In this document: positions 1-10,956 of the stretch, piece after piece
Numbering within the stretch: position 1 is the stretch's first letter
How the letters are laid out: each line of letters opens with the position of its first letter
DNA from: a virus
Taxonomy: Duplodnaviria; Heunggongvirae; Uroviricota; Caudoviricetes
Reading direction: 5' to 3' (one strand)
Length of the DNA: 10,956 nucleotides
Virus record (IMG/VR): IMGVR_UViG_2541047722_000006
Position numbers and translations under genes: made by a program
The notes under the pieces: generated by a model
Databases searched by the model: none
What the model was told of the DNA's origin: nothing
The model's input: the letters and a program-made list of their open reading frames with translations, nothing else

Positions 1-165
1 CTCATGCTGGCGAACCCAGACACGCAGAGTCTCCGGCGTACAGCCAATCTTTGGAGCAATGGAACAAATTGTCGCCCATTGTGAGTCATATTCGCTCTGA
101 CTTTCCAGAACCATACGGACTGCCCGTTGACGGACTTCGGGGGAAAAACGAGTATTTTTAGTCAT
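1..165 (-). CDS. IS629 transposase OrfA, N-terminal part (continues beyond window start)
   Basis: ATG at 165-163 (minus) preceded by AGAGGT, giving [55 protein letters not shown], identical to OrfA of the complete copy. Confidence 0.85.
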
Positions 166-219
166 CCTGTTTACCTCTTTCTCAGGAAGTTTAGTCTCCA
201 GGATTCCCGGGGCGGTTCA
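1..219 (-). mobile_element. IS629 (IS3 family), partial copy running off the window start; left terminal repeat at 219
   Basis: The reverse complement of 1-219 is identical to the first 219 bp of the complete copy at 3495-3713 (TGAACCGCCCCGGGAATCCTGGAGACTAAACTTCC...). The terminus abuts unrelated sequence at 219/220. Confidence 0.9.
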
Positions 220-731
220 GCCCTGTTAACACTGCCACTGTTGGGCAACTTCAGAACCACTGTCTCACCGCATTATCTCAAGGCGCAACTGAATTAAATA
301 TCCATATATCAAGTCAGGGAGGGGAAACTGCTGCTGGCTTTACTGCGTATAACTTTCTTAAGTCACTCCCTGTTACCGTTAGAACTCACAACATAAGCAA
401 TGTTGAATCCATAGCTAATATCGTTTTCCTGGCTGGCTCAGAACGTTTCGCAAACCCATTATCAAGATTCCTGTTACATCCTCTATTATGGTGCTTTGCC
501 TCCCCAGCCGCCGACCATGCCAGATTGAGAGAGTACGGGAAATGCCTCGATAACGATCTTGATCGCTTCGTTGAGACGTTCAATATCGACATCGGAACCC
601 ATATTAGGTGGGCATCCCTGATAGCAGACTCGACCATTTTGGATGCTAACAAGGCTCTTGAGCATGGCATAATTAATTCCATAAAAACTGCAAGGCTGGC
701 ATCCAATCAGGCAAACTGGTGGGTTGTTTGA
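220..731 (+). pseudogene. ClpP-like (peptidase S14 fold) serine protease gene, 5' end removed or interrupted by IS629
   Basis: The plus frame is open with no stop from the IS629 junction (220) to TGA at 729-731. The translation (...NIHYSSGGETAAGFTAYNFLKSLPVTVRTHNISNVESIANIVFLAGSERFANPLSRFLLHPLL...IADSTILDANKALEHGIINSIK) aligns by eye with E. coli ClpP ([63 protein letters not shown]...[21 protein letters not shown]). Candidate Ser/His/Asp positions are present. There is no in-frame start between the junction and the TTG at 525, and about 40 or more N-terminal residues expected from ClpP are missing. Confidence 0.55.
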
Positions 732-756
732 TGGGTAAATCATGATTACTCCTTAT

Positions 757-778
757 AAAAAACCCACCTGACGGTGGG
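757..778 (-). terminator. Rho-independent terminator of the 188-aa/YafO-like operon (possibly bidirectional)
   Basis: Hairpin CCCACC-tgac-GGTGGG (763-778) directly after the YafO-like stop codon (780-782); on the minus strand it is followed by TTTTTTAT (762-755). On the plus strand only TTT follows. Confidence 0.55.
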
Positions 779-779
779 T

Positions 780-1229
780 TTAGTCAAACATAGTGTTTCT
801 AAAGTCTCTCGCATACCCTGCTAACACTCTCATTCTATTATGATTGTTAGCAGACATGTGAGCTACAGGATGAAAAAGAGCAATCAATGAATACCTGTTC
901 TCATCAAAAAGATTTTGTGCATAAACGAGAGCGGTATTGGATGTTTTATGCCACTGCAACTTTTGCGGTGTGCTGATATCTGTGCCATTTTTTATTGGCT
1001 CAAATTTATTTTCACCAATTGCTAAATGAAGGTGCATAAGGCCTGCATCTTCAATATCAGGAGGTCGATGATAAGAGGTGTCTCTGCCAAAATAGCTGGG
1101 CAACGTTCCCGTAGACTTGTAGATGATAAAATCATCTACAAGTGTTTGTTTTAAATCAGGAAACTCAACAAAAACCGGGGAGAAAAAATAGTCAAAACTA
1201 TCCTGATTATATTCCACGGTTACTTGCAT
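780..1229 (-). CDS. YafO-family toxin-like protein (type II TA toxin family, ribosome-dependent mRNA interferase), 149 aa
   Basis: ATG at 1229 preceded by GAGGT plus a 5-nt spacer, 8 nt after the stop of the upstream gene. The translation shares the motifs I recall from E. coli YafO: DFIIYKSTGTLPSYFGRD (YafO DFISYKRDGVLPDTFGRD), HLHLA (HIHLA), ALVYAQNLFDE (HLVYCQGAFDE), and a C-terminal AHMSANNHNRMRVLAGYARDFR (HKLARDNNQMHKIGKMAEAFR). AT-rich. Confidence 0.7.
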   Translation of the reverse strand: MQVTVEYNQDSFDYFFSPVFVEFPDLKQTLVDDFIIYKSTGTLPSYFGRDTSYHRPPDIEDAGLMHLHLAIGENKFEPIKNGTDISTPQKLQWHKTSNTALVYAQNLFDENRYSLIALFHPVAHMSANNHNRMRVLAGYARDFRNTMFD

Positions 1230-1237
1230 GTTTTACC

Positions 1238-1804
1238 TCAGTGGAAGTTACCAGAGTGAAACACACGAGTCCCGTGCTCAGCAAGCGCACGCAAACCAGC
1301 CATATCTACGGAACTATCAAAAACAACCGGAACACATGAGCGTTGTTTAATAAGACTATTCAGGTTGGTTACGGCAGATCTGGCATCAGCAACAACGATA
1401 TAGATATCTCTTGCGATCTCTTTAAAATCAGCAGAAGCTTCTTTGAATACCGATTTCATTGCCCCTTCAAGTCCTCTCAATTGATGCTCTATCAATCGAG
1501 ACTTTTCTGGTTCAATGATAGACAACACATTGTCTACATTCTCATCGGTAGCGTTTGCAAGAACACGATAAGCGTATTTCAGCATTCGAGACAATTCTTT
1601 AATCGAAGACACCGCCTCATGAAGCTCATCATTAGCCCGTTCACTGCTGAATGAGGATTGATGGTAAGCGTGCTGAACGTTATCAGTAACAACCACCTCA
1701 CAACTGAACGCAGAAGCTTGCTGTAATAGCAAACCTATTGCGACTCCAGCTTTGGCAGCGTTCAAGCTAAACATTTCATCAATCCCATTAGTCTCATTGC
1801 TCAT
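1238..1804 (-). CDS. Hypothetical 188-aa protein, first gene of the operon with the YafO-like toxin; no family recognised
   Basis: ATG at 1804 is preceded by a perfect AAGGAGG Shine-Dalgarno with a 5-nt spacer. The ORF track's longer 198-aa version starts at a TTG (1834) without a ribosome-binding site. The protein looks mostly helical, with no HTH or catalytic motif I can recognise, and is not YafN/Phd-like. Confidence 0.65.
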   Translation of the reverse strand: MSNETNGIDEMFSLNAAKAGVAIGLLLQQASAFSCEVVVTDNVQHAYHQSSFSSERANDELHEAVSSIKELSRMLKYAYRVLANATDENVDNVLSIIEPEKSRLIEHQLRGLEGAMKSVFKEASADFKEIARDIYIVVADARSAVTNLNSLIKQRSCVPVVFDSSVDMAGLRALAEHGTRVFHSGNFH

Positions 1805-1871
1805 ACAAACCTCCTTCTTATCGGAGATTATCAATAGCTATGCATCCATTGAATACACGCTATGCGCAATA

Positions 1872-1900
1872 AGTTTACGTCACGTGATATCATTATGCAA
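1872..1900 (-). promoter_or_regulatory. Putative sigma70 promoter of the 188-aa/YafO-like operon with an embedded palindromic operator candidate
   Basis: On the minus strand: TTGCAT (1900-1895), 17-nt spacer, TAAACT (1877-1872), about 65 nt upstream of the ATG at 1804. The spacer contains the perfect 8-bp palindrome TCACGTGA (1880-1887). Prediction by eye only. Confidence 0.3.
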
Positions 1901-1979
1901 CCACCGTTCTATCACCGACTAACTTTACTCCCACTCCTATACATCATCTGGTATCCTGCGCAAAACTAAGGAGGTTGGT

Positions 1980-2330
1980 GTGAATGCTCAGTCTGTCATC
2001 ATGGTTTTCCTTGGGCTGATTGTCGCAAAACTATATCCAGACTGGTGGAAAGGGGCATTAGCTACTGTCGCCATCTATTTGCTTTTATCCATCGTTAAGC
2101 GATCACTCGCTGAGACCGTAAATCAAGCAAAACGTTTCTCATTTAAGAGTTTAATAAACTATGTTACTGGGCTTATTTTTTGCCTTTCAATTCTGATCGC
2201 TTCGGCTTTTTTGCCCGTATCAATAGCTAATTTTTTTGGCGCACCATATGAGGTAGGTTATCTATTCTCTGTTTCCTGTCTTGCCATTGCTCTTCTTTAC
2301 CTGTGGACGAGATCAAAGAATAAAAATTAG
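1980..2330 (+). CDS. Small multi-pass inner-membrane protein (116 aa), possible superinfection-exclusion-type moron
   Basis: GTG start at 1980 with a strong AAGGAGG (1968-1974) 5 nt upstream. Three to four hydrophobic helices (SVIMVFLGLIVAKLY, ALATVAIYLLLSIV, LINYVTGLIFCLSILIASAFLPV, VGYLFSVSCLAIALLYLW) and a basic C-terminus (TRSKNKN). AT-rich, convergent with gp16. Confidence 0.6.
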   Translation: MNAQSVIMVFLGLIVAKLYPDWWKGALATVAIYLLLSIVKRSLAETVNQAKRFSFKSLINYVTGLIFCLSILIASAFLPVSIANFFGAPYEVGYLFSVSCLAIALLYLWTRSKNKN

Positions 2331-2347
2331 CCATCCGTGGCTGCCAG

Positions 2348-3494
2348 TTATTGAGCTTCTTTTTGTGATGCCTGTGCGACTCTGGTGAGCGATTGTGTGA
2401 CCGTACTGATCGCTCTGTCATATGCTGTGCTACCTTTTGGCGTATTTGCCAGACGTAACAAGGCATTTCGTATAACAGGGCTTTCGTATGCCTTCGCAGC
2501 TCCTCCTACGACACCAGCAGCAGGAACAACAAACGCAGCCGTTTTTAGCATCCCCGCTAATACTGCTGCGTTTATGATGCCACCACCAACTAACAATCCA
2601 TAAAGCTGCTGACCATTTAAGTTTTGAACGTTCGCTTTTGCCGCGTGTCTTGTATCGTTGAGGTATTTAATAACGCCGTCCAGTTCCTTTCCATGTACGC
2701 CTTTAAAGAAAGTTGCTGATTGCTTCCTGTTCCGGTGTAACGCATTAATAAACTTTTCAACACTAATATTTCCAGACGGATCAGTCGCCTTATCTACAGC
2801 ATTCTGAACTATGGCTGCTCGTGCGTTTTGCCTACCATTGTCATCCAGAAGCCTGTAAAGCTGAGAACGTTCTGATGGGTTTTGGCTAAAAACGAGTTTT
2901 GTTACATCCTCAGGTGTAGCCTTGCCGCTGGCTATTGCCTTTTGAACGCGCGTTCTTCCCATCATGTCATTGAATCTAGCCCATGAGCGATCAACCCTAG
3001 ACATATTGGCAGCTTCTTCTGAGCCTAGTTTTTGGGATACTGCTTTTTTCATATCCGCTGTATATGCCTTGTAGACAATATCGCTGGCTTTCTGGAGCGT
3101 GTCTTTATCAACAGTCTCGTTTGAATTCATGAACCGCTTTCGAAGGTCAGTTCTGTTTTCTCTCGCCAGACGCAGGTCATTGGGTCCGCTGGTGATATCG
3201 TCTTTAAATTGCTGCAAGACTTTTACCGCGGCTCTATCCTGAGATTTGCCCGGGCGGCTTAACACGGCAATCTGATTGTCGATAGCTTTTACCGTGTTTG
3301 AGAGATCGACAGGGGTATCCCCCATAGCGTCAATTATGCGGTTATATCGCTTTCCTGCTGCCTCAATGAATTTTTGTTGCCCTTTAGTCGCAGATTCATA
3401 AAGCTGTTTATCAGAAATGCCACCCAGACCATCGCTAAATGTTCTGACTAAATTTTCTCGTGCTTGTTGTTGATTCAGCCGATTCTTACCGGTT
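2348..3494 (-). pseudogene. P22 gp16-like DNA-ejection (transfer) protein, C-terminal fragment separated from its 5' part by IS629
   Basis: The minus frame is open from the IS629 junction (3494) to TAA at 2350-2348 (checked codon by codon for 3326-3494). It is in frame with the N-terminal fragment once the IS and one copy of the duplication are removed. Position after gp20 matches P22 gene order. Confidence 0.8.
3492..3494. repeat. Target-site duplication (GTT), left copy, of the IS629 insertion in gp16
   Basis: GTT immediately precedes the IS629 terminus TGAACCGCC at 3495; the same triplet follows the other terminus at 4805-4807. Confidence 0.6.
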
Positions 3495-3548
3495 TGAACC
3501 GCCCCGGGAATCCTGGAGACTAAACTTCCTGAGAAAGAGGTAAACAGG

Positions 3549-3875
3549 ATGACTAAAAATACTCGTTTTTCCCCCGAAGTCCGTCAACGGGCAGTCCGTA
3601 TGGTTCTGGAAAGTCAGAGCGAATATGACTCACAATGGGCGACAATTTGTTCCATTGCTCCAAAGATTGGCTGTACGCCGGAGACTCTGCGTGTCTGGGT
3701 TCGCCAGCATGAGCGGGATACCGGGGGCGGTGATGGAGGGCTCACCACCGCTGAACGTCAGCGTCTGAAAGAGCTGGAACGTGAAAATCGTGAACTGCGC
3801 CGCAGTAACGATATCCTTCGCCAGGCTTCCGCTTATTTTGCGAAGGCGGAGTTCGACCGCCTCTGGAAAAAATGA
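3549..3875 (+). CDS. IS629 transposase OrfA (108 aa, HTH DNA-binding part)
   Basis: ATG at 3549 preceded by AGAGGT. The protein has the leucine-zipper-like C-terminus ([29 protein letters not shown]) typical of IS3-family OrfA. Confidence 0.9.
3867..3873 (+). promoter_or_regulatory. Putative programmed -1 ribosomal frameshift site (A6 run) for the OrfAB fusion transposase
   Basis: AAAAAA at 3867-3872 lies at the end of orfA, just before its TGA (3873-3875); orfB begins in the -1 frame at 3872. IS3-family elements are known to make a fused OrfAB transposase by -1 slippage. Confidence 0.5.
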
Positions 3876-4762
3876 TGCCACTGCTGGATAAGCTGCGTGA
3901 GCAGTACGGGGTCGGACCGCTATGCAGCGAACTGCATATTGCCCCGTCAACGTATTACCACTGTCAGCAACAGCGACATCATCCGGATAAACGCAGTGCC
4001 CGTGCGCAGCGCGATGACTGGCTGAAGAAAGAGATACAGCGCGTATACGATGAAAATCACAAGGTATACGGTGTGCGTAAAGTCTGGCGTCAGTTGTTAC
4101 GGGAAGGTATCAGAGTGGCCAGATGCACTGTGGCACGTCTCATGGCGGTTATGGGACTTGCCGGTGTTCTCCGGGGTAAAAAGGTCCGTACGACCATCAG
4201 CCGGAAAGCCGTTGCCGCAGGCGACCGCGTAAACCGTCAGTTCGTGGCAGAACGACCTGACCAGCTGTGGGTGGCTGATTTTACTTACGTCAGCACATGG
4301 CGGGGCTTCGTCTATGTGGCGTTCATCATTGATGTGTTTGCCGGATACATCGTGGGGTGGCGGGTCTCATCGTCCATGGAAACGACATTCGTGCTGGATG
4401 CACTGGAGCAGGCGTTATGGGCCCGTCGACCGTCCGGCACGGTCCATCACAGTGATAAAGGTTCTCAGTATGTATCGCTGGCCTACACACAGCGGCTTAA
4501 GGAAGCCGGATTACTGGCATCAACAGGAAGTACAGGCGACTCGTATGACAACGCGATGGCGGAGAGCATCAATGGTCTTTACAAAGCGGAGGTAATACAC
4601 CGTAAGAGCTGGAAAAACCGTGCAGAAGTGGAACTGGCCACACTCACGTGGGTGGACTGGTATAACAATCGACGATTGCTGGAAAGGCTGGGCCATACTC
4701 CTCCGGCAGAAGCAGAAAAAGCTTATTATGCTTCCATCGGAAACGATGATCTGGCAGCCTGA
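3872..4762 (+). CDS. IS629 transposase OrfB (DDE/RNase H-fold catalytic part, 296 aa); expressed mainly as an OrfAB fusion spanning 3549-4762
   Basis: ORF in the -1 frame relative to orfA, overlapping it by 4 nt. Contains motifs of an IS3-family integrase core (WVADFTYV...HHSDKGSQY...[15 protein letters not shown]). Confidence 0.9.
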
Positions 4763-4804
4763 GTTCACAGATAAAACACTCTCCAGGAAACCCGGGGCGG
4801 TTCA

Positions 4805-4807
4805 GTT
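4805..4807. repeat. Target-site duplication (GTT), right copy, of the IS629 insertion in gp16
   Basis: GTT directly after the IS629 right terminus at 4804, matching 3492-3494. Confidence 0.6.
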
Positions 4808-5676
4808 CCAAAAAAAGGAACTCTTTCGCCTAATGTCTGAGCCTGACTCTGCATAAAGGTTTTATCTTTCAGCGTGTCACTGGTCATTAACGGCAGGTTT
4901 CTTTCCGACGCAAAATCGACAGCAGCCTTTGCTTCCGGTGACATCTCACCGCGAACAGCCCTGGAAACCGCACTAACTGTATTTTCCAGCCCCTTGCCAA
5001 CACCACCAATGCCAGCAGAAATTACCGTTTGTGCAGGATCAATATCTTCTCCGCCAGCAAGGCTGGTGCCACCCTGTAGTGCTAAATCTGTAGCAGCTGA
5101 TTTCCCTATGGCACCAAGCACCGTTCCAGCCCTGCCCGCTGGTGTGAACGCTAACGCATTAGCAAGAAACGAAGTCAGGTCTTGCGGTGATAAACCTGGC
5201 TTGTTCAGGGCATAATCACCGGATGGCAGGGAAACGATAGTGTTACCCTTCTCATCCTGCCTTAATTTCGCCCCCATACTCTGAAGAATCTTTTCCTGAG
5301 ACGCGTCGGAGCCGAAAAGTTGAGACCATCCAGCCTTCAGGGCATCCATGCTTAGTGAGTTCAACTCAGGGGCAGCCCCAACATTTTGCAGTCTCTCCAT
5401 TTCTGGTGTCATTCGGCTTTCACCGGTAACGGCATCGCGCATTGCAGCACCTAAAACAGCCCCTTGCTCAGCAGAGCGATCTAGTCCTTCCTTCTGCTGA
5501 GTGGCAAGCTGTGCATATCCTGATGCAAGTGAGTTGTCTGCTGGCGATTGCTGAACACCTTGTTGTGTTGGCGCTGACTGACCAGCAAAATACTCATCAA
5601 TGGCGGACCCAATATCTTCCGTGCTCGTACCATCAGGAAAGGTAAATGTCTTACCATTTGCAGTTACTTTCATCAT
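4805..5676 (-). pseudogene. P22 gp16-like DNA-ejection (transfer) protein, N-terminal fragment truncated by IS629
   Basis: ATG at 5676 overlaps the gp20 stop (ATGA). The N-terminus [33 protein letters not shown] matches my memory of P22 gp16. The present ORF (4765-5676) reads 12 codons into IS629 (EPPRVSWRVFYL) before stopping; native sequence ends at 4805. Confidence 0.8.
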
Positions 5677-7124
5677 TCCACCGTAAATTGAATGCCTGAT
5701 TTTGACGTGTAGCTACCTCCTGCTGATTGCTGAGTAGCTGGCTGTTGCCTTGATGATTTCTTCCCGCCATTACCAACATTAACGTTATATTGCTGGTTGT
5801 AATTGTCGGTATATTGCTGAATGTCGCGCATTGATTGTTGCAGCGCTTCAGGACTTGAGAAATCAGGCTTTGGCATACCCTGAAAATACCTATTGGCCTC
5901 TGCTTCGGTGTTGATGCCAGATGCCCCCATATCTCGGGCTGCTGCAATCCCCTGATTTTGCATTTTGCCCATGATTCGCTGTGCAGCGTTGTATAGCCTC
6001 CTCTCCTCAACACCAGATGCCCTGCTACGAATATCTGCACCAAGAGCAAAAGAACCTGAAGAACCTGTAATACCTGTCATGAAGCCAAGATCGTCAATTG
6101 ATGCGCCAGAAATTGCATCAAGATCTTTCTTCATTTCGTAATTCTGTGCATTAGCTGCCGATGTAGCCGGAGCAGCAATAGAACTGGCGGGGACGCGAAT
6201 CATATTGCCCTCGTTGTCTATTCCTTCGTAGAACGCATTAGCACCAGCGCCGTGAAGCTTCCTACCAACCGTTACCGTTCTGCCATCTGCCAGTTGCACA
6301 ACATTCTCCCCGCCAGCATCAGGACGACCTCGAACACGAAGATATGTCTTTTGTTGCTCTGGAGACAGGCTGTTGAAATATTGATATTCTTTAACAGATG
6401 CAGGAACAGCACCTCCAGCAGTGCGCAGGGAGTTTTCACGGCTAACAGCAATGCTTTGCGCCTTTAAACCTTCCCCAGCTTTATTGCTGCGAATCGTCTC
6501 TGCCAACTTGCCACGCTCAATATCCCGACCTTCCATTTGATCTTTGATATCGAAATACTTCTCATGACCGAGAGAAAATAGTGCCAGATTACCTGCGAAG
6601 TGCTGGAAGCCCTGCGGGTCATTAACCTGCATTTCCGCAATAGTTTCTGGAGGGATACCTAAACGACGCATCTCCTTTTCGTTATCCATCATGAACCTGC
6701 CAAATGCACCCGGACCAAGCGACGAAGCGACCTGAGCCTTAAGCGCCAGATTGCCAAAATCATCCCGCTGGGCGTCATCGACATACCCCATGCCTTTACG
6801 GACTTCCTCAAACTCTTCGGGGAATGCTGTAATAAGATTACGCATCTGCTCCCTGTCGCCGGACGCATAAGCATCCGCATAACCTTTCTGGAATGCCGCT
6901 TTACGCTCCTGCTTTTGCTGCTGCTTATAAATATCAGCAACTCCAGCCAGACCACGAAGACCTGTCAGAGCAACGTTATTTGCACCTGATCGAGCCAGTT
7001 CATTGTTTTCGCGGATCAGACCAAGCGTTGCGTTAATGTCGCTTGCCTTTGGCGCATTCTCATTTTGCGTACCGATGCCAGCCAGAAACCCACCAGAATT
7101 AATACCCTGTTGCCACGTAGCCAT
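5673..7124 (-). CDS. P22 gp20-like DNA-ejection (transfer) protein, 483 aa
   Basis: ATG at 7124 with GGGGT 5 nt upstream. Size (P22 gp20 is about 471 aa), position between gp7 and gp16, and a Q/N/G-rich low-complexity C-terminus are typical of ejection proteins. Confidence 0.85.
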
Positions 7125-7134
7125 TGATTACCCC

Positions 7135-7827
7135 TTAAAACAACGAGCCAAGCAGACCAAGACCAGCACCGATACCAGCACCCCACGGAGTTGATAGCTC
7201 GAGAGCACTGGCTATGCCACCACCCAAAAGCGCACCGGATGCAGCACCACTAACACCCTGCTGCAATGCTGACGGTCGGTTGGCGTTTGCCGCTGCAAGA
7301 GCCGCGCTTTGCTGTGAAATCTGACTCATGTTGTTGGCATATGTTTGCCCGGCGTTTGCCTGCCCCTGAAGAGCGCCAAGACCGATATTTGCCAGGTTGT
7401 TGTAATTGTTCATTTGTCCAGATAGCCATTGCTGACCAAGCGTTGGTGCGATTGTTGCTAACTGATTACTGGTTGCGGTGGAACCCAATCCACCTGTTGC
7501 TTCCGCTGCCGCCAGACTCTGATAGCGAGCCTGACCTGCAAGGTCTTTATACTGCTGAGAGTTGTAATACTGGTTAAGTGCCTGACCTTGCCCTTCCAGA
7601 GACGATAAGTTCTCAAGGCTGCCGACATACTTCCCAGCCAGAGGAGTAAACAGCTTCAGGTTGTTCATGATGGTGTTGAACTGCTGATTTTGCAGGTCTG
7701 CGGCATACTTCTGAGCTTCTGCTGCATACTTTGCGCTTTTATCAGAACTGCCACCTTTCCCGCCTTTTTCAGGGTAATAAGGTTCCTCGCCGCGCAGTTT
7801 TCTGCCCAGCGTAAATGCATATAACAT
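7135..7827 (-). CDS. P22 gp7-like DNA-ejection (transfer) protein, 230 aa
   Basis: ATG at 7827 with GGGAGA 5 nt upstream. The N-terminus MLYAFTLGRKLRGEEPYYPEKGGKGG matches my memory of P22 gp7 (229 aa); the C-terminus is glycine-rich and hydrophobic. Confidence 0.85.
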   Translation of the reverse strand: MLYAFTLGRKLRGEEPYYPEKGGKGGSSDKSAKYAAEAQKYAADLQNQQFNTIMNNLKLFTPLAGKYVGSLENLSSLEGQGQALNQYYNSQQYKDLAGQARYQSLAAAEATGGLGSTATSNQLATIAPTLGQQWLSGQMNNYNNLANIGLGALQGQANAGQTYANNMSQISQQSAALAAANANRPSALQQGVSGAASGALLGGGIASALELSTPWGAGIGAGLGLLGSLF

Positions 7828-7829
7828 GG

Positions 7830-8285
7830 CTATCTCCCGTGATTCAGGAAGTCGATTAGTTCTTCGCGTGTGGCGCTGTAAAACGTCACGTCATCCACGC
7901 CTTTGAAGTATTTCTTGATGGTTCCTACACGCTTAAGGCCAATCATTGCGCAGTACATCTGCCCGTGGCGGAATTTGCGTGCAGCAAATGATGTGACGCA
8001 CTGAACGGTGGTGTTGGTCAGAATGTATCGCCAGAACGCCAGCCCTATTTCCTTGCTGAAGCCGCGAATCTCTGGCAGGTACATGGCGTGGCAATCGAAT
8101 GTAAGCGGCTGAATCTCCTGATAGTAAACAATGCCGCCAAACTGACCGTGCACGTTCACCTCAAAGTAACGGCAATCAGGTTTGTAGTCGTATCCATCAC
8201 CGTTGTTGCTCCCGGCGATGATGTCAGGGTGATTTCCTACTGCTTCGATCAGGTCGATGTTTCGCGTTGGTTTGAATGTAATCAT
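7830..8285 (-). CDS. P22 gp14-like virion/head assembly protein, 151 aa
   Basis: ATG at 8285 overlaps the gp26 stop (TGATG). Assigned mainly by synteny between the tail needle and gp7; I do not recall the P22 gp14 sequence. Confidence 0.7.
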   Translation of the reverse strand: MITFKPTRNIDLIEAVGNHPDIIAGSNNGDGYDYKPDCRYFEVNVHGQFGGIVYYQEIQPLTFDCHAMYLPEIRGFSKEIGLAFWRYILTNTTVQCVTSFAARKFRHGQMYCAMIGLKRVGTIKKYFKGVDDVTFYSATREELIDFLNHGR

Positions 8286-8986
8286 CAGTCAATCAGCCCA
8301 TGTAATCTAAGTGCTGTTTCAAGCGCCAGAATACGCTGCCGCGCCTGCTCCAAACCTGTAGCGATAGCTGCGACTTCGGATTGTGTGTACGTAGTGCCGA
8401 CCGTGTATGACTGGTTAGCGTTGAATGAGCCAAGAAGTGGTGTGCCTGTGGCCGCTGTCCATCCGGTCTGCCTTGCTCCAACGACCTGAATTCCATCAAC
8501 TGAATATGATGTTTTTACATCCAGCGGTGACGCAAGAGACTGCGATTCTGTTACGGTTTTCGATACGTAATCACTCTTAATGTCAGATATATCGCTTTCT
8601 ACGCCATCCAGTCTTTGGTCAACAGTGACCAGATGCGCCTGAATATCGATAACCTCATCCAGCAAGTAATCAACATCGCTACGCAGTACAACTATCTTCC
8701 CTTCGGCGGTTGTTAACCTGACCTCAAGGAGATTTATCGCTTTTGTGTTTGCGGTGATTCTTGCATCGTGGTCAGCCAGTTCGACATCCTGTTCATCGTT
8801 TTTCACCTGAGCATCGTAAGCGCCCTGACCAGCCTGATTTGCTTTCCCGGCAATTGCGCCGACATCAGCCCCCTGATTAATGACATACAGCAGGTAAGAC
8901 TGGCTGAATATATTGCGTGGAAGGATTGATGTATCGAGCCGCGTCGCCTGCACAATAACAGGGGTGTTGAGATTCGAATCAGCCAT
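8285..8986 (-). CDS. Tail needle protein (P22 gp26-like), 233 aa
   Basis: Start taken as the ATG at 8986, which overlaps the gp10 stop (TAATG). From there the protein begins [73 protein letters not shown], close to the P22 gp26 N-terminus as I recall it, and ends ...LRLHGLID. The longer ORF-track version starts at a GTG (9088) inside gp10. Confidence 0.85.
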
Positions 8987-10404
8987 TACTCGATCCTTAT
9001 CTGGCAGCCAGACAGAGTGACAGGTGACTTCGTGATAACGCGCAATTTGAAGCCGACATTTTTCCTGATGCGCCCGACTCGCTTCCACAAAACGCGTTTG
9101 TCGTAAACAAACGGTTCATTCTGCTCAATCATCTGCTCACGACCGTAATTGATGCCGTCAGTGGTTGCAGAGAGAAAAAGGCGGTCGGCGTACTGCGCAA
9201 CGCCAGTTGAAGATTCAACTTCAAGGTCGAAAACTCTGGCGTTATCCGCTTTGAACAGAGGAGTAAACAGCAGATGCTCCTGTTGCTTGTCGTACTGGCT
9301 GCTGATGTCGAATTGCAATTTCCCGGTCACGGACTCCAGCTTATCGCCGCACGTTATCTGATTGCCTTCGTAAATGAAGTCGATAGCGCGGTACACATCG
9401 TCATACAGACCTGTTTTCAGTACACACCATTGCGGAGCATTGGCGCTTGAAGATGCGTCGTATACGAGGACATGGCGCGGAAGATGGATAATCAGCAGCT
9501 CATGCGCATCAAATCGCAGAGACTCCATCACACCATCAGCCAGTTCATCAGCAGTGTAGGAGCGAAGAATTTTCTCAATGCTCGCGCTGGCGATTGGTGA
9601 CACCTGCCCGGAACCGATGATGTATACAGACGGCGCACCTGTTGCCGGATTGCTGATGAACGCATAGGAATCAGCGAATGGCGTTTTGCAATAGGTTCCG
9701 GCGATGCCTTTTTGCACCATCAGTGATGGCTGTGCGACATACAAAGCAGCACCAACGGTGGTTGCGCCAGTCAGGGAGAAATATTCAATAGTCGATGAAC
9801 CAAAGCAGACGATGAAGTCTCGCCATGTCCCGATACCGATGATGCCGTCCGGCTGCGATTCTGCGCGATATTGTGCACTGTATCGGTCAGGGTGCGATTC
9901 GTCTTCAAGGTCAGTGATAAACCATGAATCAGTTCCGTCTTTTGACCACGCATAACGCCCACGTAAGCGAGTAATGTCGCGAACTGAACCTAACTCATAC
10001 TGCGTGAATCCACTGTCTGTAGGCCAGTTTGAGACGGTTTTAACCGTGCCATCATAACGATACTCGACCAGTTGACCATTAACGCCTACAGCCTGTGATG
10101 TTCGACCATGCGCCATTGATACGCGACCACTTCCGGCGACGTCACCGACTTCGCTTTCTCCTTTGTACAGCTTGCCGCCACACACGCGATAAACAGCACT
10201 CTGCGCCATGTTGTACTCGACGCCGCGCGATATACCATTCACATCAGAACGTTTGGCAATGCCCGGGAATGAGCGAAGATATCCGCTGCTGTTCAGGATT
10301 TCTTTGGGCGTAGCCAACATATTCACTGGCAGATAGTCGATATAGTCGGCGTTTCGAAAGTCTTTGCCGACACCTTTCATAAGCGGAAGTTGCTGAATCG
10401 GCAT
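8986..10404 (-). CDS. P22 gp10-like head-completion / packaged-DNA stabilisation protein, 472 aa
   Basis: ATG at 10404 with GAGGTG 5 nt upstream. The N-terminus [49 protein letters not shown] matches my memory of P22 gp10, and the length is the same (472 aa). Confidence 0.9.
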
Positions 10405-10413
10405 TTATTCACC

Positions 10414-10861
10414 TCACGTACTCGGATCATCTTTCTCGATGTAAAACCGATTCCACGTAAACGCGCTTTTGTTACCACTACCGCGAGGCATGTCATTTCG
10501 CCGCTCAAGTGGTGGTATTTTGGTTAAAGCGATACAGATTGTCTGATATGCACTGTCAGCAGCGGTAAGGAGAGCGTCTGACGGCTGAATGACGTTATCC
10601 ATGCACACTTGCACAGCGAGTTTCAAAGCGACGCCATCATTTGCCCATGCAGGGATGCCTGAATCATCGTCAGGTAACGGCATGATGCCGTTTTCTGTAT
10701 CAGCAAACTGATACCCAAGCTCGATACCTTTCGCCTGCCATGCTGCCATCATGTCTTCGAGGTCATTAATGGCATCTTCAATTGCCTGAGGGTCAGCATC
10801 TGTCAACGTGGCATTGGAATACAGCCCGGCTTTTCGTAAAGCCTTTAGAACGAGATCACCC
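10414..10861 (-). pseudogene. P22 gp4-like head-completion / packaged-DNA stabilisation protein, 5' end interrupted by IS629
   Basis: The minus frame is open from the IS629 junction (10861) to TGA at 10416-10414. The translation from the junction, GDLVLKALRKAGLYSNATLTDADPQAIEDAINDLEDMMAAWQ, resembles the P22 gp4 N-terminal region (MQIKTKGDLVRAALRKLG... as I recall it), so only a few codons and the start codon are missing. The TTG at 10806 used by the ORF track is not a credible start. Confidence 0.7.
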
Positions 10862-10956
10862 TGAACCGCCCCGGGAATCCTGGAGACTAAACTTCCTGAG
10901 AAAGAGGTAAACAGGATGACTAAAAATACTCGTTTTTCCCCCGAAGTCCGTCAACG
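10862..10956 (+). mobile_element. IS629 (IS3 family), partial copy running off the window end; left terminal repeat at 10862
   Basis: 10862-10956 is identical to the first 95 bp of the complete copy (TGAACCGCCCCGGGAATCCTGGAGACTAAACTTCCTGAGAAAGAGGTAAACAGGATGACTAAAAATACTCG...). Confidence 0.9.
10916..10956 (+). CDS. IS629 transposase OrfA, first 13 codons (continues beyond window end)
   Basis: ATG at 10916 with the same AGAGGT ribosome-binding site as the complete copy; translation [13 protein letters not shown]. Confidence 0.8.
   Translation, partial: MTKNTRFSPEVRQ

Follow-up and report, generated by a model that had tools for sequence, protein, structure and literature searches.

A YafO-family toxin gene with a dedicated partner in the variable ant moron slot of an IS629-interrupted P22-like prophage

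The window analyzed here is a stretch of 10,956 nucleotides from a Caudoviricetes record (IMGVR_UViG_2541047722_000006) and belongs to a P22-like prophage that sits at argW of an Escherichia coli K1 lineage. The region under study, positions 220–2347, carries the 3′ remnant of a ClpP-family gene on the plus strand (220–731), a YafO-family toxin gene (780–1229) and the gene of a 188-aa protein (1238–1804) on the minus strand, and a small membrane protein gene on the plus strand (1980–2330). This gene content and orientation are the same as those given in an earlier first-pass annotation made from the sequence. In the prophage copies of strains S88 and FY26, the gene order is gp16, membrane protein gene, 188-aa gene–yafO, ClpP-like gene, mnt, arc, ant, and tailspike gene.

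Three copies of IS629 were detected in the window. Among complete RefSeq genomes, none matched this arrangement of IS629 copies contiguously. Copy 1 is represented by its first 219 nt (1–219, minus strand; IRL end and start of orfA) and is inverted relative to copies 2 and 3. It gave 99–100% matches to IS629 in Stx phages, its terminal repeat ...GGATTCCCGGGGCGGTTCA ends at position 219, and the FY26 annotation shows it as an IS3-family transposase that separates mnt from the ClpP-like remnant. Copy 2 (3495–4804, plus strand, 1310 bp) interrupts the homologue of the ejection protein gene 16, annotated in S88 as an intact 2013-nt gene of the P22-gp16 family. The C-terminal part of this gene lies at 2348–3494 and the N-terminal part at 4805–5676 (both minus strand), and the insertion is flanked by a GTT target duplication (3492–3494 and 4805–4807). 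Just past the gp16 stop codon, the terminator scan found a weak hairpin with a T-run (2329–2342, minus strand; −5.7 kcal/mol, z = −0.9). The left end of copy 3 (10862–10956, plus strand; terminal repeat TGAACCGCCCCGGGAATCC starting at 10862) interrupts the gp4 homologue at the position where the prophage match ends. This homologue (10414–10861, minus strand) is without about its first 13 nt; the S88 gp4 coding sequence maps to 10414–10875. The interruption of gp16 and gp4 by IS629, already noted in the first-pass annotation, was confirmed, and the prophage is defective.

On the P22 gene map, the corresponding slot lies between gene 16 and mnt/arc/ant/gene 9. This slot is an already described, fast-changing accessory region, hypervariable and non-morphogenetic, bounded in P22-like phages by gene 16, the last of those for ejection proteins, and by the tailspike gene (9). 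It was named the “ant moron” by Villafane et al. (2008, BMC Microbiol 8:227; PMC2629481), and ten types were counted in sixteen genomes, prophage APEC-1 of APEC O1 among them (PMC2629481). The studied region is located between the P22 gene 16 and gene 9 homologues, and not at the end of the late operon as had been proposed. At least six different contents occur at the slot. CU37RT-2 carries ORF6N/antirepressor-like and S24 repressor genes, phiv205-1 and MBT-5 carry Panacea-domain cassettes, the type CUS-3 phage has a different 199-aa and YafO-like pair plus hkcB, and P22 has sieA and orf59a. Close relatives therefore carry other cassettes at the same slot, which bears out the earlier assignment of these genes as accessory and not core. 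Apart from a generic ClpP/prohead-protease similarity, no match to virion proteins was found among the slot proteins. An Rfam scan of positions 1–3500 returned sub-threshold terminator-like matches only. The explanation that we consider likely as a whole is that region 220–2347 is the inner part of the ant moron of a CUS-3/APEC-1-type P22-like prophage, and that the three IS629 copies are recent, effectively random insertions in an IS629-rich strain.

The ClpP-like remnant extends from codon 10 to the stop codon of a short 178-aa gene. The target duplication of the insertion is GCC (bases 220–222), and the left junction in FY26 reads ...ttatgcc followed by TGAACC. With IS629 inside codon 10, the window holds no intact, translatable ClpP gene; no in-frame ATG, GTG, or TTG occurs in the remnant before position 525, and the FY26 copy is labeled a pseudogene by PGAP. 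An intact coding sequence is present at L001:11976-12512. Its ATG and the stop codon of mnt overlap in intact relatives (TAATG), so the gene is the distal gene of the mnt operon and not the independent transcription unit that had been suggested. The protein contains a peptidase S14 domain (Pfam PF00574, E = 2e-11, 44.4 bits vs. a cut-off of 20.2). In the alignment, Ser72 and His95 fall on the catalytic residues of both Mtb ClpP1 and PDB 9UXT (PpClpP1), the closest solved structure (E = 1.6e-35).

The YafO-like protein (149 aa) was assigned to Pfam PF13957 (E = 3e-22, 78.9 bits vs. a cut-off of 25) and is 38% identical to K-12 YafO. Against the NCBIfam equivalog NF007377 it scored 79 bits vs. 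a cut-off of 153; i.e., it is a member of the YafO family and not an equivalog of K-12 YafO. When 12 phage copies were compared with K-12 YafO, the invariant residues included FG.D..Y, H.H, LVY, and P..H. The AF2 model of the toxin (pLDDT 52) was too poor to verify a RelE-like fold or to be used for a fold search, and no YafO-family structure was found in the PDB. The 188-aa gene ends with a stop codon 8 nt upstream of the ATG of yafO, and the yafO Shine-Dalgarno sequence overlaps this stop codon (CAC TGA GGT). The 188-aa protein had no family match in Pfam, NCBIfam, or PADLOC. It belongs to phrog_8416, and only 23 representatives of its family were found among 1.84 billion proteins. Its AF2 model (pLDDT 73) consists of six helices and matches generic helical bundles only; no DNA-binding or known antitoxin domain was detectable, and there was no similarity to YafN (Phd/YefM-like), the type of antitoxin that precedes the toxin in K-12. 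PADLOC 2.0 run on all four proteins of the region gave no significant match, the best being ZorA (E = 0.004) to the coiled-coil part of the 188-aa protein.

In all 17 loci inspected, the yafO gene directly follows a gene for a ~190-aa partner with a gap of 0–14 nt. These loci belong to P22-like, lambdoid, and Pseudomonas prophages and include siphovirus tail clusters, a Q-holin site, and phage HK639. The partner and toxin diverge together: their identities correlate with r = 0.93 over 66 pairwise comparisons, the partner evolving faster. The pair is thus a tightly linked, co-evolving bicistron, as type II toxin–antitoxin systems of the YafO family are. With dN/dS values of 0.03–0.16 for the YafO-like gene and 0.03–0.21 for the pair, it is under purifying selection. 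In published annotation, the pair appears as “unknown” genes (HK639 gp17/18). In Pseudomonas prophages, the YafO toxin has been annotated as an “orphan” (PMC10449497).

The pair has its own intrinsic terminator (754–781, minus strand), a GC-rich hairpin directly after the yafO stop codon with a 9-bp stem (760–781) and U6 (754–759), as expected of a moron. The fold has −14.9 kcal/mol and a z-score of −2.85 on the minus strand and −3.49 on the plus strand, where the hairpin follows the ClpP-like gene. A 42-nt piece (740–781) is 100% conserved beside the ClpP-like gene in many genomes without the YafO pair. The divergent spacer between the 188-aa and membrane protein genes (1805–1979) probably contains both promoters. 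Other P22-like prophages that have the pair have this spacer conserved with it. An extended −10-like element (TGnTAGAAC/T) was found upstream in eight copies, and the siphovirus copies share it; a strict sigma-70 scan of 1805–1979 returned no promoter. Across phages, the pair is inserted in the ant moron, in tail gene clusters, and at a Q-holin site. We infer that the 188-aa protein is the cognate antitoxin, and the pair is probably a toxin–antitoxin moron with an unrecognized antitoxin family.

The membrane protein gene encodes 116 aa from a GTG start located 6 nt after GGAGG; the RefSeq start is the ATG at 2001, giving 109 aa. The protein has four hydrophobic segments (1–21, 24–44, 57–87, and 91–110). 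Family searches (Pfam, NCBIfam, and PADLOC) gave nothing usable. Its homologues in E. coli, Yersinia, Edwardsiella, and Salmonella are hypothetical proteins. The gene occurs in ~300 E. coli genomes with 92–94% identity and adjoins a gp16-type gene in both copies opened (042 and CU37RT-2). Like sieA, it lies between genes 16 and 9, is directed against the late operon, and encodes a predicted inner-membrane protein. A BLASTP comparison limited to P22 SieA gave no similarity (E = 0.29). The likeness to SieA is confined to place, orientation, and hydrophobicity. From its position, the protein could be an analogue in function, a superinfection-exclusion protein acting on incoming ejection proteins.

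Region 220–2347 is not one island; its three modules are combined independently of one another in related prophages. In CU37RT-2, the ClpP-like and membrane protein genes are retained and the YafO pair is swapped. Strain 400660 has an identical YafO pair without the ClpP-like gene, and a YobH-like gene replaces the membrane protein gene. In phiv205-1 and MBT-5, the ClpP-like gene stands together with the Panacea-domain cassettes, and the 199-aa and YafO-family pair of the type CUS-3 phage has the opposite orientation. An obligatory functional link between the ClpP-like gene and the pair, with the protease degrading the antitoxin, was rejected, since each occurs without the other. With hhalign, no homology between the 199-aa partner of CUS-3 and the 188-aa family was detectable (probability 3%). 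Module 1 is a short ClpP-family gene, distal in the mnt operon and inactivated here by IS629. Module 2, a presumably self-contained bicistronic moron, is co-oriented with the late operon and has a strong terminator and probably its own promoter. Module 3 is the gene of a predicted inner-membrane protein with four segments, placed and oriented exactly as sieA is.

The first-pass annotation described the region as an AT-rich island. It is indeed AT-richer than the virion genes, but only moderately so (42.2% vs. 49.3% GC; Mann–Whitney on 60-nt lines, p = 8e-9). The estimate of about one third GC was too low for both genes concerned, yafO having 37.8% and the membrane protein gene 39.9%; the values are 43.2% for the 188-aa gene and 45.5% for the ClpP-like gene. 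The left edge at 220 is not a compositional border and appears as an edge because IS629 copy 1 ends there. No break was found at about 2340 either. In the IS-free S88 copy, on which the change-point analysis was performed, the maximum likelihood change point falls inside gp16, ~1.2 kb from its 3′ end, and 0 of 200 block shuffles reached the observed likelihood ratio. The gp16 C-terminal part is compositionally continuous with the region (46.3% GC for the ORF 2348–3325). In S88, a low-GC domain (42.5%) of ~9.3 kb begins at neuO, takes in the tailspike gene, immI, and the studied region, and ends in gp16; P22 shows the same pattern. Since the entire arm from gene 16 to neuO is generally low in GC, both in this lineage and in P22, this is no sign of a recent foreign origin of 220–2347. 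The GC content of the pair stays constant at 42–44% across carrier phages ranging from 44 to 53%. Such a composition unlike that of the neighbors is characteristic of morons; here, though, the neighbors on both sides are also low in GC.

These data bear on the idea that the region is a foreign genomic island, recently acquired in one piece from a low-GC donor and inserted where the late operon ends. The YafO and membrane protein genes, being the lowest-GC genes of the window, would fit it. However, the low-GC domain continues on both sides of the region with no break at 2347, P22 has the same pattern, and the three modules are found separately in other prophages. Moreover, there are no flanking repeats and no integrase; the sole mobile DNA is IS629, with target duplications that indicate simple insertions. 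We regard this origin as highly improbable. Another possibility is that the 188-aa–YafO pair serves the lytic cycle: a phage RNase would shut off or remodel host translation late in infection, timed or inhibited by the protein encoded upstream. Every opened copy of the 188-aa family, whether in P22-like prophages, in four siphovirus tail clusters, in HK639, or at a Q-holin site, points in the same direction as the late or tail operon, and late transcription of P22 reads through the ant moron to gene 9 (PMC2629481). Against this role, the strong terminator of its own and the conserved −10-like element upstream are moron hallmarks, and the varying position (tail cluster, lysis region, immI) argues against one integrated lytic pathway. 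Furthermore, the pair is dispensable, being absent from close relatives, and the more distant CUS-3 199-aa and YafO pair stands in the mnt orientation, against the late operon. A lytic function thus appears quite unlikely.

The first-pass annotation favored domestication, in which the virion genes are left to decay but selection preserves the accessory cargo, so that the cargo and not the phage is maintained. Besides the interrupted gp16 and gp4, several observations agree with it. Part of the int-to-terminase arm is lost in 16 of 51 genomes carrying the region (it is essentially whole in 35), and IS-associated deletions in MS20673, MS8345, and PE144 all start within the 3′ portion of gp16 and extend in the direction leading away from the region. 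No copy in 5426 genomes had the ClpP-like gene <900 nt from the gp16 3′ end through cassette loss. The flank-joining test with a synthetic query (ClpP-like 3′ end plus gp16 3′ end) was uninformative, since the genomes with both flanks, ~80 as inferred from the excess of places over records, are clonal. If the pair is an addictive toxin–antitoxin module, its loss would also be counter-selected. Nevertheless, retention does not hold for one of the four cargo genes, the ClpP-like gene being itself cut at codon 10 by IS629, and one of the three IS629 insertions fell in the cargo vs. 0.68 expected from target size. This insertion is shared with FY26, BEN5202, and NCTC11151, the last of which has no IS in the query stretch spanning gp16; hence it did not happen late. 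Outside the IS copies, the DNA is ~100% identical to the intact prophages in S88 and APEC O1, so no time has elapsed for selection to show. The three independent deletions that spare the region were found by searching for its carriers and hence prove nothing. The carriers represent few clonal lineages (ST95-like) and very few independent events. Finally, neuO, a phase-variable capsule O-acetyltransferase gene (PMC3046976), lies in the retained arm and is an equally good reason to keep it. Selective retention of the cargo was not borne out, and we consider domestication unlikely.

The reading that we prefer is thus an ant moron of three modules in a prophage recently riddled with IS629. As a genome feature, the region is ordinary, one more version of a well-known variable slot where P22-like phages keep genes that may be expressed in the lysogen. 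The novelty, as far as the sequences tell, lies in the partner–YafO cassette and its strict linkage across temperate phages: a known family of ribosome-linked mRNA interferases appears with a dedicated, uncharacterized ~190-aa partner in many temperate phages. The ~190-aa helical protein would be made first and the YafO-family mRNA-interferase toxin after it by translational coupling. Acting from the prophage, the pair could be an abortive-infection or exclusion device against other phages, or an addiction module. A broader proposal is made tentatively, at rather less than even chances: the cassette may be a distinct, unrecognized two-gene moron of the toxin–antitoxin or abortive-infection kind, with an antitoxin of a new family that possibly senses phage; it would move among mutually unrelated temperate phages of Enterobacteria and Pseudomonas. 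Should the pair serve defence or addiction, a new antitoxin family would be added, “orphan toxin” annotations would be corrected, and there would be a testable reason for the persistence of parts of decaying prophages in ExPEC/APEC K1 lineages. If addictive, the pair could explain the survival of its arm when these prophages are cut down. The membrane protein gene in the sieA position beside gp16 offers an inexpensive candidate for superinfection exclusion by a new protein.

The region corresponds to the APEC-1-type ant moron in place, in variable content without a role in morphogenesis, and in adjoining mnt/arc/ant. The APEC O1 prophage drawn by Villafane et al. (PMC2629481) is ~100% identical to positions 220–10862 of the window; the copy in the window differs by its three IS629 insertions. 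In that paper, the inner genes are unique genes of unknown function, and the YafO toxin, the ClpP-like gene, and the conserved pair were not identified. The Panacea (PanA) cassettes of phiv205-1 and MBT-5 and the CUS-3 199-aa pair are likewise small two-gene toxin/antitoxin-like cassettes; they occupy the same slot, bounded by gene 16 and by mnt or the ClpP-like gene, but represent different protein families, and the CUS-3 pair faces the other way.

The phage ClpP-like protein (178 aa) resembles PpClpP1 of Pseudomonas plecoglossicida (183 aa; PDB 9UXT; PMC12900304) over its whole length, with the Ser and His of the triad aligned, and both are without the canonical ClpP N-terminal axial-loop region. 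In contrast to PpClpP1, it has Ser in place of the triad Pro and an Asp one residue before; its gene is co-transcribed with mnt and is a pseudogene in the window. The membrane protein gene shares with P22 sieA (Leavitt et al., 2023; PMC10461980) the location directly after gene 16, transcription against the late operon, AT-richness, and a multi-pass hydrophobic product. The two proteins have no sequence similarity and differ in length (116 vs. 164 aa), and the FnRYPnEAnnFNK motif is absent from the 116-aa protein. The pair resembles YafN–YafO of E. coli K-12 in its PF13957 toxin and in the partner being the first gene of a closely coupled bicistron. However, the phage partner is unrelated to YafN, twice its size (188 vs. 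97 aa), and all-helical without a recognized DNA-binding domain; the phage toxin has an extra N-terminal stretch of ~28 aa, and the module is phage-borne and lies outside the dinB operon.

The virion genes of the window, all on the minus strand, are arranged as in P22: gp4 (10414-10861), gp10 (8986-10404), the needle gene (8285-8986), gp14 (7830-8285), gp7 (7135-7827), gp20 (5673-7124), and gp16 (2348-5676, interrupted by IS629 copy 2). In a megablast search of complete E. coli genomes, positions 220-10862 minus the IS elements were ~100% identical to a prophage located at argW (tRNA-Arg) in S88, APEC O1, and other K1/ST95-type strains. The gene order in S88 is intS, a neuO-like acyltransferase gene, a tailspike gene of endosialidase size, ant, arc, mnt, the ClpP-like gene, yafO, the gene for a 188-aa protein, a small membrane-protein gene, gp16, gp20, and onward. 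The prophage is a CUS-3-type Lederbergvirus. It has the head genes, neuO, and the tailspike gene in common with the type CUS-3 genome (from RS218, CP000711), whereas the gp16/gp20 genes and the content of the accessory slot of the latter are unlike those of the window-type prophage. In four prophages identical apart from this feature, the annotated length of the neuO-like CDS adjoining intS is 336, 840, 861, and 1071 nt (L001 of S88, 6238-6573; L003, 5880-6719; L028, 11188-12048; L029, 9536-10606, respectively); this variation fits the phase-variable AAGACTC heptanucleotide tract, present in 19 copies according to the annotation of CUS-3 (CP000711).

Three copies of IS629 were found in the window. 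Copy 2 (3495-4804, 1310 bp) lies inside gp16 with a GTT duplication on both sides, copy 3 starts at 10862, ~13 nt into gp4, and copy 1, in the opposite orientation to the other two, ends at 219. The interruption of gp16 and gp4 reported in the first-pass annotation was therefore seen, and the prophage is defective. Comparison with S88 and FY26 revealed that copy 1 is a simple insertion inside codon 10 of the ClpP-like gene, accompanied by a GCC duplication. In the remnant of this gene (220-731, plus strand), the first in-frame ATG/GTG/TTG downstream of the element occurs only at 525, and the FY26 remnant is classified as a pseudogene by PGAP. Copy 1 is common to FY26, BEN5202, and NCTC11151, and these strains were without IS in the query stretch spanning gp16. 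Copies 1 and 2 bracket 220-3494 (the accessory genes and the gp16 3' part) in inverted, composite-transposon-like arrangement with both IRL ends inward; recombination between them would invert, not delete, the accessory region. Copies 2 and 3 are direct repeats flanking 4805-10861, and their recombination would remove the stretch from the gp16 N-terminal part to gp4. In MS20673-type genomes, IS629 adjoins the same gp16 C-terminal remnant, with a large deletion beyond it.

The region 220-2347 had been described as an AT-rich island, with about one-third GC in the YafO-like and membrane-protein genes against one-half in the structural genes and a compositional boundary at ~2340. The lower GC content is real (42.2% vs. 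49.3% in non-IS virion DNA; Mann-Whitney p=8e-9, 60-nt lines), but the gap is only ~7 points, with individual values of 37.8% for yafO, 39.9% for the membrane gene, 43.2% for the 188-aa gene, and 45.5% for the ClpP-like gene. The boundary was misplaced: a maximum-likelihood analysis of the S88 copy, which is free of IS, put the change point inside gp16, ~1.2 kb from its 3' end (L001 15341). A fit with two change points gave a low-GC block (42.5%) extending from just past intS to the gp16 point and spanning neuO, the tailspike gene (44.2%), ant (43.6%), mnt (43.4%), the accessory genes, and the gp16 3' part; none of 200 block shuffles matched the observed likelihood ratio. The GC content of P22 is distributed likewise: 33.7% in sieA, 41.5% in the stretch from gene 16 to mnt, and 43.6% in ant and gene 9 vs. 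~50% in genes 16 and 20. The left edge of the region, at 220, is the end of an IS629 copy with 50.7% GC. The change point may be a mosaic recombination joint within gp16, as the 3' part of this gene accompanies the membrane gene elsewhere. This point (window ~3494-3560 in IS-free coordinates) is located no more than ~70 nt from the insertion site of IS629 copy 2.

The interruption of gp16 and gp4 had led to the proposal that the accessory cargo, not the phage, is being maintained. We consider this unlikely, because the cargo is itself damaged, one of its four genes being broken by IS629, and the one insertion observed there compares with 0.68 expected for three random hits (2128 of 9332 non-IS bases). 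The core of the region was found in 51 of 5426 genomes; 35 of these carriers keep at least 88% of the int-to-terminase arm, as opposed to the remaining 16. Three truncated forms were inspected, and their deletions, associated with IS629 or ISEc52, start in the gp16 3' part and run away from the accessory genes. A junction of the ClpP-like gene with the end of gp16 through loss of the intervening cassette was found in none of the genomes searched. Such a pattern could reflect either an addictive toxin-antitoxin module or selection for neuO. However, the cases were found by searching with the region itself, in clonal strains of identical sequence, so that selection and chance cannot be told apart from these data. 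The region is accessory, as proposed, and its selective retention is not shown.

The region contains a two-gene cassette on the minus strand, in which the 188-aa gene (1238-1804) precedes a toxin gene (780-1229). The toxin scored above the Pfam YafO threshold and shares 38% identity with K-12 YafO. The 188-aa partner had no match in Pfam, NCBIfam, or PADLOC and is unrelated to YafN. Its family is rare: word search yielded six clusters, and profile search yielded 23 representatives at E<=0.001 among 1.84 billion proteins; complete members have ~165-190 aa, except one called at 249 aa. In all 17 loci inspected, reached from either gene, a YafO-family gene lies 0-14 nt downstream of the partner gene. 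Seven of these loci are copies in P22-like prophages, where the pair always adjoins mnt, and four are siphovirus tail clusters, of which one is a 2-kb contig that shares the neighbours of the others; further loci are one position between a Q-type antiterminator and holin, three weaker relatives (down to E=2e-4), and a JGI metagenome contig. In phage HK639, the pair corresponds to genes 17 and 18 (L031 3962-4980), annotated as 'unknown', between tape-measure and minor tail genes. It is also present in the Pseudomonas prophage vB_PaeS-D14L (L032 1507-2459), whose YafO was published as a lone toxin of P. aeruginosa prophages (PMC10449497); a 167-aa homologue of the partner is encoded upstream of it, with an 8-nt gap.

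The two genes are joined by CAC-TGA-GGT-N5-ATG, where the Shine-Dalgarno sequence overlaps the partner stop codon. A -10-like TGnTAGAAC/T element upstream of the pair is kept in P22-like and siphovirus copies, and a 9-bp hairpin followed by U6 is located directly 3' of the yafO stop codon. The pair maintains a GC content of 42-44%, whereas that of its carriers spans 44-53%. Across 66 pairwise comparisons, the identities of the two proteins are correlated (r=0.93), the partner diverging faster (22-65% vs. 34-89% identity to the window copy). The dN/dS values of the pair were 0.03-0.21, with dS often saturated. Residues invariant in the phage toxins and K-12 YafO include FG.D..Y, H.H, LVY, and P..H, and the conserved motifs of the partner are GLLxQQ, QLRGLEG, ARSA..LN.LI.Q, and C-terminal HGT.VF.SG.FH. 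From these properties, we infer that the pair is a self-contained moron comprising a toxin and a dedicated neutralising partner, a putative antitoxin.

The membrane gene (1980-2330, plus strand) encodes a 116-aa protein that has four hydrophobic segments and does not resemble P22 SieA in sequence. SieA prevents the injection of DNA, with escape from this block mapping to gp16 and gp20 (PMC10461980). As a small membrane gene beside a gp16-type gene, a position also seen in both copies inspected (042 and CU37RT-2), it is a reasonable candidate for a SieA analogue, on positional grounds only. Copies of the gene with 92-94% identity are present in ~300 E. coli genomes. In E. coli 042 (NC_017626.1 4205311-4221684; locus positions 7973-16374), it accompanies homologues of gp14, gp7, gp20, and gp16 in the vicinity of dinD, next to genes for a TOPRIM/DUF927 primase-like protein and a toxin of the Doc family; over 16 kb, the annotation lists no head, portal, or terminase genes. 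The element, whose only virion components are ejection proteins, is possibly a satellite or remnant, and some of the ~300 genomes may hold elements of the same type.

The intact ClpP-like protein (178 aa; L001 11976-12512) is closest to PDB 9UXT, ClpP1 of P. plecoglossicida (E=1.6e-35), and the catalytic Ser and His align. P22-like phages are not known to use a prohead protease, so the annotation of this gene as 'head maturation protease' is probably misleading. PpClpP1 is an N-terminally short ClpP forming a wide-pore tetradecamer with low peptidase activity (PMC12900304). It has been studied as a drug target, the 'second ClpP paralogue', in P. plecoglossicida; given its close relationship to the short ClpP of these phages, it may be part of a mobile-element clade and not of the housekeeping Clp system.

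Contrary to its earlier placement at the end of the late operon, the region lies within the late transcription unit, upstream of the tailspike gene, and consists of three modules rather than one island. The CU37RT-2 prophage (arm ~97% identical where alignable) encodes the same ClpP-like protein and carries a homologue of the membrane gene, but genes for ORF6N and P22AR_C proteins and an HTH-S24 repressor replace the YafO pair. Another P22-like argW prophage, in strain 400660, encodes identical 188-aa and YafO proteins straight after mnt, is without the ClpP-like gene, and carries a YobH-family gene in place of the membrane gene. In phiv205-1 and MBT-5, mnt-ClpP is combined with Panacea-domain cassettes, and several isolated phages without the YafO pair carry the ClpP-like gene at ~99% identity. 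In the slot of type CUS-3, two mnt genes precede a 199-aa gene, the 139-aa gene that overlaps it, and hkcB. The 139-aa product is also of the YafO family (Pfam E=3e-11), and homology of the 199-aa partner to the 188-aa one was not detectable, which suggests that YafO-type cassettes were repeatedly recruited to this slot. The two CUS-3 genes (L022, CP000711 7577-8580) have the orientation of mnt and the same architecture as the pair.

The genes of P22 follow one another as 16, sieA, orf59a, mnt, arc, ant, and 9, with sieA, orf59a, and mnt read against the late operon. The window matches this layout: the membrane gene occupies the position of sieA and has its orientation, and the ClpP-like gene stands where orf59a does, followed by mnt; the 188-aa-YafO pair is inserted between the membrane gene and the ClpP-like gene. 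This slot was named the "ant moron" by Villafane et al. 2008 (PMC2629481), who distinguished ten types among sixteen genomes, including the APEC O1 prophage (APEC-1), so the accessory nature of the region is already known. The region is a feature of known kind, and its modest novelty is confined to the conserved partner-YafO cassette.

Follow-up and report, generated by a model that had tools for sequence, protein, structure and literature searches.

Near the left end of a 10,956-nucleotide stretch of DNA from a virus of the Caudoviricetes (IMG/VR record IMGVR_UViG_2541047722_000006; the whole stretch is hereafter the window), an open reading frame emerges from a partial insertion sequence (IS) and runs toward a gene for a YafO-family toxin. 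The locus raises the questions of what this frame encodes, whether the IS interrupted it or brought it there by rearrangement, and whether it belongs with its toxin neighbor. A reading made from the sequence alone had seen a ClpP-like serine peptidase gene here. We hold with high confidence that positions 220-731 are the inactivated remnant of an accessory gene in a defective P22-like prophage, a statement that covers identity and inactivation. The complete explanation, in which these two are blended with a mode of action, we regard as probable, the mode of action being much less certain.

The open frame at 220-731 and its insertion junction

The features needed to follow the left edge of the window are these:

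1-219, minus strand: partial copy, at the window edge, of an IS629-type element (IS3 family), comprising the start of orfA and the terminal inverted repeat that ends at 219
220-222, no strand: GCC, one copy of a 3-bp target-site duplication (gene nucleotides 26-28), from comparison of strain FY26 with IS-free S88
220-731, plus strand: remnant of a short ClpP-like gene, codons 10-178 and the stop; a pseudogene, from the Pfam match and the S88 comparison

Reading back from its TGA stop at 729-731, the plus frame meets no other stop until a TAG at 192-194, within the IS. The 169 residues past the junction matched Pfam CLP_protease above its gathering score (E-value 3.3e-11, 43.8 bits for a cut-off of 20.2), over positions 40-180 of the 182 in the profile. 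When the frame was compared with an 80%-identical copy from Pectobacterium, 83 of the 132 nucleotide differences fell at its third codon positions and the codon changes comprised 68 synonymous and 36 non-synonymous ones, a pattern seen in no other frame. The antisense open reading frames at 386-706 and 486-743 had no Pfam match and were rejected as a real gene on that ground and because the substitution pattern favors the plus frame. Taken together, the Pfam match, the substitution pattern and the negative antisense searches identify the plus frame as the gene. The sequence-only reading had placed a ClpP-like frame between the IS629 junction and 731; the profile search confirms the peptidase family, and the antisense frames that might have replaced it are without matches.

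From position 220 onward, the window is matched without the IS in many complete Escherichia coli genomes, S88, APEC O1 and ATCC 11775 among them. In S88 the intact gene is a 537-nt coding sequence for a protein of 178 amino acids (WP_000903306), annotated “ATP-dependent Clp protease proteolytic subunit”; its assignment to the ClpP family is an automatic one. An Arc/Mnt-family gene for 82 aa precedes it, and the TAA of that gene overlaps the ATG (...GAAAAATAATGCTG... in S88), which has an AAGGA 9 nt before it. The gene is present in about 125-135 of 5426 complete E. coli genomes, and the prophage that carries it is the one found in K1-type ExPEC/APEC strains, for instance S88 and APEC O1.

The element at the left edge is one that we take, from its general features rather than from a database match, to be IS629. 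The orfA start is encoded on the minus strand of 1-219, the terminal inverted repeat closes with the letters ...GGGGCGGTTCA at 219 (as a longer stretch, ...CCCGGGGCGGTTCA), and the copy is 100% identical to a complete 1310-bp copy in strain FY26 (L002 4910-6219), which PGAP labels “IS3 family transposase, programmed frameshift”. A second, complete copy of 1310 bp occupies 3495-4804, with an orfA of 108 aa, an orfB of 296 aa and imperfect 25-nt inverted repeats (92% complementary), and a third, partial one occupies 10862-10956; the left copy is inverted relative to these two. The target duplications at the IS copies are GCC and GTT. IS629 is reported to duplicate 3-4 bp of its target (PMC3271280), and the size, open reading frames, imperfect 25-nt inverted repeats and 3-bp duplications found here fit that element (PMC3271280). 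The full set of three IS positions in the window is matched by neither FY26 nor E10.

FY26 shares the exact junction of the window, with IS629 placed after gene nucleotide 28 and the 3-bp duplication GCC. Its sequence reads ...TTATGCC, then the IS, then GCCCTGTT..., versus TTATGCCCTGTT at the same site of IS-free S88; over a longer span, ...ATGCTGCACACAATTCATTTCTTATGCC, IS629 and GCCCTGTTAAC... in FY26 correspond to ...TTATGCCCTGTTAAC... in S88. Three complete genomes have the identical junction (FY26, BEN5202 and NCTC11151), and in each of them mnt, 28 nt of the gene and the matching GCC lie across the IS. In these sister genomes the IS simply inserted and duplicated 3 bp of its target, without a rearrangement. 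Since the window stops inside the IS, we infer the mnt-proximal junction of its own genome from those three.

An IS-mediated deletion or inversion between IS629 copies, through which the 5' end of the gene would have been lost from the genome of the window, could draw on the presence of three copies, on the inversion of the left one relative to the others and on the position of its far side, outside the window. Segments 220-3494 and 4805-10861 are nevertheless colinear with the IS-free S88 prophage, and the matched S88 span measures 9330 bp, exactly what remains of window 220-10861 once the middle IS and its duplication are taken out; an inversion or deletion by IS copies is thus disfavored for the part that can be seen. 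Together with the three genomes that retain mnt, the 28 nt and GCC across an identical junction, this makes a rearrangement improbable. The sequence-only reading had left the choice between insertion and rearrangement to a comparison with IS-free relatives and a search for a target-site duplication: with S88 intact and GCC duplicated in the genomes sharing the junction, a simple insertion is favored and a rearrangement becomes improbable.

The IS detaches nine codons (MLHTIHFLC) from the gene. Between the stop at 192-194 and position 525 there is no in-frame ATG, GTG or TTG; the first in-frame start after the junction is a TTG at 525, codon 111, downstream of both Ser72 and His95. In the absence of an in-frame start before codon 111, the copy in the window is a pseudogene, and PGAP likewise flags the identical remnant in FY26 as an incomplete pseudogene. 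The insertion cut the remnant off from its Shine-Dalgarno sequence and from the first nine codons, start codon included, and no active protease can be made from what is left. The earlier proposal that IS629 had removed the N-terminal portion of a ClpP is therefore right for these nine codons and wrong for the rest, since the intact protein has 178 aa and the family is natively about 23 residues short.

Fold, active site and known ClpP-type proteins

Having settled on a gene remnant, we turned to the protein specified by its intact counterpart. In the remnant, the positions that bear on catalysis are:

408-410, plus strand: codon of Ser72 (Ser of NVESIAN), equivalent of the catalytic serine; invariant, aligned with E. 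coli S97 and PpClpP1 Ser73
477-479, plus strand: codon of His95 (His of LLHPL), equivalent of the catalytic histidine; invariant, aligned with E. coli H122 and PpClpP1 His96
627-632, plus strand: codons of Asp145 and Ser146, placed by alignment with E. coli ClpP and by HMMER alignments to 9UXT and Mtb ClpP1

A sequence search of the PDB put 9UXT first, with an E-value of 1.6e-35 across residues 3-175; the canonical ClpPs came next, at about 1e-7. The AlphaFold2 model of a 97%-identical protein (P0001; pLDDT 93.4) gave the same order in Foldseek, with 9UXT first at a TM-score of 0.93 and the ClpPs of E. coli, Staphylococcus aureus and Bacillus subtilis at about 0.83. As modeled, the protein has the ClpP alpha/beta fold with its handle helix.

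Conservation was assessed in alignments of 29-42 relatives. Ser72 and His95, which the sequence-only reading had singled out as candidates, are invariant, as are the SxGG region and the pair D107-H108. The aspartate that it had chosen in IADSTIL (D145, 627-629) did not hold up: this column is variable, and the column of the canonical catalytic Asp is the adjacent one, occupied by Ser146 here, by Ser or Ala in relatives and by Pro in PpClpP1. Without the canonical catalytic Asp, the protein may have little activity or none. At the C-terminus an NWWV motif is nearly invariant and family-specific. The protein starts at about position 24 of mature E. coli ClpP, about 23 N-terminal residues being natively absent, and the conservation of its N-terminus (MLHT.HF) in relatives indicates that the short length is native. 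The intact protein has no axial loops for ClpX/ClpA docking.

The closest well-studied protein is PpClpP1 of Pseudomonas plecoglossicida (PDB 9UXT), which has 183 aa, natively lacks the N-terminal axial loop and helix, and combines a Ser73-His96 pair with Pro at the Asp position (PMC12900304). It forms a homotetradecamer with an axial pore of 42.7 A and has a low peptidase activity that depends on both Ser and His (PMC12900304). It does not bind ClpX, and its heterotetradecamer with the canonical ClpP2 is more active (PMC12900304). The prophage protein resembles it in length (178 versus 183 aa), in the native N-terminal truncation, in the equivalent Ser and His, in the want of a catalytic Asp and in overall similarity, the 38-40% identity going with the E-value and model TM-score given above. 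The two differ at the third position of the triad (Ser146 versus Pro) and in how they are known: work on PpClpP1 has treated it as a chromosomal paralogue and a drug target, whereas the prophage-borne protein is translationally coupled to mnt and known from sequence.

Canonical E. coli ClpP (S14, PF00574) shares the fold, the SxGG oxyanion region and a Ser and His in register. Its identity to the prophage protein is, however, about 20%, and the latter is without the roughly 23 N-terminal residues that include the axial loop gating the pore and contacting ClpX/ClpA, has no conserved Asp and carries the NWWV motif as an extra C-terminal tail. Scores against the ClpP equivalog models were far under their cut-offs (TIGR00493, 19.2 versus 308.6 bits; PRK00277, 31.3 versus 249 bits).

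Phage head-maturation proteases (phrog_94, NF045542) are the other obvious point of comparison, being phage-encoded, of ClpP fold and devoid of an AAA+-docking N-terminus. The best PHROG match of the prophage protein is indeed phrog_94 (head maturation protease, 7.3e-21), NCBIfam Clp_rel_HeadMat is matched at 5.2e-13, and “head maturation protease” is the annotation in the record of phage phiv205-1. On these grounds the gene could be a ClpP-type prohead protease, still active or surviving as a relic, a reading that we judge very unlikely. Its score against the head-maturation model (NCBIfam NF045542) is 49.3 bits for a cut-off of 120, far under family level. In the loci examined, it is a lone gene outside the head modules; portal, scaffold and capsid genes are never its neighbors and run antiparallel to it, and the protein bears no fused scaffold or capsid domain. 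P22-type heads, moreover, are assembled without proteolysis, and a phage of the P22-like type that hosts this gene needs no prohead protease. An ancestry among phage proteases is still conceivable in light of the best PHROG and NCBIfam matches. The protein is a ClpP-fold member of family S14, of PpClpP1 type, and neither a ClpP orthologue nor a prohead protease.

Genomic position and distribution

In S88, tailspike, ant, a small open reading frame and arc lie on one strand, and mnt and the ClpP-like gene on the other. Onward come the convergent gene for the YafO-family toxin with that of its 188-aa partner, a gene for a 109-aa membrane-type protein, the ejection genes (gp16, gp20 and gp7 families) and the equivalents of gp14, gp26 and gp10. 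The immI region of P22 comprises mnt, orf59a on the Pmnt transcript, a terminator and sieA, which has its own promoter and adjoins gene 16. The two arrangements agree in the succession of gene 16, a gene at the sieA position, a gene behind mnt, mnt itself and the divergent arc-ant-tailspike group, and the ClpP-like gene takes the orf59a slot of the mnt transcript. They differ in what fills the slots: P22 has a 59-aa open reading frame and not a protease behind mnt, and at the sieA position our prophage has an unrelated 109-aa membrane-type protein together with an inserted YafO module. The gene thus sits in immI, directly behind a Mnt-family gene and, as had been anticipated, apart from the P22 morphogenetic module; the suggestion that it may be a moron also fits, “accessory gene” being a reasonable label for this position.

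By analogy with P22 biology, the intact gene, as the second cistron behind the Mnt-family repressor gene, would be made from the Pmnt transcript in the lysogen. A consensus scan for promoters and terminators around mnt and the ClpP-like gene in S88 gave nothing above shuffled background.

Downstream of the remnant, the window contains:

760-781, no strand: GC-rich hairpin with a 9-bp stem (AAACCCACC-TGAC-GGTGGGTTT), between the convergent genes; from folding
780-1229, minus strand: YafO-family toxin gene (Pfam YafO_toxin, 3.4e-22), a neighbor and not part of the ClpP-like unit
1238-1804, minus strand: gene of the 188-aa partner, upstream of the YafO-family gene; phrog_8416 only, no named family (the open reading frame reaches 1834 with a TTG start)

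The hairpin, which the consensus scan had missed as its T-run is absorbed into the stem, was folded separately and gave -17.6 and -16.3 kcal/mol (z about -2.7 and -2.6). Because a T-run follows it on the minus strand, it is probably a terminator shared by the two directions. The stop of the ClpP-like gene at 731 and the end of the YafO-family gene at 780 lie on either side of most of it, in agreement with the convergent arrangement described from the sequence alone.

That the two units adjoin, converge and have a hairpin in common invites a functional link. Turnover by Lon or Clp proteases is common for type II antitoxins, and the protease might be a dedicated partner of the YafO-type module that degrades the 188-aa putative antitoxin, a link that the sequence-only reading had offered as speculation. 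We examined 46 loci of the IMG/VR set in which the ClpP-like copy is at least 94% identical. The YafO-family gene and its partner accompany it in only five, and they are absent beside the copies of Pectobacterium, phiv205-1 (the downstream genes of which differ) and PhiR12 and beside all distant homologues examined. The gene abuts a Mnt homologue, on the other hand, in almost all 46, the exceptions being two loci with a gap of 270-555 nt, one whose copy is 5'-truncated and one whose copy an insertion has split; across these loci, Mnt alleles range from 36 to 100% identity to that of S88. Hence the protease gene travels with mnt and not with the toxin module. As it also belongs to the mnt transcription unit rather than to the toxin operon, a dedicated toxin partnership is exceedingly improbable and the speculation was not borne out. 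Judging from these loci, the ClpP-like and YafO cassettes recombine independently.

The order in which the gene abuts mnt recurs in Pectobacterium prophages, in phage phiv205-1 and in the PhiR12 phages, the last of which carry an ant-mnt-clpP immI cassette with the lambda-like tail genes L and K on either side. Other prophage types have homologues at 40-60% identity, again as lone genes: in lambdoid prophages, those of Klebsiella among them, the gene lies between Rz/LysC and the small terminase gene, in Proteus between N and the early-left genes erf/ssb, and in Chromobacterium between tail-fiber and lysis genes. A PpClpP1-like copy lies between the tape-measure and DNA-circulation genes of a Mu-like viral contig. 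Among 72 loci with a copy less than 90% identical, both neighboring open reading frames were on the opposite strand in 43 and both on the same strand in 4, as counted from a crude call of open reading frames. One branch, in Massilia/Telluria (about 41% identity), has a syntenic chromosomal context, which for these GC-rich loci with noisy open reading frame calls means shared flanks only.

At least 124 IMG/VR loci contain a relative. Among 1.84 billion representative proteins, 451 clusters match at E-values up to 1e-10, most of them of 180-190 aa. Neither the protease, the YafO-family protein nor the membrane protein matched a model of PADLOC-DB 2.0 at E-values up to 0.1; a 198-aa protein had a weak ZorA-like match there (E-value 0.004). 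Our literature searches on prophage ClpP accessory genes, P22-like ClpP and CUS-3 retrieved no discussion of it as a prophage gene.

Possible role and significance

If the likeness to PpClpP1 extends to assembly, the intact protein would most likely be a wide-pore tetradecamer of low peptidase activity that needs no ATPase. Alternatively, it may mix with host ClpP into hetero-tetradecamers and thereby change the output of ClpXP/ClpAP to the benefit of the prophage or the lysogen; hetero-oligomerization with E. coli ClpP could occur by extrapolation from the 38-40% identical Pseudomonas protein.

Among specific roles, the most attractive is one in phage-phage conflict, in which a protease expressed in the lysogen would serve superinfection exclusion or defense by degrading proteins of incoming phages. 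Ejection proteins, antirepressors and replication initiators could be its targets, and it could attack them by itself, by way of an open pore, or through a retuned host ClpXP. Position speaks for such a role: the gene occupies classic sites of conversion and exclusion functions (the mnt operon by the P22 sieA position, the region downstream of the lysis genes, the interval between N and the recombination genes), stands alone and usually antiparallel to late genes, and is spread among unrelated prophage types. Position alone, however, does not reveal a function, no PADLOC defense model was matched, and the gene has been disrupted repeatedly without an obvious replacement. Such repeated and mutually independent disruptions suggest that it is dispensable. 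We accordingly put conflict forward as a tentative, positional reading that may well prove wrong.

A broader proposal, possible but again short of an even chance, concerns the whole group of truncated ClpP-like proteins of about 180 aa that have no catalytic Asp, PpClpP1 included. These may largely constitute a mobile single-gene family of prophage accessory proteins expressed in lysogens and wired to Mnt in P22-like and some lambda-like phages. They would work independently of an ATPase or by hijacking host ClpP, and would protect the lysogen from other phages or stabilize lysogeny.

The copy in the window is itself ordinary, a pseudogene made by an IS in a decaying prophage with at least three IS629 insertions. 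What its intact relatives bring is a protease of ClpP fold, predicted to be unable to dock ClpX or ClpA, that occurs as a lone gene of P22-like, lambdoid, Mu-like and other prophages and that in immI modules has its translation coupled to that of the Mnt repressor gene. Provided that it works in lysogens, prophages would have in it a means of their own to change host proteolysis or keep rival phages out, and the PpClpP1 “paralogue” would be recast as a phage-derived gene.

Recurrent disruption of the ClpP-like gene

The ClpP-like gene, cut in the window by an IS629 copy at 1-219, is also interrupted in E. coli E10 (NZ_CP104533), where a diverged IS629-like copy in the opposite orientation occupies a site 1 bp off that of the window, with CCC as the duplication versus GCC at the window's site. 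The E10 insertion is a hit independent of the window's at the same spot, and this repetition suggests either that the site is an insertion hot spot or that the ClpP-like gene is selected against. An ATG within the IS end gives rise in E10 to a 189-aa hybrid ORF, composed of 20 residues followed by residues 10-178, and the corresponding protein (WP_261175599) is labeled by PGAP as an intact Clp protease. Further independent disruptions were found in viral contigs L087, L099 and L084, the size and duplication of the L087 insertion suggesting IS5.

Disruptions of the ClpP-like gene in comparison loci
L124 (E. coli E10), 2715-4026: diverged IS629-like copy
L087, 4147-5882: 1195-bp insertion, 4-bp duplication at gene nt 185-188
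L099, 4198-4569: gene 5'-truncated at nt 166
L084, 1403-1938: gene with a 1-nt indel

Other IS629 copies and neighboring genes in the window

Two more IS629 copies are present in the window, whose span is bounded by two IS copies; the complete one interrupts the ejection gene of the P22 gp16 family, leaving parts at 2348-3494 and 4805-5676. The prophage is defective.

Features of the window
780-1229, minus strand: YafO-family toxin gene, paired with the upstream gene
1238-1804/1834, minus strand: partner gene of the toxin, 188/198 aa
2001-2330 (ORF from GTG 1980), plus strand: hydrophobic protein gene, 109/116 aa
3495-4804: complete IS629 copy, 1310 bp, 3-bp duplication GTT
10862-10956: partial IS629 copy at the right window edge, interrupting the gene upstream of the gp10 homolog

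The toxin's partner matched no Pfam or NCBIfam family and only phrog_8416, which has no functional annotation; it is far larger than YafN-type antitoxins and may represent a novel kind of YafO antitoxin. The hydrophobic protein, which matched no family, is encoded next to gene 16 in the same reading direction as mnt, at the position held in P22 by sieA, and could be a superinfection-exclusion analog.

Family-specific residues and spread of the ClpP-like family

In alignments A1-A3 of the ClpP-like family, that of L001 5976-6512, D107 and H108 form an invariant pair where the handle helix begins, and the C-terminus carries an NWWV tail that is almost invariant and is missing from canonical ClpP. 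Candidate roles for these residues are an alternative charge relay, pocket occupation or ring contacts.

Relatives of the ClpP-like gene in other genomes
L018 (Escherichia phage PhiR12_5), 2525-4537: ant, small ORF, mnt-like and ClpP-like cassette
L119 (IMG/VR Mu-like contig), 5995-6546, opposite strand: PpClpP1-like copy

PhiR12_5 is a siphovirus that carries the cassette between its lambda-type tail genes L and K, with a 98% identical ClpP-like copy; the immI module and the protease gene therefore move between unrelated virion types. The copy in the Mu-like contig, 50% identical to PpClpP1 (Pseudomonas plecoglossicida ClpP1, PDB 9UXT), is flanked by tape-measure and DNA-circulation genes, and phages may be the source of the published 'ClpP1' subfamily itself. 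In Massilia/Telluria genomes (L028-L038), homologs ~41% identical lie in a chromosomal synteny conserved across the genus, so the family also includes a branch that is inherited vertically and is apparently not carried by prophages.

Follow-up and report, generated by a model that had tools for sequence, protein, structure and literature searches.

The window, by which we mean the whole stretch of 10,956 nucleotides that was analysed, carries a cassette of two genes within an E. coli prophage. Both genes are on the minus strand; a gene for a 188-aa protein, here called the partner, lies upstream, and a gene for a 149-aa YafO-type toxin lies downstream. The features of the cassette and its immediate surroundings are as follows.

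757-781, minus strand: intrinsic terminator found by folding (centroid -14.9 kcal/mol), its G+C-rich stem of 9 bp closing a 4-nt loop and followed by a U run
780-1229, minus strand: toxin gene, 149 aa, from the ORF list and the sequence
1230-1240, minus strand: coupling junction TGAGGTAAAAC, in which the partner stop codon overlaps the ribosome-binding site of the toxin
1238-1804, minus strand: partner gene, 188 aa, within the open reading frame 1238-1834, with its ATG at 1804-1802
1805-1979, no strand assigned: conserved divergent intergenic region containing the promoter, from alignment with relatives
1872-1900, minus strand: promoter-like site read from the sequence, with -35 TTGCAT (1900-1895), a 17-nt spacer and -10 TAAACT (1877-1872)
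1980-2330, divergent from the pair: gene for a separate 116-aa membrane protein, which is the one that takes the place of sieA in position and orientation

The ORF list and the sequence agree with the sequence-only reading that the two minus-strand genes are 8 nt apart, the gap running from the partner stop codon TGA (1240-1238) to the toxin ATG at 1229. Each gene also has the Shine-Dalgarno sequence ascribed to it: AAGGAGG (1816-1810) precedes the partner ATG at 1804-1802, giving the product of 188 aa, and the GAGG of the toxin is superimposed on the partner stop codon (cacTGAGGTaaaacATG). The junction cacTGAGGTnnnnn(A/T)TG was found again in relatives; of 38 distinct junctions, 20 have an 8-nt gap, the motif being present in most of the 20. 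The toxin start is TTG in many relatives, and the TGA-GG junction is conserved. The bicistronic, tightly coupled arrangement, together with the obligate co-occurrence of both genes described below, is a hallmark of type II toxin-antitoxin (TA) systems. The evidence supports the view that the two genes are coupled in an operon, have a promoter and a terminator to themselves and lie where morons are found in a P22-like prophage.

The promoter-like sequence TTGCAT-17-TAAACT is present and conserved, but it is weak, since it matches the consensus at only 7 of 12 positions, and it fell below the threshold of the promoter scan, by which it was not reported. We consider the promoter credible because TTGCAn-17-TAnACT is retained, with its flanking blocks, in four Salmonella and metagenome relatives, the Salmonella members of which encode proteins that are only 55-65% identical. 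Alignment of the region 1805-1979 with relatives gave a mean column identity of 82%, and the gene on the far side is a different one in each relative. The same region contains two near-identical, outward-facing ribosome-binding sites (AAGGAGGTTnGTrTGA), and an inverted repeat (1801-1816 and 1968-1983) is 88% complementary. No LexA box was found near the module, this region included. At the other end, the terminator stem is formed by the 9 bp of AAACCCACC and GGUGGGUUU and overlaps the toxin stop codon. The automatic scan missed this terminator because the stem takes up part of the T run; the same hairpin carries a terminator annotation in Salmonella phage Emek, and the clean terminator claimed downstream of the pair is thus borne out. 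Searches of the cassette against Rfam and for tandem repeats were negative for signs of an RNA antitoxin, the sole matches being to the terminator hairpin.

The distal gene had been attributed to the YafO family by its motifs, and this attribution now has a profile match behind it. The 149-aa protein scores 78.9 bits against Pfam PF13957 (cut-off 25; E=3.4e-22), matching profile positions 3-101 of 101, so that a profile search places it inside the family, and it is 38% identical to K-12 YafO over 120 aa (E=7e-20). Against the NCBIfam YafO model NF007377 it reaches 79 bits, under the equivalog cut-off of 153. By these comparisons the toxin is a YafO family member in a distinct subfamily, not an equivalog of K-12 YafO. 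It keeps D33, F34, P44, F47, G48, D50, Y53, H66, H68, L101, Y103, H124, A127, M133 and A140, residues defined as invariant on seven phage-type and three YafN-type YafO sequences and hence on both subtypes. The YafO family is part of the RelE/ParE superfamily, and the protein is presumed to be an mRNA endoribonuclease. The toxins are acidic (pI 5-6.5), which is unusual among RelE-like ribosome binders. A sequence search of the PDB found no solved YafO structure, and the AF2 model of the toxin (pLDDT 53, pTM 0.40) is too poor for a reading of its fold or active site.

The partner is a helical protein, as had been proposed, its AF2 model being a helical bundle (pLDDT 73) for which fold searches returned generic helical matches only. 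A hydrophobic segment at residues 19-35 (AGVAIGLLLQQASAFSC) is followed by a variable linker (36-53) and a conserved helical domain (54-188), which has the motifs LRGLEG, A-x-ARSA and a C-terminal FH. The partner had no match in Pfam, NCBIfam, PADLOC or the PDB; its family is phrog_8416, which is unannotated. Comparison of the partner profile with YafN by hhalign gave a probability of 0.6%, and profile searches of 13 family members found no DNA-binding domain (HTH, RHH, AbrB or Phd), which agrees with the earlier statement that the partner is unlike YafN and has no HTH. None of the known antitoxin domains sought in the partner (Panacea/DUF4065, Phd/YefM, RHH, HTH) was matched either. The partner therefore belongs to a new family, unrelated to YafN, to curated families or to solved structures. 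[quoted passage not shown]

The description of the partner as unrecognised is correct in that no curated family or structure exists, but labels for it do. Its homologues, which have 167-205 aa, are named 'hypothetical protein' in the source records, save for one GenBank phage record in which the homologous partner is labelled 'YafM antitoxin', and 'YafO/YafM' appears among the TA pairs of a pangenome paper (PMC10991766); in both cases the name is purely an annotation. Literature searches brought up no experimental work on this pair. PADLOC-DB v2 has no model for either protein and gave no significant match for the toxin or partner of the window, for 10 toxins or for 25 partner homologues, where there was one stray at E=6e-4. 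This fits the view, taken previously, that the upstream gene is no recognised defence component. A ZorA2 lead for the partner (PADLOC E=0.004, through a coiled-coil tail) was rejected, as it was not reproduced across the family.

The distribution of the two proteins provides good comparative evidence for a joint function. A partner homologue lies directly upstream of a phage-type YafO in all 19 partner-seeded viral loci and in all 66 assessable toxin-seeded viral loci, so that conservation of the pair, for which P22-like prophages had been singled out, extends well beyond these. Among 20 toxin-seeded loci in bacterial genomes, 16 have a partner homologue, three have a classic YafN and one is degraded; in the genome loci examined, YafN-type partners occur only with a short YafO subtype, in Colwellia and Marinospirillum. 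No intact toxin or partner gene was found alone among the loci assessed. Altogether about 100 loci were obtained, representing 26 distinct pairs at 95% identity, in phages, prophages and phage-plasmids of Enterobacterales and Pseudomonadales, and the carriers include P22-like, lambda-like and Pseudomonas phages as well as Klebsiella phage-plasmids. A profile built from the clade of the window partner finds the upstream genes of HK639 (3e-42), PhiR40_1 (5e-14) and the Pseudomonas phages D14L (9e-13) and YMC11/02/R656 (9e-10) and, weakly, that of pJN2-26 (1e-3); one partner family spans these clades.

In 98% of 325 comparisons the toxin is the better conserved of the two proteins (mean identity 48% vs 33% for the partner), and their divergences are correlated (r=0.87). 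Faster evolution of the partner is the usual pattern for an antitoxin, and the correlated divergence lends indirect support to binding and neutralisation of the toxin by the partner. Antitoxin followed by toxin is also the gene order stated for the YafO family (PMC11980606). As the exact pairing recurs in many enterobacterial and Pseudomonas phages, it is probably a new TA variant, with the partner presumed to neutralise the toxin and so to represent a new antitoxin family.

The genomic setting is that of a moron. Read along the minus strand, E. coli S88 has gene 16, then a small gene in the opposite orientation, the two genes of the pair, a ClpP-like gene, mnt/arc/ant, the tailspike gene, an acyltransferase gene, intS and tRNA-Arg, with gene 16 and the pair on one strand; the order in P22 is gene 16, sieA, ORF59a, mnt, arc, ant and gene 9. 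This comparison confirms the position assigned previously, after the ejection genes of a P22-like prophage, and the cassette adjoins the sieA slot of a CUS-3-like prophage, near the sieA/immI genes. Elsewhere the insertion sites differ: the sieA/immI region in P22-like phages, the tail cluster in HK639, the vicinity of int/cI in Pseudomonas phages, the left end of PhiR40_1, and a phage-plasmid. The G+C content of the cassette is 38-42% vs 46-52% in the flanks. The cassette is thus a mobile, moron-like unit that stands outside the lytic operon logic of the phage and is located at different sites in different phages. Two neighbouring genes were considered as further components and rejected. A three-gene system that includes the divergent membrane gene was discarded because relatives have unrelated genes at this position and other phages have none, and a role for the ClpP-like neighbour as antitoxin protease because neither the Salmonella relatives nor the other phage settings have this gene.

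In the textbook picture YafO, among the least understood toxins of the RelE superfamily, is encoded in a single chromosomal SOS operon, yafNO, where it follows YafN, a Phd/YefM-type antitoxin of about 97 aa. Compared with yafN-yafO of K-12, the cassette has a homologous toxin with the FGRD, HxH, LVY and P-x-x-H motifs common to both, and the same tightly spaced order of neutraliser and toxin. It differs in that the upstream gene has twice the length and encodes an all-helical protein that shows no relationship to YafN, in that the toxin is extended at its N-terminus and has extra residues inserted behind HxH, and in that there is no LexA box and no dinB or yafP, the neighbours being phage genes; the cassette thus lacks the Phd/YefM-type upstream gene and the SOS/LexA context (dinB-yafN-yafO-yafP) that are expected of a canonical yafN-yafO system. 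Type II TA systems of the mix-and-match (hyperpromiscuous) kind reportedly combine one toxin family with unrelated antitoxins. The cassette resembles these in having a RelE/ParE-type toxin with a different, faster-evolving upstream neutraliser and in being borne on mobile elements, but its partner has no known antitoxin domain and has an N-terminus that is like a signal peptide. With the sieA region of P22 it shares the interval from gene 16 to mnt, a low G+C content, and the character of a unit expressed from the prophage with its own promoter and terminator. SieA itself is one protein of the inner membrane and prevents DNA from entering (Leavitt et al. 2024; PMC10883804); the cassette has no sequence similarity to it and is a two-gene RNase cassette. 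Abortive infection systems of the toxin-antitoxin-chaperone (TAC) HigBAC type include a RelE-superfamily RNase and a SecB-like chaperone (PMC11980606). Here too a RelE-superfamily RNase is found on a mobile element, and its release may, by analogy, depend on a secretion-linked factor, although this likeness is conceptual only (a SecB-like chaperone in TAC vs a signal-like segment in the partner), and the cassette has two genes rather than three, with no gene for a SecB-like chaperone.

The explanation that we favour, and to which we give somewhat better than an even chance, is that the cassette is a mobile, self-contained TA-type moron of temperate phages, composed of a YafO toxin and a new antitoxin family. 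The pair would be transcribed from its own weak but conserved promoter, with transcription ending at its own terminator, and translational coupling implies that synthesis of the partner precedes that of the toxin and probably exceeds it. The partner, in the place of a Phd/YefM-type YafN, would hold the toxin inactive in the lysogen. Once it is no longer replenished, or is displaced, the toxin would be freed, and the downstream YafO-family endoribonuclease would stop translation by cutting mRNA, resulting in cell arrest. Candidate triggers are an infecting phage that shuts off host expression, loss of the element, or an envelope event, and the benefit may be phage defence or stabilisation of the prophage. 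Toxicity and direct neutralisation, like the trigger and the benefit, are what we infer and not what we observed.

The analysis has several consequences. It reveals a second YafO subtype, which among the samples covered travels on phages, prophages and phage-plasmids, in every case together with a different and unannotated partner, and it is for this reason that prophage surveys have scored the toxin as an 'orphan toxin' (PMC10449497). Recognition of the partner family would allow such annotations to be corrected and would add a new antitoxin family to the TA and defence catalogues. The cassette is also a small, easily cloned candidate for work on phage defence or prophage stability in ExPEC K1 strains, which are of clinical importance.

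A plain addiction or stability module, which penalises loss of the prophage or phage-plasmid by post-segregational killing and has no anti-phage role, would account for much of the same evidence. The cassette occurs on Klebsiella phage-plasmids, which need maintenance functions, a decaying, IS-ridden prophage has retained both genes intact across 55 genomes with identities of at least 99%, and no defence model matches. However, most carriers are integrated prophages, which suffer less from segregational loss, the cassette is found among superinfection-exclusion and immunity genes, and many prophage TA modules have proved to be abortive-infection systems. None of these objections is decisive, and we regard pure addiction as possible, if on the unlikely side.

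Another alternative, which we consider unlikely, concerns the partner, which may be exported or tethered to the membrane and so not be a classical antitoxin. In most partner clades the protein starts with a positive n-region, then 15-27 uncharged, hydrophobic residues and a motif resembling A-x-A, as judged by a heuristic analysis of hydropathy and charge. Such N-termini are found in separate clades (MNPFNAITFAALCGPLACPAAMA/QE, MNLSLRNCLAVVLFGGVLSVPSFSA/GY, MKMNPLLKHCFAAILSGGILSVPSYSLA/DV and MARTKVPFSKVAMLSLALSVSTSCAQLAAA/TP, the slash marking the junction) and are followed by the variable linker, which is probably disordered (pLDDT below 50), and then by the folded domain. The maxima of hydrophobicity over 19 residues (0.7-1.7, mostly 1.0-1.7) fit cleavable signals better than membrane anchors, and the adjacent sieA slot is the home of envelope-acting exclusion genes. 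In most clades, then, the segment looks like a Sec signal peptide, which is awkward for a plain cytoplasmic antitoxin, as an exported partner could not simply sequester a cytoplasmic toxin. This signal-like start of the family was absent from the sequence-only reading. Two variants can be envisaged, both with a small share of the probability: the precursor may be the antitoxin, made short-lived by Sec export instead of proteolysis, or a periplasmic or membrane protein at the envelope may control the cytoplasmic RNase and couple its release to membrane events such as the injection of phage DNA. The segment of the window's own clade is a weak one, however: ASA|F is present, but the h-region has only nine residues (AGVAIGLLL), and the n-region, with an acidic N-terminal extension of 10 residues, has a net charge of -2. 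Also, GLL(L/M)QQ is conserved in this clade far above what is usual for signal peptides, which suggests a binding role instead, and we know of no toxin of the RelE superfamily whose antitoxin is exported. Should the N-terminus be functional, one would have to ask by what means a cytoplasmic RNase comes under the control of a protein that is exported or bound to the membrane, and control by Sec export or from the envelope would be a new logic for TA toxins, in the superinfection-exclusion slot of temperate phages.

Finally, it is very unlikely that the genes are no TA pair at all, with the YafO-like protein as a regulated RNase in the life cycle of the phage (for instance for turnover of host or phage mRNA at induction) and the partner as an accessory, or with a small RNA or host factor as the antidote: the acidity of the toxins, unlike most ribosome-dependent relatives, and the want of any hallmark antitoxin domain in the partner would fit, but the searches brought up no RNA family or tandem repeat fit for an RNA antitoxin or a type III-like system, the toxin retains the full set of residues in common with K-12 YafO, the toxicity of which is experimentally established, a neutralising partner would lead one to expect the strict co-occurrence and the coupling to a weak start codon of the toxin, and the cassette, with a promoter and terminator of its own, stands outside the lytic operon logic at sites that vary from phage to phage.

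The main result of this analysis is that, judged from gene neighbourhoods, the pairing of the 149-aa YafO-family toxin with the 188-aa partner is obligate and widespread. Within the window's clade, whose members lie in P22-like Salmonella and E. coli prophages, the two genes always occur together with an 8-nt gap. The unit recurs elsewhere: within the cluster of tail genes of HK639, a lambda-like phage; close to int/cI in D14L and YMC11/02/R656, both Pseudomonas phages; at the left end of PhiR40_1, an ECOR phage; and on pJN2-26, a phage-plasmid of Klebsiella. A profile of the window's partner clade recognises the upstream genes of all these elements (E 3e-42 to 1e-3), which by this measure are one partner family. 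Conservation of the pair among P22-like prophages, a point raised by the sequence-only reading, is confirmed and extends to other phages and a phage-plasmid.

A partner-seeded scan of viral contigs found YafO immediately downstream in 19 of 19 loci. The toxin-seeded viral scan retained 80 loci, 79 of them new (one duplicated an earlier locus); the partner is present in all 66 that have upstream sequence, and the other 13 end exactly at a contig edge. Among 20 toxin-seeded bacterial loci, from contigs representing one genome per species, the partner lies upstream in 16 (Serratia, Enterobacter, Pluralibacter, Buttiauxella, Photorhabdus, Xenorhabdus, Pantoea, Phytobacter, Stutzerimonas and two metagenome-assembled genomes). 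Three others (two Colwellia-group species and Marinospirillum) carry a 95–99-aa Phd/YefM-type YafN with a short YafO subtype, and one, in Photorhabdus sp. CRCIA-P01 (L128, 2942–3318), is a decayed remnant of both genes. This last is the sole locus with a non-intact pair, retaining only fragments of the toxin and of the partner, in the partner's case its signal-like N-terminus. In 26 representative pairs the toxin is better conserved than the partner in 98% of 325 comparisons (mean identity 48% vs 33%), and the divergences of the two proteins are correlated (r=0.87).

The elements of the module, all on the minus strand, are as follows.

1900–1895 and 1877–1872, minus: promoter-like TTGCAT and TAAACT with a 17-nt spacer, read from the sequence
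1816–1810, minus: strong partner ribosome-binding site AAGGAGG, read from the sequence
1238–1834, minus: partner ORF (ORF list and sequence), ATG at 1804–1802, 188-aa product
1240–1238, minus: partner stop codon TGA, 8 nt from the toxin ATG (1229)
across TGA 1240–1238 and ATG 1229, minus: partner/toxin junction, cacTGAGGTaaaacATG
780–1229, minus: toxin ORF, 149 aa (ORF list and sequence)
781–757, minus: terminator, a hairpin with a 9-bp G+C-rich stem and a trailing U run, directly 3' of the toxin stop codon

Both the arrangement of two minus-strand genes 8 nt apart and the terminator had been described correctly beforehand, and the annotation of Salmonella phage Emek gives an identical hairpin sequence as a terminator. 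The promoter is present where it had been placed but is weak, matching only 7 of 12 consensus positions and being missed by a promoter scan. We nevertheless consider it credible for its conservation: four relatives with proteins of only 55–65% identity retain TTGCAn-17-TAnACT together with the blocks around it. The G+C content of the module is 38–42%, against 46–52% in the neighbouring structural genes.

From the junction sequence it follows that the GAGG ribosome-binding site of the toxin overlaps the partner stop codon. The junction cacTGAGGTnnnnn(A/T)TG recurs among relatives, and in many of these (compared loci L018–L021, L023, L027, L051, L113 and L115) the toxin starts with TTG, 8 nt after the partner TGA, where the window has ATG. 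The recurring junction and TTG starts fit coupled translation in which less toxin than partner is made, and the TTG starts suggest that toxin translation is deliberately kept low.

Assignment of the distal gene to the YafO family, originally made from sequence motifs, is upheld by the Pfam YafO_toxin profile (78.9 bits, threshold 25) and by 38% identity to K-12 YafO over 120 residues (E=7e-20). The family belongs to the RelE/ParE superfamily, with the gene order antitoxin-then-toxin (2025 review, PMC11980606). Against the NCBIfam equivalog built on K-12 YafO the protein scores 79 bits, below the cut-off of 153, and is thus a family member of a distinct subtype. In the phage-type proteins the N-terminus is longer than in the K-12 (yafNO) type, and extra residues are inserted behind the HxH motif. 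When seven phage-type proteins are aligned with three that are associated with YafN, 15 residues are invariant (D33, F34, P44, F47, G48, D50, Y53, H66, H68, L101, Y103, H124, A127, M133 and A140). K-12 YafO is experimentally toxic, and everything that the two subtypes share is therefore kept in the 149-aa protein. A sequence search of the PDB returned no YafO structure, and the AF2 model (pLDDT 53) is too poor for use. Phage-type YafO proteins are acidic (pI 5.0–6.5 in 24 of 26 representatives), which is unusual among ribosome- or RNA-binding toxins of the RelE superfamily.

Searches of Pfam, NCBIfam, PADLOC and the PDB gave no significant match to the partner, which falls in PHROG 8416, a family with no assigned function. 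Its reported lack of resemblance to YafN holds in a profile-profile comparison (probability 0.6%), as does its description as a helical protein without HTH: no DNA-binding domain was found, and AF2 predicts a helical bundle (pLDDT 73 overall, about 90 for most of residues 61–150), preceded by an N-terminal helix (16–38) and a low-confidence linker (36–53). Searched exhaustively with a profile, 1.8 billion representatives yielded just 23 related clusters, nearly all of 167–190 aa, whose members, wherever a source names them, are always 'hypothetical protein'. Conserved in the family are an LRGLEG-like motif (R110, E113), A-x-ARSA (A141, R142), Q154, S164, L171 and L174, and many members end in F-H.

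It is well known that related toxins swap antitoxin families. The case described here, in which the toxin family is known and the partner family is new and unannotated, is best classed, on present sequence data, as a distinct phage-borne YafO subtype. The proposal that the YafO module is non-canonical and occupies a moron position was right, and the pairing is now far better supported than when first made; the interpretation as a whole is supported in part, with toxicity, neutralisation and anti-phage function as presumed properties. We found no experimental work on the pair in the literature. Prophage surveys of P. aeruginosa score the toxin as an orphan YafO (PMC10449497), and a recent study of P22 SieA, which used CUS-3, does not mention the partner/YafO genes (PMC10883804). 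The homologous upstream gene is labelled 'YafM antitoxin' in the PhiR40_1 GenBank record, and 'YafO/YafM' is listed in a pangenome study of Pectobacterium (PMC10991766); both are annotation labels only.

The cassette is most likely of the toxin-antitoxin type, in which the helical partner would neutralise a YafO-type RNase. This reading is favoured by its own promoter, coupled genes and own terminator, by the order putative neutraliser then toxin, by the faster evolution of the upstream gene, by strict co-occurrence, and by insertion at sites that vary from one unrelated temperate element to another. Expression is probably from the prophage. No LexA box was found at the module, so that, in contrast to dinB-yafNOP, it is not SOS-controlled; no RNA component was detected in the cassette, and classic autoregulation is unlikely as the partner lacks a DNA-binding domain. 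As candidate benefits, the position beside sieA/immI favours abortive infection or exclusion of other phages, while phage-plasmid carriage and persistence in a decaying prophage favour element retention. No PADLOC model matched the window proteins, 25 partner homologues (one stray match, E=6e-4) or 10 toxins.

One feature sits badly with a purely cytoplasmic antitoxin, on a heuristic hydropathy and charge reading: in several separate partner clades the N-terminus resembles a Sec signal peptide, with 1–3 basic residues, 15–27 uncharged, mostly hydrophobic residues and a small-x-small motif (putative cleavage at ...PAAMA|QE, ...PSFSA|GY, ...YSLA|DV and ...LAAA|TP), followed by a variable low-confidence linker and the conserved domain. 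Window-19 hydropathy maxima of 0.7–1.7, mostly 1.0–1.7, suit a cleavable signal better than a membrane anchor. Should the signal prove genuine, the partner could not act simply by sequestering the toxin in the cytoplasm, and the interest of the module would rise considerably. The homologous segment of the window's clade, AGVAIGLLLQQASA|FSC, is shorter; an acidic extension of 10 residues comes before it, and its conservation (GLL[L/M]QQ) is unusually high. In this clade it may be a binding element instead of a signal.

The window derives from an E. coli P22-like prophage integrated at tRNA-Arg and adjoining intS, with an acyltransferase and a long tailspike; we take its layout to be that of K1 prophage CUS-3, an identification made from the E. 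coli S88 context. Its remaining features are these.

222–731, plus: gene annotated 'ATP-dependent Clp protease proteolytic subunit' (11546–12082 in compared locus L001; 179 aa in S88)
1805–1979: divergent intergenic region, conserved in the upstream regions of relatives L002, L003, L005 and L006, including both outward-facing ribosome-binding sites
1980–2330, plus: predicted multi-pass membrane protein of 116 aa, placed and oriented exactly as sieA is in P22
3495–4804: 1310-bp IS3-family element with 25-bp terminal inverted repeats (orfA 3549–3875, orfB 3872–4762), presumably IS629-like

Along the minus strand S88 has genes 7/20/16 (ejection proteins), a small opposite-strand gene, the 188-aa gene, YafO, the ClpP-like gene, mnt/arc/ant and the tailspike; the P22 interval reads gene 16, sieA (opposite strand), ORF59a, mnt, arc, ant and gene 9. 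The pair thus lies between the sieA slot and immI, and its placement in a moron position after the ejection-protein genes proved correct. The 116-aa gene, which probably starts at GTG 1980 behind AAGGAGG (RefSeq start 2001), is itself a candidate superinfection-exclusion gene; its product is not similar to SieA, and neither the phage collection nor the family searches gave a match. The far-side gene of the divergent region is different and unrelated in each relative (75–297 aa). The site resembles a regulatory hub that stays fixed while the cargo beside it can be exchanged. On the other side, the ClpP-like gene lies after an mnt-like repressor gene and is convergent with the pair at the YafO terminator; the module's Salmonella relatives lack this gene, and in the window it is IS-truncated.

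The IS at 3495–4804 splits gene 16, and a second copy in opposite orientation (within 1–219, ending at ~219) truncates the ClpP-like gene, so that inverted copies flank a 3.3-kb segment containing the YafO module in a composite-transposon-like arrangement. S88 and ATCC 11775 have neither insertion; alignments of Eco_23-2678, MS20673 and SCU-116 to the window fall into three pieces that span both IS ends, and these genomes likely share its two-IS arrangement. At ≥99% identity the module, always with both genes, is present in 55 of 5426 complete E. coli genomes. E. coli ExPEC XM (NZ_CP025328.1) has three copies of the 1-kb module, the median being one per genome.

Follow-up and report, generated by a model that had tools for sequence, protein, structure and literature searches.

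What role could be played by a small membrane protein encoded between gene 16 of a P22-like prophage and a divergently oriented toxin operon? This question was raised by a 10,956-nt stretch of viral DNA (IMG/VR record IMGVR_UViG_2541047722_000006), referred to here as the window. An earlier note, prepared from the letters alone, had drawn attention to a 116-aa protein with three to four predicted transmembrane helices, and had suggested that it could be either an exclusion factor analogous to SieA of phage P22 or a membrane component of a larger defence system formed with the neighbouring operon.

The 116-aa gene and its prophage

The ORF was found in the sequence as the earlier note had described it, at positions 1980-2330 on the plus strand, with a GTG start and a TAG stop. 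The strong ribosome-binding site and the short basic tail were likewise present, the former as the Shine-Dalgarno (SD) sequence AAGGAGG at 1968-1974, 5 nt ahead of the GTG, and the latter as the C-terminal residues RSKNKN. The RefSeq/PGAP annotation is shorter, beginning at the ATG at 2001 and yielding a "hypothetical protein" of 109 aa (WP_011703616.1). We consider GTG 1980 the better start, because the internal Met is replaced by Ile in one homologue (P0006), because four homologues that are 38% identical open with MN.Q and carry an ATG at the position of GTG 1980, and because the same GTG, preceded by the same leader, begins unrelated ORFs in other prophages. The dN/dS ratio was 0.39-0.46 against alleles 88% identical, and the frame was kept intact at 115-120 aa in the 38%-identical homologues, in which synonymous sites are saturated (pS ~0.8, pN ~0.43). 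Together with the occurrence of the gene in 227 of 5426 complete E. coli genomes, these values indicate that the ORF is more than a chance reading frame. It is a real gene under purifying selection, with a moron-like GC content of ~41% compared with 45-52% in gene 16.

Hydropathy analysis, the topology check proposed in the earlier note, identified four hydrophobic segments at residues ~4-16, 25-39, 58-84 and 93-110, and the AlphaFold2 model likewise consisted of four helices, at low confidence (pLDDT 62.8). In all ten aligned members, Lys and Arg were concentrated in the loop at residues 40-57 (+3 to +6) and in the C-terminal tail (+1 to +3), a pattern that leads to a predicted N-in/C-in topology with two very short periplasmic turns of eight residues each. 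The invariant residues of the family were K17-L18-Y19-P20, L11, V15, L27, F53, Y61, G64, L65, F67, P79, L108 and R111. The KLYP turn at residues 17-20, being the first periplasmic turn of the predicted topology, would face the periplasm.

The family proved to be small and confined in its distribution. It comprised 19 clusters at 90% identity, and the clusters named by source came from E. coli, Salmonella, Yersinia or Edwardsiella only, all of them Enterobacterales; within E. coli it was frequent in ST95-type K1 ExPEC/APEC genomes. An exhaustive profile search recovered 7 clusters at 50% identity among 1.84 billion representatives; no more than four distant clusters were gained in this way, each of them in the same genomic context. 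The family was absent from 50,697 sequenced phage records (tblastn; nothing better than E = 8) and from PHROGs. Scans of the protein against Pfam, PHROGs, NCBIfam and PADLOC returned sub-threshold noise only, with no GtrA-like, SMR or transporter model in Pfam at E <= 10 and no GtrA-like or SMR model in NCBIfam at E <= 1. At the level of structure, a Foldseek search of the AlphaFold2 model against BFVD gave no match below E = 0.3, and a profile search with the family gave 0 PDB matches at E <= 1. In the open-access literature, no paper named the protein or its neighbours by accession, and we found no experimental or transcript evidence for the gene there.

The window was 100% identical to a P22-like prophage located at argW, beside yfdC, in E. 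coli S88, APEC O1 and ATCC 11775, which corresponds to the prophage type "APEC-1" (PMC2629481). The minus strand carries its late genes, arranged as gp4, gp10, gp26, gp14, gp7, gp20 and gp16, and past gene 16 begins the "ant moron" region, which is hypervariable in P22-like phages (PMC2629481, PMC8022706). Proceeding outward from gene 16, we observed the 116-aa gene (+), the 188-aa/YafO-like operon (-), and a ClpP-like gene and mnt (+); intact relatives continue with arc, ant and the tailspike gene. Gene 16 encodes a CUS-3-type gp16 and is present in two parts, a 3' part at 2348..3494 (-; phrog_29117 and phrog_770, DNA transfer protein) and a 5' part upstream of an insertion at 4805..5673 (-; assigned by comparison with S88), both at 100% identity with the uninterrupted gene of E. 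coli S88. The stop codons of gene 16 and the 116-aa ORF are 17 nt apart. Between the two convergent genes, a G+C-rich hairpin followed by a T-run at 2329..2342 (-), which overlaps the stop of the 116-aa ORF and was recognised by consensus match, looks like a terminator for the gene-16 transcript.

The element interrupting gene 16 is a complete 1310-bp member of the IS3 family at 3495-4804, which we take to be IS629-like, with a target duplication of 3 bp on either side (3492-3494 and 4805-4807). The window also begins and ends in partial copies of this element, the left one inverted (1-219) and the right one extending from ~10862 to 10956. An Rfam scan matched only the IS3 frameshift pseudoknot, at 3830-3946, and no RNA family at the 116-aa locus. 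The IS copies in gene 16 and at the window ends indicate that the prophage is defective here; the 116-aa gene is intact within it. The left partial copy also cuts the 5' end of the ClpP-like ORF at 195-731 (+), to which RefSeq gives the name "ATP-dependent Clp protease proteolytic subunit". In the intact prophage this product is 178 aa long and its gene follows mnt. The ClpP-like gene recurs in many IMG/VR loci with differing genes next to gene 16, and its presence in the immI region is unusual.

We then considered the proposal that the 116-aa protein is the membrane part of one defence or toxin-antitoxin system with the divergent operon. The operon occupies 780-1804 on the minus strand and consists of a homologue of the YafO toxin family at 780-1229 (PF13957, 3.4e-22) and, upstream of it, the gene of the 188-aa protein at 1238-1804 (phrog_8416), for which Pfam and PHROGs gave no antitoxin-family match. 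The adjacency, the divergent orientation and the 175-nt intergenic region in common, which recur in ~51 E. coli genomes besides the window, speak for a single system. The co-occurrence check pointed the other way. The 116-aa gene was found with nothing inserted upstream in L029, with another divergent gene of 355 aa in L102, and beside other genes, without the operon, in genomic islands and in Yersinia and Edwardsiella; conversely, the 188-aa/YafO pair adjoined four other gene families at the same site. The pair behaves as an independent moron, with at least five different cassettes recorded beside it. Such independent assortment does not support a one-system reading. The upstream flanks are also shuffled relative to the ORFs at this site, and PADLOC gave no match. 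We therefore rejected the toxin-antitoxin-component reading on the ground of independent assortment, and regard it as scarcely credible.

The leader shared with sieA

In P22, gene 16 (+) and sieA (-) are convergent, 22 nt apart, and sieA has its own promoter. The window contains the equivalent arrangement, gene 16 (-) facing the 116-aa ORF (+) across 17 nt, such that the 116-aa gene matches sieA in position and orientation: it directly follows gene 16, and converges on it, in the interval that separates genes 16 and 9 of a P22-like prophage. Comparison with P22 sieA, prophage HS1 and IMG/VR further identified a conserved leader, ATCATCTGGTATCCTGCGCAAAACTAAGGAGGTTGGTGTG, at 1943..1982 (+). The window sequence upstream of the 116-aa start reads GGTATCCTGCgCAAAACTAAGGAGGTTGGTGTG, and the P22 sieA leader is GGTATCCTGCaCAAAACTAAGGAGGTTGGTGTG, ending at the annotated sieA GTG. 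Thus ~37-40 nt before the GTG, together with the SD sequence and the GTG itself, are common to the 116-aa gene and P22 sieA, and the type-B sieA of HS1 has a close variant of the same leader; farther upstream, the window differs from the P22 sieA region. No canonical sigma-70 site was detected ahead of the 116-aa gene in a consensus scan, and the string TGgTATCCT (1949-1957) is a possible candidate for an extended -10 element. In published work on sieA, phages were excluded by single-copy constructs that extended 85 bp (P22) or 106 bp (HS1) upstream of the gene (PMC10883804).

The analogy with SieA drawn in the earlier note therefore stood as regards place, orientation, leader, ribosome-binding site and GTG, but homology of the products was not found. 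BLASTP of the 116-aa protein against P22 SieA gave E = 0.29, and hhalign of the family profile, the comparison with SieA that had been called for, gave probabilities of 1.9% against the type-A alignment and 0.08% against the HS1 type-B protein. The 116-aa protein did not match phrog_7745, which P22 SieA matches at 9e-109. Precomputed Pfam assignments were empty ("-") for 19 of 19 homologues, whereas SieA relatives carry PF26849; the copy of Pfam that we scanned lacks PF26849, so that our own scan is no test of SieA membership. The conserved cytoplasmic motif of SieA, FxRYPxEAxxFNK (PMC10883804), was absent in strict or relaxed form from all ten aligned members in a regular-expression search. 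Judged by these comparisons, the 116-aa protein is not a homologue of SieA types A and B.

SieA of P22 (types A-C; PF26849, phrog_7745; Leavitt et al. 2024, PMC10883804) and the 116-aa protein nevertheless share a locus, leader, SD sequence and GTG, and both are small multi-pass proteins, predicted to reside in the inner membrane and encoded by P22-like prophages. SieA has three to four membrane segments; for the 116-aa protein, four helices are predicted by hydropathy, the positive-inside rule and the low-confidence AlphaFold2 model. The two differ in length (162-212 aa for SieA versus 116 aa, with four closely packed transmembrane helices in the latter), and the 116-aa protein is without the C-terminal cytoplasmic segment that holds the SieA motif. 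Instead of a cytoplasmic motif, the family has its own motif, A-K-L-Y-P, predicted to face the periplasm.

We next asked what else follows this leader. An exact 22-mer from it, CAAAACTAAGGAGGTTGGTGTG, was present in at least 120 IMG/VR viral contigs, and ORFs were translated from the GTG in 118 complete cases among the matches listed. In these 118 loci, 12 ORF families unrelated by BLAST followed the leader and GTG, and all families that could be checked converged on gene 16. The 116-aa four-helix family accounted for 6 of the listed loci and SieA type A for 9. Two families with two transmembrane segments were 62 aa (12 loci; probably phage L orf62) and 75 aa (9 loci) in length, two others combined a transmembrane segment with a coiled coil (27 and 8 loci), and two had a single segment, namely a 149-aa family (5 loci) and the 106-aa family of phage N7 ORF14, in which it is N-terminal (6 loci). 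Signal-peptide-like N-termini characterised families of 129 aa (24 loci), 99 aa (5 loci) and 68 aa (2 loci). By hydropathy and inspection, 11 of the 12 families among the matches listed thus had a transmembrane or signal-like N-terminus; the remaining one, a 140-aa family (5 loci), is soluble, which means that the slot is not strictly reserved for envelope proteins. SieA was the only characterised family among these 12, and the others that were checked belong to PHROGs without assigned function.

These cassettes (phrog_5962, 2651, 21338 [phage L orf62 type], 7294, 19844, 10450 [phage N7 ORF14], 8100 and 21022) resemble the 116-aa gene in leader, in GTG and in their convergence on gene 16, and most of them encode small envelope proteins. 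They differ from the 116-aa family in being unrelated in sequence and in architecture, some having one or two transmembrane segments, others combining such a segment with a coiled coil or bearing a signal peptide, and in occurring in sequenced phages, in which the 116-aa family was not found. Conservation of the leader ended ~37-40 nt upstream of the GTG, and past that point about eight upstream flank types were shuffled relative to the slot ORF families among the matches listed. The site after gene 16 is thus of a cassette nature. One viral contig (L089) carries the 22-mer twice, at 2351-2372 and 4116-4137, with 1.7 kb from one copy to the other. Behind the first copy stands the 129-aa signal-peptide cassette, between the copies there is a 343-aa ORF on the minus strand, and the second copy is truncated where the locus ends. 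This arrangement suggests that slot cassettes can be stacked in tandem. In GTDB species-representative genome contigs the 22-mer had 0 matches, a zero that should not be taken as absence, since E. coli ATCC 11775 contains the leader at 100% identity and the collection has probably had this stretch masked.

Linkage to CUS-3-type gene 16

We examined the position of the 116-aa family relative to gene 16 in 18 loci, which took in the 38%-identical homologues, Yersinia, Edwardsiella, P22-like prophages and satellite-like islands. In 17 of them, a CUS-3-type gene 16 ended 17-23 nt from the family gene, and the single exception was a deletion remnant in an O111:H8 strain. The linked gp16 products were 60-94% identical to one another and ~30% identical to P22 gp16. 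The loci were of two kinds. Some are complete P22-like prophages, found in ST95-type strains of E. coli and in Yersinia enterocolitica, and the others represent an integrative island of ~20 kb.

This island encodes an integrase, an HTH protein, a TOPRIM/DUF927 primase, Ash- and AntA/AntB-family proteins, PerC and a Doc-type toxin. Of virion genes it has homologues of P22 gp14, gp7, gp20 and gp16 only; capsid, portal, terminase and tail genes are all missing. An example is L007 6091-25706, from E. coli U14A between yicC and yicG; L004 and L140 also carry the island, and L011 and L013 probably do so. By an estimate from evenly spaced rows, it is present in ~170 of 5426 complete E. coli genomes and makes up roughly three quarters of the E. 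coli occurrences of the family. The island resembles a phage satellite, one that would bring its own ejection proteins to a P22-like helper, and no paper on satellites carrying P22 ejection-protein genes was found in the open-access literature. Upstream of the 116-aa family gene, the islands contain an unannotated gap of ~1 kb (L004 5072-5983, L006 4976-5968), in which we found no convincing ORF and no Rfam match.

The linkage to one gp16 type could be functional, in view of the fact that the mutations by which phages escape SieA lie in gp16 and gp20 and, within gp16, in its C-terminal region (PMC10883804). The gp16 encoded next to the 106-aa allele was ~72% identical overall and ~53% identical in the last 150 residues. 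P22-type gp16 proteins with C-termini 95-100% identical were paired with five different slot families, and co-variation of slot gene and gp16 type as a general rule was dropped on account of this free exchange among near-identical C-termini. The same free exchange implies that the 116-aa gene may simply be physically linked to its gene 16. Phage N7 has the same gp16 type (64% identical) without the 116-aa gene.

Proposed superinfection exclusion and its alternatives

We favour, with a probability of about 0.5, the explanation that the 116-aa protein is a prophage-expressed inner-membrane superinfection-exclusion protein, analogous and not homologous to SieA. Its gene would take the place of sieA as another cassette for that slot in P22-like prophages. 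In the mechanism that we infer, from lysogen expression and topology to exclusion activity and target, the prophage would express the protein by way of the short leader and ribosome-binding site of sieA, and the protein, by analogy with SieA, would block DNA injection by superinfecting P22-like phages. The block would act at the inner membrane, through interference with assembly or function of the conduit formed by the ejection proteins gp20 and gp16, and its target may be phages with the CUS-3-type gp16 to which the gene is linked. No more than 22 of the 66 P22-like phages sequenced have sieA (PMC10883804), and the others could accommodate a functional substitute. A point against exclusion is that a satellite-like island would gain little by excluding a helper phage.

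Comparable proteins occur in other phages. The product of HK97 gene 15 is, like the 116-aa protein, a small prophage moron product predicted to lie in the inner membrane and encoded within a virion gene cluster, and it is proposed to block DNA entry via the conduit proteins of the incoming phage (cited in PMC10883804). It differs in belonging to a phage with a long non-contractile tail, in having no sequence relation to the 116-aa protein, and in targeting tape-measure and tail-tube proteins instead of gp16 and gp20. Imm of the lytic myovirus T4, whose gene stands in a different genomic context, is a small inner-membrane blocker of phage DNA injection of ~83 aa with two transmembrane segments. 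In the libraries scanned, the 116-aa protein showed no similarity to T4 Imm.

Prophage-expressed morons can also encode envelope proteins with other roles, as do Bor and Lom of phage lambda. The 116-aa gene could accordingly be a lysogenic-conversion moron unrelated to exclusion, acting for example in stress, serum or colicin resistance or in transport in ExPEC/APEC. The low GC content and the leader of its own fit such a gene, as does the frequency of the family in ST95-type K1 ExPEC/APEC genomes. Moreover, the slot accepts very different envelope proteins and one soluble protein, so that no single activity is needed, and 11 of its 12 families among the matches listed are uncharacterised. Nevertheless, the only characterised occupant behind the leader is an injection blocker (PMC10883804), the link to ejection-protein genes is strict even in islands without other virion genes, and Pfam contains no transporter, SMR or GtrA model matching at E <= 10. 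We consider this explanation rather improbable, though one to be taken seriously.

A closer tie to the neighbouring gene is conceivable if the protein were an accessory of the ejection module, a membrane partner that protects the producing cell from its own membrane-active gp16 or aids gp16 and that is co-inherited with the gp16 C-terminal region. The exclusive pairing with CUS-3-type gp16 over deep divergence would fit such a partner, as would the retention of the gene in islands whose sole virion genes are gp14, gp7, gp20 and gp16, and the divergence of the gp16 C-terminus next to the 106-aa allele (~53% against ~72% for the whole protein) points in the same direction. The 116-aa gene, however, is convergent with the late operon and outside it, and would be antisense to late read-through during lytic growth; phage N7 combines the gp16 type with a different slot gene, and slot genes are freely exchanged beside P22-type gp16. 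In addition, sieA itself is dispensable for growth of P22. An ejection-module accessory is therefore unlikely. As to a holin, an antiholin or a small membrane toxin, the small multi-pass architecture would suit any of these, and Pfam did return a sub-threshold match to Phage_holin_3_6 (E = 0.065). The earlier note had named similarity to a holin family as evidence that would tell against exclusion, but this match scored 13.7 bits, far below the 28.4-bit cut-off. The gene also lies in the ant-moron region, away from the lysis cassette; a strong ribosome-binding site would be ill-suited to a lethal protein at a position where the characterised gene, sieA, is expressed by the prophage (PMC10883804); and no significant holin was found among the structure matches. 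With the score below cut-off and the location wrong, we rejected the holin reading (e.g. PF07332), and the whole group is very unlikely.

A more far-reaching proposal, which we put forward only tentatively, is that the site is a slot for hot-swappable exclusion cassettes, in which a leader of ~40 nt and a fixed GTG would serve at least 12 envelope families, each blocking the gp7/gp20/gp16 conduit; the 116-aa version would be directed at CUS-3-type gp16 and would also travel on a widespread satellite-like island. In the open-access literature searched, we found no description of the shared leader/GTG junction, of the catalogue of envelope cassettes, or of the 116-aa family with its ejection-protein islands. 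If this proposal is true, P22-like phages without sieA may hold non-homologous substitutes in the same expression slot, and the conserved leader would provide a sequence tag for candidate exclusion genes in genomes and metagenomes. For the question, left by Leavitt et al. (PMC10883804), of how the gp20/gp16 conduit is stopped by a protein of the inner membrane, the slot would supply about a dozen independent, small, easily cloned proteins to compare. The 116-aa family, common in ST95-type ExPEC/APEC and on the island, could then influence the susceptibility of these bacteria to P22-like phages (Lederbergvirus).

Follow-up and report, generated by a model that had tools for sequence, protein, structure and literature searches.

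A probable single IS629 transposition into the ejection-protein gene gp16 of a decaying, probably CUS-3-type Escherichia coli prophage

The locus considered here raises the question of whether an insertion sequence lying within the gp16 gene of a tailed-phage prophage arrived by one simple transposition or is instead the product of recombination between copies, and of what its presence means for the prophage. The window (the whole stretch of DNA that was analysed, 10,956 nucleotides of the virus record IMGVR_UViG_2541047722_000006) had been described in an earlier note, made from the letters alone, as holding a simple and probably recent insertion. Taken together, the present comparisons make it very probable that a single, recent IS629 transposition has knocked out gp16 of a P22-like, probably CUS-3-type E. 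coli prophage, and that this prophage is decaying.

The element and its insertion site

Positions 3495 to 4804 (plus strand) hold a complete 1310-bp IS629 of the IS3 family, whose transposase is encoded on the strand opposite gp16 and of which 100% identical copies occur in many E. coli genomes. Over positions 1-1310 it shares 99.5% nucleotide identity with the element annotated by its depositors as 'insertion sequence:IS3 family IS629' in LC567824.1, and the match to that mobile_element feature is exact in extent, with the same termini, and above the threshold of at least 95% full-length identity. The terminal inverted repeats are imperfect, with 23 of 25 positions of IRL (3495-3519, plus strand) matching IRR (4780-4804, plus strand), and possess the TG...CA ends typical of IS629; the letters at the left junction run CTTACCGGTT and then, inside the element, TGAACCGCCCCGGG, and those at the right junction run CCCGGGGCGGTTCA and then, in the flank, GTTCCAAAAAAAGG. 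Within the element, orfA (3549-3875, plus strand; 108 aa) carries an HTH_Tnp_1 domain and orfB (3872-4762, plus strand; 296 aa) carries the HTH_21, rve and rve_3 domains of a DDE transposase core, and the NF033516 transpos_IS3 profile matches both (E 1e-93 for orfB). An ALIL pseudoknot (RF01497; 3830-3946, plus strand; 120.2 bits, E 1.8e-31), also annotated by RefSeq in identical IS629 copies, extends across the A6 run and the overlap of orfA with orfB; it is predicted to act as the programmed -1 frameshift signal joining the two frames. The variant is the one that encodes transposase WP_151327001.1. The identification of the element in the earlier note as a 1310-bp IS629 is thus borne out by its end-to-end identity, its termini and its two reading frames.

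The triplet GTT adjoins IRL at 3492-3494 and IRR at 4805-4807, base for base where it had previously been placed and bordering the true termini of the element, and its length falls inside the 3-4-bp range of target duplications that IS629 produces (PMC3271280). As a 3-bp match on both sides is expected by chance once in 64 cases, the triplets are weak proof by themselves, and the empty site is therefore the decisive test. E. coli S88 provides this site in locus L002, its CUS-3-type prophage, with which all of the prophage sequence in the window agrees at 100% identity: 220-3494 corresponds without gaps to 3826-7100 of that locus, and 4805-10862 to 7098-13155, with zero substitutions in the flanks across 9.3 kb. 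The two alignments share exactly three bases, GTT, and the duplication is thereby proven against the empty site. It is possible to imagine the element as a recombinant of two different IS629 insertions, with its flanks derived from separate events, as recombination between copies does occur in this prophage, where the IS629 at the left end of the window joins a clpP-like gene to a tailspike fragment, and in related genomes, where an IS629 connects the 3' part of gp16 with the O or dnaB genes or with a segment in inverted orientation. However, two separate insertions that recombined would leave non-matching flanks or a deletion, whereas the sequences on either side of the gp16 copy are direct neighbours in the intact S88 allele and share the exact 3-bp duplication, and such an origin is improbable in the extreme. 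Judged from this alignment, the insertion in gp16 is a clean, simple transposition with a 3-bp duplication, and the earlier claim of a simple insertion rather than a recombination product holds, the two flanks sharing exactly one GTT in S88.

The source is a short-read scaffold in which the window forms a single contig bordered on each side by an N-gap inside another IS629 copy, so that both the unbroken path through the 1.3-kb element and the perfect match (100%) of its interior depend on the assembler. The junctions may accordingly be real but have been joined by the assembler over a collapsed repeat, the true layout possibly having arisen when an inversion between IS copies followed the insertion; the placement of the contig between two such gaps would suit this, as would a related locus (L008) in which a similar insertion (duplication AAG, gene nucleotides 852-854) was followed by an inversion that separated the gene halves. 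However, the gp16 copy was assembled without N whereas the other two were left as gaps, which suggests read-pair support, and this layout is considered very unlikely; even if it applied, the prophage would first have undergone a simple insertion that duplicated 3 bp.

The distribution of the empty and filled sites bears on the age of the simple insertion. The empty site is found at a coverage of at least 80% in 374 complete E. coli genomes, with 272 records at an identity of at least 99%, and neither filled junction is present in any of the complete genomes searched. The 302-aa chimeric product that starts at the second ATG occurs on a single public contig, KE699353.1 of GCA_000456885.1, which is the source scaffold, and the 303-aa product that starts at the first ATG has no exact-product record. 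One full-coverage record in the junction search was rejected as a filled site, being a different insertion (APEC E12053), and strain 504239, where fragments annotated 'phage DNA ejection protein' stand on both sides of an IS629, was rejected as the same locus, its prophage context being a different one by dsdX/dsdA. The empty site in about 374 genomes, the filled site in none of them and the single contig point to a simple transposition that is confined to this strain and probably recent. By these database comparisons the insertion is specific to one isolate, and the probable recency proposed at the outset is supported both by the uniqueness of the filled site and by flanks free of substitutions relative to S88.

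The interrupted gene and the outcome for its product

Removal in silico of the IS and one GTT restores a minus-strand frame that runs without a break from 5676 down to 2348, with 671 codons from the first ATG, whose product is identical to S88 WP_000868966.1, named by RefSeq 'P22-gp16 family phage DNA ejection protein'. The restored frame of about 671 codons that the earlier note had described therefore stands, but its start is to be revised. The gp20 stop overlaps the second gp16 ATG as ATGA, like P22 genes 20 and 16, and RefSeq and the gene caller both place the start at this ATG, so that gp16 is more likely a protein of 670 aa beginning at 5673. The excision and alignment suggested as a check thus return the intact S88 allele and a protein colinear with P22 gp16 (BLASTP E 6e-53, 30% identity, residues 180-653 against 151-592). 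The P22 protein is 609 aa long, and the N-terminal ~180 residues of the reconstructed protein have no BLASTP alignment to it and are unrelated by that measure. Gene 16 of P22, ST64T and others is matched by tblastn, and PF26808 (Phage_P22_gp16) is listed for the N-terminal fragment in a precomputed Pfam table. No family in local copies of Pfam-A or NCBIfam matched the reconstructed gp16 by hmmscan, and the homology consequently rests on BLASTP and tblastn, gene order, the precomputed PF26808 entry and the RefSeq name. On this evidence the split gene is classed, by homology, in the P22 gp16 family.

Immediately upstream of gp16 lie homologs of gp20 (5673-7124, minus strand; Inj_translocase domain, E 9.9e-81) and of the ejection protein gp7 (7135-7827, minus strand; PF25688, E 8e-129). 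The genes gp10, gp26, gp14, gp7, gp20 and gp16 follow the P22 order on the minus strand with gp16 as the last of the ejection cluster, in the same gp7-gp20-gp16 position as P22 gene 16. The structural module at window 6921-10862 is 99.6% identical over 3.9 kb to that of CUS-3 from E. coli K1 (RS218), although the window copy is full of IS629, whereas window 4805-6920 has no match to the CUS-3 reference at megablast level, so that gp16 and the gp20 3' region of CUS-3 constitute a different mosaic allele. A 343-bp tailspike fragment is left in the source scaffold, which has gaps where sister loci carry endosialidase and hexapeptide-transferase genes; related loci possess an endosialidase tailspike, a hexapeptide acetyltransferase (neuO-like) and an integrase (PMC8653822).

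The insertion leaves two halves of gp16. The 3' part (2348-3494, minus strand; gene nucleotides 870-2016 including the stop), 100% identical to S88 L002 5954-7100, is without the native start, and the mechanical reading frame at 2348-3325 (325 aa) opens at internal Met347. The 5' part (4805-5676) forms a truncated chimeric frame with the element (4765-5676, minus strand), composed of 291 native residues (290 from 5673) and 12 residues read from the IS (EPPRVSWRVFYL), with its stop at 4765-4767. The model proposed here is that an intact, transposition-competent IS629 entered gp16 once, at codon 290/291, by the copy-out/paste-in mechanism that may be assumed because IS629 belongs to the IS3 family, and that the target GTT (AAC on the coding strand) was thereby duplicated. 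The gene is cut into a 5' piece with its short IS tail and a 3' piece that has neither promoter nor start codon of its own, and the ejection protein would be abolished. In P22 the E-proteins are needed for DNA delivery into the host and are dispensable for particle assembly (PMC4992974). It is by homology with P22 only that the present gp16 may be taken to travel in the virion, to leave it at infection and to be required for DNA delivery, and its loss of function is likewise expected by analogy. The P22 gene 16 null phenotype, in which particles assemble and DNA delivery fails, would be the expected one, but it would be hidden by the other damage to the prophage.

Further IS629 copies and the state of the prophage

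The gp16 event is accompanied by IS629 damage at no fewer than two further places in this prophage, and the window holds three copies in 11 kb. The first 219 bp of a second IS629 occupy positions 1-219 (minus strand), and the first 94 bp of a third occupy positions 10863-10956 (plus strand), each with its IRL facing inward and a scaffold gap at the window end. That both ends of the window are IS629 copies had been overlooked. The third copy interrupts gp4 at codon 6 as a simple insertion whose target duplication is CCC/GGG. The left-end copy truncates a clpP-like gene at codon 9 and joins it, with no matching duplication, to a 51-bp IS629 remnant and the tailspike fragment, and it borders a deletion of ~2.7 kb that removed the ant/arc region along with the portion of the tailspike gene coding for the N terminus. 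With gp4 split and the ant/tailspike region deleted, complete virions are unlikely to form at all. The earlier expectation that gp16 loss would render virions non-infectious is thus sound for P22 gp16 and too narrow for this prophage, which, as read from its gene content, is defective for several reasons beyond gp16 and is a decaying remnant, not a phage one mutation short of function.

Recurrent insertion in gp16 and significance

Four independent IS629 junctions, from this and other isolates, fall in 26 bp of gp16 (nucleotides 852-854, 870-872, from 871 in the opposite orientation, and from 875), in the stretch around a T7 tract (gene nucleotides 852-877; window 3487-3494 and 4805-4825); other isolates have T6 or T8 in place of the T7 run, which shifts the frame. 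Of five sites, four fall into 23 bp within the 216 bp over which sites were ascertained (p ~0.02), but the sites came via an ORF-based lookup that detects disruptions between nucleotides 823 and 1039 alone, and APEC E12053 has a sixth IS629 insertion outside the cluster, at ~nucleotide 1365, so that the evidence for clustering is weak. Two candidate causes were rejected: the predicted fold of the GGTTCC-A7-GGAAC palindrome is no more stable than that of shuffled sequence (-3.2 kcal/mol, z 0.24), and the region is no closer to the IS629 ends than shuffled sequence. It is therefore doubtful, though possible, that this stretch is a true mutational hot spot. IS629 is described in the literature as having no local target preference. 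Were the hot spot real, a local preference, perhaps for the A/T tract, would run contrary to that view, and gp16 inactivation in CUS-3-type prophages would be recurrent and possibly favoured; the repeated hits in 26 bp would be of modest interest for IS target choice, given confirmation in an unbiased survey.

Compared with the IS629 of E. coli O157:H7 prophages and Stx phages, the present element is the same 1310-bp sequence, with identical termini and 99.5-100% nucleotide identity. It likewise carries orfA and orfB with a -1 frameshift (predicted here), generates a duplication in the 3-4-bp range and belongs to a mostly prophage-located population, 62% of O157 copies lying in prophages or prophage-like elements (PMC3271280). 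The host, in contrast, is a K1-type prophage background and not O157, and the gp16 target and exact site have no entry in the O157 site lists compared. The insertion is thus an ordinary knockout of a prophage gene by a well-known element. It nevertheless marks one E. coli isolate in a clean and datable way, and the window as a whole offers a textbook case of prophage decay via an IS629 burst. A CUS-3-type prophage so crippled, and unable to excise as a phage, would leave its remaining cargo fixed in the chromosome, such as the capsule O-acetyltransferase gene neuO that is present in sister genomes.

IS629 and its target site in gp16

The element that interrupts the P22-type ejection-protein gene gp16 occupies positions 3495-4804 (1310 bp), as determined by reading of the sequence from 2200 to 5800 together with a scripted check, and it runs from TGAACCGCCCCGGG... 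to ...CCCGGGGCGGTTCA, with terminal inverted repeats identical at 23 of 25 positions. Along positions 1-1310 it shares 99.5% identity with a feature annotated by the depositors of Stx2 phage LC567824.1 as "insertion sequence:IS3 family IS629", whose boundaries are those of the match, and numerous E. coli chromosomes and plasmids carry copies 100% identical to the 1310 bp. The transposase is read from the plus strand and gp16 from the minus: orfA (3549-3875) and orfB (3872-4762) match an IS3 transposase model, with HTH_Tnp_1, rve and rve_3 domains across the two, and an ALIL frameshift pseudoknot (Rfam, 120 bits) is found at 3830-3946. Given these termini, the full-length identity, the transposase domains and the pseudoknot, the copy in gp16 looks complete and competent, as judged from its sequence. 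IS629 has been described as lacking a sequence-specific target and as producing target duplications of 3-4 bp, with 62% of copies in O157 genomes located in prophages or prophage-like elements (PMC3271280).

As the earlier note had observed, GTT flanks the element on both sides (3492-3494 and 4805-4807). Because a 3-bp match alone has a 1-in-64 chance of being coincidence, the empty site was sought as a 200-bp reconstruction in 5,426 complete E. coli genomes, where it was present at a coverage of at least 80% in 374 genomes and at an identity of at least 99% in 272 records; S88, APEC O1 and ATCC 11775 are among those listed at 100% identity. When compared with the intact prophage of S88 (locus L002), positions 220-3494 correspond to 3826-7100 and positions 4805-10862 to 7098-13155, both ungapped and 100% identical, and the two alignments share exactly three bases, GTT. 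This overlap proves a 3-bp target-site duplication, such that the triplets border the true IS termini as proposed.

The restored gp16 frame and its prophage setting

As interrupted, gp16 encodes 291 native residues followed by 12 IS-encoded residues and a stop. Removal of 3495-4807 yields an open minus-strand frame from 5676 to 2348, of 671 codons from the first ATG, in agreement with the length of about 671 codons previously put forward, and its translation is identical to WP_000868966.1 of S88, named "P22-gp16 family phage DNA ejection protein" in RefSeq. The protein is probably 670 aa long, since RefSeq as well as the gene caller place the start at the second ATG, which the gp20 stop overlaps (ATGA). 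The expected colinearity with P22 gp16 was borne out by BLASTP (E 6e-53, 30% identity), which aligned residues 180-653 with P22 residues 151-592; the N-terminal ~180 residues gave no BLASTP alignment with P22 gp16. Matches by tblastn are gene 16 of many P22-like phages, and PF26808 (Phage_P22_gp16) is assigned to the N-terminal fragment in the precomputed Pfam table; hmmscan of gp16 against local Pfam and NCBIfam copies found no family. Upstream, gp20 (Inj_translocase, E 1e-80) and gp7 (E 8e-129) follow the P22 gene order. The IS lies at codon 290/291, within a segment (...FFGTGKNR...) aligned with P22 ...LLGTGGKR....

Phage CUS-3, from E. coli K1 strain RS218, shares 99.6% identity with positions 6921-10862 and has no megablast-level match to the gp16 and gp20 3' region, which is thus a different mosaic allele. 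The boundary falls between 4805-6920 and 6921-10862, with the CUS-3 match extending from 6921 onward only, and the closest phage protein among the rows listed for this allele, which takes in the gp20 3' end and the whole of gp16, is that of N7 (70% amino-acid identity). In sister loci there are genes for an endosialidase tailspike, an integrase and a hexapeptide acetyltransferase, the same gene set with which CUS-3 and neuO have been described (PMC8653822). Between gp16 and an immI-like region, also on the minus strand, lie a 188-198-aa ORF without a family match (1238-1834) and, directly downstream, a YafO-family toxin gene (780-1229; NF007377, E 4e-22, under the curated cut-off); the two may form a toxin-antitoxin moron of the prophage in which the toxin has an unusual partner.

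Probable recency of the insertion and other disruptions of gp16

The 302-aa chimeric product is on record in a single public contig (GCA_000456885.1, scaffold KE699353.1), the window being exactly one contig of that scaffold, bounded by two runs of N. No complete RefSeq E. coli genome contains the filled junction on either side; the one record covering a filled junction fully proved to be a different insertion. The flanks carry no substitutions relative to S88 over 9,333 bp. The single contig, the lack of filled junctions in complete genomes and the substitution-free flanks argue for an event that is strain-specific and probably recent, although in KE699353.1, a short-read scaffold, both the joining of sequence across the repeat and the identity seen for the IS interior rest on the assembler. 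Together with the exact GTT duplication, this sustains the initial reading of a simple, probably recent transposition.

A look-up of the 325-aa C-terminal ORF, which detects disruptions at gp16 nt 823-1039 only, yielded 88 blocks of the collection that contain it, and among the loci returned the same allele has been broken independently in several ways. IS629 is inserted simply at nt 870-872 in the source; in opposite orientation and joined to O or dnaB genes from nt 871 onward in L004, L010 and five complete genomes (H41-H45, of which H41 alone was inspected); from nt 875 onward in L007 and L012; at nt 852-854 with duplication AAG and a subsequent inversion in L008; and at nt 998-1000 with duplication TTG in L013. 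The opposite-orientation junction is 1 bp from the window's site. IS629 junctions at nt 852-1000 occur in L004, L007, L008, L010, L012, L013 and L014, several junctions in other isolates being inverted or linked to prophage genes that lie far away (O, dnaB); four of these independent junctions are no more than 26 bp from the window's site. A T7 run at nt 861-867 (A7 at window 4810-4816) adjoins the insertion site and has lost 1 bp in L005 (T6) and gained 1 bp in L009 (T8), with frameshift products 295 and 292 aa long. Such changes could reflect either slip-strand mutation or errors in sequencing the homopolymer. In APEC E12053 O2:K1:H4 (L017, NZ_CP126928.1, 1891-3200), an identical IS629 copy lies in the same gp16 allele at ~nt 1365, where 6 bp (AACCCT) have been lost and a target duplication is absent, and a further IS629 is located at the end of gp7.

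Four of five IS629 sites fall inside 23 bp (p ~0.02, within the nt 823-1039 interval), and neither hairpin stability nor likeness of the target region to IS629 ends was found to explain the clustering. A gp16 hot spot for IS629 is a weak, unproven possibility; a simpler reading is that insertions are tolerated in prophage DNA of lineages with a dozen or more IS629 copies, as indicated by 13-27 matching places per record.

Further IS629 copies and the state of the prophage

Partial IS629 copies overlooked in the earlier note, 100% identical to the internal copy and each with its IRL facing inward, occupy both window ends (1-219 and 10863-10956). The right-hand copy (junction 10860-10878; source locus L003 3200-3240 and 4795-4830) is a simple insertion with duplication CCC/GGG into gp4, a tail-accessory gene, at codon 6, cutting off the start MAKTK(G) from the remainder. 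Relatedness to S88 changes at this copy, from 100% inside the window to 99.1% in the coat-side sequence beyond it (L003 2174-3225, 9 mismatches in 1,052 bp). The left-hand copy (region 195-731; L003 15455-17522) truncates, at codon 9, a clpP-like gene of the prophage. On the other side of a scaffold gap, the far end of this copy is followed by a 51-bp inverted IS629 remnant (IS within IS), beyond which lies a 343-bp fragment from inside the tailspike gene. Relative to the S88 order, some 2.7 kb is absent here (arc, a mnt-like gene, ant and the tailspike N-terminal part), and there is no matching duplication; in contrast to the clean gp16 insertion, the left-hand copy arose by recombination or deletion. 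Since these two lesions accompany that in gp16, the prophage is a multiply damaged remnant. The proposal that gp16 loss would render virions non-infectious holds for P22 gp16 but is too narrow here: this loss is not the sole obstacle to infectious virions, as gp4 and the tailspike region are also hit.

The original observation is thus confirmed and its interpretation supported. The insertion in gp16 is not novel and represents ordinary biology, as the IS, its target duplication, the gene family and the tendency of IS629 toward prophages are all already known.

Follow-up and report, generated by a model that had tools for sequence, protein, structure and literature searches.

The window, i.e., the whole stretch of 10,956 nucleotides analyzed here, carries part of the late operon of a P22-like prophage. 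Its reverse complement corresponds to positions 4718-15673 of a locus (L023) fetched from scaffold KE699353.1 of assembly GCA_000456885.1, with 0 mismatches. Across this locus, the genes follow the order coat, 62-aa ORF, gp4, gp10, needle, DUF2824 (gp14), gp7, gp20 and gp16, which is the late-operon order of P22. The remnant of gp4, a gene for a head-to-tail adaptor, occupies 10414..10861 on the minus strand and lies between the coat gene and gp10, the position of gp4 in P22-like late operons. The next gene downstream is gp10 (tail hub, packaged-DNA stabilisation protein; 8986..10404, minus strand), which encodes an intact protein of 472 aa that matches PF11134 with 994 bits and is found exactly in thousands of assemblies. 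The ORF between gp10 and DUF2824 (8285-9088, minus strand) takes the position of the tail needle (gp26 in P22). A Pfam search of this ORF returned no match, relatives annotate a 233-aa hypothetical protein, and the needle that other P22-like prophages have in this place is 282 aa long and bears a Phage_tail_NK knob; it seems that the needle gene is a variable module.

The gp4 reading frame contains 148 codons, corresponding to codons 6-153 of the intact gene (10417-10860), and a TGA stop at 10414-10416. Codon 5 (AAG) contributes only its third base, at 10861; its other two bases and codons 1-4 are absent from the window side of the gene. The translation, GDLVLKALRKAGLYSNATLTD...FYIEKDDPST, begins with GDLVLKALRK and ends with EKDDPST directly before the stop. 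An earlier note, made from the letters of the window, had regarded this frame as a homolog of P22 gp4, and profile and structure searches bear out this assignment. The Pfam profile P22_Tail-4 (PF11650) matched the remnant with 132 bits (E=2.7e-38; cut-off 21), aligning residues 1-145 of the fragment to profile positions 8-151 of 159. The intact allele matched PHROG 637 ("head-tail adaptor Ad3") with E=5.7e-70, and the solved structures of Sf6 gp7 (7sfs, E=9.4e-32) and P22 gp4 (8tvu and 4v4k, E about 3e-23) were matched with near full-length coverage. All 148 residues of the remnant are identical to residues 6-153 of WP_001140510.1 from E. coli S88, an intact protein of 153 aa that starts with MAKTKGDLV and is annotated in S88 as "packaged DNA stabilization gp4 family protein". 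At the nucleotide level, 9800-10861/2 is matched with 100% identity in many complete E. coli genomes, S88, APEC O1 and ATCC 11775 among them; alignments with the intact allele extend to 10862 because the next native base and the first base of the insertion sequence are both T. The idea that the 148-codon fragment is already full length, which the earlier note had named as a possible objection, was rejected, the intact allele having 153 aa versus 148 here. The remnant has no start codon of its own, with the ATG and residues 1-5 detached, and is a predicted pseudogene of the PF11650 family, not a functional member.

The native sequence ends at 10861/10862, after nt 17 of gp4, so placed just inside the 5′ end of the gene as the earlier note had described. 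The adjoining 10862..10956 (plus strand) is the left end of an insertion sequence, whose terminal inverted repeat starts with TGAACCGCCCCGGGAATCCTGGAGA and whose orfA ATG is located at 10916; its transposase is encoded on the plus strand, antiparallel to gp4. These 95 nt are 100% identical to the first 95 nt (3495-3589) of a complete element at 3495..4804 and to the reverse complement of 125-219. The complete element (1310 bp, plus strand) lies inside gp16, where a GTT duplication flanks it. Its orfA (HTH; HTH_Tnp_1) and orfB (DDE/rve) are linked through a programmed frameshift, and its terminal inverted repeats, TGAACCGCCCCGGGAATCC and TGAACCGCCCCGGGTTTCC, are imperfect. Compared with the element in LC567824.1 (Stx2a phage Stx2_499), which is annotated as "IS3 family IS629, target site duplication AGG", i.e., with a 3-bp duplication, it has 7/1310 mismatches (99.47% identity). 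Judging from its sequence, the interrupting element is IS629 of the IS3 family, as had been proposed from the letters of the window. The gp4 copy itself is sequenced at its two 95-nt ends, both of which are identical to those of the complete window copy (left 95/95, right 95/95), and its interior is a gap of 1400 Ns.

IS629 copies are found elsewhere in this prophage as well, which carries at least four (gp4, gp16, clpP and tailspike). The left end of a third copy, reversed, occupies 1..219 on the minus strand and cuts a clpP-like gene; the same IS629 insertion in the clpP-like gene is present in the complete genomes FY26 and BEN5202. Further gaps, flanked by IS629, surround a truncated endosialidase tailspike gene (L023 15674-16943 and 17523 onward), and the assembly gaps of this prophage region all correspond to IS copies. 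The complete copy splits gp16 into two parts (2348-3494 and 4805-5673). The ORF of the 325-aa C-terminal gp16 fragment occurs in 88 blocks of the assembly collection, and in several relatives this fragment adjoins IS629-bounded deletions or inversions. The N-terminal fragment of gp16 (302 aa) is peculiar to this prophage, and an exact-protein look-up with it gave one record, GCA_000456885.1; the 303-aa version that starts at the first of two adjacent ATGs gave no exact-protein record. The gp16 insertion appears to be older and shared, in contrast to the gp4 insertion. In O157:H7, 62% of IS629 copies reside in prophages (PMC3271280).

Runs of N bound the window on both sides. Its end coincides exactly with the start of the 1400-N gap (L023 3318-4717) and its beginning is another scaffold gap inside the clpP-cutting IS629 copy; the window is the contig between two IS-caused gaps, and therefore the sequence past it was invisible to the earlier reader. 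That reader had suggested looking on the far side for the other end of the element, a matching duplication and the first gp4 codons followed by the coat gene, and scaffold KE699353.1 contains exactly these features: the IS629 right end, GGG on both sides, and ATGGCGAAAACGAAGGG, with the 62-aa ORF and the coat gene beyond. The right-end junction joins ACGAAGGG to TGAACCGCC, and the left-end junction joins GGCGGTTCA to GGGTGATCTC. In the direction of the gene, GCGGAAGAAG is followed by ATG GCG AAA ACG AAG GG and then, at the border, by TGAACCGCCCCGGGTTTCCTGGAGAGTG; at the other junction, CCCGGGGCGGTTCA borders GGG TGA TCT CGT. The empty gp4 site in uninterrupted loci reads AAGGGTGATC. The intact site ACGAAGGGTGATC contains a single GGG, whereas the interrupted locus contains one GGG on each side of the element. 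The target GGG corresponds to gp4 nt 15-17; one copy lies in the window at 10859..10861 (CCC on the plus strand, GGG in the orientation of the gene), as recognized by comparing the junction sequences with the intact site, and the second copy lies outside it at L023 3220-3222. A 3-bp duplication agrees with the target duplications of 3-4 bp known for IS629 (PMC3271280).

The earlier note had left undecided whether the rest of the late operon continues beyond the element or had been deleted. The 62-aa ORF, coat, scaffold and portal genes are present beyond it and not deleted. The 3222 nt that precede the gp4 stub are collinear with S88 (19 mismatches), and the genes there have their usual lengths (62-aa ORF; coat, 417 aa; scaffold, 297 aa). 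For the portal gene, the record calls a product of 732 aa, and only the last 739 nt of the gene are inside the fetched locus; the locus ends within this gene, and the terminase genes lie further out. The 62-aa ORF (L023 3037-3225) overlaps the gp4 start, and its TGA stop directly follows the target GGG. The element landed exactly between the GGG and this stop, and the upstream protein is unaltered because the terminal TGA of the element restores the stop at the same position; the product is identical to the S88 protein at 62/62 residues.

These junctions bear on the idea that 10862 is the breakpoint of an IS629-mediated deletion or rearrangement, by which coat, scaffold, portal and terminase genes were lost or moved. 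Such events do occur in relatives, e.g., in Z1323HEC0422, and IS629-bounded deletions or inversions are found at gp16 in other compared loci (L024, L026-L028, L030 and L032). A deletion would, however, leave no matching duplication, and the other end of the element shows the duplicated GGG, the missing gp4 bases, and collinear 62-aa ORF, coat, scaffold and portal genes. Provided that the scaffold join is right, the duplication together with the collinear flanks refutes an IS-mediated deletion, which is to be considered extremely unlikely. The event is read as a simple transposition and not as a deletion endpoint because the right end, the GGG duplication, the missing codons and the collinear flanks are all in place.

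The linkage of the two junction contigs is the depositor's scaffolding, and the junction might in principle be a chimeric contig end produced by a collapsed IS repeat, with gp4 actually intact. The N gaps within the IS629 copies at both window ends would fit such an artefact, as would the size of the gap, estimated at 1400 Ns versus the 1120 nt that a single IS629 would need there, so that extra material is conceivable. Against this, the target is split over two independent contig ends, whose complementary halves share exactly 3 bp, and in both of them the fusion is exact to the terminal base of an inverted repeat, left in one and right in the other, which a mis-assembly would not produce; moreover, at this locus the site is nowhere intact in the assembly. 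The chance that gp4 is intact behind an assembly error is close to negligible.

Regarding the expression of the remnant, the gp4 frame runs unbroken upstream through 10862-10950, i.e., through 30 codons of IS-derived sequence. ATG, GTG and TTG codons were sought in this frame between the upstream stop and the TTG at 10806, and none was found; the statement of the earlier note that the frame enters the element without a start codon, and that native sequence upstream of 10806 offers no credible start with a ribosome-binding site, holds. The public record nevertheless annotates a 154-aa "gp4" at L023 4796-5260 (window 10414-10878, minus strand), in which MPGAVQ precedes GDLV... and the start is an ATT in the left inverted repeat of IS629. 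If translation started at this ATT (154 aa) or at the TTG at 10806 (130 aa), gp4 function could be kept, and the replacement of only five N-terminal residues in the 154-aa protein would favor this, as would the open frame in the element and the annotation itself. On the other hand, neither the ATT nor the TTG is preceded by a properly spaced Shine-Dalgarno sequence, and a promoter scan detected no promoter-like site facing the gp4 remnant. Initiation at ATT is very rare in E. coli, and a start at the TTG would cost the 130-aa version 23 conserved residues at its N terminus. Retained gp4 function is thus very unlikely; gp4 is very probably not made from the interrupted gene because the ATT and TTG candidates have no properly spaced Shine-Dalgarno sequence. 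The 154-aa product, which is annotated only in GCA_000456885.1, almost certainly arose in annotation as an artefact of the gene's interruption.

As to the distribution of the junction, an exact scan with a 35-mer spanning it gave 0 matches in each of the genome_contigs, viral_contigs and metagenome_contigs collections, and when 9800-10956 was compared by megablast with 5,426 complete E. coli genomes, no record showed the junction. Two megablast matches with 100% coverage (H1 and H2) proved not to be the junction, having an IS upstream of an intact gp4, and an apparent 100% match of FY26 to the window in full is spurious, produced by the joining of IS pieces, gp4 being intact there. Exact-protein look-ups of gp10 and of the 130-aa TTG ORF led only to loci with intact gp4 or to unrelated contig ends. 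In the phage collection, all gp4 alleles are intact, the IS629 copies are unrelated, and no interrupted gp4 was found. The empty gp4 site is present in 18/34 compared loci, and the filled site is found only in KE699353.1. The distribution suggests that the gp4 insertion is recent and strain-private, as it looks from these comparisons.

Relatives with identical late genes have intS beside tRNA-Arg, an acyltransferase and an endosialidase tailspike, and many of them contain different IS629 insertions or IS-bounded deletions or inversions in the same prophage. In Z1323HEC0422 (NZ_CP148339.1; locus L002, 7077-8600), gp4 is intact and an IS3-family element lies 86 bp upstream of it; immediately next to this element come an integrase remnant and sbcB. 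Here the entire upstream half of the prophage has truly been lost in association with an IS, which is what the earlier note had thought possible for the window. In a different P22-like prophage from an unrelated assembly (GCA_001265875.1, JHSG01000027.1; locus L014, 1-120), gp4 is joined to the right end of an IS629 isoform at another GGG (nt 49-51), which lies 34 nt downstream of the window site, and the element points the other way. The gp4 5′ end has in this case been hit by an IS independently of the insertion in the window, again at GGG. That IS629-type elements recurrently target GGG triplets at the start of gp4 (first ~50 nt) in P22-like prophages is a tentative and rather improbable proposal. 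If true, it could reflect a local target preference or, alternatively, selection to abolish virion completion while lysogenic-conversion genes (e.g., the capsule O-acetyltransferase) are kept.

Taken together, the locus is best explained by a simple transposition of IS629 into gp4 of a CUS-3-like prophage, abolishing gp4 and virion completion, to which a probability of about 0.94 is given. On this reading, IS629 (1310 bp) transposed into gp4 of a CUS-3-like, K1-endosialidase prophage located at tRNA-Arg in E. coli. It inserted after gp4 nt 17, with its transposase opposite to gp4, duplicated the GGG of nt 15-17 and left the last 148 codons detached from codons 1-5, including the ATG, and from the ribosome-binding site. 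The flanks are otherwise untouched, with the 62-aa ORF and the coat, scaffold and portal genes on the upstream side and gp10 through gp16 on the downstream side. The junctions, the duplication, the identities of gene and element and the collinearity of the flanks are directly visible in the sequence; the loss of gp4 expression and its effect on the virion are inferred. In P22-like phages, once the DNA has been packaged, gp4 attaches to the portal before any other factor; this adaptor prevents leakage of the genome, and the tail hub gp10 assembles only on it (PMC9728967). With gp4 not made, the particle would probably be unable to retain its DNA or to build its tail, and virions very probably could not be completed because the adaptor is needed on the portal before gp10. 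The gp4 insertion would be one more IS629 event in the decay of a prophage already broken in gp16, clpP and the tailspike gene.

The import of this event beyond annotation is limited: it is a single step, apparently private to the strain, in the decay that IS629 drives in a CUS-3-like K1 prophage. The prophage can probably produce no infectious particles, but its gp16 and tailspike genes had been broken in any case. The gp4/IS629 junction might be used to mark the strain or lineage, and the 154-aa "gp4" of the public record, with its ATT start inside the IS, should be flagged as a mis-annotation.

Compared with known systems, the interrupted gene belongs to the same family and stands in the same gene order as P22 gp4 and Sf6 gp7 (tail accessory factor, "packaged DNA stabilization protein gp4"), the intact allele having 153 aa versus 166 aa in P22 and 160 aa in Sf6. 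It differs from both in that the first 14 native bases, the start codon and the ribosome-binding site are missing from the gene owing to the IS. The gp4 region is 99.3% identical to that of CUS-3 from E. coli K1 RS218 (CP000711); the match spans the whole gp4 remnant (query 1-449), and the bases of the IS end are unmatched in that record. The CUS-3-like traits, namely the endosialidase tailspike, the acyltransferase and intS at tRNA-Arg, occur in relatives with the same late genes. Therefore, from these traits of the relatives and the identity of the gp4 region, the prophage is classified as a CUS-3-like, P22-like K1 prophage, which differs from CUS-3 in carrying at least four IS629 copies. 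The closest parallel for the insertion is IS629 in the prophages of O157:H7 (Sakai, EDL933 and related strains), which is the same element with regard to length (1310 bp), type of termini, sequence (99.5% identity) and 3-bp duplication. As in O157:H7, prophage DNA is preferred, phage genes are inactivated and diversity at the strain level is driven by the element. The present case differs in that the host is an E. coli of the K1/ExPEC-APEC type, the prophage is CUS-3-like and P22-like instead of a lambdoid Stx phage, and this gp4 site is occupied in no other genome searched. The interruption of gp4 is an ordinary instance of IS629-driven prophage decay, already known in kind.
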